Position numbers and translations under genes: made by a program
From: Dimorphilus gyrociliatus
Lineage: Eukaryota; Animalia; Annelida
NCBI GenBank assembly: GCA_904063045.1
Contig: CAJFCJ010000028.1
Location: 124,001 to 188,000, forward strand
Direction of reading: 5' to 3'
Length of the DNA stretch: 64,000 nucleotides
Notes under the pieces: model-generated
Seen by the model: only the letters and a program-made list of their open reading frames with translations
Database searches by the model: none
Told to the model about the DNA's origin: nothing
Shown here: positions 1 to 64,000 of the stretch, one piece after another
Layout: every line of letters begins with the position of its first letter
How positions within the stretch are numbered: position 1 is the first letter of the stretch

Positions 1-1467
1 AATGTCTTGAAAATACAGATCTTTTGTGTTCTATATTTGAAATTTTACGAAATTCATCAACCGACCCAAGCATTGTCAATTATCTTGTCAAGTCAGTATT
101 TTATTCAGCAATAGTCATTTAAAATTAAAAATGTTCATTATTTTTCAGGCAAGGGAAACCAACAATTTATGAAATCGCTTACAAAATCTTGATAAAAGGG
201 AATCTCAATCATGAAATACAAGACAAAGAAATGCTTTTGTACAGAAGAATTTTGCAATTTGTTGGAAATTCTTCAACATTTGATGAAGAGAGCATTTTAT
301 TAAAATTATTTCAAGAGAACTTCAATCAGATCACATTAATTGAGGATACGAAATGTATTATCTACATTCAAATGATGACGAATAACTTTATTGAAAAACT
401 CCTCAAAATGGACAACTATCTTGAACAATTAAAACCTATTATGGACTTTATTTTTAAAACTTGGGAATGTTCAGAATGGGCGTAAATACCTTTTTCTCTT
501 AAAGCTTTGTATAGAAAATGTAATTAAACTATTTAATATTTATACGCAGAAAGTATGTTATAGAAAAATGCTGCGCCAACGAAGATTTTCTCATGTTATA
601 TTATCCAACAATTGAAAGTCAAAATAGGTATAAAGATTTACATAATATAATATCAATTTATTAAATTCATCTCTTCTCTACAGATATATACTGCTTGATA
701 TGATGATTTGCCAATTGGAAAGTGACAATGAACCATTTATTCATTTGAAAAATGTACTATTTGTATCATCCCAATTTACTGATCTTCAAATAACTTCCGT
801 CGATATTTTGACATATGCAATCTATTTAAGGAAGTATTTGGAAATATTATGTAAAGCATCATGTATGGATAAGTATAATATGCTGAAAGAGGAGAAAAGC
901 TTACTTTTAAAAACTATAGGTTTGTATACAGTTTTAATAAAATATGTCAAAATTTGAATATATCATTTATATTTGACTTTCAGATTTTCTCAAGTTTATT
1001 TATGAGTGTTCAGAATCAGGAAAAGAGGAGTTTAAGACTATATCGAAATTGTCTGAATTTGACAAGGAATCAGATGATTTTCGAGTTCATGGCTTGAAAA
1101 GAGATCTAATAAGATTAATAGCGAACTTTGTGTATAAACACAAAACGAATCAGAATCTTGCTAAAGATGTTCTGCCGATTATTCTTTGTCATACGCAAGT
1201 AGATGCAAGAAATCCCTGTAATAAAATTTGTTACAACATGCTCACACATGTTTAAATATATTTTAATAAATTTTTCCTTATGTTTCAGTTTGCCAAAACT
1301 GGGCTATAGTGGCTGTTCGAAATTTACTTGAAGATAATGACGAAAACAAAAGCTTTCTATCATCTTTATCTTTGCAGCAAATATCACAAGATGTAAATGA
1401 TTTTAGAAAGTATGGTATTGAAGCTGAAGTCGTTGATGGACGAATTGTCGTTAAATCTATTGATTGA
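1..1467 (+). CDS. ATXN10: Ataxin-10, multi-exon, 5' end outside the window
   Basis: C-terminal exons give GLKRDLIRLIANFVYKHKTNQ...CHTQVDARNP|...QNWAIVAVRNLLEDNDENK, matching the Ataxin-10 C-terminal domain. Short GT-AG introns; stop TGA at 1465-1467. Confidence 0.88.
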
Positions 1468-1563
1468 CATATTGCACAATATAAGAAGGGCCAAATTTAT
1501 AATCTTTAGAGCAATGAATACATTCTTATTGTTTTTTTTTATAAACAAAACACAATATTGAAA

Positions 1564-2706
1564 ATGTCTTTTCTTTTCAAAACGATTCTTTCAGAATAAA
1601 CTATTTCACTCTTCTACTCCCCGTCTCGATGAATACGGAGGACGACATACGGTCACACTTATCCCAGGTGATGGGGCTGGTCCTGAGTTAACAAATTACG
1701 TCAAAACAGTGTTCGCAGCAGCCAATGCCCCAGTTGATTTTGAAACTGTAAAATTGGATCAAACAGTTACTGATCCTCGTGAAGTCGACAATGCTTTTCT
1801 TAGTATCCAAAGAAATGGTGTGGCTTTAAAAGGCAACCTTAGATCATCCAAAATACCTAGGATGAGCAATGTTGAATTAAGATCTGAATTGGAACTGTAT
1901 GCTCATGTTGTGCGTTGTAAAACTATTCCTGGAGTTCCTGCCCGAATGGACAATGTAGACTGCGTAATTATCAGAGAAAATACGGAAGGGGAGTATTCAC
2001 AATTGGAGCATGAAAATGCAAAAGGTGTAGTCGAATCTTTAAAAATTATCACTAAGAAAAAATCTACAAGAATTGCTAAATATGCATTTGATCATGCTAA
2101 AAAATATAACCGCAAGAAGGTTACTGCAGTTCACAAGGCTAATATAATGAAATTAGGTGATGGCTTATTTTTGGAGTGCTGCCGAGAAGTGGCTAAAGAA
2201 TACCCTGATATCGAATTTAATGACATGATTGTAGACAATGCTAGTATGCAAATGGTCTCCAAACCTAATCAATTTGACGTTATAGTGTTACCAAACTTGT
2301 ACGGAATGATTTTAGCAAATATTGCTTGCGGTCTAGTTGGTTAGTTGTATACAAAATATATCACAAAAACAATTGCAGAATATTACATTTTTTTTCTTAT
2401 TAATTAGGTGGAGCCGGTGTAGTACCAGGATCGAATATTGGAGATAATTGTGCAGTTTTCGAAACAGGAACTCGATCAACAGGCGATAGCATAGCTGGTC
2501 TCAATATTGCAAATCCTTGTGCTATGTTGTTCGCATCTTCCTCTCTCCTTGCTCACATAGGACTGACTAAGCACTCAGATTGTATCCGTAAGGCCACAGA
2601 GGAAGCTGTCGCTACTGTTCACACACCTGATTTAGGTGGATCCGCGACCTCGGAAGAATTTGTTGATAAAGTTCTCTCACTCCTAAAAGTACCAGACTTT
2701 AATTAA
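1564..2706 (+). CDS. IDH3G: Mitochondrial NAD-dependent isocitrate dehydrogenase subunit gamma; 2 exons (intron 2340-2408); start codon ambiguous
   Basis: [81 protein letters not shown] and HTPDLGG. The YGGRHTV N-terminus fits gamma rather than beta. The ATG at 1564 is one base out of frame with the main ORF (see findings). Confidence 0.88.
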
Positions 2707-3574
2707 CTTTTCTGCTGTATATTCTTTCAAAAGAGTATGCAATATGAGTAATAAGTGAGAAAGGTAATATTTGGGTCATAGAGTTCATATATCAGTGCGT
2801 ATGTGTTGAAAGTGTACATTGAATTCAAGATAAATATAGACTAAATTAATTATCAAAAGAAAATCGTATGACTTTTTCAACCCTTTTAAACGTAAAAAAA
2901 TACCCTAATTTATATTTAAGCCCAACGGTATTATATTACTTTATCCAATGATTCTATAGCCAATAACAATATGCTACTTCAATAGCTTAAAAGTGCTCTT
3001 CGTTGAACTCAAGTAGACAGAGGCAAAATATAACATACGATGAGATATGATGCAGTGACAATGACATGGAATAATTTTTCCCTACCGTCATGCTAGTTTT
3101 TAATCTCACTGTCTCATATAATCCACTACTTGAACTAATCTTAATCTACACTTGGATTAGTCTAAATCGAATCTGAAAATCTAATTACATAAAAAATTCA
3201 AATTTATTGAAGATTTTGCATTTAGGCTAATGGAAATAGTCTAAAACTGATTATAACTTTTGTAAAACCATTTAGTCCGAAAAACTTTAGATATTTAATA
3301 AAAGAACGATAGAATTTTCGAAAAGAATTAAAAAATTATGATTGGTTAATTATTTAAAGCGTTAAACTGATTTGGCTTTAAAACTCACACTTATAAGTCT
3401 ATTGTCTTACTGAATTGAATCTAAATCTATGCAGAACAGTACACTTTCCAGTATTGTATATTGAGCTGTATAGGCTAAATGACAGGCGGCGCTTTGGCAT
3501 AAGTCCTCTTTCATTAGCCCTTGTTACGCGTCCATGGATACAAAATGGCGACAATAAAATTCCGATAAAAAATT

Positions 3575-4331
3575 ATGGTGCTGTACGACAATATAAATAT
3601 CAATCAAAAAGTGGAAGTTCTCCGAAATGGTCGTATTTATCCAGCCACCGTAAAATATAAAGGAACGTTGAATGGTGTTGGTGGAGACTGGGTCGGAGTT
3701 TCATTCGATCTGCCTATAGGAAAGCACGATGGTATGCTAGCTGGAAGGAGATACTTCCAATGTAAGGATAAGCATGGATTGTTTACTCAAGCCTTGAATA
3801 TAAGATTCCTACCATCAAGAAGATGGTTAGTTTCAAACTTATTAATATAGGCCTATGATAATTTGTTTCCTTAAACCAACAGTTTATATAACAAGTATAG
3901 GACGGTTAGCAGAAACTCAGAAGTAGAAGAGGATCTATTTACAAGTATACCTAGTAAGTCAACCCTAATTACAATTCGTTAGATTGTCAGTAAAGTTATT
4001 TTAGAAGAGTACTCAATAATAAAAGTAAATCAGTGGGGTCAGGAAAATATCGTTTAGCTGGTAACAAAAATTAAAAATCGATTTACTTCGTAATTAATTG
4101 AAAAGTATAGGCTGTAGAGCGATTAGTAGAGCGAAAGATCTTATAATTCCGTCTTATAGGCCTTAACTTATAAATATCTAAGGAATAGCAGAATGGTAAA
4201 AAGTTTTTATTGAAAAGTAATAAAATATTTCGTAAAAAACTAAAATATTTTTTTAATAAAAGATTAGTTTTATTATGTTGTAAAAAATGTTTTATTCGTT
4301 TATTCATATATCTCTTTATCTTTCTTTCTCC

Positions 4332-4367
<36 letters not shown>

Positions 4368-4769
4368 TTTCGTTTAGAATATCCTCATCAATTCGGTAGC
4401 ATATCAGAAGATTACGTATTGGATGCAGACAGGAAATTTTCAAGTCCACAACCTTTGCTCACTCAAACTTTTCCCCTACGTCATGCAATTTCCAGGACCG
4501 TTCCTCCTGCAACTACTGTTCGTAATGTTCATACCGCACGTTCTTTAACTGCAACCTATCGATCTACTCCGATACATTATGAATATGAGAACGAAGATAC
4601 GAATTTTTGCCCCACACCGACTATCCCAAAGACGCACATGCCGCACGAAGCGCTCATTGATCAAGTTCGGCGTGGATGGAGTGCCAGGGATCATTACGTA
4701 AGAGAATTATCTGTTAACACGGCAAGAGACAGTATTAAATTCAATTTATGGAATGATATCTCCGTCTAA
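3575..4769 (+). CDS. Uncharacterised CAP-Gly domain protein, 3 exons (3575-3825, 3883-~3953, 4378-4769), ~237 aa
   Basis: ATVKYKGTLNGVGGDWVGVSFDLPIGKHDG...RRYFQCKDKHGLF is a CAP-Gly domain (GKNDG-like motif). Splice phases 2/2 and 1/1 are consistent. The tail is low-complexity. Confidence 0.8.
4327..4366. repeat. (CT)n microsatellite in an intron polypyrimidine tract
   Basis: Direct dinucleotide run just upstream of the acceptor at 4377. Confidence 0.9.
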
Positions 4770-5005
4770 AGTTTGATTGATTATTATTTATTCATTACTT
4801 TATTTATTTACAAGTCGTTTTTTCCCCCCTTCCCTTCCGCCTTACTTTACTACCCTTCCCCTTATTTTATAAACACAGAATACAGGTTTTGAAACTTAAA
4901 ATTTTACAGTTTTGCAGTCAGCATTACAATGGGCATTTCTAGATGAATATTTTGGCAAAAAACAAATACACTGTACAAACAAATATTTAAGAATTTTTTA
5001 AAAAA

Positions 5006-6166
5006 TTAGACGACACTTCCAAAATCTTCCTGCGATTTTTTCATGATCGATGCTAAGTGTAGAGTTTCCAACTCTGATAATACATATTCCTTTCGTTGTA
5101 CTGGCTCTGTTTCAGTCTTCTTCTCCGATGGTTTGTCTATTTTATTTTTTAGGTAAATATCACTCTTGTGTATACTAACATCTAAATCGTTCCATTTACA
5201 AGTAACCAGACTATAAACAGAACTCCTAAAATTATTTGATATGAGGAAGAATAGATAGAATTTAATATTGGAATTTAAAATATGAAAGAATATAGAACAA
5301 AGTTCTAAGCTAATCCATTGACCTGGATAATTAGTTATATTATTTCTCCAATGACAATATCCAAAAAATGCAGCTGGTTCCTGAACAGACCAAGTTGTAA
5401 TCTTATAACAGATATAGGGAATTTCACAAATTATTCTAGCTATGCAAATAGACCAATGGAGCTTAATAGTAGGGCTATTTATCAATTTTTGTTCGATATT
5501 CTCCTTATCCTCGTATTTAAGGAAGATGATAGTTGCAGTGTTAAAGACGATAATAGTTAAAAAAGGGATTATAATGAAGAGGATTACAAAACCATATTTA
5601 TCATAATTATGAAAGAATTTTTTGACGAATAAATCCGATGTACAAATAACATCTCTGCTAGATCCATCTTTAAAATCCATTGTAATTAATCTAAATTTAA
5701 AAAAAGTAATTAAATTAAAAGCCATAATTGATCCACACGTGACTGTTCCCAATTTTATAGCCATATTCGGCTTATTATAGCTAATAGATTTCACAGGTTT
5801 AAATAAGTAAATATAATAATCAAATGTCATTAATATAATAATTCCAGACATAATAACTTGGATGCAATCTAAGAGAGGTGCAAAATGTGAGTAAATACGA
5901 GGAGATACGGGTGATGAGGAGCTTGGATCCACATATTCAGTTGTAAATAAGGAAATAGCTAATAACGAATAAATTAGATCAGTTACAGAATGAAATGTCA
6001 TATAAACGGACGGAGAAGATTTCATTTTCCTGATGTTAAAGATGATAATTAAAATGATATTCCCAAATAAGCCAAAACTTGATATTAGAGGTAATGATAT
6101 ACCAAACACAAAAAATTCCGGAGAACCAGCCTTTTCTCTTTCAAAGCTATTAGCCGCCAGAGACAT
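5006..6166 (-). CDS. Intronless class A GPCR, peptide-receptor-like (FMRFamide/sex-peptide receptor group), divergent
   Basis: Seven hydrophobic segments. TM1 GLFGN, TM2 SVYMTFHSVTD, TM3 MTFDYY (DRY equivalent), TM5 IPFLTIIVFN, TM6 CEIP, TM7 NSNIKFYLF followed by SNNFR. Confidence 0.8.
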   Translation of the reverse strand: MSLAANSFEREKAGSPEFFVFGISLPLISSFGLFGNIILIIIFNIRKMKSSPSVYMTFHSVTDLIYSLLAISLFTTEYVDPSSSSPVSPRIYSHFAPLLDCIQVIMSGIIILMTFDYYIYLFKPVKSISYNKPNMAIKLGTVTCGSIMAFNLITFFKFRLITMDFKDGSSRDVICTSDLFVKKFFHNYDKYGFVILFIIIPFLTIIVFNTATIIFLKYEDKENIEQKLINSPTIKLHWSICIARIICEIPYICYKITTWSVQEPAAFFGYCHWRNNITNYPGQWISLELCSIFFHILNSNIKFYLFFLISNNFRSSVYSLVTCKWNDLDVSIHKSDIYLKNKIDKPSEKKTETEPVQRKEYVLSELETLHLASIMKKSQEDFGSVV

Positions 6167-6536
6167 ATCTCAATCGACAACTAACCCTCTTTCGTTAAAT
6201 AGAAATGATATAGTGATACATTTGGCCCATAAACGGAAATTATAGTTATAACAAAGAAATATTGAATAAGTCAGTGATGATTGAAAAATATTTGAAAGGC
6301 CTAAATATTCAGCATGTGTTAGGATATATATAGTTTTTTTTTCTAACAATAATACTGTTATATATGATTTTATAGTCTCTATTAAACAGTTTTCTATTTA
6401 ATTTTATTTTTTAAATAGTATGATAATTAAGATAAAATACATTTATTTATAATCAATACATCAAAGAAATTCATTTATATTAAAAAATATGTAATATATA
6501 TAGATATATATATATAACATAAATATGCTATGCATA

Positions 6537-7091
6537 TTAACCTTCTGATTCGCAACTACTGTCATTCAAGTTTGACTGTCGATTTGGGTGATTAATATTT
6601 TTCACTGGTTCGTCCGTTTCGTCCTCCGAATCGGACGGTGGAAGCATATCATCCGGTATTTGTTGTGTATCTTCACTTTTTGAAGCGGTTCCAAATTTAC
6701 TTGGCCACAGACCATTCTCTTTTATATATTTAATTTGGTCCTTATAGAGAATTTGTATTATTTCGGCCTTTACTTTATCACCTTCGGCAATTGGTTTAAC
6801 AACTATGTAATCGCCTCTTTTTATCCAAACATTTTTACGAAATTTTGTTGGCATAGAGACCAAAAAATTAACACCTTGGTCATTTTCTACTTCATGCAGG
6901 TTATTACCCCTGCTGGCGCAGACCTGAAATATATTTATTTGTATTCATTAATATTTTCATAATATAATAAAGAGATAGTTTAATAAATCTAAATGATATA
7001 GTACCTTCACTATCATTTGATCACCCTCTGGAAGAACAAAATCTTCGGTGACTTCACGAACCACGTGCTTCCTCTTGGTAGCCTTTGACAT
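6537..7091 (-). CDS. EIF1AD: Probable RNA-binding protein EIF1AD, 2 exons
   Basis: MSKATKRKHVVREVTEDFVLPEGDQMIV|...SRGNNLHEV...FLVSMPTKFRKNVWIKRGDYIVV...KVKAEI, then an acidic tail with DDMLPPSDSE. Confidence 0.92.
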
Positions 7092-7709
7092 GTTCGGTAC
7101 TAATATAATTTCACAAGTTGATGAAATTTAGTATTTATATGTAAATTTTTGGACAATATGCCCGATAAGATACTCCAATAGTTTAATTACAATTGAGCCA
7201 TAATGAATTAAATAAAAGAACACTAGAAAAAATATGAGAAATGTTGAGAATAAGGCGTAATTTCTAATTTATTTTTTAAAGACACACACATGCTGACCGG
7301 TAATAAGGAAATAATAATCGATAAGAATCGAGTTTTTCGATATGACTCCTCCCTTATCGAAAATAAAACCATATATCGTCTATAATATCTAAACATTCTT
7401 TTACTTATTTCCATCAAATTAAGTTGCCTTCTAACGAAATAACAGCAGAATTTAAAACATATTTTTAGCTATAATATTATAGGAGGATCTTTAAACAGTT
7501 TAAGTTTTATTTTCGATAGAAAAGACTATTTATTATTTGACAGAAAGGGATCTTATCGAAAATGACTCTAGCGTAGATCGATGTAAAATCTGCATTAGTA
7601 CTGCAGCAGGAAACGAATATCCAAGGAATTTCATTAGTGCATGCTCAAGGAGAATCCTGACAGTAACCTCTTTCATATAATCGGAAAGATTTTGTGATTT
7701 ATCAATAAT

Positions 7710-9302
7710 ATGGAAGAAAGATTACTGGAGAGGCTAAAATCCTCTAATTTTGCAACTGCAACAGATATTTTAGCAAAGATCAATCTTGATTTCGCGCAGT
7801 GCATGAGTTTCGCACCGGACACAAAGAGTCTAAGAACCTCTGTTGCTAAGTTTATATTGTCAAAATTGGAGAGTTTGGGTTGCAATGATCAAGTTGAATT
7901 TAGCACCACGGCTTTAAATACGTTGAGGATAACTTGCCGCGATAAAACCGTGCTATCCGGTATAGAAATTGATAATGTCATTACAACTTTATTTAGATAT
8001 GGACAATTTCTTGATCAAACTGAAAAAAATCCCGAAAAATTAATTATTGAGGCCCAAAAATGTCTCTATAATATTTTGCATTTGTCACAATCAGCCAATG
8101 AATTTTGCGCAGCTCATGGCATCCTGGATGGTATCTTTTCCAGAATTAAAAATCATGAAGAATACTGCGGAGAAATACAAAAATTGGACTTTATAATCTT
8201 GTTTTTTGTTACTGCGAAATGCCCTCGTACGAGATCGTCTATTGCAGTTGAAACAGATTATTTCGCAGTTCTCGTAAAAACTCTGGAAAGGCTATCATAC
8301 AAGAACAACTTTCCAAAAAAGAGGCTAACCGAAGAAGTGGACCTGATCTGCGAGATTTTAAAATTATCCTTCAATGGAATATGTAATTTGAACAAAAAAT
8401 CAACTGATATTAATGATAGCACTAAACGCTTTGCAATTACACTAAGAGACTTATTATTAATAAAGAATGCTCCGGAAACACTTATTTCTAATGTTATTAA
8501 TGCTTGGACTTCTATGCCAATATCAACTTATGATACACTTGTTGAATGTTGTTCAACTGATGCCGAAAAAAGAATCAGTTTTGAAGGAAAAGACCTAACA
8601 GCTATACAAGTCATTCTCGATTTCCTTCAAACTAGGTTAGATAGATGCAAACTAAATGAAAATATCAGCATCAGGGATGAAGTAAGTCCAGTTATGATGT
8701 CGCTAGTACAATTTTGCCGACATCAGAGATACGTAAGAAAGTATTGCAGATCTATTATCCTACCACCCATGACAACTGAAGTTCTCACCTTACCCGAAGA
8801 GGGAAATTCGTTTAGAAACCACCTTTGCAGACTCTTAACACACGTCTGCATGGAAGTTTGTAAATTATCTACTGAATTATTGTTTGTTATGTGCAAAGAG
8901 AGGGTAAGCAGGTTTATTAAGTATACCGGTTACGGAAATGCCGCTGGAAAATTAGCCGAGAGTGGTCTATTGATTCCAACTAATGTAAAAAGTGAAAACT
9001 ACTCCTCGGAAAGCGAGGATTCCGATACAGAAGAATATGATCAGCTAAAGGCTGATATTAATCCTGTTACGGGTAGAGTGGAAGAACCTAGAGAGGAAGT
9101 TCAAATGAGTGATGAACAAAAGGAATACGAAGCTATGAAGCTTGTTGATGAGATTGATAAGTTGATGAGAAGAGGAATTATTACACCGTCAGTTATAGGC
9201 GAGGATGGTCGGCCTCAACCTGCACAACACGTTAGCCAACTCCTTGATAACATTGATGTTGGACGAAGAGCTAGAGGAGAAAATGGCAATGATTCTGATT
9301 AG
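7710..9302 (+). CDS. RIC8: Synembryn / RIC-8 G-alpha chaperone and GEF, single exon, 530 aa
   Basis: ELLFVMCKERVSRFIKYTGYGNAAGKLAESGL, CK2 site region YSSESEDSDTEEY, INPVTGRVE and MSDEQKEYEAMKLV. Confidence 0.95.
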   Translation: MEERLLERLKSSNFATATDILAKINLDFAQCMSFAPDTKSLRTSVAKFILSKLESLGCNDQVEFSTTALNTLRITCRDKTVLSGIEIDNVITTLFRYGQFLDQTEKNPEKLIIEAQKCLYNILHLSQSANEFCAAHGILDGIFSRIKNHEEYCGEIQKLDFIILFFVTAKCPRTRSSIAVETDYFAVLVKTLERLSYKNNFPKKRLTEEVDLICEILKLSFNGICNLNKKSTDINDSTKRFAITLRDLLLIKNAPETLISNVINAWTSMPISTYDTLVECCSTDAEKRISFEGKDLTAIQVILDFLQTRLDRCKLNENISIRDEVSPVMMSLVQFCRHQRYVRKYCRSIILPPMTTEVLTLPEEGNSFRNHLCRLLTHVCMEVCKLSTELLFVMCKERVSRFIKYTGYGNAAGKLAESGLLIPTNVKSENYSSESEDSDTEEYDQLKADINPVTGRVEEPREEVQMSDEQKEYEAMKLVDEIDKLMRRGIITPSVIGEDGRPQPAQHVSQLLDNIDVGRRARGENGNDSD

Positions 9303-9724
9303 GAGTGAGATTCCTGAATCATGATATTTTTGAGTGATACAAGTTGTCTTCTCTTATGAAGAGACTTTTTCACTTTTAATTGTTGTTAAAAATATAGTTT
9401 AATGTTGTCTTAAATACTGAGTTCAATTGGGATTTTTCTTATTTTTATAAAATACATCTTTTTTAAATCCCATAAATTATTAATTTAATCATATATCTAC
9501 TCAATAGATGATATACAAAACATGCAAATGTCACAAAAGTAATTAGGTATGTTTCACTATAATCATATTATTAGAGACTTTGATCTTATTTTTTCCTGTT
9601 TTTCTTACAAAATATAACAACAGAAGCAACGTTTCTTTTCATATATTAATTGGTAATTAAAGTACTATCAATAGCAAAAAAGATGTAACGGAATATATTG
9701 TCTGGTTAAATTAGCAGCTTTCAT

Positions 9725-9750
9725 AGAGAGAGAGAGAGAGAGAGAGAGAG
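9725..9750. repeat. (GA)n microsatellite
   Basis: Direct dinucleotide run. Confidence 0.9.
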
Positions 9751-10777
9751 TCAAATGGAAGACATGCTTGTAGATATAAAAATATAAGATATGAACTTAT
9801 ATATAAGCTGATTAGCATATAATGAGGTCGAATAGATCAATAACACACTAAATAACTTATAGTCTTGTTTAAAGGTATTTAATGAATTACCTTCTGTTGT
9901 TTTCATTTAAAAAAAAAATTAAAACTACAGCTTTTAAAGCATAGAGAAACAATCAATATCTCTAAAGAGACTCTTTATACTTGCTTTAACTTTACCTATT
10001 TATACCTACAACATTAATTTATTCTAGGATTATTTTATATATTCAAAACAATACTAGTTAGTTTAATACTAAATTCGATATGGAAAATTTAAACTAGTTT
10101 GTACATGTTGATTAATTGTTTTTAATATAATAATGTTGATATATCTCATTTCTGTTTTGAAATCATTTAACTATTAATGCCGCAGTAAACATGTTTTTTT
10201 TGCATATGATTAAATAATATACTATGTATGTTTAGATAAATACAATAATCCTTCGTATAAAATGGATATATTCTCATCAGTGAAATATACACTATCGCTC
10301 TTTGACTGGAAGAAAGGTAACATCAAAGGATTTGAAGGCTATTATTACAAAATCTAATAATTAACGAAAATAGTTGAATGAAATCGCTTACAATTATCAT
10401 CAGATAGTAATAATCCATATTAGAGATATAGAATAGTTTAATTAATATTTACATAATCACGAAAAAATATTCTTTTTTATTAAATCATTAAAATAGAGAA
10501 TTGTATTATTTCTGTGACAAAAAGCATTAACCACAAAAAAGTAAATTTTTTTATAGCATGTAAATTGTATAGTAATATTTTATTATTAATAATTCTTTTA
10601 TAAATTCTATATAAATTCTCATAATTCTACATTTTAGATAAATTACTTTTTTTTTTATTCTTTTTTTTTAAAACAAAAAGAAGAAATAAAGATGGCAAAA
10701 ACGTTTATAGCGGAATAGCCAAAAATCGGTGGCAATGTATTACATGTTACGTAATATCAGAAGGAAACTACTAAATT

Positions 10778-13051
10778 CTACATGAATCGAACGTCCAGTA
10801 AATGTGTACGTTCATTCGGATAGTTTGGATTATTAGACATGTTTTGTTGATAATTTCTCACTTGTTCTTGTTGAGCTAGTCTTCGGAAATATTCCTCACT
10901 CTCTTTCTGCATTTGACGTCTTTCCCTTCGAGTCATAGGAAAATCACTCCTATGACGATCCCTTGCCCAGTTAAATATTATAGCTAAAACTATGACAAGC
11001 AACCATAAACAATAGAGAATTATATCTAAAATAAAAAATAGAAATAATTCATGAATTTATCGTTATTGGAAATTCTATTAATAACCCCTATATTGTACTG
11101 GAAGATATACTATTGTGTTTATATATCCTGGAATTGCTGCTCTGTGTAGGGTAGCCATCACTACTAGAGGAAAGCCACTGTTTATCACTAAACCAATGGG
11201 AAATATTAGCATATAAGACCCAACAACAGCGCAAGTGAAGTAATTTAACTATTTTATAAGATAAAAGGAATATTTATTAACCAATTTTGTTAAAGAATAT
11301 TCAATTATGCTTACCCATTTCGGAAAGTTCATTAATATTAAACTTGGCAAGAGCATTATAGCAGCAAAGGCGAAACCATAAGTTAGAGAGTTATTAAAGA
11401 ATTCTAATTGTCCTATTTTTTGTTTTTGGATATGAAAAGTACTTAAGGCAATCTTTATAATTATAAATCATTATTATAGTTTACCAAAAGGTGTAACGTT
11501 AAAAATTAGACTGGAGAATAGGAAACCTTCTAATAGGGACATGAGAATAACGCTTAGAATTGGAAGTTCAATAATTTTCCATACTAAGAGTCCAGCAATG
11601 GCAAATGATAAGGAACAAGCAGCAATAACACCAGCCTGAACTGTAAAAATATAAAGATATTAGAAAATATTATGTAGGATTTATTTATTAAATAAAAAAC
11701 CTCCTTCACTCCAATCTGTGTAACGAGAAATAACGATATAAAAAGATAAGAATCCTTCTAGATAACTTAGAATAAAGATTTCTGAAAAGAATAGTAAAAT
11801 GATGCAATTTTGAAATATAATATTTATATATAGAAATAAAAACCAAGAAGGAATAGTGTATGCGCTCCAAACGCGATATACAATCCCAATATTGCTAATA
11901 CACCAGTGATAATATAAACTCGAAGAGGATCTATATATTCAACAAGATATTATGATATTAGCAATTTAAAGATATGTTATTATTAAATAGCTTTACAAGG
12001 ATAGCGACAAGATTTATCACCAGATTCAAATGAACAAGAGTACGTGACTGATGGAACGTATGTGAATTGAACAGTTTCTTCCCCGTTATAAGTTCCTCTA
12101 ACAGTAAAAGCAGAACCAATTGATGGTAACATAGCAATGTAAAAAGTAGGCAGATGATTAGAGTAAACAGTTTTAAGCTATATTTAAAAAAAATAAAAGA
12201 TAAAATATCAGATATAATTGTTGTTGTTGTTTATGTTGTGTTTGATTCGAGTATTTTATTTGTTTACGGACCTTATTTCCATATTTTTGTATTGAATTTA
12301 TATCATTCAACTTATTGATAATCTCCATTTTATGCTTATTATTATAATTTCCTTCTCTTAAGAACATATGATAAATATCGTACTTGAATGCTTGTTGAAC
12401 TTTCGCATCTTCACACGAAACTTCGGGAGTTCCACGTGACACAGCTTTATTAGCAAAAGCAAACTTAAGTTGAGTTGTTAGTTTTTCATTTCTCCAATAG
12501 ATATTTGGATCGTTCTCTAAGGGTAGTTCCTGATTACAGCCACCTGGTATTGGGTCTATATGTTGTGAATGTAAAATTGTATATTAGCGAATACTAGATA
12601 GTTATAAATTAACATTAACATTACCATGGCTACTCAAATATTTCACACGACTATACAAGTCGAATGTTGAGTTTAGTTTGTTTGTAAAGTAACACTTGGC
12701 AACAGTTTCCCCACCTTTCATTGGAATTAAAATGCCAGCATCAGAAGATGTGGTGTAATCACCAACTTGAAAACTTTCGTCTTTTGAAATTGTGAATTCA
12801 TCGTGCTTAGAGTGAAACTCAAACAGAACAAAGGAAACATTCAAAGGTATTTTCGAGCTATAGAATGTAATTTTACTATCTTCATAAACCTTGATTAGAA
12901 AAGTTTTTGTAGTATTCAGTTCTATTTCGGTTGACGCATAAACTATAATATAAATAAATAAATCGAATATAAATTTTAAATAAATATAGCTTGTTTTACC
13001 GTTAATATGGTAAAAGGTGAAAAAAGTTAGAACTAATCGTTCAATTTTCAT
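10778..13051 (-). CDS. TM7SF3: Transmembrane 7 superfamily member 3, multi-exon
   Basis: Signal peptide MKIERLVLTFFTFYHIN. Luminal PIPGGCNQELPLENDPNI...KYDIYHMFLREGN resembles TM7SF3 PVPGACNLEF...DPNI...YDVYQYFLPE. Several hydrophobic exons follow, and the cytosolic tail has ERTHLL. Confidence 0.82.
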
Positions 13052-13833
13052 TTTTAACTTTGAAACATCTCATGTGATTTGGGGGATATCCCAAAAATAA
13101 AAGGAATTCCGTAAGAATTTATTTATTTTTATAAACTCTATTCTTATTGGTTGGACTAATTATCTTCATAATCAGTGTCACGTTGTTATCTAGATAAAAA
13201 TATCTACACGTACATTTGCATATGAATATATATAACTTTATGTAGGATATAATATATATTTTTGTAAAATAAACATCAGATTTCGTAAACAACCTATTCT
13301 ACAAACTTTAAAATATCGATGTCATTTTACGATATGTGAATACTGAAACAATGTACGAAAATAATTATAAACATGGCGGGAATATGGAGTAAATAATTTT
13401 TATATGAAAATATTATATAACTTTATTTCACATATCATTAAAAATTTGAATTGCAATTCATTTCGTAGGAAAGAAACATTGACACTAAAATATTTATTTG
13501 AATAAAAACAAATAAAAATGTAAAAATAATCGTCGAAAATATATTTTTTGCGTTTTTTTTGTCTAATTTAAAATCATATTTTCCTTTATTTTTAGAAGTT
13601 TTTATGCAGGAATGTTGCACAAAAGGACAAATAAACAGGAAAAAAATAGGAGTTTTTACTAGTTTATCACTTTACAAGAATCATATTCTAATTTAAAATA
13701 AAATATTATTTGAATAATCTATCTATCAGTTTTTCTTGTTGTATTATCGACTGTTTTTGTTTGTTTGTTAAATTCTTTGATTTCCGTTGATCCTTTCTAT
13801 ATTTGATTTAAAAAAGGATACCTGGTTCCTTTT

Positions 13834-14468
13834 TCAAAAGTGCGGTTTTGAAGTACCAGCTAAATAGTAGAGACAATTAATAAGCTTCCGAACGGAGTGT
13901 GAGGTGGCGTCTTTCGGAATTTCTATTATGGCTTTGAATTTTCCATTAGCGAATGATGGATTCAAAACAAATAGTTTGTGCTTTGAGATATCATCGGCAA
14001 AATTTTCATGCAAAAATGCACTTAAAAACGAGAGAATTTGTTTTTTTAACTTAAGATCTGGCTTTTGATAATACTCTTTCAGTAAACAAATTTTACCTTT
14101 CCCCATATAACATACAGGCTCTGTAATAAAATTTTATAATTTTAAGTAAACAACGTGTACCTAACTAATTAAAATGAGTAGAATATTAAGACAATACCTG
14201 TAGAAAATTGAAAGTCACTCATACATAGAGAAAGTTGTGCTGGTATGTTTGTATTCGCATAATCAGTTTGAGCAAAATGCTCTATTGCAAATACTTGATT
14301 TGGCGGTTCTTCTCCAGATATGGGATCCCCAGATGTAATAGGATCACCAGATCCACCATCAACATTAAAATAGCCAACGCCCAATAGCATATCATCAATT
14401 TTCTCTGTTCTTATTGAAGTTACAATAGATGCCAGTAAAGAAAGTAAAAAATAAATCTTGCACACCAT
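13834..14468 (-). CDS. Orphan secreted protein, at least 2 exons (14468-14198, 14120-13834); 3' end uncertain
   Basis: Hydrophobic leader MVCKIYFLLSLLASIVTS; phase-1 intron with good GT/AG sites. No recognisable domain. Confidence 0.5.
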
Positions 14469-15201
14469 GATTTCCCTGTTTACAGATGAAAAATATGCAA
14501 AAACATCAAGCAACAAGCTTAATTTATGAAATTATTAACAAAAGCCACATACACTAAAATAAGTTCAGCTTTAAAGTAGGACGACTAACTTTTATTGAGT
14601 GATCAAGTGAGCTCAATACATACTGAGTGAGTTTTATATAATTTATCATGTGACATTTAACAAATTAGGAATAAAACCTTGTTACTTCAAAATATATCAG
14701 TATACATCTATAAAAAAATTGGAATATTGAAAACTATCTGTAATGTAAACATTAGAATAAATAATTAACAAAATGTCTTTTTTTTTACTTTTCAGCGAAA
14801 ACAGATGATTAGAAAACTTTCTTATTAGTTTATTGCCTGCAAAAATTTCAATAGAAACGTTAAACTCTGTAAGATATTATATAAATACGTCCTCTTTAGC
14901 TACCAATACATATATGTATATATATATATATATATATATACAGCATATATTTAAATAATTTAGTCTATAATTCTATAATATAGAATATACAAACAAACAA
15001 ACATATTTTTTTTCTCTTATAATTTTAAGAGAATCTTTTCTATTTTATATAAAACGAAAAAAACAACTTGCTTTTTTTATTAGAAAATAAAAAGAAGAAA
15101 ACATGAATAATAACTATGTTAATGCATTTCCAAGTAGAAAAAAAAAACAGAAGATACTTTAAGCAGAGCTTTTTTTATTGGAAAATATCAATGCAGTTGT
15201 A

Positions 15202-16280
15202 TTAACTATAATCATCTTCATCTTCATTGTTAGTTTCGGTGAGTTGTTGAGAAACGACTGTTTGAACACGTTCCCATTCTTGTTGTTCAAATTTTGCCAA
15301 GGATTCCTTAGCTTGAGCAAACAATGCTTGTTGTTTCCTGAGTAATTCCTCTTCTGGTATGCCTATAAAAATAAACAGATTAAGAATTTACATCTATTAA
15401 TATTATATAAATTATACATTATATATAACAGACATAACATGAAATAAATAGTGTTATGTATAGTTTGTTTTGGTATTTTTATCATTTTTAAGTCTTTCGA
15501 AGAAAATGAAAGACTATACGGACGATTGTTGTCCTCCAAAGCGTAGGAAAACTGAATACTTGTATCATATTGATTTAAAAAAAAAGGAGAAAAGAAGTAG
15601 TTTAGTAAATGTATGTATGAGCACGAGATTCACATTAGAATAAAGTAGAATAGATAAAAAAAGAATTTTCTATGTATTTATATTTCTAATTTATAAAATG
15701 TTTTTTAGTCTGCTTTGTATAAATAATTATATTGAACATTGAAAACTACGTTTTATATTTCTATAAATGGAATAAAATATAGGCTACTGATAGCAATTTT
15801 ACATATCATTAGCTTTTGAACATCTGCTAATCTTCAATTTCAGCGTATATAACTTTTATATAATTTTTTCTTTTCAAGTTAATGACTATATACATTTTTG
15901 CGTCTATACTAATATATATATATATTATTTTGACTCTCAAAATAGTTACCTAAATCAGCCAATTTTGTTGCCATTCGCTTTCGTTGCGCTTGTGTAGCCT
16001 TAGATTCTTCAAAAACTGCTTGGGCTTCGTCTATATATTCTGAAAAACCCAGAGATTCCAAAGCTTTTAAAACATGCTCTGGGTTGATTGTTTTCTTTTG
16101 TTGTTTAGCGCATATATCGTTTGCTTCGGAAGCTAAAAGATGAATAAATTCGGTACAGCATTGGGCTATTAGTTCTCTAGCATCATTTGCAACTCTAATA
16201 TTTGGGGCCAATTCTTTTATCATTTTGTTCAGTGCAGCTCTAGGTAGTTGAAGTTCATCTTCTTCCCCTTTATCTGCCAT
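15202..16280 (-). CDS. DR1: Negative cofactor 2 beta / Dr1, 2 exons
   Basis: Histone fold LQLPRAALNKMIKEL...ELIAQCCTEFIHLLASEANDIC...KKTINPEHVLKALESLGF; second exon GIPEEELLRKQQALFAQA. Confidence 0.95.
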
Positions 16281-16703
16281 TATTGGCGATGATTAACGGC
16301 AATCGGACTTACTTTTGAGCTCCTGAGGAAACAACAAGTTGAAAGAATTATAAGGAATGGATATGTAATCCAATAAATTAGAAATTAGTTTAAAAGCAGC
16401 AAGTAGGTATTTTAGAGCAAAATTACGAAAATTCCCAAAGATGTAAGGTCAAGGACAAAATTTGTCTTAACTATTTTCGTATTTAATACATTTTAGAGTT
16501 TATTAAAGTTCTTTTAAATTTTAATAGCAATAAAGATATTAATTAATAAAATATTTATTAGAAAAAAATATTTTCATATTCGATTTTACGAAGGTTAATA
16601 TACATAATTTGAATACTGAAAGCGTATAATTGATCATAACACAGTATTAAAACGCAAATGTTCTCAACAATAAACATATAATTTATTTGTAAACGAAATG
16701 CAT

Positions 16704-18262
16704 TCAAACTCTTAAATCAATTTCTTCAGGTGATTGTCTACGTTCTTCTTTTGAAGAAGTTTGTGGAGTTCTTTTCACTTTAGCTGACTTACAATTCTTT
16801 AGCCTGGATCTATAATTTTAAATAAGCCATTGGATGAAATTTTATTAATTTAATCTAAAACAAACCTCTTTTTATATGATATTTTCGGTTTATAACTAGC
16901 AGTAATAATGGCACGTGTTTTCATTATAACTGGCATTGTATGACCCTGTTCGAGAATAAGATAGTATATAAATAAATAAGGTATTCATTCAAACTTACCT
17001 TAAGCGTTGGACACTTTCTCATATAAGCATTCTGAACAGTTTCCATTGATTTACTCTGTAATCTCATAAACTTTGAATGCTTATCTATTTCCTTGACTAA
17101 ATCTTGTTCAGAAATTTTATCAAAATTGATTGTAACACCCTGTTTTTAATCAAATTGAAAGAACAAAAATCATATATATTAATACATATTTAGATACATG
17201 AGTCACTTTATTATATTTTTATTTATATTTACCTTCCAAGGTATTTTTTCATAGCTATATTGATCATGTGTTAAAGGAGAACCAATTTTAGCTGTTTTCA
17301 ATTTATGCATATTATTTTCATAGCATTTTTTGTAGTCGATAATCAATGAGCATAGAGTCTAGATTAGAAAACAGACAATAAGCAAATTCGTTAAATAAAT
17401 AAATAAAGGAAAAAAAATATCAATCAAACCGGAAAAATGAAAGGTTTGTACATAAGATCCGATTTCCTACTCATTCCTAGAGCACCATATTTTCCTTGAT
17501 AGCATAATCCTAATACAACATGCCTATATGTGTTTCCAGAGGAAGTACTTTTGAAACCTATAGTAAATCTTTCCAATCCGTTCAGATTATTCGTTAAATA
17601 TCTTTTTAAAGTTAAGGATTATCCAAAGCATTAAAAGACTTAGCAACGTTTTTCAATAATACATATTTATGTAAAGTATATCTTCAGTTAAAATATTACA
17701 AAATAGTACCATCATTTCAAAAAAAAGGATACATTCCTAAAATAACCGCCTCTAAACATTTGATTGGTAAAGATTCCTTTATCATTTCTTTTGCTAAATT
17801 CATCAAACTGAAAATAGAAAATCATTGCATGATTATTAAAATAGACTATCTTATAAAAAGAAAATTACCCTGTAATTGGCCTATATTTTCCAACGTCGAA
17901 AGATTGCGTATCAGTAAAGTTGTAATGCAACTCTTTCATATATCGCTGAACGAGATTGACTTTATGTTGCATCTCGAGACAATTTGATATTGCTGTTTAA
18001 ATAACATTTAGTACTTAGTATATGGCAATCGTCTATTCTGCTGGTAGCTTTGTTTACATTTACCTGTTCTTGCTCTTGCCAAGCCTATACTTGGTAAATT
18101 ACTATTTTTTTCAGATTTTTCACCTTCTAAAGAAGATTTTGAGGCAAATCTATGCAATTTCTCCCATGCGAAGTCATCAACAGGAAACCCATTTTTCTTA
18201 ACATATATTAAGACCCTTCCATCATAATATTCATCTTCAGAGGGAGTTTTGGCAGATGTCAT
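16704..18262 (-). CDS. VASH: Vasohibin (tubulinyl-Tyr carboxypeptidase), multi-exon
   Basis: Spliced translation gives VQRYMKELHYNFT, EMIKESLPIKCLEAVILG (catalytic Cys), RFTIGFKS...YRHVVLG (catalytic His), GALGMSRKSDLM and C-terminal IDLRV. This gene is mostly missed by the ORF track. Confidence 0.9.
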
Positions 18263-18320
18263 GTTAAAAACTTGAAAATCATGCAGTATTCCCTTCAATA
18301 TTGTTTATAAACGGCGTTAA

Positions 18321-18407
18321 GGAAGTGACGTCATTTATAGAATTTCCTACCAGAGAACACAGCGGATGTTACGTTTACAGAATTTCCCATCCTAATGCGC
18401 ATGCGCA
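18321..18407. promoter_or_regulatory. Bidirectional promoter (VASH / VMP1) with ETS-CRE and NRF1-type motifs
   Basis: GGAAGTGACGTCA at 18321-18333, CGGATGT at 18363-18369, perfect TGCGCATGCGCA at 18396-18407, and AGAATTTCC twice 40 bp apart. It lies between divergent start codons. Confidence 0.6.
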
Positions 18408-18687
18408 AGCCGACAGGCGTTTTCCAATCCCATATTTAGCCGATTAAATAAAAGGCTATATCATCTACAGCAACGTGTCAAGAAACTTGTCCATGGAATG
18501 CTAATATAACTATCACTTAGGTTAGTACGGAAATCTTACCCGATGACTCAAAATTGATTTTGAATATAAACTACACACCTGTGTCTAAGTGTATAGTAAT
18601 CCAGCAGATGTTCTGCTCAGTTAACGTGTTTTATCGACAGTTTTGCATGCGTTTGTCATTGATCAAGGTTTAAAATTTATTAACAGA

Positions 18688-20538
18688 ATGTCGGTAAGTC
18701 TAGATTTTCAGCTAATTATCTCATTTGTATACAACATAAATTTAAATTATTTGGATACTATTCTTTTTCTTCACTACTGTAAAATATATTACATAATCTT
18801 ATAGTATTAAATATAACTAAGTAGGTGTATCAAGCCTTAGGGATGACGTATAGCTTTAAAAAAAACCGTAACCGGTAAGTAATTTTAGGTCGAGTCATTG
18901 ACTCGAATTAGATAAAGGTCATCATCTTGCGATTATTTTGAACAAAGTACGATGTTAAGCATGGAGTGAAGTTCTAGTGCTCGTAAGCTTACGTATTTAT
19001 ATTTTTATCGTATGTAAGAAGACTTTAAGACTTTGAACCAACTAATAGGCCATATAACATGTATTATAGAACATGCAAGCTGGTAATGAACAATGTGTTT
19101 TACAGATTACAGAAGAAGGAATGGGTCGGCAAAATAAAACTGTTCGTTCAAGAACATCGACTAAACAGCGAACACTATCAATGAATGGCTCTAATCAGAA
19201 TATATTGATGAATCCCTCTGAGAGGAAGAATATCGTCTTATGGCGTCATCCAATAACAACTATACAATATTCTGCACTAGAATTACGAGATCTGTTGATA
19301 GAGGGAATAAAAAAAACGAATATATACGTAGTTTTGAGTTTGCTTTTAATTGTGGCCACTTGTACGCTCTCATACATATACGTTCTACCTGAATGGCAGA
19401 TTGAAATACTCTCCAGTGTATGGAAAAAAATACTATGGTATTCATGGTGGGTTGGATTAGGGATATTATCATCAGTTGGTTTTGGAACTGGTCTACACAC
19501 CTTTGTCCTGTATCTAGGTCCATTTATAGTACAAGTTACCCTAGCTGCCTATGAGTGTAATTCTTTGGACTTTCCATCGCCTCCCTATCCTGAAGATGTT
19601 ATCTGTCCTGAGAGTTCTAATTCAGCAGGAGGAGGAAGTACTATAAATGTATGGAGCATTATGTCTAAGGTTCGGTGGGAAGCGATATTCTGGGGATTAG
19701 GTATTTATCGTTTTATTTCTCCAATTCCTCTCACGTTAAGATAAACAACAGCTGAAAAATCTTTTAGCCGAACATAAAAAAATTGTAACATTAGTAAAGT
19801 TTCTCTCAAATCAGTCTATAAAACTAATATAAGAAAAAGATCACTGTACGCATTTTGTTTCTAGTTGTTTTTTTTTCCAAAAATATAAATTATAAATATA
19901 TATATATATATATATTTTTTATAGGTACTGCTATTGGTGAACTACCTCCTTACTTCATGGCTAGAGCTGCTCGTCTATCTGGCCAAATTGATGAAGAAGA
20001 AAAAGAAATAGAAGAACTTCACGAAAAAGGTCATTTAAGCTTTATGGAAAGAGCCAAAATTGCCGTTCATGACTTTGTTCAAAAAGTTGGATTTCTCGGT
20101 ATTCTCTTGTGCGCTTCTATCCCTAATCCACTTTTTGATTTGGCCGGCATAACTTGCGGACATTTTCTTATACCTTTTCCAACATTTTTTGGCGCAACTT
20201 TGATAGGAAAAGCAATAATTAAAATGCACATTCAGCAATTATTCGTCATCTTTATATTTAGCGAGCATCACGTCGAACAAGTAATTTCTCTTATCAAATT
20301 CATACCTAATGTTGGATCTAAATTGCAAGCGCCCTTCAAAGAATACTTGAATAAGCAAAAAGAAAAATTACATCAAAGTTTCGGTACTAAGCAACACAGT
20401 ATAACGCCCTCTTGGATATCATGGGCTTTCGAGAAATTAGTACTTATAATGGTTATTTATTTCTTATTGTCAATTGTTAACTCTTTGGCGCAAACTTATC
20501 ATAGGAAATTATGTTCATCTAAAAAGCAAAAGCAATGA
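18688..20538 (+). CDS. VMP1: Vacuole membrane protein 1; probable 6-nt first coding exon (ATGTCG), then ~19108-19700 and 19924-20538
   Basis: [38 protein letters not shown]|[19 protein letters not shown] and [22 protein letters not shown]. Confidence 0.95.
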
Positions 20539-21680
20539 TCATTCCGTAGAAAAAATTTGTTGAATTATTTTTAATTTTAAATAATTAAAGAATATAAATA
20601 AATCGACTCTAGTCAGTGGATAATTTTTGCTTTTGGCTGCACTTAATTCTAACTTAAAATTAAGAAGTTTAAAAAACAAAATATGTAGACAATTCCTTTA
20701 TTTAACATGTTATATAAAAGAAATTTACTCGTTTTAATCTTTTTTGAGAAAATCTTCTGTTCTCACTTTTCTCAAATTGAAATTATTTAATTGGAATATC
20801 TAATAAATATGTATTAATATACAGTATATATATTTATATATAAATTGAATATGAATTGACAAATCTGTTGTTTATTGTTGATATTCAACATTTTCACGCA
20901 TTTATTCCAATCTCTTTAATAGACCTGGAATATTTTGTAAACGATCTATGCATAGTTTATATGTTTGACTGTATTACATGTATAAGGTAAAAAAAAAACT
21001 TCCTTGTTAATTAGTATATTGAATAAAACGATCGAATACGTTACCAACATAATTAACCTGTATCAAATGCATCCGAATACATAGTCAAGTATTTCCGGAG
21101 TATTCCTGTTACAAGTTAGTAATGTTTAATGATAGGATTTTTCTTTTCACAAACCTACGTTAGGCTTCCGTCCTGCTAAAGTACAAATTTGTAAAGAGAC
21201 AGCCCTTGAATTGCGTATTTTCTTTTATGACACGAGCAGGAACTAGTATAAGCTAAAATGAGAATTTACATGTTTATAGCAGAAGTTTTTAGTTTTTTGT
21301 TTATTTTTCATATTAGCTTTAACTTACGTTTGAAGATACTAACATTATTCTTAAAGCTAACATAGTATGAAAGAAAATTCGTATTAAAAATATGTTTTTA
21401 ATATACTTAAACACTCTATTCATATTCATTATTTTGTACATTTTAAGATTTTGACATTTTATCCTTAAAAAGCAAAAAACATATTTTGATGATATTGTAA
21501 AAATCATAACTATTTAATAAATGAGTAAACTGGGGGTATTTTCAGTCTCTCAACAGTGTTCTTTCGAATAGGGTTCGTGTTTTAAAATCGTGACGTATAG
21601 GCCTTTCTCCTTTGTTAAATCTTAGTCAGTTTAACTTAATTTTTTCCCGTCATAAATTTGAGCGCCGTTGAGGGACTATC

Positions 21681-24213
21681 ATGTTTCGGATAGTATTATT
21701 TCTTCTAATTCCTATTGTTTCTACGGATGTTACTGAGAAATTTCTAACGAAAATACAACAAGAAAATGTTGATATTATATTTATATTTGATCGGTCGAAT
21801 TTATCATCTAAAAACAAATTCTACATAAATCAAAAGCCATTAGTTAAGATATTTATAAGAAGTTTTATGAAAATCAGTGAAAAATATTCTCATGTCGGTA
21901 TTATATCATATGGAAGAGACGTTACAATTGAATTTGATGGAATTTCAAAAAATACAAACACCAGCAAATGTTTTCTTGTTGATAATGAACAATTTTGGAA
22001 TAATATTGAATATTCAAAATCTCCAAATTCCAACAATGGATCCGTTTTACATGAAGCTCTTCAGGCAGCTATAGATATTTTTGAGATTGCTAAAACTGAT
22101 AGTTCACCTAGATCTCGTATCATCTTTCTCTTCTCCAACGGAGTCCTGAAAGAGGACGAACAATTAGTAAACAGTAAATTTAATAAACTAAAACAATCAA
22201 CAATAGACGTTTTTGTAGCTGGTAAATATTTATTGTTAATTTGGATTCAAATTACATTCACCTAGAGTTATTAATTTTATAATTTCTGTTCAATAACAAA
22301 GGTAACGAAGGGGGAAGTGGTTTGGCGGTAAACGATGGTGGATACGGTCGAATTGCCTTATGGGAGAACAGGCTTGATCAAAAGCTTACAATGACAATTG
22401 GTGATAAAAACAACCATGACAAAAAATATAGTAGTGTACCATACAAAAAGGACTGCCTAAAAGACAATGAAACACCGTTGTGTAACGTTATTTCGGGATA
22501 TTCGTCTTGTCTGTGCTCGGCAGGCTATTATCGCAAAGAATTCGATTGTTCAAGTAAGTACAAGAATTTAAGTTTTACCAATACTCCTGTTAACGAACTA
22601 TGGCAACTATTCTTCTCCAATGAATAGAGTGCGAAGTTAACACCTTCAAGGAAACTATTGGAGACGGAAAATGTATTAGCTGTCCTCCTGGATACGGTAC
22701 TAGTTCTAAAGGTTCAACGAAAGGAAGCGACTGCAAATGTTTGGAGGTCAACACGTGCAGAGGGAGTTGCGACAATAAAATATGTAAGAACGGAAAATGT
22801 AATCTAGGAAGTTGCGTTTGTAATGAAGGATATACAGGAGAGACTTGCGAAGAGAAGATAAACTACTGTTCAACTAATCCATGTAAAAATTATGGACAAT
22901 GTAAAAGTCTATTTTTTGGACCATTTTGCTATTGTATTAATGATTATGAGTAAGTAGAATATTCGTATTTACTACTTTATCTATTAAAATAATATAATAT
23001 TAATTATTAATTATTTCTTCAGAGGTGAATTCTGTCAAAATAGTATTAGTGAATGTGGAAATGATTTATGTGCCCCAGGTTTCAGTTGCTTAGATAAAAT
23101 TTATGGATACGATTGTATTAACACATCGTTGATAATGACATCAACAAAGCGTAAGCTTTATTTGTCAATTAATCATAATATCTAGGTTAATTTATTCAAT
23201 TTTTATTGTTTTTATTTCATCATTAAAGTTCCGAAAGAAGAGGACAATAATACATCAATACAATTTTTAATAATTATCATCTGTGCTCCTATTGGCGTTT
23301 TGTTCGTCATTTTGATTATAAGTATCATTGGATTTCAAATATGGAAAAGGAAGAGAAGGGTTATATTACGCTCTAGATATGCCCAAAATACACATGGACA
23401 AAAGTCTCCTCCGCAACTGCCACCACGAATGCCAGGGAATATTTTTTCGGAGGTTTCCAAAATTGCGGCTAGAACTACTACAAGTGTTAAGCGAACATAC
23501 AGAAGAGTTTCTGATTCTGTTTGGAGGGTAAGAAGTAGAAAGGATGAAATGGATGATGTTTACGCAAACAATCCAACGACATCTACGAAATTAAGTCACA
23601 GAGTTCCACCTCCACCTCCTCCCCCTAAAAATAAATCAGCTGTTCCAGACTCTATCTATTCAAACTTGGTAAGCTTTTTCAATATAACTATAGATATACG
23701 AGTCGTTGTGCCATCTGTAATTTATTCTTGTTAAAACTTTATTGTTAACATTTTATCCACCAGTCGATATGACTATAACTTATTAAGTTTAAATAGCCAA
23801 ATTTTTTCTCCTAGCCTTGCTTTCGAAACTTTGAAAGCTGGTTGCCGTTTTTCGAAGAAACAGTTGATTTTTCAAGAGTATCCATGCTGGGCGTTATAAA
23901 GACTTCGACAGAATATATATTAGATACTTTGCCCTGTCCAACTGAAAAGGATATAGCAAGTCTTCGAAGCGCAATGGAGCAAAAGAGAAATGGTCTTATT
24001 ACAGTTCTTAAACACTCGTATATAATATCGTCAAATAACGGAACTGAAATGCACATGAACGCCAAAGGAACTAATAATAGAGCTCAAATTCTTTATATAA
24101 TTAAAGCATCATCGTATTTCATCTTATCAGGAACAACACGGAATAATTTTTCAACAGAATGTCTTCAAAAAGCCAAAGAAATAGCATCTCATCTAGCAGG
24201 TTTTGAAAAATGA
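21681..24213 (+). CDS. Single-pass membrane protein: signal peptide, vWA, Eph-receptor-like Cys-rich repeat, EGF repeats, TM, Pro-rich tail and C-terminal profilin-like domain; exons 21681-22221, 22302-22553, 22628-22949, 23023-23150, 23229-23668, 23815-24213 (693 aa)
   Basis: All five introns are GT-AG with matching phases (1,1,2,1,0), and the CDS is 2082 nt. Domain motifs: DIIFIFDRS (vWA), CSAGYY...CEVNTFK...CISCPPGY...GST...DCKC, CVCNEGYTGETCE, TM IIICAPIGVLFVILIISIIGFQIW, and last exon SWLPF...EIASHL. Confidence 0.82.
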
Positions 24214-24861
24214 AATAAGATAAAAGTTCAACGAACTGAGCGATTATTTTAATATTTTTCTTACTTTATTAATGGATGTAAAACATTTTCTCGAAAAACT
24301 ATTTTCAGTAGTTGTTTGTTTATTTTCGTACTTTTTTTAATACACTTTTTATGTTTTGTACACAATAAATGTTTTAATTCTCGGACGATTGTTGATAAAT
24401 TTAACTATTATTCATGACTTTCTAAGTGCTATTTTTTACTTTTTAATACAGATTTTATCTACTTTTCTTTTAATTTTAACCATCTTTTACCACTTAACCT
24501 TCCTCCGCTTTTTTTCCCATTTATATTTAAAACCATCTTTGAAGGAGTATATAGATAATAATTAGATATATTTAGAAATAGATCATTTATTGATTAATAC
24601 ATTTAATAAAATAAGTCACCTTGTATTTTTTGTTTTGCTTTCATGAAGAGAAGAAGGTTAATTCATTTATTATATTATAGATATCCTTTATTTGTCCTTA
24701 TACAATTAGCATGTGCAGAAAAACATAATTTTGACGTAAACAAAAGTGTTTTAGTTGATCATAAAGCGTTATTAGCATGTATACTGTATATATAAATATA
24801 TCAATAATAGACAAAGTAGGCATGTTAACAATATTAAGTAACATCATCATATATTTCCTTG

Positions 24862-27475
24862 TTAAACGCTGATTTTTGATTCATAAACTGCCAAAAGAGT
24901 TAATGCGGCTATTCCAATTAGGGCTCCCATATTTACAATAACAATAAATAAAACTTTCCTTGAATACTTTTGTAAATTTCTTCCTAACTGGCCAATCATA
25001 TTTACTAAAGCAATGTAAAGGAACATACCACCAGCAACCGCAAAAATCCATTGTCGAACGCTTTCGTCAACTGCCAATGCAACTCCAACAATTCCACCAA
25101 CAAAACAAGATAAAGCCGACAAACCATTTAATAAAAGTGCCTTCTTCAGTGATAAACCACAATCTACCAATAAGGCTAAGTCGCCGAATTCATGAGCCAA
25201 TTCGTGTATGAAAACTGCTATAGTTGTACTTATTCCACTGGTAGTTGATAAGGAAAATGCAGCACCTATTTGAACACAATTTAGATTTAAATTACTAATG
25301 TGACCAACTTTTTTATAAAAGAAACTCGCCTATAATAAGACCATCAGCAAAATTATGAACACCATCTCCTATTACAATCATAATGGACGTAGAATGACGA
25401 TGATGATCGTGAGAATGTTGTTCATTCGTTTTACCCTTTTCTCTCATAGAGATATCAATGTCATTGCTGTTTTCTTTTCTTGACGATGAAATTGCTACAA
25501 TGACCAATTCCAAAATGAAAAAAAAATAGATAGCTGCCAGAATTCCTAAAGCTTTTTGCGTATAAGGCTCCAAAACTACGTCACCACCTTCGTGTTCGTG
25601 ATCATGCATACCAAAAGCTTCAGGCATTAAATGTAATAGGGAATCGGTAACTAAGACGCCAAATCCTGATGCAACAAGAGTAGAAAGGATCACTTCGAAA
25701 TGTGAAAACTTGTAACAAGGTCGAAGAACAATTCCGAATAGAGCACATATACTAACAATAAATACTGCTAACATGGTATAGCCGTATTTTTCAGCTCTTG
25801 TAGGAGGTTCCTTAACAACTTTCTGTTCTATTGGCTTCTTGCATGAACCGAACATTTGTTGGTGAATTAAAGCTGGACAAATTTTTTCCAATTGTTCTCT
25901 ATTAACTTTATCTTTGAATTGAAATATCTTTAGTAAGTCGCTGGATGAATAGCAAATAGAATTTATTTTGGGTTCTTCATGCACTGAACGCTTTCTTCTT
26001 CTTCTGTGATCGTGACCTTCGTGACCGGGTTCTTCAGTAGATTTATTTGCAGCGTTACCGATTTCAAGTTTCTCTGTTATATGTTTAAAGTTAGATAAAT
26101 CAATTGATTCATGTGCCTGCTTTCCAAAGTGTTCAAAAATTGCAGAAGAAAATTCTGTAGGAAATGGAAGAGTTTTGTTTTCAATTGAACAATTTTTTGG
26201 TTTATACTGTAATTTTGATAAAAGATAAGAAGTCAAAGTTGATGATATTACGACGGGTCTGCTAGAGATGCTGCCACTATTGGCTTTATATAATAAAATA
26301 TCAACATTAAAACAATCTTGTTCATGCTTATGTTCGCCTTCATGTTCATGAGCTCCTTCGTCATGCTCTTCATTATGCTCTTCATCATGCTCTTCATCAT
26401 GATCGGCCCCATCCTCCTTTAATTTTTTAGCTAATTCATCAACTAGTTTATACACTTTACTATCGCTGTCAAGCTTTTCTGTAAAAATTGATTTGCTAGT
26501 ATCAAATTCAGCTTTCTTTTTGTTGTTTGTTGCATTACAAAGATTAGGGAATGTCAAGGATGTTTGTAAAATAATTGCAGCAAACTTATCAAAATCTTGT
26601 TCTTCTAAGAAAGTTTTGTTGAAGTATTGAAGAATTTCCTCCTTTTTAAGGCAATTCTAAAGAATAATAACTCTTTTTAGATTTTGACAATCCATACATG
26701 CAAATACAGAAAATGCAGCAAAGACCAGAATATGATTTTGAATATTTATACGCCTAAACTTTTAACGGATATCAGCTATTTTTTATGGTTTTGCATATGT
26801 CCTGAAAGAAATTCACTATAAGGAAATAGGATAAAAAAGAAATTGGTAATTTTAAAAACCAGTATATTATTAATTTAGTAGCCTATATTTAACAACTGAA
26901 AACATTATACATTATATTTTTAAAGCATTATAAAAGAGATTGTAAGAAGGAATAAAGAGGAAATGTTAAAGTTAAACAGAGTGAAACGAAATACATGACT
27001 TGTATGTTTGGGAAAGGCATTGAAAAGCCTATAAAAAGACATATACATTTGTTAAGGTATTCAGAATGAGTCATATTATTTAGATTCACTAGCCTCGGTT
27101 AAGTTTTCATTATATAGCAAGAAATTCAAAAAAATGTCCCTCATTATCATTTTATATACTTAAAATTCTAATTTTTTACCAATGAAAAAAAAAGGATGAC
27201 AATTTATGCTAATCAACTTAAAATATCGCAAATAATAGAAAAAGAACGTTTTTATTTACCTGACATATTTTTGATAAATTCTCTTCGCAGTTTAATCTAT
27301 TAAAATATCTGTGAAGAATAATCTCCAACATCGAATCGGTTATAATATTTTCTTGAAAATTGGTGATATTTTCATTACGAAGTGAATTTATAACTCTATC
27401 GAAGGGATGTTCTCCTCTGATAACAGTTATAAATGAAAAACATAAAAGGGCTTTTGAAACCAAAGAAAAACACAT
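24862..27475 (-). CDS. SLC39A: LIV-1 subfamily ZIP zinc transporter with a long ectodomain (ZIP4/ZIP12-like); exons 27475-~27260, 26656-25330, 25265-24862
   Basis: Signal peptide MCFSLVSKALLCFSFITVIRG, ectodomain NRLNC...ICQ|NCLKKEEIL, CPALIHQQ, DSLLHLMPEAFG, IVIGDGVHNFADGLIIG|AAF, HELAHEFGD and IFAVAGGMFLYIALVNM. His-rich linkers. Confidence 0.9.
26357..26402 (-). repeat. Coding 12-bp tandem repeat encoding HDEE-HDEE-HNEE-HDEG
   Basis: CATGATGAAGAG-type units on the minus strand within the ZIP ectodomain. Confidence 0.75.
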
Positions 27476-28303
27476 TTTTTGCAACTGCTACGTGAAGCAA
27501 AAATGAGCTTTAAAGGGGTGAGTTGTGAATTCCTTGGCCAAGAGCGCATCCAGAGGAAAAATTCATTATGTCGTTGTTTAATGACGAAATTGAAAAGTAT
27601 ATCTCATTCTATCTTTAATTTTATTAAATATAAATTATATATTGTTAAATTATCTAAGTATAGGTAGATAATTCATTATATGTAAACGTTGAAACAATAA
27701 TTTAATTCTATAAATCGCCCCCTCGCCCAACCTTTAAGTCGGCTAAATGACCTATTTCAAGTTTTTTTGCACACAGCTACAATAGTCATTATTGTTACTC
27801 AAATTCTTTGACCTCGTCTATCACATGAAAAGAATAATACATTTTTACTTTATAAATCGCTATTGATCCTTAAAAATTATTCTATTCAAAAAATTATTTT
27901 ACACAATGTCGTGCAATACTGTTTATTCGATTTTCGATTTACTTTCATAGAAACTAAGTTTAGGATCTCAATTTTTTTTTGGTCAAAATTAGGCAGATCT
28001 ACAGTTAGTCTTATATATTGACTATTGTATTTTGTATTAAATGGATAATAAATGGTAATCTTATCCCATTCCCCTTATGACAACGTTCCTTATTTCACTT
28101 AATTCTATAGTAATATTAATTGTAAAAACTGGTAAAGAAAACAAAATAAAAATAATGAAGCATTACAATATTGATCAGTGAGTAGGTATTAAAGACAATA
28201 ATGAATACATTTTATACTATGACCATTTCAGTAGTGAATAACAACGTTTAACACTGTTTTAACTTGATCAAAATTTCATTATAAGAACAAAGTTTTTCAG
28301 AAT

Positions 28304-28395
28304 GGGACAGTGGTCTAGGGGTATGATTCTCGCTTTGGGAAGGCTCAATACTTCAAATATGCGAGAGGTCCCGGGTTCGAATCCCGGCTGTCCCC
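28304..28395 (+). tRNA. trnP-TGG: tRNA-Pro(TGG) with a 20-nt intron (28340-28359) at position 37/38
   Basis: Acceptor stem GGGACAG/CTGTCCC, A-box TGGTCTAGGGG, anticodon arm CTCGC-TT-TGG-G|T-GCGAG, B-box GGTTCGAATCC. The mature length is 72 nt, and a T-run terminator starts at ~28401. Confidence 0.95.
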
Positions 28396-28668
28396 TATAA
28401 TTTTTTTTTTCAATGAGGTTTTTTGGTATTGTTTCTTTATACATATATAATATCATGTTACGAAAAGGTAGCTATTTAGTGATTTTTTTACTAGTTAAGT
28501 GTAATTTAGTACAGATTTCATTTTTTATATTAAAATATAATATTTCTAAATAAAATTTATAGTAATACGATAAGTGATTAAATAATAGAGATTAGTTTTG
28601 TTATATTTTTAAGCACTACTAGCATAATACACACCTGGCTCTTGAAAGAAACACACAATTGTATAATA

Positions 28669-30364
28669 ATGCTAATTAAGTTAACTTTGACGGTTCTTAC
28701 AGGTAATGAAGAATGTAATAGATTAAATATAATCTATCTAAATGGTATTACTTTCTAATTATAGTTGTCCGTATCTCGGTCACTGATGTAATACCAAAAC
28801 CTTGCGATTTGAAGTGGGCTGAAGGAGTTTGGCTGGGAGCTGACAATAATAATGAACTCCAAATAAGAGACAACCATCTAACGTTATACGGTTTCGATTG
28901 GAAATGTGAAAAAGAATGGGAAGGAAAGAATCTATTCCAAAGTCGTAATGTTCATGGATCAAATACAACTACAGATTATCTTATTTGCATTCAATTAAAG
29001 AAGCTAAATAAGAATAAATTATTTTATGGAATGACCACCAAGACAAAAAGTAATACATTTCTTACAGTTGAGGCTGGTCACGAGAAACCCTTAGATTATA
29101 CTTGTAACGATAAAATTGACGTAATAAACTTTTATATTTATACTAGAAAGGAGACAAAATTAGACAGATCAACTTGCCCTCTTCCATTAAGAGAGCATTG
29201 GTCTATCGAAAGTCCTTGTAAGGGTAAATTAGAAGTTTGTTTAGACATTTATACAGTTGAGATTAATCCCGATAAAAGCTGCAAAGAAGAAAATCTAAAA
29301 CAAAGCTTACAACTTTACTGCCTATATAGCGTTAACTACGGAGGCTATAACTATACTATTGTGGCAAATAGCAATTACAAACCGGAAGAAGGAAAACCGC
29401 AATTCTATTGCATGGTAGGCCTAAAAAATTATTTTATATTATAATATATTGTAGTACACAACAAGTGTTATCTAAAAGAAAATGCTATAAATAGATAATA
29501 AAGAAGATGTAGGTTACTAATAAACTAGAATTTTATTAAAAGAAAGAAGAAAAAAGTTGATTAAAAAACAATGTAAGATTTCATCTATCTATTCCTATAT
29601 ATATATATATCTTTATAAAAGAAACTAATAAAAGGATATATAATAATTAAAGAAGAAATTATTAGAAATTTAAATATAATAAATAGGACATAAGGGGAGA
29701 ATATGTATTATAAGTATAAATATAAAAATGCATATTTGTATATATACTGTAAATTTATAAATGTATATATATATATATATACAGTATGTATGTCATATTT
29801 CTATATTATTTTATTATAGCTTTTTATAATTCATAAAAGTTTCCCTTAGTCTGCAGATTTTTAGTGTCTTTATGACAGAAGAATACCTAGTTAGCGATAT
29901 GTATATATTGTATCTACAATTACATAATATATATATATATATATATATATAAGTTAAAATACTAATAGTAGTAAAACTTGTAAAAAAAGATCTTTATCCA
30001 TATTTTTCATAGTTTAAATGTTTATTCCTTAGCAATCGAAACGAACGAACGGGAAGAATAGTACCGAATTGAAAATTGCTAAAATTGAAAATCCAAAGAA
30101 ATATTATTGCGAAATGTTTCCAGATCCGGAAAATGTGGATTATCATATAAATGCTAAGTTAGGTAAGTAAATAAATAAATATATATATATCTTGCATATG
30201 TCTATTGTCATGTATAATAGCACGTAACGTATGCATTCTATTCAGAAAAAGAATGCTACGAAGATATAACTGCACAAAAAGGGAGGACGACAGGAAATGC
30301 TGTTGTTTTAAAATCAAATTGCGGATTATTTATCTTATTAGCAATGTTTATTAATCTTTATTAA
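28669..30364 (+). CDS. Orphan Cys-rich secreted protein, probably GPI-anchored, 4 exons
   Basis: Signal MLIKLTLTVLT|VVRISVT; exon 28765-~29415 with spaced Cys; exon ~30033-30161; terminal exon 30246-30364 ends ...TGNAVVLKSNCGLFILLAMFINLY (hydrophobic C-terminus). Splice phases are consistent. Confidence 0.65.
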
Positions 30365-30650
30365 TTTTATTAATTTATTTATTTATTCAGGAAAATAAAC
30401 AAGACGAAATATATCCGCAATTATATCCATTTATTGTCTCTTTGCTCCACCTACACATGTATTATTATTATAATAACAATGAAAAGATCTGCAAAATTAT
30501 AATTTATACTAATTAATATATAGTTTATTAATATATATATGTAAAACAATTACATATTACAATTACAATTAAGTCGTAAAACGTAGTATGCACGGCAGAT
30601 AAAATAAAGCGTCATCAGTCTCGTCATGTCATTTCTAAAGAGAGAGCGTT

Positions 30651-32351
30651 ATGTTCAAATTAAAAAGTTTTATTTTTTTATGCATTTTGAGCACTACGTT
30701 GTGCATTAGAGCTAATGAAGAACATTTTGCCAAGGATTGGAGAAAACTTTGTTTGTTGGATGGAACTTGTTTGGAAAAGAAGAACGATGTGATAAGAGGA
30801 AGAGTAGGAGGTTTCGGAAAACGGAATATTGTTGTTGGACGTTTAGGGAGGTATAATATAAAATGTTAATGTGTATAGATAATATAGTTGTATGTCAAGA
30901 AAATAAGTAAAGCTTATAAAAGTTGTCTTATTTATTCATTTGGCTGTTTCTTTTCAAAGCAAAGTGATCTTTAGACAAACTCTATGAAATCTTTTTAAGA
31001 AAACTCTTTATATTTTATACAGGAAGTGTAAATTTTGATCTAAAATGTGTTGCTGTAAAGATGAATGTTGGAAAAGACTACATAATTAGCAAGAGTACAT
31101 GTCTCATATTAAATTCTAAAGAACTAAATTAATTATTAAACTGAACTGTTAAATAATCAGTGAATGTAAAATAAGAAAAAGATGATCTAAATTCAATCCT
31201 AATGAGATCTTTTAAGTTAAACTAATAATAGTATATAGACATTATGTGTACTGTATTAATATAAATCCTCCCTCTCTCATTTACCTCCTTTCTATTCCTT
31301 TCTCTTTGTCTATTTTCAGAGAACAAACTGAAAATATCTTATATCCTACAATTATTATTTAAATAGAAGTCCTTGAAATTACTTTAACATGTATAAATTA
31401 TCATAGAAAGACTAAAATATTTCTAAATAAATAATAATAATGAAAGAAAAAAGGAAAGAAAGAGAATTATTATTATTATTATTATTATACTCCTTTCGTT
31501 TACAAAAAGAAAAGTATGGAAATATATATATAGGTAATAATAGAAAAAACAAACTGTTTGTATGCCTTTCCCTCCCCTTTTAGATATAGTTGTTAGTCAT
31601 TTAATATATTATCCAACTTATATTTTTCATAATTAAAATACTATAGTTATACTTTATAAATTTTATAGAAATATTCATAATGCTATGATGGATTTAGTGA
31701 CTGTGTTTTACATTTTTAATGATAAAAACTATATTGGTGTTACATACTATTCTTCCTCTCCTTTAGATCAATTACTCCATGAATGCAATACGAAAAAATA
31801 TACTTTCTCTATTCCATCAGTGAGAAAATGTAATGCATAATTAACAAGATTAGATAATGAGTATTTCGTTTATTTATATTTTCGTATTCAATTCAATAGC
31901 ATACGAGAGAGAGAGAGAGAACGTCGACCAAATAGAATAGAAATTTATCAGTAACTATCTTTTGAGGATGGAGGAAAGACTAACAACCGATACCCTCTAT
32001 AAATTCGTTAAATAAAACAATTATAGTATACTTTTTTTATTGAATTAACCTTGCTTGATATTCATGCGTCCTACGCTAATCCTCTCTTTGTCCTTAAACC
32101 CTATGTCCTATCACATTTCTAATATGAAGTATATTTATTTATATATGTATACTGCAAATATTCGTTTATTGTAATTATATTACACACAAACATGTACAGT
32201 ATACATCAGTTAATAAATTAATAAAACCAAGTACCATTGTACAATCTATATGTCTTCAAATACGGTCAATTCATTATTATATTATTTCAGATTTGGAAAG
32301 AGAAATGTTCAAGACAATTGGGAAGACCTACTATCCCTAATAAACAATTAA
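30651..32351 (+). CDS. Neuropeptide precursor, 2 exons (30651-30850, 32291-32351)
   Basis: Signal peptide, a CLLDGTC loop, KK, NDVIRGRVGGF-G-KR, then AG|gtataa...ttatttcag|A TTT GGA AAG AGA giving NIVVGRLGRF-G-KR and an acidic spacer NVQDNWEDLLSLINN*. Confidence 0.7.
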
Positions 32352-32477
32352 ATGGGCTTATATGCTTTAAAAAATTTGAACGCTTTAGTGTATATTGTTG
32401 TCCGAAATCAAAGAGAGCAAAAATTATTTTACGAGTATTGTTTTTATAAACATTTAAGTATGGAATGCTTAATTTAG

Positions 32478-34057
32478 TCAAAGTAAAGATGGTGTTTCAT
32501 CAGAATTATCAATTTCAAATGTTGATCCGGTAAAACAAGTTGTTACTGGTATTGATGCCAATGTTCCCGTCGACTGTGGTATTAAGGGACTTGGCAGCAT
32601 ACTACCGTCTGTAGGAGTTTCTGCGTCGGGAGCAATAGGTTTCTTTAATGAAATTGGAGTTTTTTCAATAACTTCTGTCAATTTCCTGCGGAAATCTTGC
32701 TCAAAATTTATCATATCTGTTTGAAGCATCTCTACTTCGTTGGCCAAACTTTTTTGGCCAACTAATAATTCTTCTAATACAGTAAAATTCAATTTCATTA
32801 ATCTTAGTTGTTCGCAACCGTAAACTTTGCCCGGATCGCCAGGTATTGCTTCTCCTCTCATATAACGTTCAAATTCTTCGTAGGGCATAGATAATGAATC
32901 GGCATCTAACTGAGCGATAAACTGTAAGGCTCCACTTAGATTCGTAAAATAATATGCCTGAAATACGTTAATGATGTATTATTTAATTTACTTGGACTCG
33001 ATAGCTATCCATAATTATACTATTCAACTATTGTTTACCTGCTCACCAGATCCTAGTCTCTCAGGACTCGCGAATCTCATTATATAGCTTTCATTCGATT
33101 TTAGAAGAGGAGGGTTTGCTCGTAAAACCACAAATATTAAGGCTGGTAAAAAATTATCAGCAGAGACCGGTTGATCACTCGACGCTTTTAGAGCGGTCAT
33201 TATGTGTTGTGAACACAGCATTATACATTCTAGCTTGTCAGAGGGAGTTTGTTTAGAATTCAAGTCAACAATTGCGTGAATGGCAGAGTCCAGTGCCTCG
33301 CTTGCAGCCGGTTTAGTTTCATCGATTCCGGCGTCTAATAATTGAGCATTTAACCAGTGTAAACTTCTAATTCTATTCTGAAGAGTCAGATCTTCCTGTT
33401 CATCATCTGGAGGACTAAATACCTCACTATAGGTCAATTGACATACGCATTTTTCTAATTTATCTAAAATTGTACGCCTCTCCGACATATTTAATTTAAT
33501 AAACGCATTCTCTGTTTCTAATTTTTCGGCCACTGAATTATACAACTCCTGAACTATATCTGAGCTATTTTCAACCGTTATTCCAGATTTAATTTTATCA
33601 ACGACGTTCCTAGTTTTCTTTAGAATTTCTAGAGCACCATCCTTCTTCGATTTACCGAGACTCTCGGTTAATTGTGCGTAAGGATTTACTCTATCTTCTT
33701 GAGAATCTTTCCCGTCAATTTTCCTCTTTAGGACATCCTTTAATCGTCTTTTTCTTTCAGTTTTCGGAGACGATTTCGGTACATCAGAACTATGTTAGTC
33801 GTAATACAACAAACAGCATGAAATTTTGTTTATTTCTATATATTTAATATGTTATAGTACCTTTCATCTATACCAACAATTTGCTTTGGAATTGGTAAAG
33901 TCTTATGATTAGTTTTCTTTAAATTCTCCCTATTATATTCCCTCCAACAAGATGAACAGTATCCTTGCCATTGAACATTTCCATAGAAGCCACATTTATT
34001 TTTGCACATCTTCACAGTCTCAATATGAATTTTACTCGGCTTCTTTTTCGAGAACAT
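32478..34057 (-). CDS. RABGEF1: Rab5 GDP/GTP exchange factor Rabex-5, multi-exon
   Basis: A20 zinc finger CKNKCGFYGNVQWQGYCSSCW; VPS9 domain PSDKLECI...SADNFLPALIFVVLRANPPLL; C-terminal coiled coil. Confidence 0.93.
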
Positions 34058-35145
34058 AATTGCGGTTTTTATTCCCTATTTTCTATGAATATAAACAGTA
34101 AAAATTATATCAATTTTTTGAATAAAAGGTCGAACGACCAGATTAGTAATGGGCGTATGGGCTGTTTATTCTCTACGAATAAAAAGAACCTGACGAACAT
34201 AGGTAAAGTATTTTTCTATTTACCCATTTAAAAGTCTTTTCAGAATCATAAGAATATATGAATACGAAAAGAGTAATTTTTAACAGAAATATTTAAATTC
34301 TTTCTAAAGGACACTTCCTTATACTTACAGAAAATAGTAAGAAAACAATCGTTCCCTATAGCTGAATAAAAAATTGATCCTTACTAAGATATGGATGACT
34401 TATAATCAGCTGTCAAGAAAATATTATTTCTTATCAAAAAAAATGATCAGAATCGTGATTGCTTATGCATTAGATAAGAAACTCTCGCTTTCACCTATTT
34501 TACAAATATCGTACTTGCTGCAAGAAATATCAACTTGGCGAAATAAATGACGTAGTTGAGTACCATATCAACAACAACACAAAGAAAATAATTCAATAAA
34601 TTTTTAATATGTCTCTTACATAAATGGCAACACATTTAAATAAATTTAAGTAAAGGACTGTGATTTCTTTAAATGAATTATAGAACCTAAAAGTAAAGAT
34701 GACAAATTTTATATGCAGTATACTGTCTATATATAGGACAAAAAGTATTGAAATAATGAAATAATAAGAGTTTTTTTCCCACACGTTTCACTGAATAAAT
34801 GTTACAAAACAAAACAATAGAAGTTCATTGTCAAAAAGAAACGACTATTAATGAAGATATATTTGCTCTTTTATTAAAATTTTCTTTTTCAAAGTATAAC
34901 AACATACTTTTTCGTTGTTATTTCCACGTTTGAGCGATAATTAAGGCCGTTCCTAATTGAACTCATTACAAACTATGTATAGGAAATGGAAGGTAGAAAT
35001 GAATTCAAGGGCTGAAAATGAGGAGGAAATCTATAACGTAAAATAACTATTTCTCCCACTTTAACTATTATAAGTAATCATAAATAACCGTATCAATGTA
35101 TAGCTAAAGTTTCTTGAAAAAAAATTGAATGGATCATATTCTAAC

Positions 35146-38100
35146 ATGGAAAGTGAGTTAATTAAGAATTATTCTCCTTTGTAATTATAGTATGCGATTT
35201 AAAACAAACGGGCTTAATTCTTTTGTTATAAAATTAGAACAAGGAATATATCTTTTCTTTTCAATTGACCATCATATATTCATTCATTAAGAATGTGATA
35301 ATTGTCTATCAAATCATTCTATTATCTATATGTGCCAATTCTAGTGTTTATTCATCCTGAATAGATTAAATATTTTACTAAATCTGTTCTCTTATTTACA
35401 AACCTTTTTAAACCACATAAATGATCTTCGATAATTACTTTTCAGAGAGAAATAGCTCTCAAAACGAATACAAGTATTTTGCAGATGATGATATTTTCCA
35501 TAAAAACAATGCTCTAACAAAAGATGAAAGCGAAAATCAAAATCAGAATTGGCAACGTACTAATATAGAGGTTCTACTATTTAACAACAAAATGAAGGTT
35601 ATAAATCTACTGTTCTCTTTTTCTTTTTAATAAAAGCAACCATCAAATTTGAAAGATATTGCTAGAGGATGCCTCAAAAATCTTCCAACAGTCGTATCAA
35701 GCATTATTAAAATTTTTATTAGCTCGACATTTACTGGTAAAGTATTTGTTTTGTTTGTCTTTCTTGACCTTGTAAACACGCATAAACTCTTAGACATGAG
35801 AGAGGAGAGAAACAATCTTTACATCCGAGCTTATCCTATCTTGAGAGAATTTTGCGCAGAGAAAGGTTTAGATTTTCTAGTATCTGATATGCGTTGGGGA
35901 ATAACGGATGATGCCATAAACGGACACTCGCTAGTAGATATATGTTTGAAAGAAGTTGAAAGTTGTAAATCAGTATCTGCAGGGCCTCATTTCGTGGTAT
36001 ATTATTATATCATATTTTGTTAATAGCATATGTTTACTGAATTTTTAAAATTATGATATATTTCGTATTTTAAAGGCAATAATAGGGAATAAATACGGCT
36101 TTATACCGTCTCCAAGTTCAATATCAAAGGAAAATTTTGAATTATTTTGTGAAATGTTAAAAGATGGACACACAGACGATTTAGAACTTTTAAAGACTTG
36201 GTATATAAAAGATGAATCATCAAAGAAAAAGCGCTACATTCTCATTGTAACAATAACAACACATACGTCTTTAGTTTCTTTCTTAAAAATTAACTTTCAT
36301 AATTAACAGCCATTAAAGAAATATTTCCCAAATTACAATACCGATATCGAGCAACGTAAGGAGTGGGAGAAAATCTCGGAAAGACTACAGAATACTATGC
36401 GATTTTGTTCTTCAAGATTAAAACCGGAAGAGTACCGTTTATATTTCACATCGAGTATATAACATTTCTATTATGATGTGTTTAAATGATAGTCTGACTC
36501 ATTACAATTTTTATTTAGTTACGGAAAAAGAGATTGAAAGTGGATTATTGAGAACTTTGAATTCGTCAGAAAGAAGTGCAGTATTTATAAGAAACTTTTC
36601 CAGTCCAAATATGGAAGATAAAATTATTCCTAGATTTTTCGATGTTAAGTACTCGGAAGAAAAGAGAAAAAACTTAGATAATCTTATTGAAAATAAGATA
36701 CCATCAGCTCTGAAAGATGATGGAATTATTAAAAAGTATGAAATTCCATGGACAGAAGAGGGTGTTAATCCTTCTAGTGCAATTCATAAAGAATATTTGG
36801 ACAATTTTATAACCGACTTTGTTGAAACGATGAAAAATCTTATTGAAAATGCAAGCAAAATTAACACTACCTATTTTTCAACTTATAGCCATTTAGAAGA
36901 AATTCTACATCATTCAAGAATAAGTTTAGATAAATGTTCCTCATTTTCTGGAAGAGAAAATGATTTGAACGAAATACATAAATATATCGAAGATACAGCC
37001 TGTACTACTCCATTAGTTATTTACGGTAAATCTGGTGTTGGTAAAACAGCATTCGTAGCAAAATCAGTGGAATTAATTTATGGTTTATATCCTGAAAGTG
37101 TTATTATTCAACGATATTTAGGAACTTCTCCAAAAAGTTCTAGCGCTGTATTACTACTTCAGAACCTTATACAGCAAATATGCATGGTCTTTGAATTGCA
37201 AGATATATGGTCGAATGCATCTAATATATTAACATCTCTCAGTAAAGATTTTATGATGATTCTTGAATATATTTCTTCAAATTTTTTGAACGAAAATCTC
37301 AAATTATTTATAATCTTAGATTCTTTGGATCAGCTGTCAAATAATCTAGATACAAGTTGGATACCAGAGTTTTTACCAAAATATTGCAAAATTATCTTTT
37401 CAACTTTACCAAATGAAACTTTAACCAAGCTAAAATTTAAAATACCAAATTTAAAGCTATTACATGTTAAACCACTTTTAAAGGCAGTTTGCTTGGATAT
37501 AATTCAATCACATCTTGAAAAGAGATCAAGATTATTAACAAAGAAACAATGGGAAATTTTGGAAAATTTCTTTGAAGCAGGGGCCGATGCCTTACATATT
37601 AAGTTAATAGCGGATACAGTTATCCAATGGAAGTCTTTTTTCGTTGAAGAAGAATCGTTAGCAAAAACTGTTAAAGAAGCTATTAAAAAAGTTTTCCTGA
37701 AGTGTGAGGCTGAGTTGGGTTCAACTTTTGTTCAATACGCTTTAGGCTTTATAAGTACATCAAAGCAAGGATTAACCGAAATCGAATTATCGGATGGACT
37801 ATCTACTACAAATGACGTTCTGGATTCAGTTTATGTTTATCACTCACCTCCCTCCCTCGAAACAATACAAATACCACCTCTGCTGCCTGCTAGATTGTTA
37901 AGCGTGCTTTCAGAATATCTCACAAAGAGGAAAGTGGACAAAAAAAATGTCTTATTCTGGTATCATAGACAATTTTGGGAGACTGCGTACGACATGTACG
38001 TTGAGAATTTTAGCTTGGCTCCGAAAAAAATGCTTTATTATAACATGCTAGAAATATATACCTCTTCTGATGGAATTAAAAAAGACTTAGTTCTATCTAA

Positions 38101-41100
38101 AAGAAAGTTGAAAATAGATACTGTGGATAGAGGTATTTTAAAAAGAAATCTAAAGAGTCAAAGAACAATTAACTGTATTCTACACTATTCAATTCAACCA
38201 CTTTTTCACGACGATACTACATGTAAAAAGTTTCGGAAGCTAACTTTATTTAATTTTGAATGGCTATTACAAAAGATAATCGTCTGTTCAATATCGGATC
38301 TCTTATTAGATATTTTACACATCTTATCGTTTTGTTCAGTATGTATTAAGATTTTAATTATGGCTTGTTCGTCAACTTTAAATATTTACTTGCTTCATTT
38401 TCTAGCACGAAGAAGTTGAATTAATGAATGATTTTCTGTGCTTGATATCTTTTTCACTTCGCTTAAACCCTCTAGCTTTAGCAACGGAGGTAATAGAAAG
38501 CAATAAATAATCATAAATTCACTCTATTTTATAGCTTTATTTATCCTTTAGATTGTATCTCGATTGACTGCAAAGGTTCTATTAGAAAAAGAAGAATTTT
38601 TTGACTTAGTTTCGTCTGCTAAAGATTGGATTGAAAAATTCCATGGTCCTTTAATATATCCCATACATAAGGCCTATTATAGCCCTGGTTCGATAATACG
38701 TTCTAGAATTGTGGGACCGCAACACTTTATAGGTAAATAAGCCAAACTTTAAAACTATTGTGTTTTTAATTGATAAAAAATGTTAAAAATTTATATGTAA
38801 TTATATTAGCAATTAGTTCATGTGAACAATTTTGCCTCGCGTCAAGTGGTTTCCATGGATTAGCTGTTTATAGTTTAAAATCTAATGATCTTATTCATAA
38901 ATTACATAAAAAATGGAAAGCGAAAATTAATCATTTCGTTAAATTTTCGTCAAACGAGAAATTAATTATTGGTGTAGAAGATTTTAGCTTATATAATTCA
39001 CAAGATAATTTTCAAGTAATATACATATGGGAATTGGAATCTGGATGCTTAAAATTTAAGTATGCTTATTTATAATTTCCTCAATTATATTACTTCGATA
39101 TAATAATTTTAAACAAATTAGAGCTCGTTTACCTGGCCAACATACACCTGAGATGGTTATAACAAAGGATGATATGGTAGTTGCCGTATGTAGGCTTACA
39201 TGCTTTTGTTTAAAAATAGACGAAAATAATAGTTTGAAATGGATGGAGCTTGCTACTCCTCACGGTAATTATGAAAAAAGAATTAACTTTAAATAGTGTT
39301 TTTTTTGCTCATTATAACCTTCTTTCTTAGAAACTTTACATTCTGCTTTGTTCCTTTCTAATGGAGCTTATTGCATAACATTTGGAAAATCAGGTGTGTC
39401 TGGACAAATGGTTCTTTGGAAATCCAGTTCCTTTGAGATACAATCAGTCTTCAGTAAAATTTCTTTTTATCATATAACTAATGCATTCATATTTTTCTTA
39501 TCTTGATATTCTTTAGATTTACCTAAATATACAATAAGAAAAGGTTTATTCTTGGAATTTAATGACGTAGTTATATTTACATATGAAAACAATGAGGAAG
39601 TCGGATTAGCAACTTACAGTTGTTTAACTTTGAATGGTAATTATCGTTGTAATGAATATTATTGAGAGTTCAATGCAATTAATTTACATTTATAGATCCG
39701 CCAATCCTACTCGATTCGTTAGAAAAGAGTACCTACGGCACAATTAAAGATATTGCTTGTTATCAAAATATGGTTACGGCTTGTACATCTTTGGGATATA
39801 TTTGTTTATGGAATATATCGATTTCAAACGATAAGAAAAGCGCTTTAATTTATTCAGTCAAAATAGATGATAATCTATCTTTAGAGAAGATTTGTATAAA
39901 GAAAGATTTTATATATTCAACTTCATCAAAGGGTAGATTATTTTCTTTCTCGATTGATAAAGCAACTGTTGTTAGGAGTATTCAAGCTCATGCCGAAGGT
40001 AAGTGAATCGTTTATCGGGCACTAACCACAGTCTATATTTTACCTTCCGTGATTTTTTAGCCAATATCAACGGTTTAATAATATCAAAGGATGAAAAAAC
40101 TCTATATACAACTGCTGCTGACTTATATATCAAGCTATGGAGAATTAATATGCTGGGTGAAAGAAATAATAGCTGGGAAAGCGAAAAGCAATTACAGCTC
40201 TCAGAAGAGGAAGGTTACTTTCGCGTAGCTGTTGATCAAAAGAATGAACGGATTATTACGTTATCTAATCGTTGTATTGGAATATGGGATTTTATGGCTA
40301 ATAGGATTAAAATTTTGAAAAAAATAACTCATTTTGAGACTGGTAGCGAAATATTTGTAAACGAAATGGGAGATATCTCCTACATTACAAGGTATTACGT
40401 AACAAAGGATATAAAATGAATAATTTTAACAAATTTTAAAATATCAACCTTAGAAATGAAATAGTGAAATGGAAAGCTGAAAATTTTGATGAAGTCTATA
40501 GAATATCATTCAAAAACGATATTGTAGCGTACAAAGATGGAAATCTATGGTTAATAGAGGGAAATTGTCTATTTTTATTGAAAGATGGAGAAGAGAAAGT
40601 TGAAAAATTGAGCGAAAATTTGTCTAAGAATAGTAAATGTTGCAAATTCCTTATAAATAAGGACGAAACAACGGCATTGTTAGGTATATTAATCTTGAAA
40701 GAGTAAACCGTTTTTCCATTTCTTTTAATACTTCAGCGTACGAAGAGGGTAAAGCTATACATCTTCAATCCTATAATTTAAAGTCTTTACAGATCGAAAA
40801 CAAAGCTGATAAAAGTAATGTTAATGCATAGTTACTTGCATAAATATATTATTAATCAAAGAAATATCATTTGTTTTTGTAGAAATAGCAGCAGAATATT
40901 CGATCGGAGAAAAATTATCACACATAAAGGGTTATAAAGAACTTATTAGATTAATTAATACTCGTACTGCTGTTGTTAGTCTACACAGCGGCGATATGAT
41001 TGTATTTGATCAATATTCATTGGAAATAATCAAGATTTTGAAATATTCGCAAAGCGGAATTAAAGCTATTGGAATATCAAATGATGAAGCATATTTAGCT

Positions 41101-41544
41101 GTTGGAAGAGCGAAATCTACAACCTTATTATATTCTATTAAAGATGGTTACACCCTTTGTAAAACGATCAAAGGCGAGTTTAACCAAGTGTGGAGCGTGG
41201 CATTCAATGAAAATAACACTCTTTTAGCCATTGGTTATAGAAATAACGTGATTGAAATCTATGATCTGAAGAGCGATAAATTGCTTGTTCAACATGTTTG
41301 TCATGCCGATTGCTATGAATTAATGTTCATATCTAACGATAAATTAATCGCCCAATTAGATTCTAAAGTTTATAGAAATGTTTGTTTATATAAAATGATG
41401 AACATGTAACAGTCATAACTATATATGATATTTCTTTAGATTTATGAGATAATAAACAGAAATCGAATATTTCAACTAAAATATTATGGTTTAATAAATT
41501 GCTTTATTATTTGGATATTTTTTATTAAAATTCAAATGAAATAA
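35146..41544 (+). CDS. NACHT and WD-repeat domain protein (NWD1/NWD2-like) with an N-terminal DUF4062-type domain; both ends approximate
   Basis: IKIFISSTFT|DMREERNNL...DMRWGI (DUF4062-type), TEKEIESG, Walker A GKSGVGKT, Walker B FIILDSLDQL, WYHRQF and many WD40-like exons. Confidence 0.85.
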
Positions 41545-41964
41545 CAGTCGTAAACTTTTTACAAAGTCACGATTCATTAGCGAAAATATAAACATCCTAT
41601 TTTTTAAAAAGGTCGCATTGTTAGAGGGCGCCACTCGGTCACAACGTTAACATTCATTTTAGTCTGCTATCTTGTATAGTTGAGTCCGTGATATTCTAGA
41701 AGTGACCGAAGGTTTGACATATAGGACTTTATGACATATATATACTACATATAGATAGATTATATATATATTCATATATATATATAACATTAATTAGGCG
41801 ATCGTTAGATCTTCATGAATCTCTTAGCAGAGAGAGCGCAGATTTTTATAAAAAACAAATTTAGATGTATCGGCAGGTTTATAGTAACCATAAGTAGATA
41901 AACTTGATATTATCTAATTGCAGAGGAGATAACATTAATTTCTCATTAAATTTTCAGAAAAACC

Positions 41965-44091
41965 ATGGCTCCAACAGGGGATCCAGGAGCAGACATAAAG
42001 ACTCTAGTTGAAAAAACGATAACTTCAAATGAAGTTGTAATTTTTAGTAAAACAACCTGTCCGTTTTGCACAAAGGTAATTGTTTTTTTTCAACGGCTAT
42101 CGCTATTATTGAATATATTATTGATTGGAATAAATATATATCTACAGGTGAAGACTCTGTTTAGATCTCTCAGTGTAGTTTATCATTGCGTTAACTTAGA
42201 CAAGCTTGGTAAATATAAACAGTTTTATTTATAAAAAAAATATATGTAAACTTTAAAATTTTCTTAAAATAGAAAATGGAGCTCAAATTCAAGAATATTT
42301 GCTGACTAAGACTGGGCAGAAAACTGTACCTAACGTTTTTATCAAAGGAGAGCATATAGGTAAATAACAATTCATTTAGATTGCTTTTTCGTTGTTGTTG
42401 TTGTTGCTGTTGTTGTTAATGTTTGACATTTTTTTAGGTGGCTACGATAATGTCTCTGCATTGCAAGAAAATTTTGAGCTAATGCCAAAATTGGTTACCC
42501 ACAATACTGACTATAAATATGATCTAATTGTCATTGGCGGTGGATCTGGAGGTTTAGCCTGTTCTAAGGAAGCTGCTAATCTTGGTTTAAGAGTTGCATG
42601 TTTAGATTTTGTCAAACCTTCGCCAAGAGGAAGTGCTTGGGGTCTTGGTGGTACCTGTGTAAATGTAGGATGTATTCCAAAAAAATTAATGCACACGGCT
42701 GCAATATTGAAAGAAAGACACGATGATGCCCAAAAATTTGGATGGGAATTCCCAAGTGGAGATGCTAGTCATAATTGGGAAACTATGAAAACTAACGTGC
42801 AGAACTATATTGGTAGCTTGAACTGGGGATATAGAGTTGCACTACGTGATAAAAAAGTGGATTATATAAATGCTTATGGGGAATTCATTGATAGCCATAC
42901 GTTAAAAATTACTAGAAGAAATGGAAAATCTGAAGAGATTACATCTAATTTTTTTGTAATTGCCACTGGAGGACGACCAACTTATCCAGATATTCCTGGA
43001 GCCTTAGACTATGGAATAACAAGCGATGATATTTTTTCTTTGGGATATAATCCAGGAAAAACTCTCGTCGTTGGAGCTAGTTATGTATCCTTGGAATGTG
43101 CAGGGTTTTTGGCGGGATTAGGTCTAGATGTCACTATTTATGTTAGATCCATTCTATTAAGAGGATTTGATCAGCAAATGGCCGAAATTATTGGAGAATA
43201 TATGGCTAACCATAATGTTAAATTTGTCCGTCCTTGCGTTCCTACGAAAATAGAAAAAATTACAGATGGTGAACCCGGAGTGTACCGTGTTACCGCAAAC
43301 GGACCCAATGGTGAGACTGTTGAAGAATTCAATACTGTTCTCTTTGCAGTTGGTAGGAAGCCTTGCACATCTGATATTGGATTAGAGAAGGTCCAAGTGG
43401 AAACGAACAAAAAGGTTAGAAGTCGCTTTATCAATTCGAAACATCTTAAGTATATTGTTTGTTGCTTAGGGAGAAATTATCGTAGATATAAATGAGCGTA
43501 CCTCCGTAGAGAATATTTATGCTGTTGGAGATATCTGTCAAAATAGACCAGAATTGACACCTGTTGCTATTCAGTCGGGAAAATTGCTTGCCCGTAGAAT
43601 GTGTAATAGGTCAACTGAAGTAGTTGATTATGATAATATTCCAACAACAGTTTTTACACCTTTGGAATACGGAGCAATCGGTCTTTCAGAAGAAGATGCA
43701 ATAGAGAAATACGGAAAATTAAATATCGAAGTTTATCATCAAAATTTCTGGCCATTAGAATGGACAGTAGCAGAACGCGAATCCAAGGTAAAGTTAATAA
43801 AAAAGTAAATTTACCGTATAGTTTCTGGAAAGCGGTGTTTTTCAATAGGTTTGCTATATGAAACTGATATGCGTAATCTCAGAGAATGAGCGAGTAGTCG
43901 GTCTTCATGTAGCTGGACCCAATGCCGGTGAAATTACTCAAGGCTGGGCATTAGGAATGCGAATGGGAGCAACCAAAAAAGATTTCGAGATGACAATTGG
44001 AATACATCCAACTTCATCCGAAACTTTCACTACTATGAATATAACGAAGCGCTCTGGCAAAGATGCCGGAGGTACCGGCTGCTGAGGTTAA
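41965..44091 (+). CDS. TXNRD3: Thioredoxin-glutathione reductase (Grx + TrxR), selenoprotein ending G-C-U-G
   Basis: Grx CPFC...[11 protein letters not shown] motif VIGGGSGG, active site [13 protein letters not shown] and GIHPT. The end reads GGC TGC TGA(44083-85) GGT TAA(44089-91). Confidence 0.95.
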
Positions 44092-44165
44092 GCCCTGTTG
44101 TTCTTTGAACAACGGGGCTTAACCTTGTTAACTTTTTTTCTTAAAATTGAGTGGCGCATTTCAAA

Positions 44166-44222
44166 TGCTTTATGACGGCTATTTCTTCAACTATACATTA
44201 GTGGAATTAGCCCGACCAGCTA
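44166..44222 (+). ncRNA. SECIS element in the TXNRD 3' UTR
   Basis: ATGAC core at 44172-44176, helix GGCTATTTC / GAATTAGCC, unpaired AA at 44189-44190 and 3' core CGAC. It lies ~85 nt after the Sec codon. Confidence 0.85.
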
Positions 44223-44420
44223 TTCATTTTAAGAAACTATACGCAGATGTTTGAGAGATAGTTCTCTAAGTTCTCTCGTATTAATAATACAATTAGAAAA
44301 TTTGACAAAACATGATCTCCATATCTATTTATTTTCTATAAAACATAGAAGAAAAAACATTTAACTCTGTATAATTAATTTTTTATTAAAGAGGATTTCA
44401 TTATTTCTACAAAGTCTATT

Positions 44421-45480
44421 CTACAGATTAATTTCACTTTCATGATCAATAGATTTACCTTCTCTAAGCTCTTTCATCATTTGGTTGATATTTGTTGTTG
44501 TAGTCTGAGCTGCTGGTCTAGAGATACTAACAGGGTTGACAAGTGTGTTATAAGGAGTTTGTCTCAATTGATCACTTTCTATCTTTATATTTGATAATTG
44601 ATTATTCTTTTCTTGGTTCTCTACACAGATAGAAGATTGTTTTTTCCTATGACACTTTGATGTTTTCTGTTTTTTGCCATTTTCTTTTTCTTGCTTTTTT
44701 TTTGTTTTGTGGCTCTTTTGTACCACAAAACATAGAGATATTATGCCGAATCCTGATAAAATAACAAAGATCAGTGTAAAAACCGGTACGTCATATTTAT
44801 CATTCGAGGCTGATTCAACTGCAAAGGCTTTCTGATATTGTAGACCTTCTGTAGTCTCTTCACATCTCGATCCTGTGTAACCTATTCGACAAACTCTTCT
44901 CCTACAATTTCCAGTATCAAGTTCGCAACCAAGAAGACAATTGATTGGACATTTAAACAAACAAAACATTCCCCACTTTTGTAATCCACTACAAGTAGCC
45001 GCCCAATTTTTTACAAAACCACTCCTCATCTTATACCAAAATTGTTCAAGATCATACAGATGTTTAGCTTCCGTCTCTGATGGTAGCATACTTCCTCCTT
45101 CATTAGTGCATCTGATACCGTACACATAACCGTTTGATCTACATCCTTGCAAACAAGTTCCATCTAAAGGATCGCAATTATTTTTAAGACAATCCCCGCA
45201 TCTCTGTAGGCAAAAAGCACCCCATCGTCCCAATTTCTTACACTGAGACTTTATCTTTTCGCCATCTTTTTCTAACATCTTAGTAAAGATCTTTTGAATC
45301 GTTTTATCATATAAAACATCACCTAAAACAGATTTTATTTTGCTGGTAAAGATAAAAAAGAATAATTGGAACCTTTTAATTAATCATTTTACCGCTTTTA
45401 AGTTCCCACTGTTCAGATTCAATCAAATAGAGTTTGTTGAAAAGAGATATTAAAAAAAAAGGAAATAAGTATATTAACAT
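44421..45480 (-). CDS. Small single-pass protein with MEGF/SCARF-type Cys-rich EGF-like repeats, 2 exons
   Basis: Signal exon MLIYLFPFFLISLF (phase-1 intron), repeats GRWGAFCLQRCGDC..C..LDGTC..GC and KWGMFCLFKCPINC...CELDTGNC...CRIGYTGSRC, and TM VFTLIFVILSGFGIISLCFVV. Confidence 0.7.
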
Positions 45481-46511
45481 ATCAATTTTAAATTTAGTTT
45501 ATATATAATTTTAAATTAGTTAAAGATCTTTGTTTATTTGAAATTTTACTAAATATTTTTAAAAATAATAACTTTCTTTTTACGTATGTTTATGTATTTT
45601 TTATTATTTACCATTAACTGTATAATTCTACCGTTATATCAATTAACAATATTTGTTTTACTCTTTACACGTGAATATATTAGTTAGTTAAGAAAGTAAC
45701 TTTTCATTTGAAATGATAATCAAGTTTTAGTACTGTTGACAAAAAAAAGTTTTGCAAAGTTTTGCTTACGTTTTTACAGACATAAAAACGTTTTGCAAAA
45801 AACAGCATGTGCAGCCGAAATCGACGGTAATACATTTCAGAACGTGGAGATATTATTGTCTTCCTTTAATGACATCATTAGTCTAATCAATTATTAATAA
45901 TTTCCCTAGTGTCTGTTAAAATATCTATATAAATATTTGTGAGTATCTATTCTAGAAAATATCTTAATTTGCCTAATGCGCATTAGCTAGATATTCTACT
46001 TAAAGATATATCTTTATATATATATTTTATTCACTTAGAAGCTTTTCTCTTTTCCACAAGTTTTCTCTTTCTCATATCTTCAAATATTTATCAGAAAAAG
46101 CATATTTATTTCTTTCGTCATTTCAAAATCAATAGAAAGAAATTTAAAATCATAGAGATGAGAATAGCATGAAACACATTGCATAAGTCTTACATTATTC
46201 ATATAAAAGAATGATTCTTATTGATGTCGTAAAAGTTTCAACAGATCAATCTATAAAGAGAGCGTACTGTTGTTAAATTTAAAGAAATAGTGATGATGTA
46301 CATCTTTTAAAATAACTACTAAATTGACCTTGCCCGCATTCTAACACATTTACTTTCCAGGATTGCAGTGTAAAAAGAAGACACACAGTAGAAGAACCGT
46401 TAGTCTTTTAAAATATTTTTTTCTCAGGTATATATACTAATGTTAATTAAGCAGAAGCAGTTTACTTCTTTACATTTTCACTTACAGGACTGTAACGCTA
46501 CTTCAATTGAC

Positions 46512-49059
46512 ATGTCTAAATTAGAAGGATATGAGTATTATAGGAAGAGTTTAAACTCTGCCAAGTATGTTGTTGCTCCAATGGTTGATGCAAGTGAATT
46601 AGCTTTTAGAATGCAATGTCGTAAACATGGCGCACAGCTATGCTACACGCCTATGTTCAATGCTGGTTTATTTGTGAAAAGTGAACATTATAGACAAGAG
46701 AATTTTACAACATGCCCAGAAGACCGACCATTAATTGTTCAATTTTGTGCAAATGACCCTAAAATATTTTTGGAAGCCTGTAAACTAGTTCAAGATCGTT
46801 GCGACGGTGTTGATTTAAATCTAGGATGTCCTCAGCAAATAGCTCGTAGAGGTAAGTTAAAAGAAAAAGCTGTCTTTTAAGTTTAATGATGATTAACGTA
46901 ACTTTTTATTAAATTGTTATCAATCTTCCTAGGTCATTATGGGGCTTTTCTACAAGATGAGTGGGAACTTTTAGAAAAAATGGTTAGTCTATGTCATAAA
47001 GAATTAAAAGTTCCAATAAGCTGCAAAATTAGGATATTTAAATCTCTTGAAAAAACCATTAAATATGCAAAAACACTTGAGAAGGCCGGATGTCAATTGT
47101 TAACTGTTCACGGTAGAACAAGAGAGCAAAAAGGAGTCTTAACAGATATTGCCAATTGGAAGTTTATAGCTGAGGTTAGAAAGAATGTGAAAATTCCTGT
47201 ACTTTCTAATGGAAATATTCAATATTTCTGTGATATTGAAAGATGCATAAATTTTACGGGAGTCGACGGAGTGATGTCAGCAGAAGGGTGCTTATACAAT
47301 CCTGCCCTATTTGAAGGAAAAACTTATGCAGCTTACTTTTTAGCTGAAGAATATTTAAATTTTACGAAAAAGTATCCATGTCCTCTAGGTTATATACGTG
47401 GACATGTATTTAAGATTTTAAATCCTTGTCTACAATGTGATATAGATGAAATGAGACGAGCGAGAGATCTAATAGCTGGCGCTCAAGCAGTTGACACATT
47501 TTATGAAGCTGTCGCAATAGTCAAGTCTACCTGGCTGAGTTATTACAGAGGTAAACATGGTTATACGAGATAATATTCTTTTTATTTATAATGGGTACTT
47601 TTTGCAGATTCCAATTTAAGTAATGAAGCCTTGTTTCCGCTGAAATTTGTTTGTCAGCCGTACGTTAGACCGCCTATAAGAAATAACGAAGAACAAAAAG
47701 AAGAATCGGTGAAATCTGGCAAACCAGATAGAAGAGATATTTTAAAGAGAAAACTTGAGGAAAAAATGAAAATTTCCGAAGAAGATATGAATCGTTTATC
47801 TTTGAAAAAGTTAAAAAAGTAAGTAATTTGATTTAAACCTTATGTTTTAGCAACATAAAAGTCTTAGGTGAATAACTTGATTGGAATTATGAAATTCCTA
47901 CATTTTCTACTTTTATATCCCAGTATCAAACATGAAGCGAGATTGTTTATATTATCCTTTGTTAAATGTTATTGGAAATCCCTATTTAAATGTTAATCAA
48001 AATACGAAGAAATGTTAGAAATAGGAAACAAATTATAAATCTTATCTGTTTAGACTATATGAAGGCAATTATATAGCTATATTGTATAATCAATATTGTA
48101 TATCTAGTAAGAAATATTTATAAACAAATCCTTTTTAAACTACAAAAAACAATTAGTATATCTCTTATTTCTTCGTCATACTTAGATATTTGTGAATTTA
48201 TTAAATACCATTTAATTAACAACTCAGAATTCTGATTTGGAATATTTGTCCAATATTTTTGGTACCGTAAAAAACTCTGTGGATAATGAATTGTAAATAT
48301 TATATATTATATAAAGTTAATATTATAGATATTCTTAATTCAATGAAGAACAACTAATGTTGCTTTTCGTAATGAAGATAAATCTATTTCGTATTCTTAT
48401 CTTAAAAAATAATACTAATTCCATATTGAAATCTAGTCTTCTGGAAATAGAATAAAAGTATGTTTCAAGGAAGGTATTAGCTGCTTTTCTCATGAAATAG
48501 AATTTTTTTATTAGCAGAGAATGACGTTAAATCTATAATGGTTAACTTAGAACTTGTTTCGTACAAAACGACTATTATTCGAGCAAAACTTTGAGTACCT
48601 AGCATTAGTTATAATAAGAAGAAAAGTGAACTTTTTGTTTTAATAAATAGAAAAGTATTTATGCTGAAGTATTTTTTATAAAGAGGAAATTTAGTATAAA
48701 TAAACATAAACGACGTAACTTATGTAATGATTTCCAATTAGTGTCTCATTTTGTGGTATTTTGCAGGAAAATTATCTCAATATAATGAATAATTTTTTGT
48801 TAGAATGAAATATTCTAATATTGTTAATTGTATCATTTTCTCTTTTTTTCCCCATAGATTATTGAAAAAGCCTAAGAGAAGAAAAATTCCAGAATACTCT
48901 AACAATCTAGACAAATGTCGAAATGACTTGTGCCCAAATCCAAAATGTTTACTTTGTGAATTCAAGATGTGTAAAAGTTGCTGTAGAGTTACTGCTAAAG
49001 AAAAATCAATAAACTGTACAAAACATCGTTCGTTGTGTGTTGAAGAAAGTTCTAAATAA
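46512..49059 (+). CDS. DUS1L: tRNA-dihydrouridine(16/17) synthase, multi-exon with a ~1 kb last intron
   Basis: [10 protein letters not shown]...[41 protein letters not shown]|[23 protein letters not shown] and a C-terminal Cys-rich region CRNDLCPNP...CKSCC. Confidence 0.95.
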
Positions 49060-49450
49060 ATTAAAATACAATTGTGATTGTTATCTATAAAATTTAATTA
49101 AGTTTTGCTAATTCTACGAAAAATAACAACGGATAATTATTAATAAACAGGAGATTGTTTGGTCTCATTCAATAAAATATAGATTTCATTTCATTTAACC
49201 CGATTTTTATTAATATAATTAGAAAAGTTAAGATATAGGAGGAAAATCTAAAAGATTAGATCTGATTGGTGTTTATCTTTCCTTGAGGGCACTAATAGCA
49301 ACTTCCGATTCAGCAACTTAAGGCTGTTTTTGCGGAAAGAAAAGTGAATCGGAACAGGAGACCCTACATATCACTTATTACCCTTATTATCGCCTGAAAA
49401 TATTTATTCAATTAAGTATAATATATACGTACTTTTAAGCAAATTTAGAA

Positions 49451-49896
49451 ATGTCAGATCAACAAGAAACAAATAATCTATCTCCTCAACCTTTCACAGC
49501 ATCTACAGCTTTAGGTATAAGATATATTAGATATTTAAAAAATTATAAAGAATATCCCTATTTTTATTGTATTATTATTCCTATTCAGATGCCTTAGACG
49601 ATATCATAAAAGCATTAGAAAAACCTGAAAATGATATTAAATTAAGAGAGGCTAAGGAAAGTGCCGGCAATGATATGCTTAAGATGATGCAACTTGTGTT
49701 TCCTTTGGCCACACAAATGCAAATGGAAGTTTTGCCAAAATACGGATTTACATCAGATGGAGATGGATTGATAAGATTTACACAAAGTGTTAAATTATTA
49801 GAAAAACAAAGCAATGAAATTGCTACTCTCAATTCAAAGCTAAGATCTCTTTTGATGCCACCATTGCAGTGTTCTTTGCCTAATGATCTGGAGTAA
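49451..49896 (+). CDS. C12orf57: Protein C10, 2 exons
   Basis: EAKESAGNDMLKMMQLVFPLATQMQMEVLPKYGF..DGDGLIRF. Confidence 0.9.
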
Positions 49897-50399
49897 ATTT
49901 AGATGAAATTTTGTTTTTTATACATATATATATATATATATATATTATATGGTGCTTCTTTAATATTCAGTATATATATTTAAAAAAATCTATGATCATT
50001 TGATATGTATATAGTTGAATATAGTAATTTTCCAATAAAATACCTCTATCCAATCTATTGAACGTTTAAATCCATCAAAATATGATGTTATTCTCATATT
50101 TGTATGGGCTGTCTTATGTTTATTTATATCTCGTTGACTATTTTTAGCTTTGAGATCTCAGCATATGCAAATTATTTTTTTGGTTGTAATCCAGGATTCA
50201 TAAACAGAATTGGCCTCCTTTCCCACACCCCTCATCTTTCTTACCCGCCCTTGCCTTGCCAAGTTTTTTCGATCTATTGCCCAGAATCTTAAGTAACCGC
50301 CTAAAACTATAAATAACAAACTATTGGATCTTTTGGTATTTTTCATTTTTTTTGTTTATTTTTTACTTAAAGCTTATGCAAATAATTTTTTTATTAAGT

Positions 50400-53300
50400 T
50401 TATATTTGCTTATTAGAGAATTTATGCTTGAATTTTGCCAATACTCTCGGAGATCTTCTCGGAGAGGGGCACTTTGTCTTTTCATCCTCTGAACTGGAGT
50501 CTGTTACTGACAAAGTTTTACTCCTGTTTCTCATTATTATAGAATGTCTAGGTAACGGCAGTAAAGGCTCAGGACTATCTTCCCTCTCCTCGTTATCTTC
50601 GTATTCTAGGGAAAATATTAGAAATATATAAAACATAGTTTAAAATACGAAGAGCGTATACAGTATTTCTTACTTGTTATCACGAATCTTATATCCCCTC
50701 CAATAGAATGACTCTTTTTTAACAATTTCTTTGACTTCCTCTTTGAGTTGATTTGTTTCTCAAACTTTTGTTTCTCGCTATTTTCGGGTTTATCTTCAAT
50801 TTTTTTCTTTTTGCTTATTTCTAATCGTATTTCCTCATCTTTAGGAGGATTTTCGGCTAATTTATGGCCGTAGAGCATGTCCTGAATAGTTGGAGCTGAA
50901 TGACCCATAGAGTACAACTTTTTGATATGTTCTGAGATAGAATTAGATAAACTACTATTTTTTATACGTTCCGAGCTGGTTCTTTCGACTTTTTTCCCGC
51001 CAGATTTAGCCATACGTTCGTATTCATTTACTTTTGAAGTTACTGCAGTTTTAGTAGGTCTTTCTCTTAACTCTTTTACAACTATTGAATTTTTATCCTT
51101 TGCTGACTTGTACAAAATCAAACTCTCCGGAACGTTTGATTGCCTAACCAGACGCCTAATTGGTGGTGCTGATAAAGCTGAAGATTCAGTACTTAATTGC
51201 TTATGTGAAGATTCAATATAAATTTTGCTCTCTTTAACTGGTTTTCGTTCTTCAATCATATGTAAAGGTCTTTGTGGTTGTGTATTTACACGATTACATA
51301 TAGACTGTAGATCTACTTGACCTTCCAGAGATATGCCAAATCTTTCTGCAATTTCCTTTCTCTTTTGTTGTTTGTATAATCTTATACGTTCTTCTCTCGA
51401 AAGATGGGCGAAAAGATTGGATTTAAGATAGTCGGTTGCCGATACTTCAGAGTCTGTAGACTTTTCATCATTCTTTAATACGCAAATTCTCCTTGGCCAT
51501 CGAGGAGATGGTGGAACACTCGAATCAGTTGTTGAATCTGCAAATCTTATCTTATAATCTGTGCCAAATTCTCTGCTACCTCCTTCATTCTTGTCACCGC
51601 TCTCTTGTCTAATTAACTTAAAACTATAGGGAAAAATGACAATGTGTAAGGAGAATGAAAATATTTACGTTGTTTTTTCTCCTATTTAAATAAAAAATAA
51701 ATAAAGAACAATTATAATAAACAATGAATGACAACATAAAGATAAATTTATTAGGAAAACTCTATTGGAAATTGTGCGAAAGAGGTCGAATTTGGGTTAC
51801 AAGGAAGGAAATTTTAAAGATTAGCCCAATATTTGGCCTTCGCAAAGGTCATTTAGAGTGCATTTTTGAAAATTTAGCATCCTATAACAATCAATTTAAT
51901 AAATTAGACAAAAAGCATAAATCTTTTAAAAATATATTGAGAATTCGATTGGTAAAAAACATTGAATGCAAGATAAATTACAATGAAATAGAAGAAATAG
52001 AAGAAATACGCTTGGTCTATTTCATTGCTCTGACCTATTTTAAAACGATAGGTAATTTGAAAGAAACCTTAAATTTTATCTGCAAGATTTTGACAAAAGG
52101 ATCGGATAGAGAATATTGTCGAATTTCTTTTGAACTATGGTGCAATATTTATGAGATGTTAGCTTGGTTTTGCGAGATAAGAATAGAAACTGTTAAAAAG
52201 GTTATCGAGTATTTGATGCCGAAAGCCTTAGGTAGTTTATGCCCAAGATTTCTGTTTCAAGGCGGAAACTACGGTTTAGTCGGTCCCATAGATTATTTAT
52301 CTGTTGACTGTCCTCCTCTAACCGACGACATAAACTCTCCAAATGACGATAATTCAACAATTTCGAGCTCTGAAAGCTCATTTGTTAATTCATTTTGGCC
52401 GAAGGAATTGGAAGGTGAGCTAATCGGCGACAAATTTAAAGAGTTAAATGGAAACGAAGGGATGATGTATGGTTTCCTTCCTAAAGAGTTGGCAGAACCT
52501 CTTTCATTCGTCTCTAATCAGCGCCAACTTGAAGGAAATTATCTATGGACAAGTGAGCAACTTTTTTCTAAAAAGCCTATCAGTATGGCGAATAATCAAT
52601 TTGGCAGGGAAAAATTAGAGGACGTGAATAACGAAGATGCTGATGAATCATTCGACATCTCTTCCTTAAGTAGAGCTATTTCGAAAAGAAAACTTAACAA
52701 TTCCGATTCTAAGAAATTCAAAGCAGAAATAATTATTGGACGTAAGTGTGATATCCGGTCCTCTGATTTCTCTTCTAACTTGCTTCATCGGATAACATCT
52801 TGGACCAGGGCGTCATCTAGTCACGATTTTTCATCGACAGCAGAGGCTAATCAACAGGCGGTAAAGAGCACTGAAGAAATTTTGGACATAAACAACTCAT
52901 TTGACCCTTTAAGGAACCAAGTTTTGATTGAAAATACGATATTTGAAGTTCCTAAAATGTCATCATCTCTATTAAATTCTTCATCTACATCAATTTCTTC
53001 GAAATCTGAAGAATTACTATTAAATTTTAACACAATTAAGGCTGTACCATTCGTAAAAACACCAGACGGAATTTCTCCTACAGTGAGTTCTTTTTTCAAG
53101 CAAAAATATGTTAGAGGTTCCTGGAATGGAACGGTTGAACAAGGGAATATTACCAATCTCTCTTTTCGCGACGTACAGTGTCTACCTCTATGTAATGTAG
53201 AAATCCTCCACATAGGATTAATTGATATGAATTTGAAAGGGTCAGAGATATCGGGAAAGCTGCCCTTAACCTTCCGTTTCGGTCAAACAGGTCCTGATCA

Positions 53301-56300
53301 ACAGCTTTTATGCCGAGTTGAAGGTAAACTAGAGAACAATATTGCAACTGGAACTTTTGAAAGTGATATACTACCTAGGAGGAGTCTTATTGATAGTTCA
53401 CAGGATGTTCAAGATGAAAAGTACATAAGTACATATACAGAAAATCAAGAAGCTCCACCAAAATATTCTTTAATGCTCAATCAATTTGACAAAATTATCC
53501 AGGAGGAGAACGAAATACTGAATGCTGTTTCCGATTCTCAACTACTACATGACAAAAGAGAAATTAATAAGGCAAATGCCTTAAAAGTCTATTCTTCTTC
53601 TAGATACAGTCCTGATGTTTTCCAAGGGATCAAGTATCTATCTGGAGAGTGGTACTCTGATTATGATGGAAGAGAACTAGTTAACCTTGAAGTTCGAGAT
53701 ATTAGAGCAGTACAAACAGATCTAACGACTGCAAGTTTAACTGTAGCAAATTTAGAGGTTAAATCCGAAGTCACAGATAATATTGTGTCTGGAACGCTTC
53801 TACTAACGTTTATTTGCAAGGAGTTGGACAATAGGAGTCAAACAAAGGTATGCATCGTAAAAGGAGTAGTTGATGGGACACTAGCTAGAGGAACGTTTGA
53901 AAGCGAGCCAGATACATTTCATTCCGTTAAGCATAATGATACCATGTTTGTAAGAACTTTAAGTGAAATGAATTTATCTCCTATTAAAATGAAAAACTCC
54001 GTTAACGATTCCAGTATTGCAGAGGAAGAAAACGAACAAATTTCAAAATCTATTACAGGAGCTATCCGTAAGATATACGATGAAATGGATCTTAAAGAGG
54101 ATGATGAAAAATCTGACAGAATAATGTCAAGGTAATTAATCATCTTACTTCGTTTTATTATTTAATTTTAGAGTACTAATTTCAATAAATATGTAAAACC
54201 AATAGGGACCTTACAAACTACCCAGCTCATACTAATATTGTCTAAATAGTCAATCTTGACGGTGATGGATTGATTAGACAAACTAAAGCTAGGCTTGTAG
54301 TTTGTATTGCTCATTTAATCGCTAGCATATGTTAAGTCGTTTCCGTTTATCTTTGGCTTTTCAATAGATAAAATCTTAAAAGACTATTTAAAAGTTTGCT
54401 TTTGCAGGAGAGACGTAACGACCAGACCTAAACAACAAGTTCAATTGTCCAATAAAGGGAGCAAAGGTATGTTGCAAAAAATTTTTATTGGGCAATAAGC
54501 CAGATGATTACAATCATTTTAGTATCGAAAAGTCTATCATCAAGATTTAAGCCCGACTTAAGAATGGAAGACAGCTCGGATGGGAACATTACAGTAAAAT
54601 CCACCTCTTCCGCAATGTCTTTTAAGACATCTCGAGAAGATGTTCTTATAACGGGATATTGGCAATTTGAAGATCTTAATAAAGGAACTATTGAGAAATT
54701 AAGAGTAGAAAATTTAAAGGTTTTCAGATGCAGCAATCCAATAGCAAAAGTAAAACTAATAGAATATCAGCCTAACATTAAGATAGATGGAAATTGCGCT
54801 AAAGGAACAATCACTTTACAATTACTTATAGAAGACACGGAACCAATTAAAACATTCCTATGCGACATCATTGGCGTCGTGGAAAGTAATGGAAACGTTA
54901 GTGGAACTTTAACAAATGAAGATAGAATTAACGACAAACAAATGGAAGATCAATATATATCAACATATACTGAATTAAAACAAGTTCCGCCCAAATTATC
55001 AAGCGTAGATATTCATAGAAATTACATAGAAACCATAGAAGAAGAAAATGATTAAAGAAATAGTAAAACAAACCTAAACTTTTTAGTCGTCTCTTCATTT
55101 GCCTTTCTAACGAAAGGGCGCTTTAGTTGAGGCGAACTGTTGAATGTTACAGGCTTCAATTGGCCCGATACTGTTTTAAAAAAGAACATATATACTCTAA
55201 TAAATCTGATAATAAAAGTTAAATGGATAAAAAAACAGAAAGAAGAAGGGGGAGGGGCGGGCGAGCGATCGAACGGGCGGGCGGGAAACGTTGATGAAGG
55301 TATTCAATTAAAATTGATTAATTTGAATAGATCCTTTTTTTTACTTTCATAAAAGACTATACAAAGTTTATATATATATATAATCTGTATCTTGGATAAG
55401 ACAATGCTACTAACATCTTAATTGCAGCTGCGAAATAAGAATTTTGTGCAGGAAAAATACTGCAACGTGGTAGATACAATTACTTTTGCGTTCACTTGGA
55501 TCAACTTGCAATAACTAACTTATGTTTTTTCTTTAAATTTGTCTTTAATTTAATTCCATTACCTACTTTTTATCAGGCTTAGAATATACACTATTACACA
55601 AATTGTATACAGTATTATAATCATAACCTTTTAGTTGATTATCATTGATATACTAGACTTTAAGCAGTATCAATTTTCTTTTTCCCATTACTTAAAATTC
55701 TTCTACAAACCTGGAATTAATTGGCGTCCAGAAACTGAAATAAAAGCGGATTTTGAATCTTCAACATCGTTTTTGGAATGTTCTTTAAATTCTCCAACTT
55801 TTTTATATTCTTGATAATCGGGATGGCATCCTTCACTCCAAGTTTTCCCTCTTTGGAACCGTTCTACTTTGACGGAGAGGAGAAGAAAAAAAGGTAAAAA
55901 AGAGAAATTAGTTTTCTTAGAACGCATCATTTTACATCTTTCAACGAACTCCTAGGCCTAGAGTAGTGGAGTTATTTTAGAATATTTTTTTATGGTAATA
56001 ATTGCCAAAAGAGAATGAATAGCAATTAAGAAAGAAGTAAAAAATTAGATAATGTACAGATTCAAGTCTAAAGAAAACTGTTTATATTTACTAGTTGGAT
56101 TGTTTATATTAGCACCAAAAAGAGGCCTAAGTAGAGAAGGGTAAGAAGGTAAAAACGGGTATTTTTAATTATTATATGATATCCTCGAAGAGTTTTCTTT
56201 TATTTACATATTTTGTTTTTATAAAAGTAAGAATATTTTACAAAATTTAATCCTGACCTCTATTCGTAAATCTTGATCGAAATTTCTCCCATCTACATGA

Positions 56301-56306
56301 CGACAT
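50400..56306 (-). CDS. Low-complexity protein with a supervillin N-terminal-like motif; proposed exons 56306-56258, 55866-55711, 51681-51669, 51623-50674 and ~50608-50400; both ends uncertain
   Basis: The long open exon contains LSREERIRLYKQQKRKEIAERFG (cf. supervillin ERIARYKAERRRQLAEKYG). The proposed chain has consistent phases (1,1,2,1). No gelsolin repeats are seen. Confidence 0.5.
51724..55055 (+). CDS. Ropporin-like domain protein with three novel ~95-aa repeats; exons 51724-54131, 54408-54466, 54523-55055 (999 aa)
   Basis: N-terminal EIRLVYFIALTYFKTIGNLKETLNFICKILTKGSDREYCRISFELWCNIYEMLA resembles ROPN1L KIKWINFLAL...SLNTALKHLCEILTDD...ARIPFKTFSYVYRYLA. Splice phases 2/2 and 1/1 match, and the CDS is 3000 nt. 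Confidence 0.72.
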
Positions 56307-57699
56307 ATTCCCAGATTTTCTTTTCTTTTTCTCGTTCTTTTCTCTTCCTTTGTTTTTAATTATTTCCTTTCCTATCTTCACTAAAGCCCGTAAAACGTCT
56401 GAATACTGCTGTACATCTGCGGAATGCAGTACGATCTTACGGGGCGCTACTATCGCCCTACGTAAAACTAACCTTCAAATATTCTCAGTACCTTTATATG
56501 CCATTACGATTTATTCTAATCATATTAGCTGATTAAACGGAGAAAAATCTCTCTCTTTAAAAAACTTTTGGGAAATATGTTTTCTTGGAGAAAGTTTAAG
56601 CTTCAGCGACTCCTCACCAAATACTTCTTTCCGGTAGGAAAGATTCGATAAGAATTTAGGTTGTGCGATAGGCCTAATAACTCTCTTCAACCCCCACCCG
56701 CCCTCTCTCTCTCCTCGGGATTTAGATGTTTTCTGTTAGGTGTCGGACATTTCAGCCTACATTTCTAGAGTAACAAAAAAACTGTTTTTTTTTGTTTTAA
56801 TTGAATAATAGTAAAAATTACCATATAGACAAGATTGTAAAACCCCTCTACAGAGTAATTTGCATAAAGGTTATAGATGTCTTTTGGTATTAAACTTAAG
56901 TCTTTCAATTTTACATCTCTTTTTGCCTAGAAAGAGGAGCAAACTTTCTTCTAAAAAGTCAGATTGATCGAGATTATAACAGTTAGATAACAAGCATCTT
57001 TTCAATTGTTTACACTCTAGGTTGGATGCCTATGATATTGGTAGGAAGTCTACCAGCGGAAATAAGTAGGGTTCCTAGTGCTAATAATCGGGCTATAGAA
57101 TAATTTAAGAGCAAAGACCAGAAGCAGTTAAGTATTATTTATAGCCAATTATAATGAAAGTATTAGTAAATCGCGTGCTTTTTTTTACAACCCGTATACG
57201 TATCTTGCACTGGATAAACCCCTTTCTTAAATAGAGCGGCATCTAGAGGTAGATCAGTTTACTCGTTCCCTCGTAATACATTTTACTATAAACTTTTTTG
57301 CTAAACCAGAGAAGATATCTGGTCTTCAAACGGGTTAGCTCTGAATATGTTGTCTTAGCGCTTTTTATTACAAAATATTAAAATATTGAATTTCACAAAT
57401 GTATAATGGAGAAAAAGAAATTGATAAAGTAAACTACAAAACATAATTATTTTATTACATTAGATAATATTAAATTGATATATTTGTGACAATGATAATA
57501 AATTATATAAAAATTATTCATATATAATAAGAGAAGTTTCTCTCTTTCAATTGGAATTATAGTAAATTTGAAAATAAATACAAGATAAACTAACCTAGTT
57601 ACTAGTTTCCCCTTTACTTTTATTATCATAATTATAATTTTTTTTGACTAGGTAGGTATATATACTTTTTTATATTCTTCAAGATTGCCTAGACTATTC

Positions 57700-60415
57700 T
57701 TAATCCTCTTCGTCCTCCGTCGATGATATAATTATAGGTTCATCTTCTAATTAGTGAAAAGAATATTTATTACTGAACCTAAAAGATCACGATCGTTTAC
57801 CTGTCTCACTATCCTCTATAACTACTATTATATCTTGCAATGCTGTTTCATCTAGTTCTTCGTTGTCTTCGTTTTCGCTGACTGGTAAGGAATTTAAAGA
57901 ATAAGTATCGACGGCAACAGCGTCGAGCATATCCTGTAGAGCTGTCCATGCTGCGGATATAATATCAAAACTATAATCCAAAAGACCAATTGGCAAATGT
58001 ATTTCGTCGGTTTCTGAATAATTTTAATTGGAAGAAAAAGGAAAGCAGGGAGGGGATATAATAAGTATGTAAATGAAAATTAAAAAAAATAAGAGCTCAT
58101 ACCTTTTTTAGCTATTTTATTATGTTTTATCTTGTCTATCCCATCAAATACCTTTCGTTTCGATGGAATTCTCTTCTCAAGACCTAATACACTTAAAAAG
58201 TTAACTCGAGGTGAATCCGATCTCTGTCTACTAATCTCTGGTTCAGAAATTATATGTTTAGATTCGCCAATAATAGGAGCTCTATAAGGATAAGGGTAGG
58301 CAGTAATTCTACCGCATTTAACAAGATGAGTGCCTATTAATAAATGTTAAGAAAAATTATAATTAAACACAAATATCAAATGAATTAAATTAATATAAAA
58401 TAAAGTAATATAAGAAGCTTACTTAATTGATTACCATAATTAAACTTTTCACCGCAAGCACAATATAAAGGTTGTTTTAATCTCGAACTTTCTTGTAATA
58501 AACAAGTTCCGAAAGTATTATTTTTCTTATGTTTCAGGTATAAATGATTTTCCATTGATTTACAGCAGCTTGTTGAATATGTACATAAATCGCATTTGAG
58601 AAATGTACTGAAAATAATATTAACAGCATTATTTACAGAATACTGTACATTGAAAATAAACATAATTACTATATATGTTTAATGAAATCTGGTAAAATCA
58701 TCTCCTTGTTACACTCTATACAACGAATTTCATCCAACATAGATTTGTTAAATTTAATTCTTCGTAAATTCCATGTTTTCTTTGCCAAACCGGATTTTCG
58801 TACATATAAATCAATTTTGTGGGAGAAGTTTACAAGCTTTGGAAGGAAGTTTGTCATTTTTCTATGATCATTTCTAATATGAGCATTTAAATCTTCTTGT
58901 TTATAAAAGGATAGCCTGCATGATTCACACTTTAAATCAGGATTCGAATCGTGGATTGATAAATGACGATAAAAATCATTTGTGAGTAGAAACCTAGAAT
59001 TGTTTCCCAGTGTACCAACATCAATTATTTTTAAGCATATTCTACATAACAAATATGAGGAATCACCATGTCTTGCCTCAAAATGTTCTATTATATCATT
59101 ATATAAAGATGCTCTGAATTTGCACAGACGGCAAACATACGGCATTTCGGGAAACTTATGAAGTTCAAGAATATGCTTTCTTAATAAACAAGGATTGCCT
59201 GAATTATAGTAATTGCAAATATGACAAACTTGAGGATGATTTGAAAATTTATGAAATTTTTCTACATGTTGAAGGATTTTAAAGGGGGCTGAATATACTT
59301 TATTACAAATTCTGCAATATTGGTAATTTGTTTTTGAACTATCGCAAGTCTTTGAACGATTGTAAAAATGATTAAATATGTGATCCATAATTGCCAAATT
59401 TCCCAAAACATACTCTTCACAAAACGAACACTGATAAAAATCAAATTGATAAATAAATTTATATAATTAATTCATTTATCTATACCTTGAAAATAAATAA
59501 ATCTTTTTTCTCGCTATAAGTCGGTTTTCCATATTGTAAACCATATAAGAGATTTTCTATTGGAAGTCTTGCAAGAAATTGCTCAAAGCCAACTATGAGA
59601 GATGAGAAAGAAATGAAGGAAATTACTCAAATAATTAAAAAACATTCATTAATTAATGTTTAAACTTTACCAGATTGACCATCTTCCAATGTCATATTTT
59701 TTCCCGGTGAGACATCAATTTTAAGCTTTGGAATCAAATATCCTGAAATTGTTTATGAATAATACATGTATATAACGAATCTATTGCAATTGTTGTTTTT
59801 TTATATAATTTAAAAAATAGGCATACTACAACTATTATCTTCTGCTTTAACTTTGTCTAAACTGCCTGGTTCTAATTCTGAGATGTTCTCGTCTAGCCTT
59901 AATACTGTTTCATTAAGTGATATATCTAGCTCTTTAATATGTTTAATTTCTGAAAATTACACAAATCTCAAAGTATATATGTGTTAAATAGTTTCAAAAT
60001 ATCGTTCATTCAATTTAATATCAAAAGTTTTTATGATAAAAAATTGATTATTAACCATTTTCTTCTTCTTCCGAGTCGGATGAAAGTACTATTACTTCAG
60101 GATCATTTTTCAAAGGTAAATGAATATCTTTCCTTTCGATTTTTAAAGCTATACCATCTTCCATCTTTATATATTGATCATTGCATCCACTGAGAGCAAT
60201 CATCGGCACTTTCTTATCTTGAAAAAGTCTTTTTTGAGAAAGTGAGATTGAGTCTTGGAGGCATTCGTATCGAACAGTCGATGTAGCTTTTATATTAAAT
60301 TTACTGCTTATACTAACTAATTAATTAACTTAAAAAATATAACATTATTAATTATGTTGCAAAGTCTCATCATATGGGACTAAATAATAAACACCTAACT
60401 TGTTGTTTGCGCCAT
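57700..60415 (-). CDS. POGZ/ZNF280-like C2H2 zinc-finger protein, multi-exon
   Basis: HKFPEMPYVCRLCKFRASLYNDIIEHFEARHGDSSYLLCRICLK matches the POGZ/ZNF280 finger cluster. Acidic C-terminus; no DDE transposase domain. Confidence 0.75.
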
Positions 60416-60555
60416 GTTGAAAATAATAACCGATGTTTGACCGGTTTCACTTCTCCAAGCAACCGGTAATCCAAACATTTTTTTCAAGAAATTCGAATGT
60501 GTCTTTTTTCCAGTAATAGTAGAATATAAAGAAGGATTTCATAGAAGTTATTGTC

Positions 60556-61953
60556 ATGACAAAATCGTAATTGTCTTTATTTTTCATGATTGCTCATTGA
60601 AATTTAAAAAATTCATTTCGTTACAGTTCAGAAAAGACTTTATGGGATATTGCCATTGAAAATGCTAAAGAAAATCAAAGTAGGTGTCATACGCGAATAA
60701 AATCACTCAAATCAATAATTTCCATGTTATTTAAACGTTATTATTTGAAAAAACTATTCAAAATTCCTACTTTTACACTTCAGAAACGCAAGGAATATCG
60801 GAAGAATTATCTGTTCTGTTTCTTGGAAGTAAAACATGCGTAAGTTGTTATGGATTTATAAATTACCATATAAAAAATATTCCAATTCGATTTTAAAATA
60901 TATATTTAAATGAGAATTTCAATTTTACAATATTCCATAAATTTCAACAGGGCAAAACACAGCTCATTTTAAGATATTTGGATAAAGATGAAACTGCAAA
61001 ACCAACTACAGCTCTTGAATACACATATGTTCGAAAAGGGAAAGGTCAAAGTATGGCTAAAGATGTAGGACATATCTGGGAGTTGGGAGGTGGAACTTGG
61101 TTATCTCAGTTAATTGAAGTTGTTGCAAATCCCGACACTATCAAAAGCACTCACATATATTTAATGTTAGATTTATCCAAACCCGAAGAAATGTGGTTCA
61201 CTTTAGAGAAGTTATTAACAGCAATACGATCTAGAGTTGATGCTGTTGTTAGTCAAATTCCTGGTTTAAAGGATGCATTAACACAAAAGGCATTTGAAAG
61301 ATACGGGGAAAATAGTTTGGATAAAGAAGTTGTAAATCCTCTGCTTGTCCCTTTGATTATAGTTGGTGGCAAATACGATCTCTTTCAAGAAATAGAACCA
61401 GAAAAGAGAAAAGTAATAAGTAAAACTTTGAGATATATCGCCCATTATAGTGGGGCCAGTCTTTTATATTTTAGTTCTAAAATTGAACCACTAATTGGGA
61501 GAATGAGACAAATAGTAACTCATTCCCTATTTTCAACCTCACCTCCTAAAGGTACTTATACAGATCATGGAAAACCTATACTCATACTAGCAGGGCAAGA
61601 TAGTATGGAAAACATTGGACCTCCCCCTCTCCCAGAAGGAGATTTAGGTAGAATTACTGCAAAAACTCCTATGGATATGTGGAAAGCCGCATTCTCCTCT
61701 TATTTCCCACAAACTGACGTTACCGACCCTGCCCTTGTTGAAGATCCCGCCAAGGATTCTCAATATGCTGAGCCGTCAATTGATACTATGAGAATGCAAA
61801 AAGATGAGGTTCGTTAAAATTTTCATTTACAAATAATCATAATAAATTAATACAATTATTATTGATTTTTTATTCTTTTCTTAGGAATTAGAAAGGTATA
61901 AACGAATGGTTGAACGCCGGCAGAAAGACAAAAATCAAATTGGAGGATTTTAA
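60556..61953 (+). CDS. DYNC2LI1: Cytoplasmic dynein 2 light intermediate chain 1, multi-exon
   Basis: MTKS|SEKTLWDIA, GKT...KPTTALEYTY, KDVGHIWELGGG, LDLSKPEEMWFTLE, VPLIIVGGKYD and DPAKDSQYAEPSIDTMR. Confidence 0.95.
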
Positions 61954-62128
61954 CTAAAACTATCACAAATGTTATATTATTTTATTTATTCGTCAATTTC
62001 AAATATATACTTTATAACATTTCCACAGTGACATCCATAAGACATTCTTTATTTAACAGTTTTTTATTAAAAAGTCATAGAATCTATACGGTGATAACAT
62101 TTGACATTTATCTAAACTTATCCGAAAA

Positions 62129-62192
62129 CCGCCAAAATTCTTATTTTTGAAACGAGACCTACTATTGGCTGAGGGCTTTCCAATAAACCAAT
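62129..62192 (+). promoter_or_regulatory. Candidate cell-cycle promoter of STIL (E2F-like site, CHR and 3 CCAAT boxes)
   Basis: CCGCCAAAA at 62129-62137, TTTGAA at 62146-62151, ATTGG at 62164-62168, and CCAAT at 62180-62184 and 62188-62192. Confidence 0.5.
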
Positions 62193-62535
62193 CACCGCTA
62201 CGCTTACATTACGTATCGGTAAGATCGGTTATACCTTCTTTGGTGAAGTTGGATTCTCTTATGTGAACGATCTTTGATACTCTCTCATATCGACATGCCA
62301 AACATTCTATCGTTTTGAAACGATATTTTACAATATATTATATATATATATATATTGATCGTCTAATTTCAGATTCGATTATCACGATTACGATTGCGAG
62401 ATCTCTAGTTCAAACTTGTGCAGATCCTAACAAATTACGATTCTATGTGATTTTATGAATCTAACTGAATTCTACTGTGATTAGCGGATTAGCAGCCTCA
62501 TTTTATCATCTCTGATCTATATATAATCTTTAGTT

Positions 62536-64000
62536 ATGAACAACGGACGAAAATTAGAATTTCCTGTTGTAAGAACAATTCTTTGGGATCACAAGGCCGC
62601 AGGAAAGTCTATAGAGATCGGACCTTTTCCGTCAGAGTAAGTAAAAAAACGCCATAATTATCAATGTTTAAGAATCAGCTAATTCACTATCAGATATCCT
62701 TGTATTAACATAAATGAATCAACTTTATCAATCATAAAATCCATAAGAGATAAGTCAAAAATTACCAAGTTTGTTCTTATTGGCTCTTTGCAAAGGGAAC
62801 TTGGTAAGTTAAAACAGTTTTTTTTATCATTTCCCATTTAATTTATATTTAATGTTCTTGTTTTAGATCATAGTTTAACAATTGAGATTGAACGGCATGA
62901 AACAGAAAATGATATGAAAAAGATGACAACTTTACATGATATGATGTATATTCCTTGTTATGTAAGATCTTTCATAATAATTCCTATGATTTATATTAAG
63001 AAAAATCTTACAAAATGTATTTAGGTTCAATCTACGAATGGACCACTTCCATTTTCCAGCGATGATTACTCCAAATCAATAGAGGTTTGTTTCTTATCAA
63101 AATTTTGGCCCAACTGATTAAATTTTTTGTAAATTTCTGCAATTATAATTCAATAAGGACTTGATACTGATTAGATTAAATTTAGCAAACAATTTCACAA
63201 AATCAAATGAACCTTTTGTTCTATTAAGATAATAATGTAAAAATAAATAAAGGATTATTTAAGGAATATATCTTTACATTTTCCTATTTTTTATATATGA
63301 TATATAGGCTCTACACAAGCGATGTAAAACGAATCAGAAAATATCCTTTTGTCAATTTTTTCATCCTTTGGTAGCATTGCAAATTGGAGACGGTCTGGAG
63401 ATTCGATCAGACATGGTCTATCCTGATGTTTCTTTTACAGCCATACCCATACAAAATGTGCCACTAGTTCCATCAGCATTAGCCAAGAATTTAGCCTCAC
63501 CTTACTGTAGGAGTTATGTTTTGGGTGAAGCCCAGTCTGGGTTTGTTTGTTTAAAATTCACTTAAAAGGGTACAAACGATCTTTTACTTTATTATTAATA
63601 GATATTTGTCAATGGATCAGACTAGAAAGGTTTTATTAATATTGGAATCAGATCCTAAAGTATCAAGTTTACCAATTGTAGGAATGTAAGTATTTCAAGT
63701 AATTTATCCACTATCTGTTGAAACTAATTGAATGTTTTTTCCCCAGATGGATTAGCGGCGTAGCTACTATATCTGATCCTTTTGTATGGGCGTGTTGTTG
63801 CAGATACCTGTTTTCCAACATAAAGAATAGGTTAAATTCAATTTATACCTGTACAGTCTTGTTATTTAATTTTTCTCGTATGTTTTTTTAGGGTACACCC
63901 TCTATCTGAACCCTTTCTTGTCATCCTTTATTCAACTGAACATTCAGAAAGAGAAGTGTACGATATAACTCCAACTGGAAGTAAAACGTCACTTGGTTTT
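62536..64000 (+). CDS. STIL: SCL/TAL1-interrupting locus (centriole duplication protein), 3' end outside the window
   Basis: [49 protein letters not shown] and [12 protein letters not shown] match the STIL N-terminal domain. Confidence 0.9.

Follow-up and report, generated by a model that had tools for sequence, protein, structure and literature searches.

Gene model, transcript and orthologue

The window (the whole stretch of 64,000 nucleotides that was analysed) contains a forward-strand gene of six exons at positions 21681-24213, for which exhaustive enumeration of donor and acceptor sites yields a 693-aa model (Table 1). This model matches, letter for letter, the protein P0001 (DgyrCDS13800 / CAD5125599.1) of the small marine annelid worm Dimorphilus gyrociliatus, which bears out the single 693-aa reading frame proposed in the earlier note; the peptides quoted there are present in the protein. 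DgyrCDS13800 is already included in the public annotation, as an unnamed, uncharacterised protein.

Table 1. Features of the receptor gene (window coordinates)
Feature	Position	Strand	Content and basis
Exon 1	21681..22221	+	Most of the VWA domain, preceded by the signal peptide (aa 1-15); enumeration, Pfam, motif scan
Exon 2	22302..22553	+	End of VWA, linker, start of cysteine-rich region; gene model, joints in X4 contig 7
Exon 3	22628..22949	+	Ephrin-receptor-like cysteine-rich repeat, EGF-like domains; Pfam, transcript joints
Exon 4	23023..23150	+	Last EGF-like domain, membrane-proximal stalk; model, joints, kept in the L001 orthologue
Exon 5	23229..23668	+	Stalk, TM helix, basic cytoplasmic tail; hydropathy, transcript joints
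TM helix	23264..23332	+	Single helix, aa 427-449; Kyte-Doolittle scan
PQLPPR	23411..23428	+	SH3-ligand-type PxxPxR motif; PPxLPPR common to both species
Proline run	23606..23626	+	Seven prolines at aa 541-547, against six in the orthologue; followed about 20 residues later by the profilin-like domain
YSNL	23657..23668	+	End of exon 5, inside DSIYSNLP, identical in the two species; fits YxxL and pYxN type motifs
Intron 5	23669..23814	+	146 nt, GT..AG, phase 0; spliced out in X4 contig 7
Exon 6	23815..24213	+	Divergent profilin-like domain of 132 aa, and stop codon
3' UTR	24214..24430	+	AATAAA near 24367; end of X4 contig 7

The transcript evidence comes from the assembled contigs of a single run (X4). 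Contig 7 of this assembly, 1759 nt long at a word depth of 163, spans exons 2-6, includes each of their joints across GT..AG introns and has its 3' end at 24430, and the joint between exons 1 and 2 (22221|22302) is seen in contig 6. Exons 5 and 6 are joined in contig 7 exactly at 23668|23815, the junction for which the earlier note had proposed a cDNA check, with at least 255 letters flanking the joint on either side. Depth inside intron 5 is zero in this assembly, no loose transcript end is present at 23815, and none of the assembled contigs shows signs of a separate exon 6 transcript. The genomic sequence confirms the phase-0 intron as well as the absence of a start: the codon immediately 5' of exon 6 is the in-frame TAG of the acceptor, and no ATG precedes the SW motif in this exon, where the earliest Met is residue 24. 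Retention of intron 5 would introduce an in-frame stop at 23734. The receptor and the profilin-like domain are encoded by one gene and one mRNA, and the reality of the fusion is supported.

A syntenic orthologue of the same architecture is found in a second, related species (Logan contigs L001-L003), with synteny that spans the histone-fold, VMP1, receptor and ZIP genes. This orthologue (a 687-aa model on L001) has the same domain order, including the VWA domain, and the phase-0 junction IYSNL|P..FESW is identical in the two species. The last exon of the orthologue lacks an ATG before about residue 54, and the database ORF call begins at a GTG. The joint in the transcript contig, together with the orthologue, in which the junction is shared and a start codon is likewise missing, upholds the view that the last exon is unlikely to be a separate gene. 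Identity between the orthologues is 45.5% in the profilin-like domain versus 51-55% in the ectodomain and 33% in the tail, and four of the five variants that run X3 shows in the profilin-like domain are synonymous changes at third positions. The gene as a whole evolves fast, with 47% identity between the two species compared with 84-95% for the neighbouring VMP1.

Sequence searches detected no orthologues beyond these two species. An exhaustive phmmer search with the profilin-like domain retrieved only the protein itself and P0002, which is also the sole match of a two-sequence profile search with the domain, and a word-index search gave no match. The full-length protein retrieved only EGF-driven matches (starfish, tunicate and metagenome). 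No VWA-profilin cluster was found by the ESM Atlas shape search. Asgard archaeal fusions appear in the same search, for example one of TrmB with a profilin-like domain.

Ectodomain, membrane helix and cytoplasmic tail

The protein begins with a signal peptide (MFRIVLFLLIPIVS) that is followed, on the extracellular side, by a VWA domain, an ephrin-receptor-like cysteine-rich repeat and three EGF-like domains, a make-up typical of matrix-binding and adhesion proteins. The VWA domain (PF00092) is recognised above threshold (Pfam E 6.7e-9, 36.6 bits against a gathering threshold of 23.8), and the product of exon 3 matches Ephrin_rec_like (E 1.6e-7) and EGF_Teneurin (E 1.6e-5). An intact MIDAS has the form DxSxS ... 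T ... D; according to a motif scan, the MIDAS of this VWA domain is degenerate in both species, with DRSNL for DxSxS and SNG for the usual TDG.

The hydropathy maximum (3.35 on the Kyte-Doolittle scale) is at aa 427-445, with WKRKRR directly after it; these basic residues follow the TM helix, and the C-terminus is therefore cytoplasmic. The signal peptide, the one TM helix and the positive-inside flank make up a type I topology, in agreement with the earlier proposal of a cell-surface receptor with a cytoplasmic C-terminal domain. The cytoplasmic tail that precedes the profilin-like domain consists of 112 residues, is basic (net charge +16) and proline-rich, and contains the short motifs listed in Table 1.

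Probable relationship of the C-terminal domain to profilin

The last domain, of 132 aa, is probably a very divergent profilin derivative. Pfam Profilin (PF00235) is the top match for this domain in both orthologues, below the gathering score of 25 in either case (12.8 bits, E 0.13 in D. gyrociliatus; 17.8 bits, E 0.0037 in the orthologue), and the alignment of the orthologue is colinear and near full-length (residues 8-129 with positions 2-124 of 127). Comparison with a profilin alignment by hhalign is in register, with P of 0.061 in local and 0.027 in global mode over 120 columns and a probability of 0.9% for profilin, the query being a profile of 2 sequences with Neff 1.46. The profile check proposed in the earlier note has a divided outcome, in which Profilin ranks first in Pfam but the bit scores are sub-threshold and the hhalign P values stand at 0.03-0.06. 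Searches of the PDB sequences with phmmer and hmmsearch gave no profilin, the chance matches being V antigen, BIR protein and glucan synthase. In a search by ESM features, the top 40-41 neighbours are all profilins (score 0.92, 199-201 of the 256 features shared), the next named family scores 0.80 at most, and a LAMTOR3/Roadblock cluster appears at 0.76-0.79. Public domain annotation missed the domain, as profilin is absent from the Pfam list precomputed for DgyrCDS13800.

A set of 37 canonical profilins was taken from metagenome contigs by means of a profilin N-terminal DNA pattern, of which no instance was found in viral contigs. The domain can be aligned end to end with these proteins, with agreement in motif order and spacing, at an identity of 8-17%, and its score with an HMM built from them was matched by only 15 of 2000 shuffles. 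Several features of the domain map to profilin columns that are invariant or nearly so, namely the SW..aromatic motif at the N-terminus, G60, Y69 and the (Y/H)(L/F) at the C-terminus. Exon 6 is exactly one profilin-length unit, from ESW (canonical MSW) to a stop located five residues past the (D/S)(Y/H)L motif, which is also the end point of canonical profilins. No canonical profilin gene was detected within the window by tblastn with the 37 profilins. The profilin likeness claimed in the earlier note is probable in view of the top Pfam rank in both orthologues and the colinearity with the 37 profilins, but all profile scores remain below their thresholds.

The structural comparison suggested along with that claim, by AlphaFold and Foldseek, is similarly divided. 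An AF2 model built from the two orthologues alone, that is, free of profilin sequences, has a pLDDT of 42.9, and its matches to PAS, Roadblock and designed folds do not rise above noise. The profilin-guided model has a pLDDT of 85.5 and matches solved profilins with TM 0.65-0.77 and a Foldseek probability of 1.00, a result that is partly circular; the guided alignment presupposes profilin homology, and therefore the fold is not independent evidence. The profilin-free secondary structure (H6-15, E26-28, H44-58, E64-70, E92-98, E101-105, H114-129) agrees with the guided model, in which N- and C-terminal helices flank an antiparallel sheet.

Alternative readings, possible role and comparison with known systems

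Given that profilins are usually stand-alone proteins, that the in-frame stop in intron 5 would terminate the receptor and that a prokaryote-style ORF caller gives the orthologue as a 123-aa protein, exon 6 could be taken for a separate downstream gene, expressed from its own promoter or through trans-splicing, and the fusion for an annotation or assembly artefact. This is extremely improbable, and the separate-gene reading is largely refuted by the long-flanked transcript joint, the zero coverage of the intron, the lack of an early ATG in either species and the conservation of the junction residues. Trans-splicing, whereby a downstream gene would receive its AUG from a spliced leader, was rejected because the assembly shows the cis joint and no loose end at 23815, and because the orthologue keeps the junction. 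It also appears quite improbable that the domain is unrelated to profilin, being some other small alpha/beta domain (Roadblock/LC7, longin, PAS-like or new) that resembles profilin through chance and shared topology. Such an origin would fit the sub-threshold profile scores, the noise-level matches of the profilin-free model and the LAMTOR3/Roadblock cluster, but it is hard to reconcile with the first rank of Profilin in Pfam for both orthologues over a nearly full-length colinear alignment, the wide language-model gap between the profilins and the next named family, the motif residues on conserved profilin columns and the stop at the profilin end.

Profilin forms a 1:1 complex with G-actin, on which it catalyses nucleotide exchange, and also binds poly-L-proline and PI(4,5)P2. 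The polyproline-binding groove of profilin comprises, in human numbering, W3, Y6, W31, H/Y133 and Y139. At the groove positions in the alignment of both orthologues, W9 is invariant, position 12 is F/Y, 126 is H/Y and 127 is L/F; Y34 stands in for W30/31, the most conserved tryptophan in the alignment of 37 profilins, and the terminal aromatic of the groove differs between the orthologues. As judged from the alignment, the aromatic groove seems to be partly kept (W9, F/Y12, Y34, H/Y126, L/F127). In the alignment with the 37 profilins no GKKG actin-contact loop can be recognised, the corresponding loop having a 3-residue insertion relative to the canonical ones, and the end of the C-terminal helix is unlike in the two orthologues (SHLAGFEK vs EYFDSLKK). 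Neither actin nor polyproline is reported to be a ligand of divergent profilins such as PFN4. The domain could be a profilin descendant that has lost both activities and now acts, within a fast-evolving receptor, as a module for lipid binding or for protein interactions in general, with a role in, for example, sorting, clustering or endocytosis and no direct handling of actin monomers. The low identity to canonical profilins, the replacement of W30 by Y, the altered actin-contact loop, the divergent helix end and the rapid evolution of the gene compared with VMP1 all favour such a loss, which nevertheless is considered somewhat unlikely: W9, the aromatic at +3, Y34 and the pair H/Y126-L/F127 are all kept, and a conserved proline run is located about 20 residues upstream in both species. 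The combination of kept aromatics and an upstream proline run is the pattern predicted by a retained polyproline groove.

The probable explanation for the locus is a type I adhesion-type receptor that captured a profilin-derived exon and is a candidate holder of proline-rich partners at the membrane. A profilin gene located downstream on the same strand would most likely have lost its start codon and then have been captured as the terminal exon. The profilin-derived domain would hold proline-rich partners at the membrane beneath the receptor, the candidates being its own or a neighbour's proline run, formin and Ena/VASP-type proteins, with G-actin or phosphoinositides as further possible ligands; ligand binding outside would thereby be tied to local actin assembly or receptor clustering inside. 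In engineered human PFN1, profilin function is compatible with tethering of the N-terminus through a flexible linker (PMC9249392). The link that the earlier note draws between matrix contact and actin, PIP2 or polyproline partners is a putative one. That the domain is a working membrane-tethered profilin, masked by the proline run, seems unlikely. At rest, such a domain would be bound to its own or a neighbour's proline run, from which ligand engagement or tyrosine phosphorylation of IYSNL would free it to deliver actin monomers, or to recruit formin or Ena/VASP-type polymerases, at the receptor-bound site; if true, matrix contact would be coupled to actin assembly within a single chain.

Literature searches found no relevant paper on a natural transmembrane, membrane-tethered or fused profilin, and searches for Dimorphilus gyrociliatus combined with profilin mostly match the word 'profiling'. 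These results agree with the earlier statement that the architecture is undescribed, a statement that has to be qualified in that the gene model is public and the AlphaFold DB holds other proteins with a predicted C-terminal profilin fold. Profilin is regarded as a soluble, stand-alone protein that is brought to membranes only via proline-rich partners or lipids. If a natural receptor carries a profilin-derived domain in its tail next to a proline run, this would represent a new way to localise profilin activity and would, in addition, clearly exemplify the capture of a terminal exon from a housekeeping gene.

Among known systems, the domain shares with profilin (PF00235; PFN1-4 of vertebrates, chickadee of Drosophila) the length of about 125-132 aa, the N-terminal helix with SW-x-x-aromatic, the order alpha-beta-beta-alpha-beta(5)-alpha, G60 and Y69, and a C-terminal helix whose final (Y/H)(L/F) lies five residues ahead of the stop. 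Profilin, however, is free in the cytosol, whereas the domain described here is encoded by the last exon of a type I membrane protein of 693 aa and lacks an initiator Met. The best structural neighbours of the guided model in the AlphaFold DB (E 3e-5 to 2e-3) are V4ALL6 (175 aa), R7V5E9 (173 aa), A0A3S1BHV8 (482 aa) and A0A1I8FTI4 (362 aa), in which 54-355 extra residues precede a predicted C-terminal profilin fold; none of the four was retrieved by sequence search with the domain. The receptor may be one member of a larger spiralian group of profilins, so far undescribed, that are anchored in membranes or extended at the N-terminus, and a second, membrane-associated function of the profilin fold in this clade is possible should the other spiralian extended profilin-like genes be real.

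With respect to the ectodomain, the clusters nearest to the full protein by language model are those of VWA2/AMACO, matrilins and collagen VI-like proteins (0.69-0.73, leads only), which combine VWA and EGF domains as the receptor does but are secreted and lack a TM helix or cytoplasmic domain. ANTXR1/TEM8 and ANTXR2/CMG2 are type I proteins with a matrix-binding extracellular VWA domain and a tail that engages the actin cytoskeleton. They have an intact MIDAS, no EGF repeats and no profilin fold, and the receptor differs on all these points; Anth_Ig (PF05587) and Ant_C (PF05586) gave no Pfam match at E up to 10 with any exon product. Integrin beta, to which the full protein shows a weak language-model resemblance (0.70), also combines a VWA-fold ligand-binding domain with EGF repeats, a single TM helix and a tyrosine motif in the tail, and differs from the receptor in that the latter has a degenerate MIDAS; Integrin_beta (PF00362), PSI and Integrin_b_cyt gave no Pfam match at E up to 10. 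The integrin beta tail is linked to actin via recruited adaptors (talin, kindlin), whereas the receptor carries its presumed actin-side module within its own chain. Finally, the proline-rich tracts of formin FH1, Ena/VASP and WASP partner profilin on separate proteins in nature, whereas the receptor tail has a proline run and a profilin-like domain in one chain, as does the engineered PRD-profilin chimera (PDB 8bji) that is listed among the Foldseek matches of the guided model.

Gene model and transcripts of the receptor

Exhaustive enumeration of the GT donors and AG acceptors nearby yields six open exons on the plus strand within 21681-24213 that together encode a 693-aa protein. An exhaustive protein search returns an entry with 100% identity across the last exon, whose complete sequence is exactly the six-exon model: DgyrCDS13800 (CAD5125599.1, A0A7I8WBZ5; 693 aa) of Dimorphilus gyrociliatus, which carries no functional name. 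Intron 5 (23669-23814, GT..AG) is in phase 0, the codon preceding exon 6 is the acceptor's TAG, and no ATG was found upstream of the SW motif in exon 6. Because the enumerated model, the public protein, the intron phase and the start of exon 6 all agree, the earlier note, which derived the 693-aa ORF and these features of the last exon from the sequence, described the gene accurately.

Exons of the receptor gene
Feature	Positions	Strand	Basis
Exon 1	21681-22221	+	donor/acceptor enumeration
Exon 2	22302-22553	+	donor/acceptor enumeration
Exon 3	22628-22949	+	donor/acceptor enumeration
Exon 4	23023-23150	+	donor/acceptor enumeration
Exon 5	23229-23668	+	donor/acceptor enumeration
Exon 6	23815-24213	+	donor/acceptor enumeration

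The protein starts with a hydrophobic signal sequence, followed by a VWA domain in exon 1 that scores above Pfam's threshold and, in exon 3, an ephrin-receptor-like cysteine-rich repeat and an EGF domain, both identified by Pfam. WKRKRR comes after the only strong hydropathy peak (aa 427-449), which places the other 244 residues in the cytoplasm. The cytoplasmic tail is basic (23 K/R vs 7 D/E). Integrin-type, metal-dependent ligand binding by the VWA domain appears doubtful because the MIDAS motif is degenerate in both species compared here, with DRSNL (21789-21803, aa 37-41) in place of DxSxS and SNG (aa 152-154) in place of TDG.

Sequencing run X4 behaves as a transcriptome since its assembled contigs lack the introns. 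Contig 7 of this run (1759 nt, word depth 163) covers exons 2-6 with all four GT..AG joints and extends to 24430, beyond an AATAAA; it carries the 23668|23815 joint, with a shorter flank of at least 255 letters, at the junction that the earlier note had singled out for checking in transcripts. A separate downstream gene that acquires its AUG by trans-splicing was also considered; this possibility is removed by the cis joint together with the lack of any coverage within intron 5 in the X4 depth bins and of any reported loose end at 23815 among the X4 contigs. As the joint is documented by the assembled contigs of a single run, rare isoforms could escape detection. Overall, there is one mRNA, whose product is of type I topology, with a conserved domain at its C-terminus.

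A spliced minus-strand transcript (21328-22262) overlaps the whole of exon 1. Contig 5 of X4 (2566 nt, depth 270) covers 21511-22147 of this transcript; its joints skip 22146-22261 and 21357-21510, which read CT..AC on the plus strand and hence GT..AG on the minus strand, and are followed by a 29-nt exon (21328-21356). Since no minus-strand ORF longer than 55 aa is found within 21328-22262, the transcript resembles antisense non-coding RNA or a long UTR. X4 contigs also show loose ends before 21997 and 22998, of 255 and 33 letters, neither at a splice site and neither matching anywhere in the 64-kb window. In addition, runs X1-X3, labelled invertebrate, coral and marine metagenome, contain low-depth fragments of the receptor gene (23242-23625, 23922-24174), identical or 97-98% identical, which means that samples of this kind contain Dimorphilus or a close strain. 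The exon 6 fragment from X3, a marine metatranscriptome, is 97-98% identical; as regards constraint on this exon, the five differences listed comprise four synonymous changes at third positions and R109Q.

The orthologue in a related species

In an exhaustive protein search, the sole other database relative of the exon 6 product is a 123-aa ORF call (47% identical) located on Logan contigs L001-L003 of a related species. The neighbouring genes are those of the window, namely a histone-fold gene (95% amino acid identity), VMP1 (84-95%), the VWA gene (47-53%) and a ZIP transporter (47-73%). Gene order is kept over at least 13 kb, between 15945-29438 of the window and 779-18154 of L001. Divergence across this stretch is very uneven: identity is 84-95% for the histone-fold protein and VMP1, but 46-53% for the receptor and for a large part of the ZIP transporter.

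In L001, the start of the ORF call at a GTG is an artefact that stems from prokaryote-type ORF calling; the exon 6 equivalent opens at an AG acceptor (9855|9856) 27 nt upstream of this codon. Modelled with six exons, the orthologue has 687 aa and can be aligned with the Dimorphilus protein from end to end (48% identity). In both species, exon 5 ends in DSIYSNL and exon 6 starts with P..(N/K)(S/F)FESW in identical phase, and in L001, too, a start codon for a stand-alone exon 6 protein is absent, so the fusion is conserved and is not an accident of one assembly. Together with the spliced contig 7, this bears out the view that exon 6 is not a separate gene: the fusion of a receptor with a profilin-like domain is real, expressed and conserved. 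Identity between the orthologues is 51-55% in the ectodomain, 45.5% in the last exon and 33% in the tail, where PQLPPR, a seven-proline run and YSNL are all retained. Elsewhere in the gene, intron positions differ: Dimorphilus intron 1 (22222-22301) is missing from L001, which has an extra intron (8770-8845) inside the equivalent of Dimorphilus exon 3.

Relationship of the last domain to profilins

The earlier note had called this domain profilin-like and named Pfam (PF00235) and AlphaFold with Foldseek as checks. Profilin is the top Pfam match of both orthologues, at E 0.13 and 12.8 bits for Dimorphilus (residues 47-128 on profile 44-123) and E 0.0037 and 17.8 bits for the orthologue (residues 8-129 on profile 2-124 of 127), but neither reaches the gathering score of 25 bits. 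When the ESM Atlas is searched by features with either domain, profilin clusters fill the first 40-41 places (score 0.92, with 199-201 of 256 features shared); the named families that come next reach at most 0.80. Searches of PDB sequences with the domain found no profilin. A degenerate DNA pattern for the profilin N-terminus served to collect a reference set of 37 canonical profilins from metagenome contigs, and all are strong PF00235 matches. The HMM built from them gives just 3.2-3.4 bits for the two domains, a score reached by 15 of 2000 shuffles. Comparison of the two-sequence profile with the profilin profile by hhalign (P 0.061 local, P 0.027 global over 120 columns) produces the expected register, albeit with a probability below 1%. 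In the joint alignment with the 37 profilins, colinearity extends from the SW motif through to the C-terminus, and both proteins end five residues after the last matched position; S8-W9 falls on profilin S2-W3, F/Y12 on Y6, I28 on I22, Y34 on W30, G60 on the invariant G62, Y69 on Y70, and I123, H/Y126 and L/F127 on L119, Y122 and L123.

The AlphaFold2 model from the two orthologues alone (pLDDT 42.9) returned noise in Foldseek, although its elements (H6-15, E26-28, H44-58, E64-70, E92-98, E101-105, H114-129) already follow one another as in profilins. Once the 37 profilins are included in the alignment, the model (pLDDT 85.5, pTM 0.80) matches solved profilins of plants, yeast, amoebae, mites, humans and Asgard archaea, as well as poxvirus A42R, at TM 0.65-0.77 and probability 1.00; because this alignment presupposes homology, the match indicates compatibility and is not proof. 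Several weak signals agree on profilin, none of them decisive. The profilin identity of the domain is probable, if below threshold, and we consider its profilin ancestry quite likely.

Possible origin and function, and comparison with known profilins

Most simply, a profilin gene lying downstream would have been captured and become the terminal exon, since exon 6 contains exactly one profilin unit, with E at the position of the initiator M. Engineered human PFN1 retains its activities with an N-terminal tag attached via a flexible linker (PMC9249392), so function is compatible with tethering through a disordered tail. The partly retained groove aromatics and the proline run ~20 residues upstream of the domain suggest binding of proline-rich partners, either as a cis-acting latch or, in trans, for clustering or recruitment of polymerases. 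A non-actin role of the domain is a serious alternative: the actin-contact loop is not recognisable in the joint alignment, and such roles have been described for divergent profilins.

A search of 1.84 billion representative proteins revealed no further orthologue, and neither did word-index searches for which the domain, its profile and the whole protein served as queries; no ESM Atlas cluster with this architecture was detected. The novelty claimed in the earlier note agrees with the literature searches, which found no natural transmembrane or membrane-tethered profilin. The gene model is already public; the profilin-like domain is missing from its precomputed Pfam list. The best AlphaFold DB neighbours of the profilin-guided model are N-terminally extended proteins of 173-482 aa with a profilin fold at the C-terminus, so predicted proteomes do contain profilin folds behind other sequence, and in the ESM Atlas fused forms exist in Asgard archaea, too. 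With its profilin-like tail, the receptor is best regarded as presenting a known domain in a new architectural variant.
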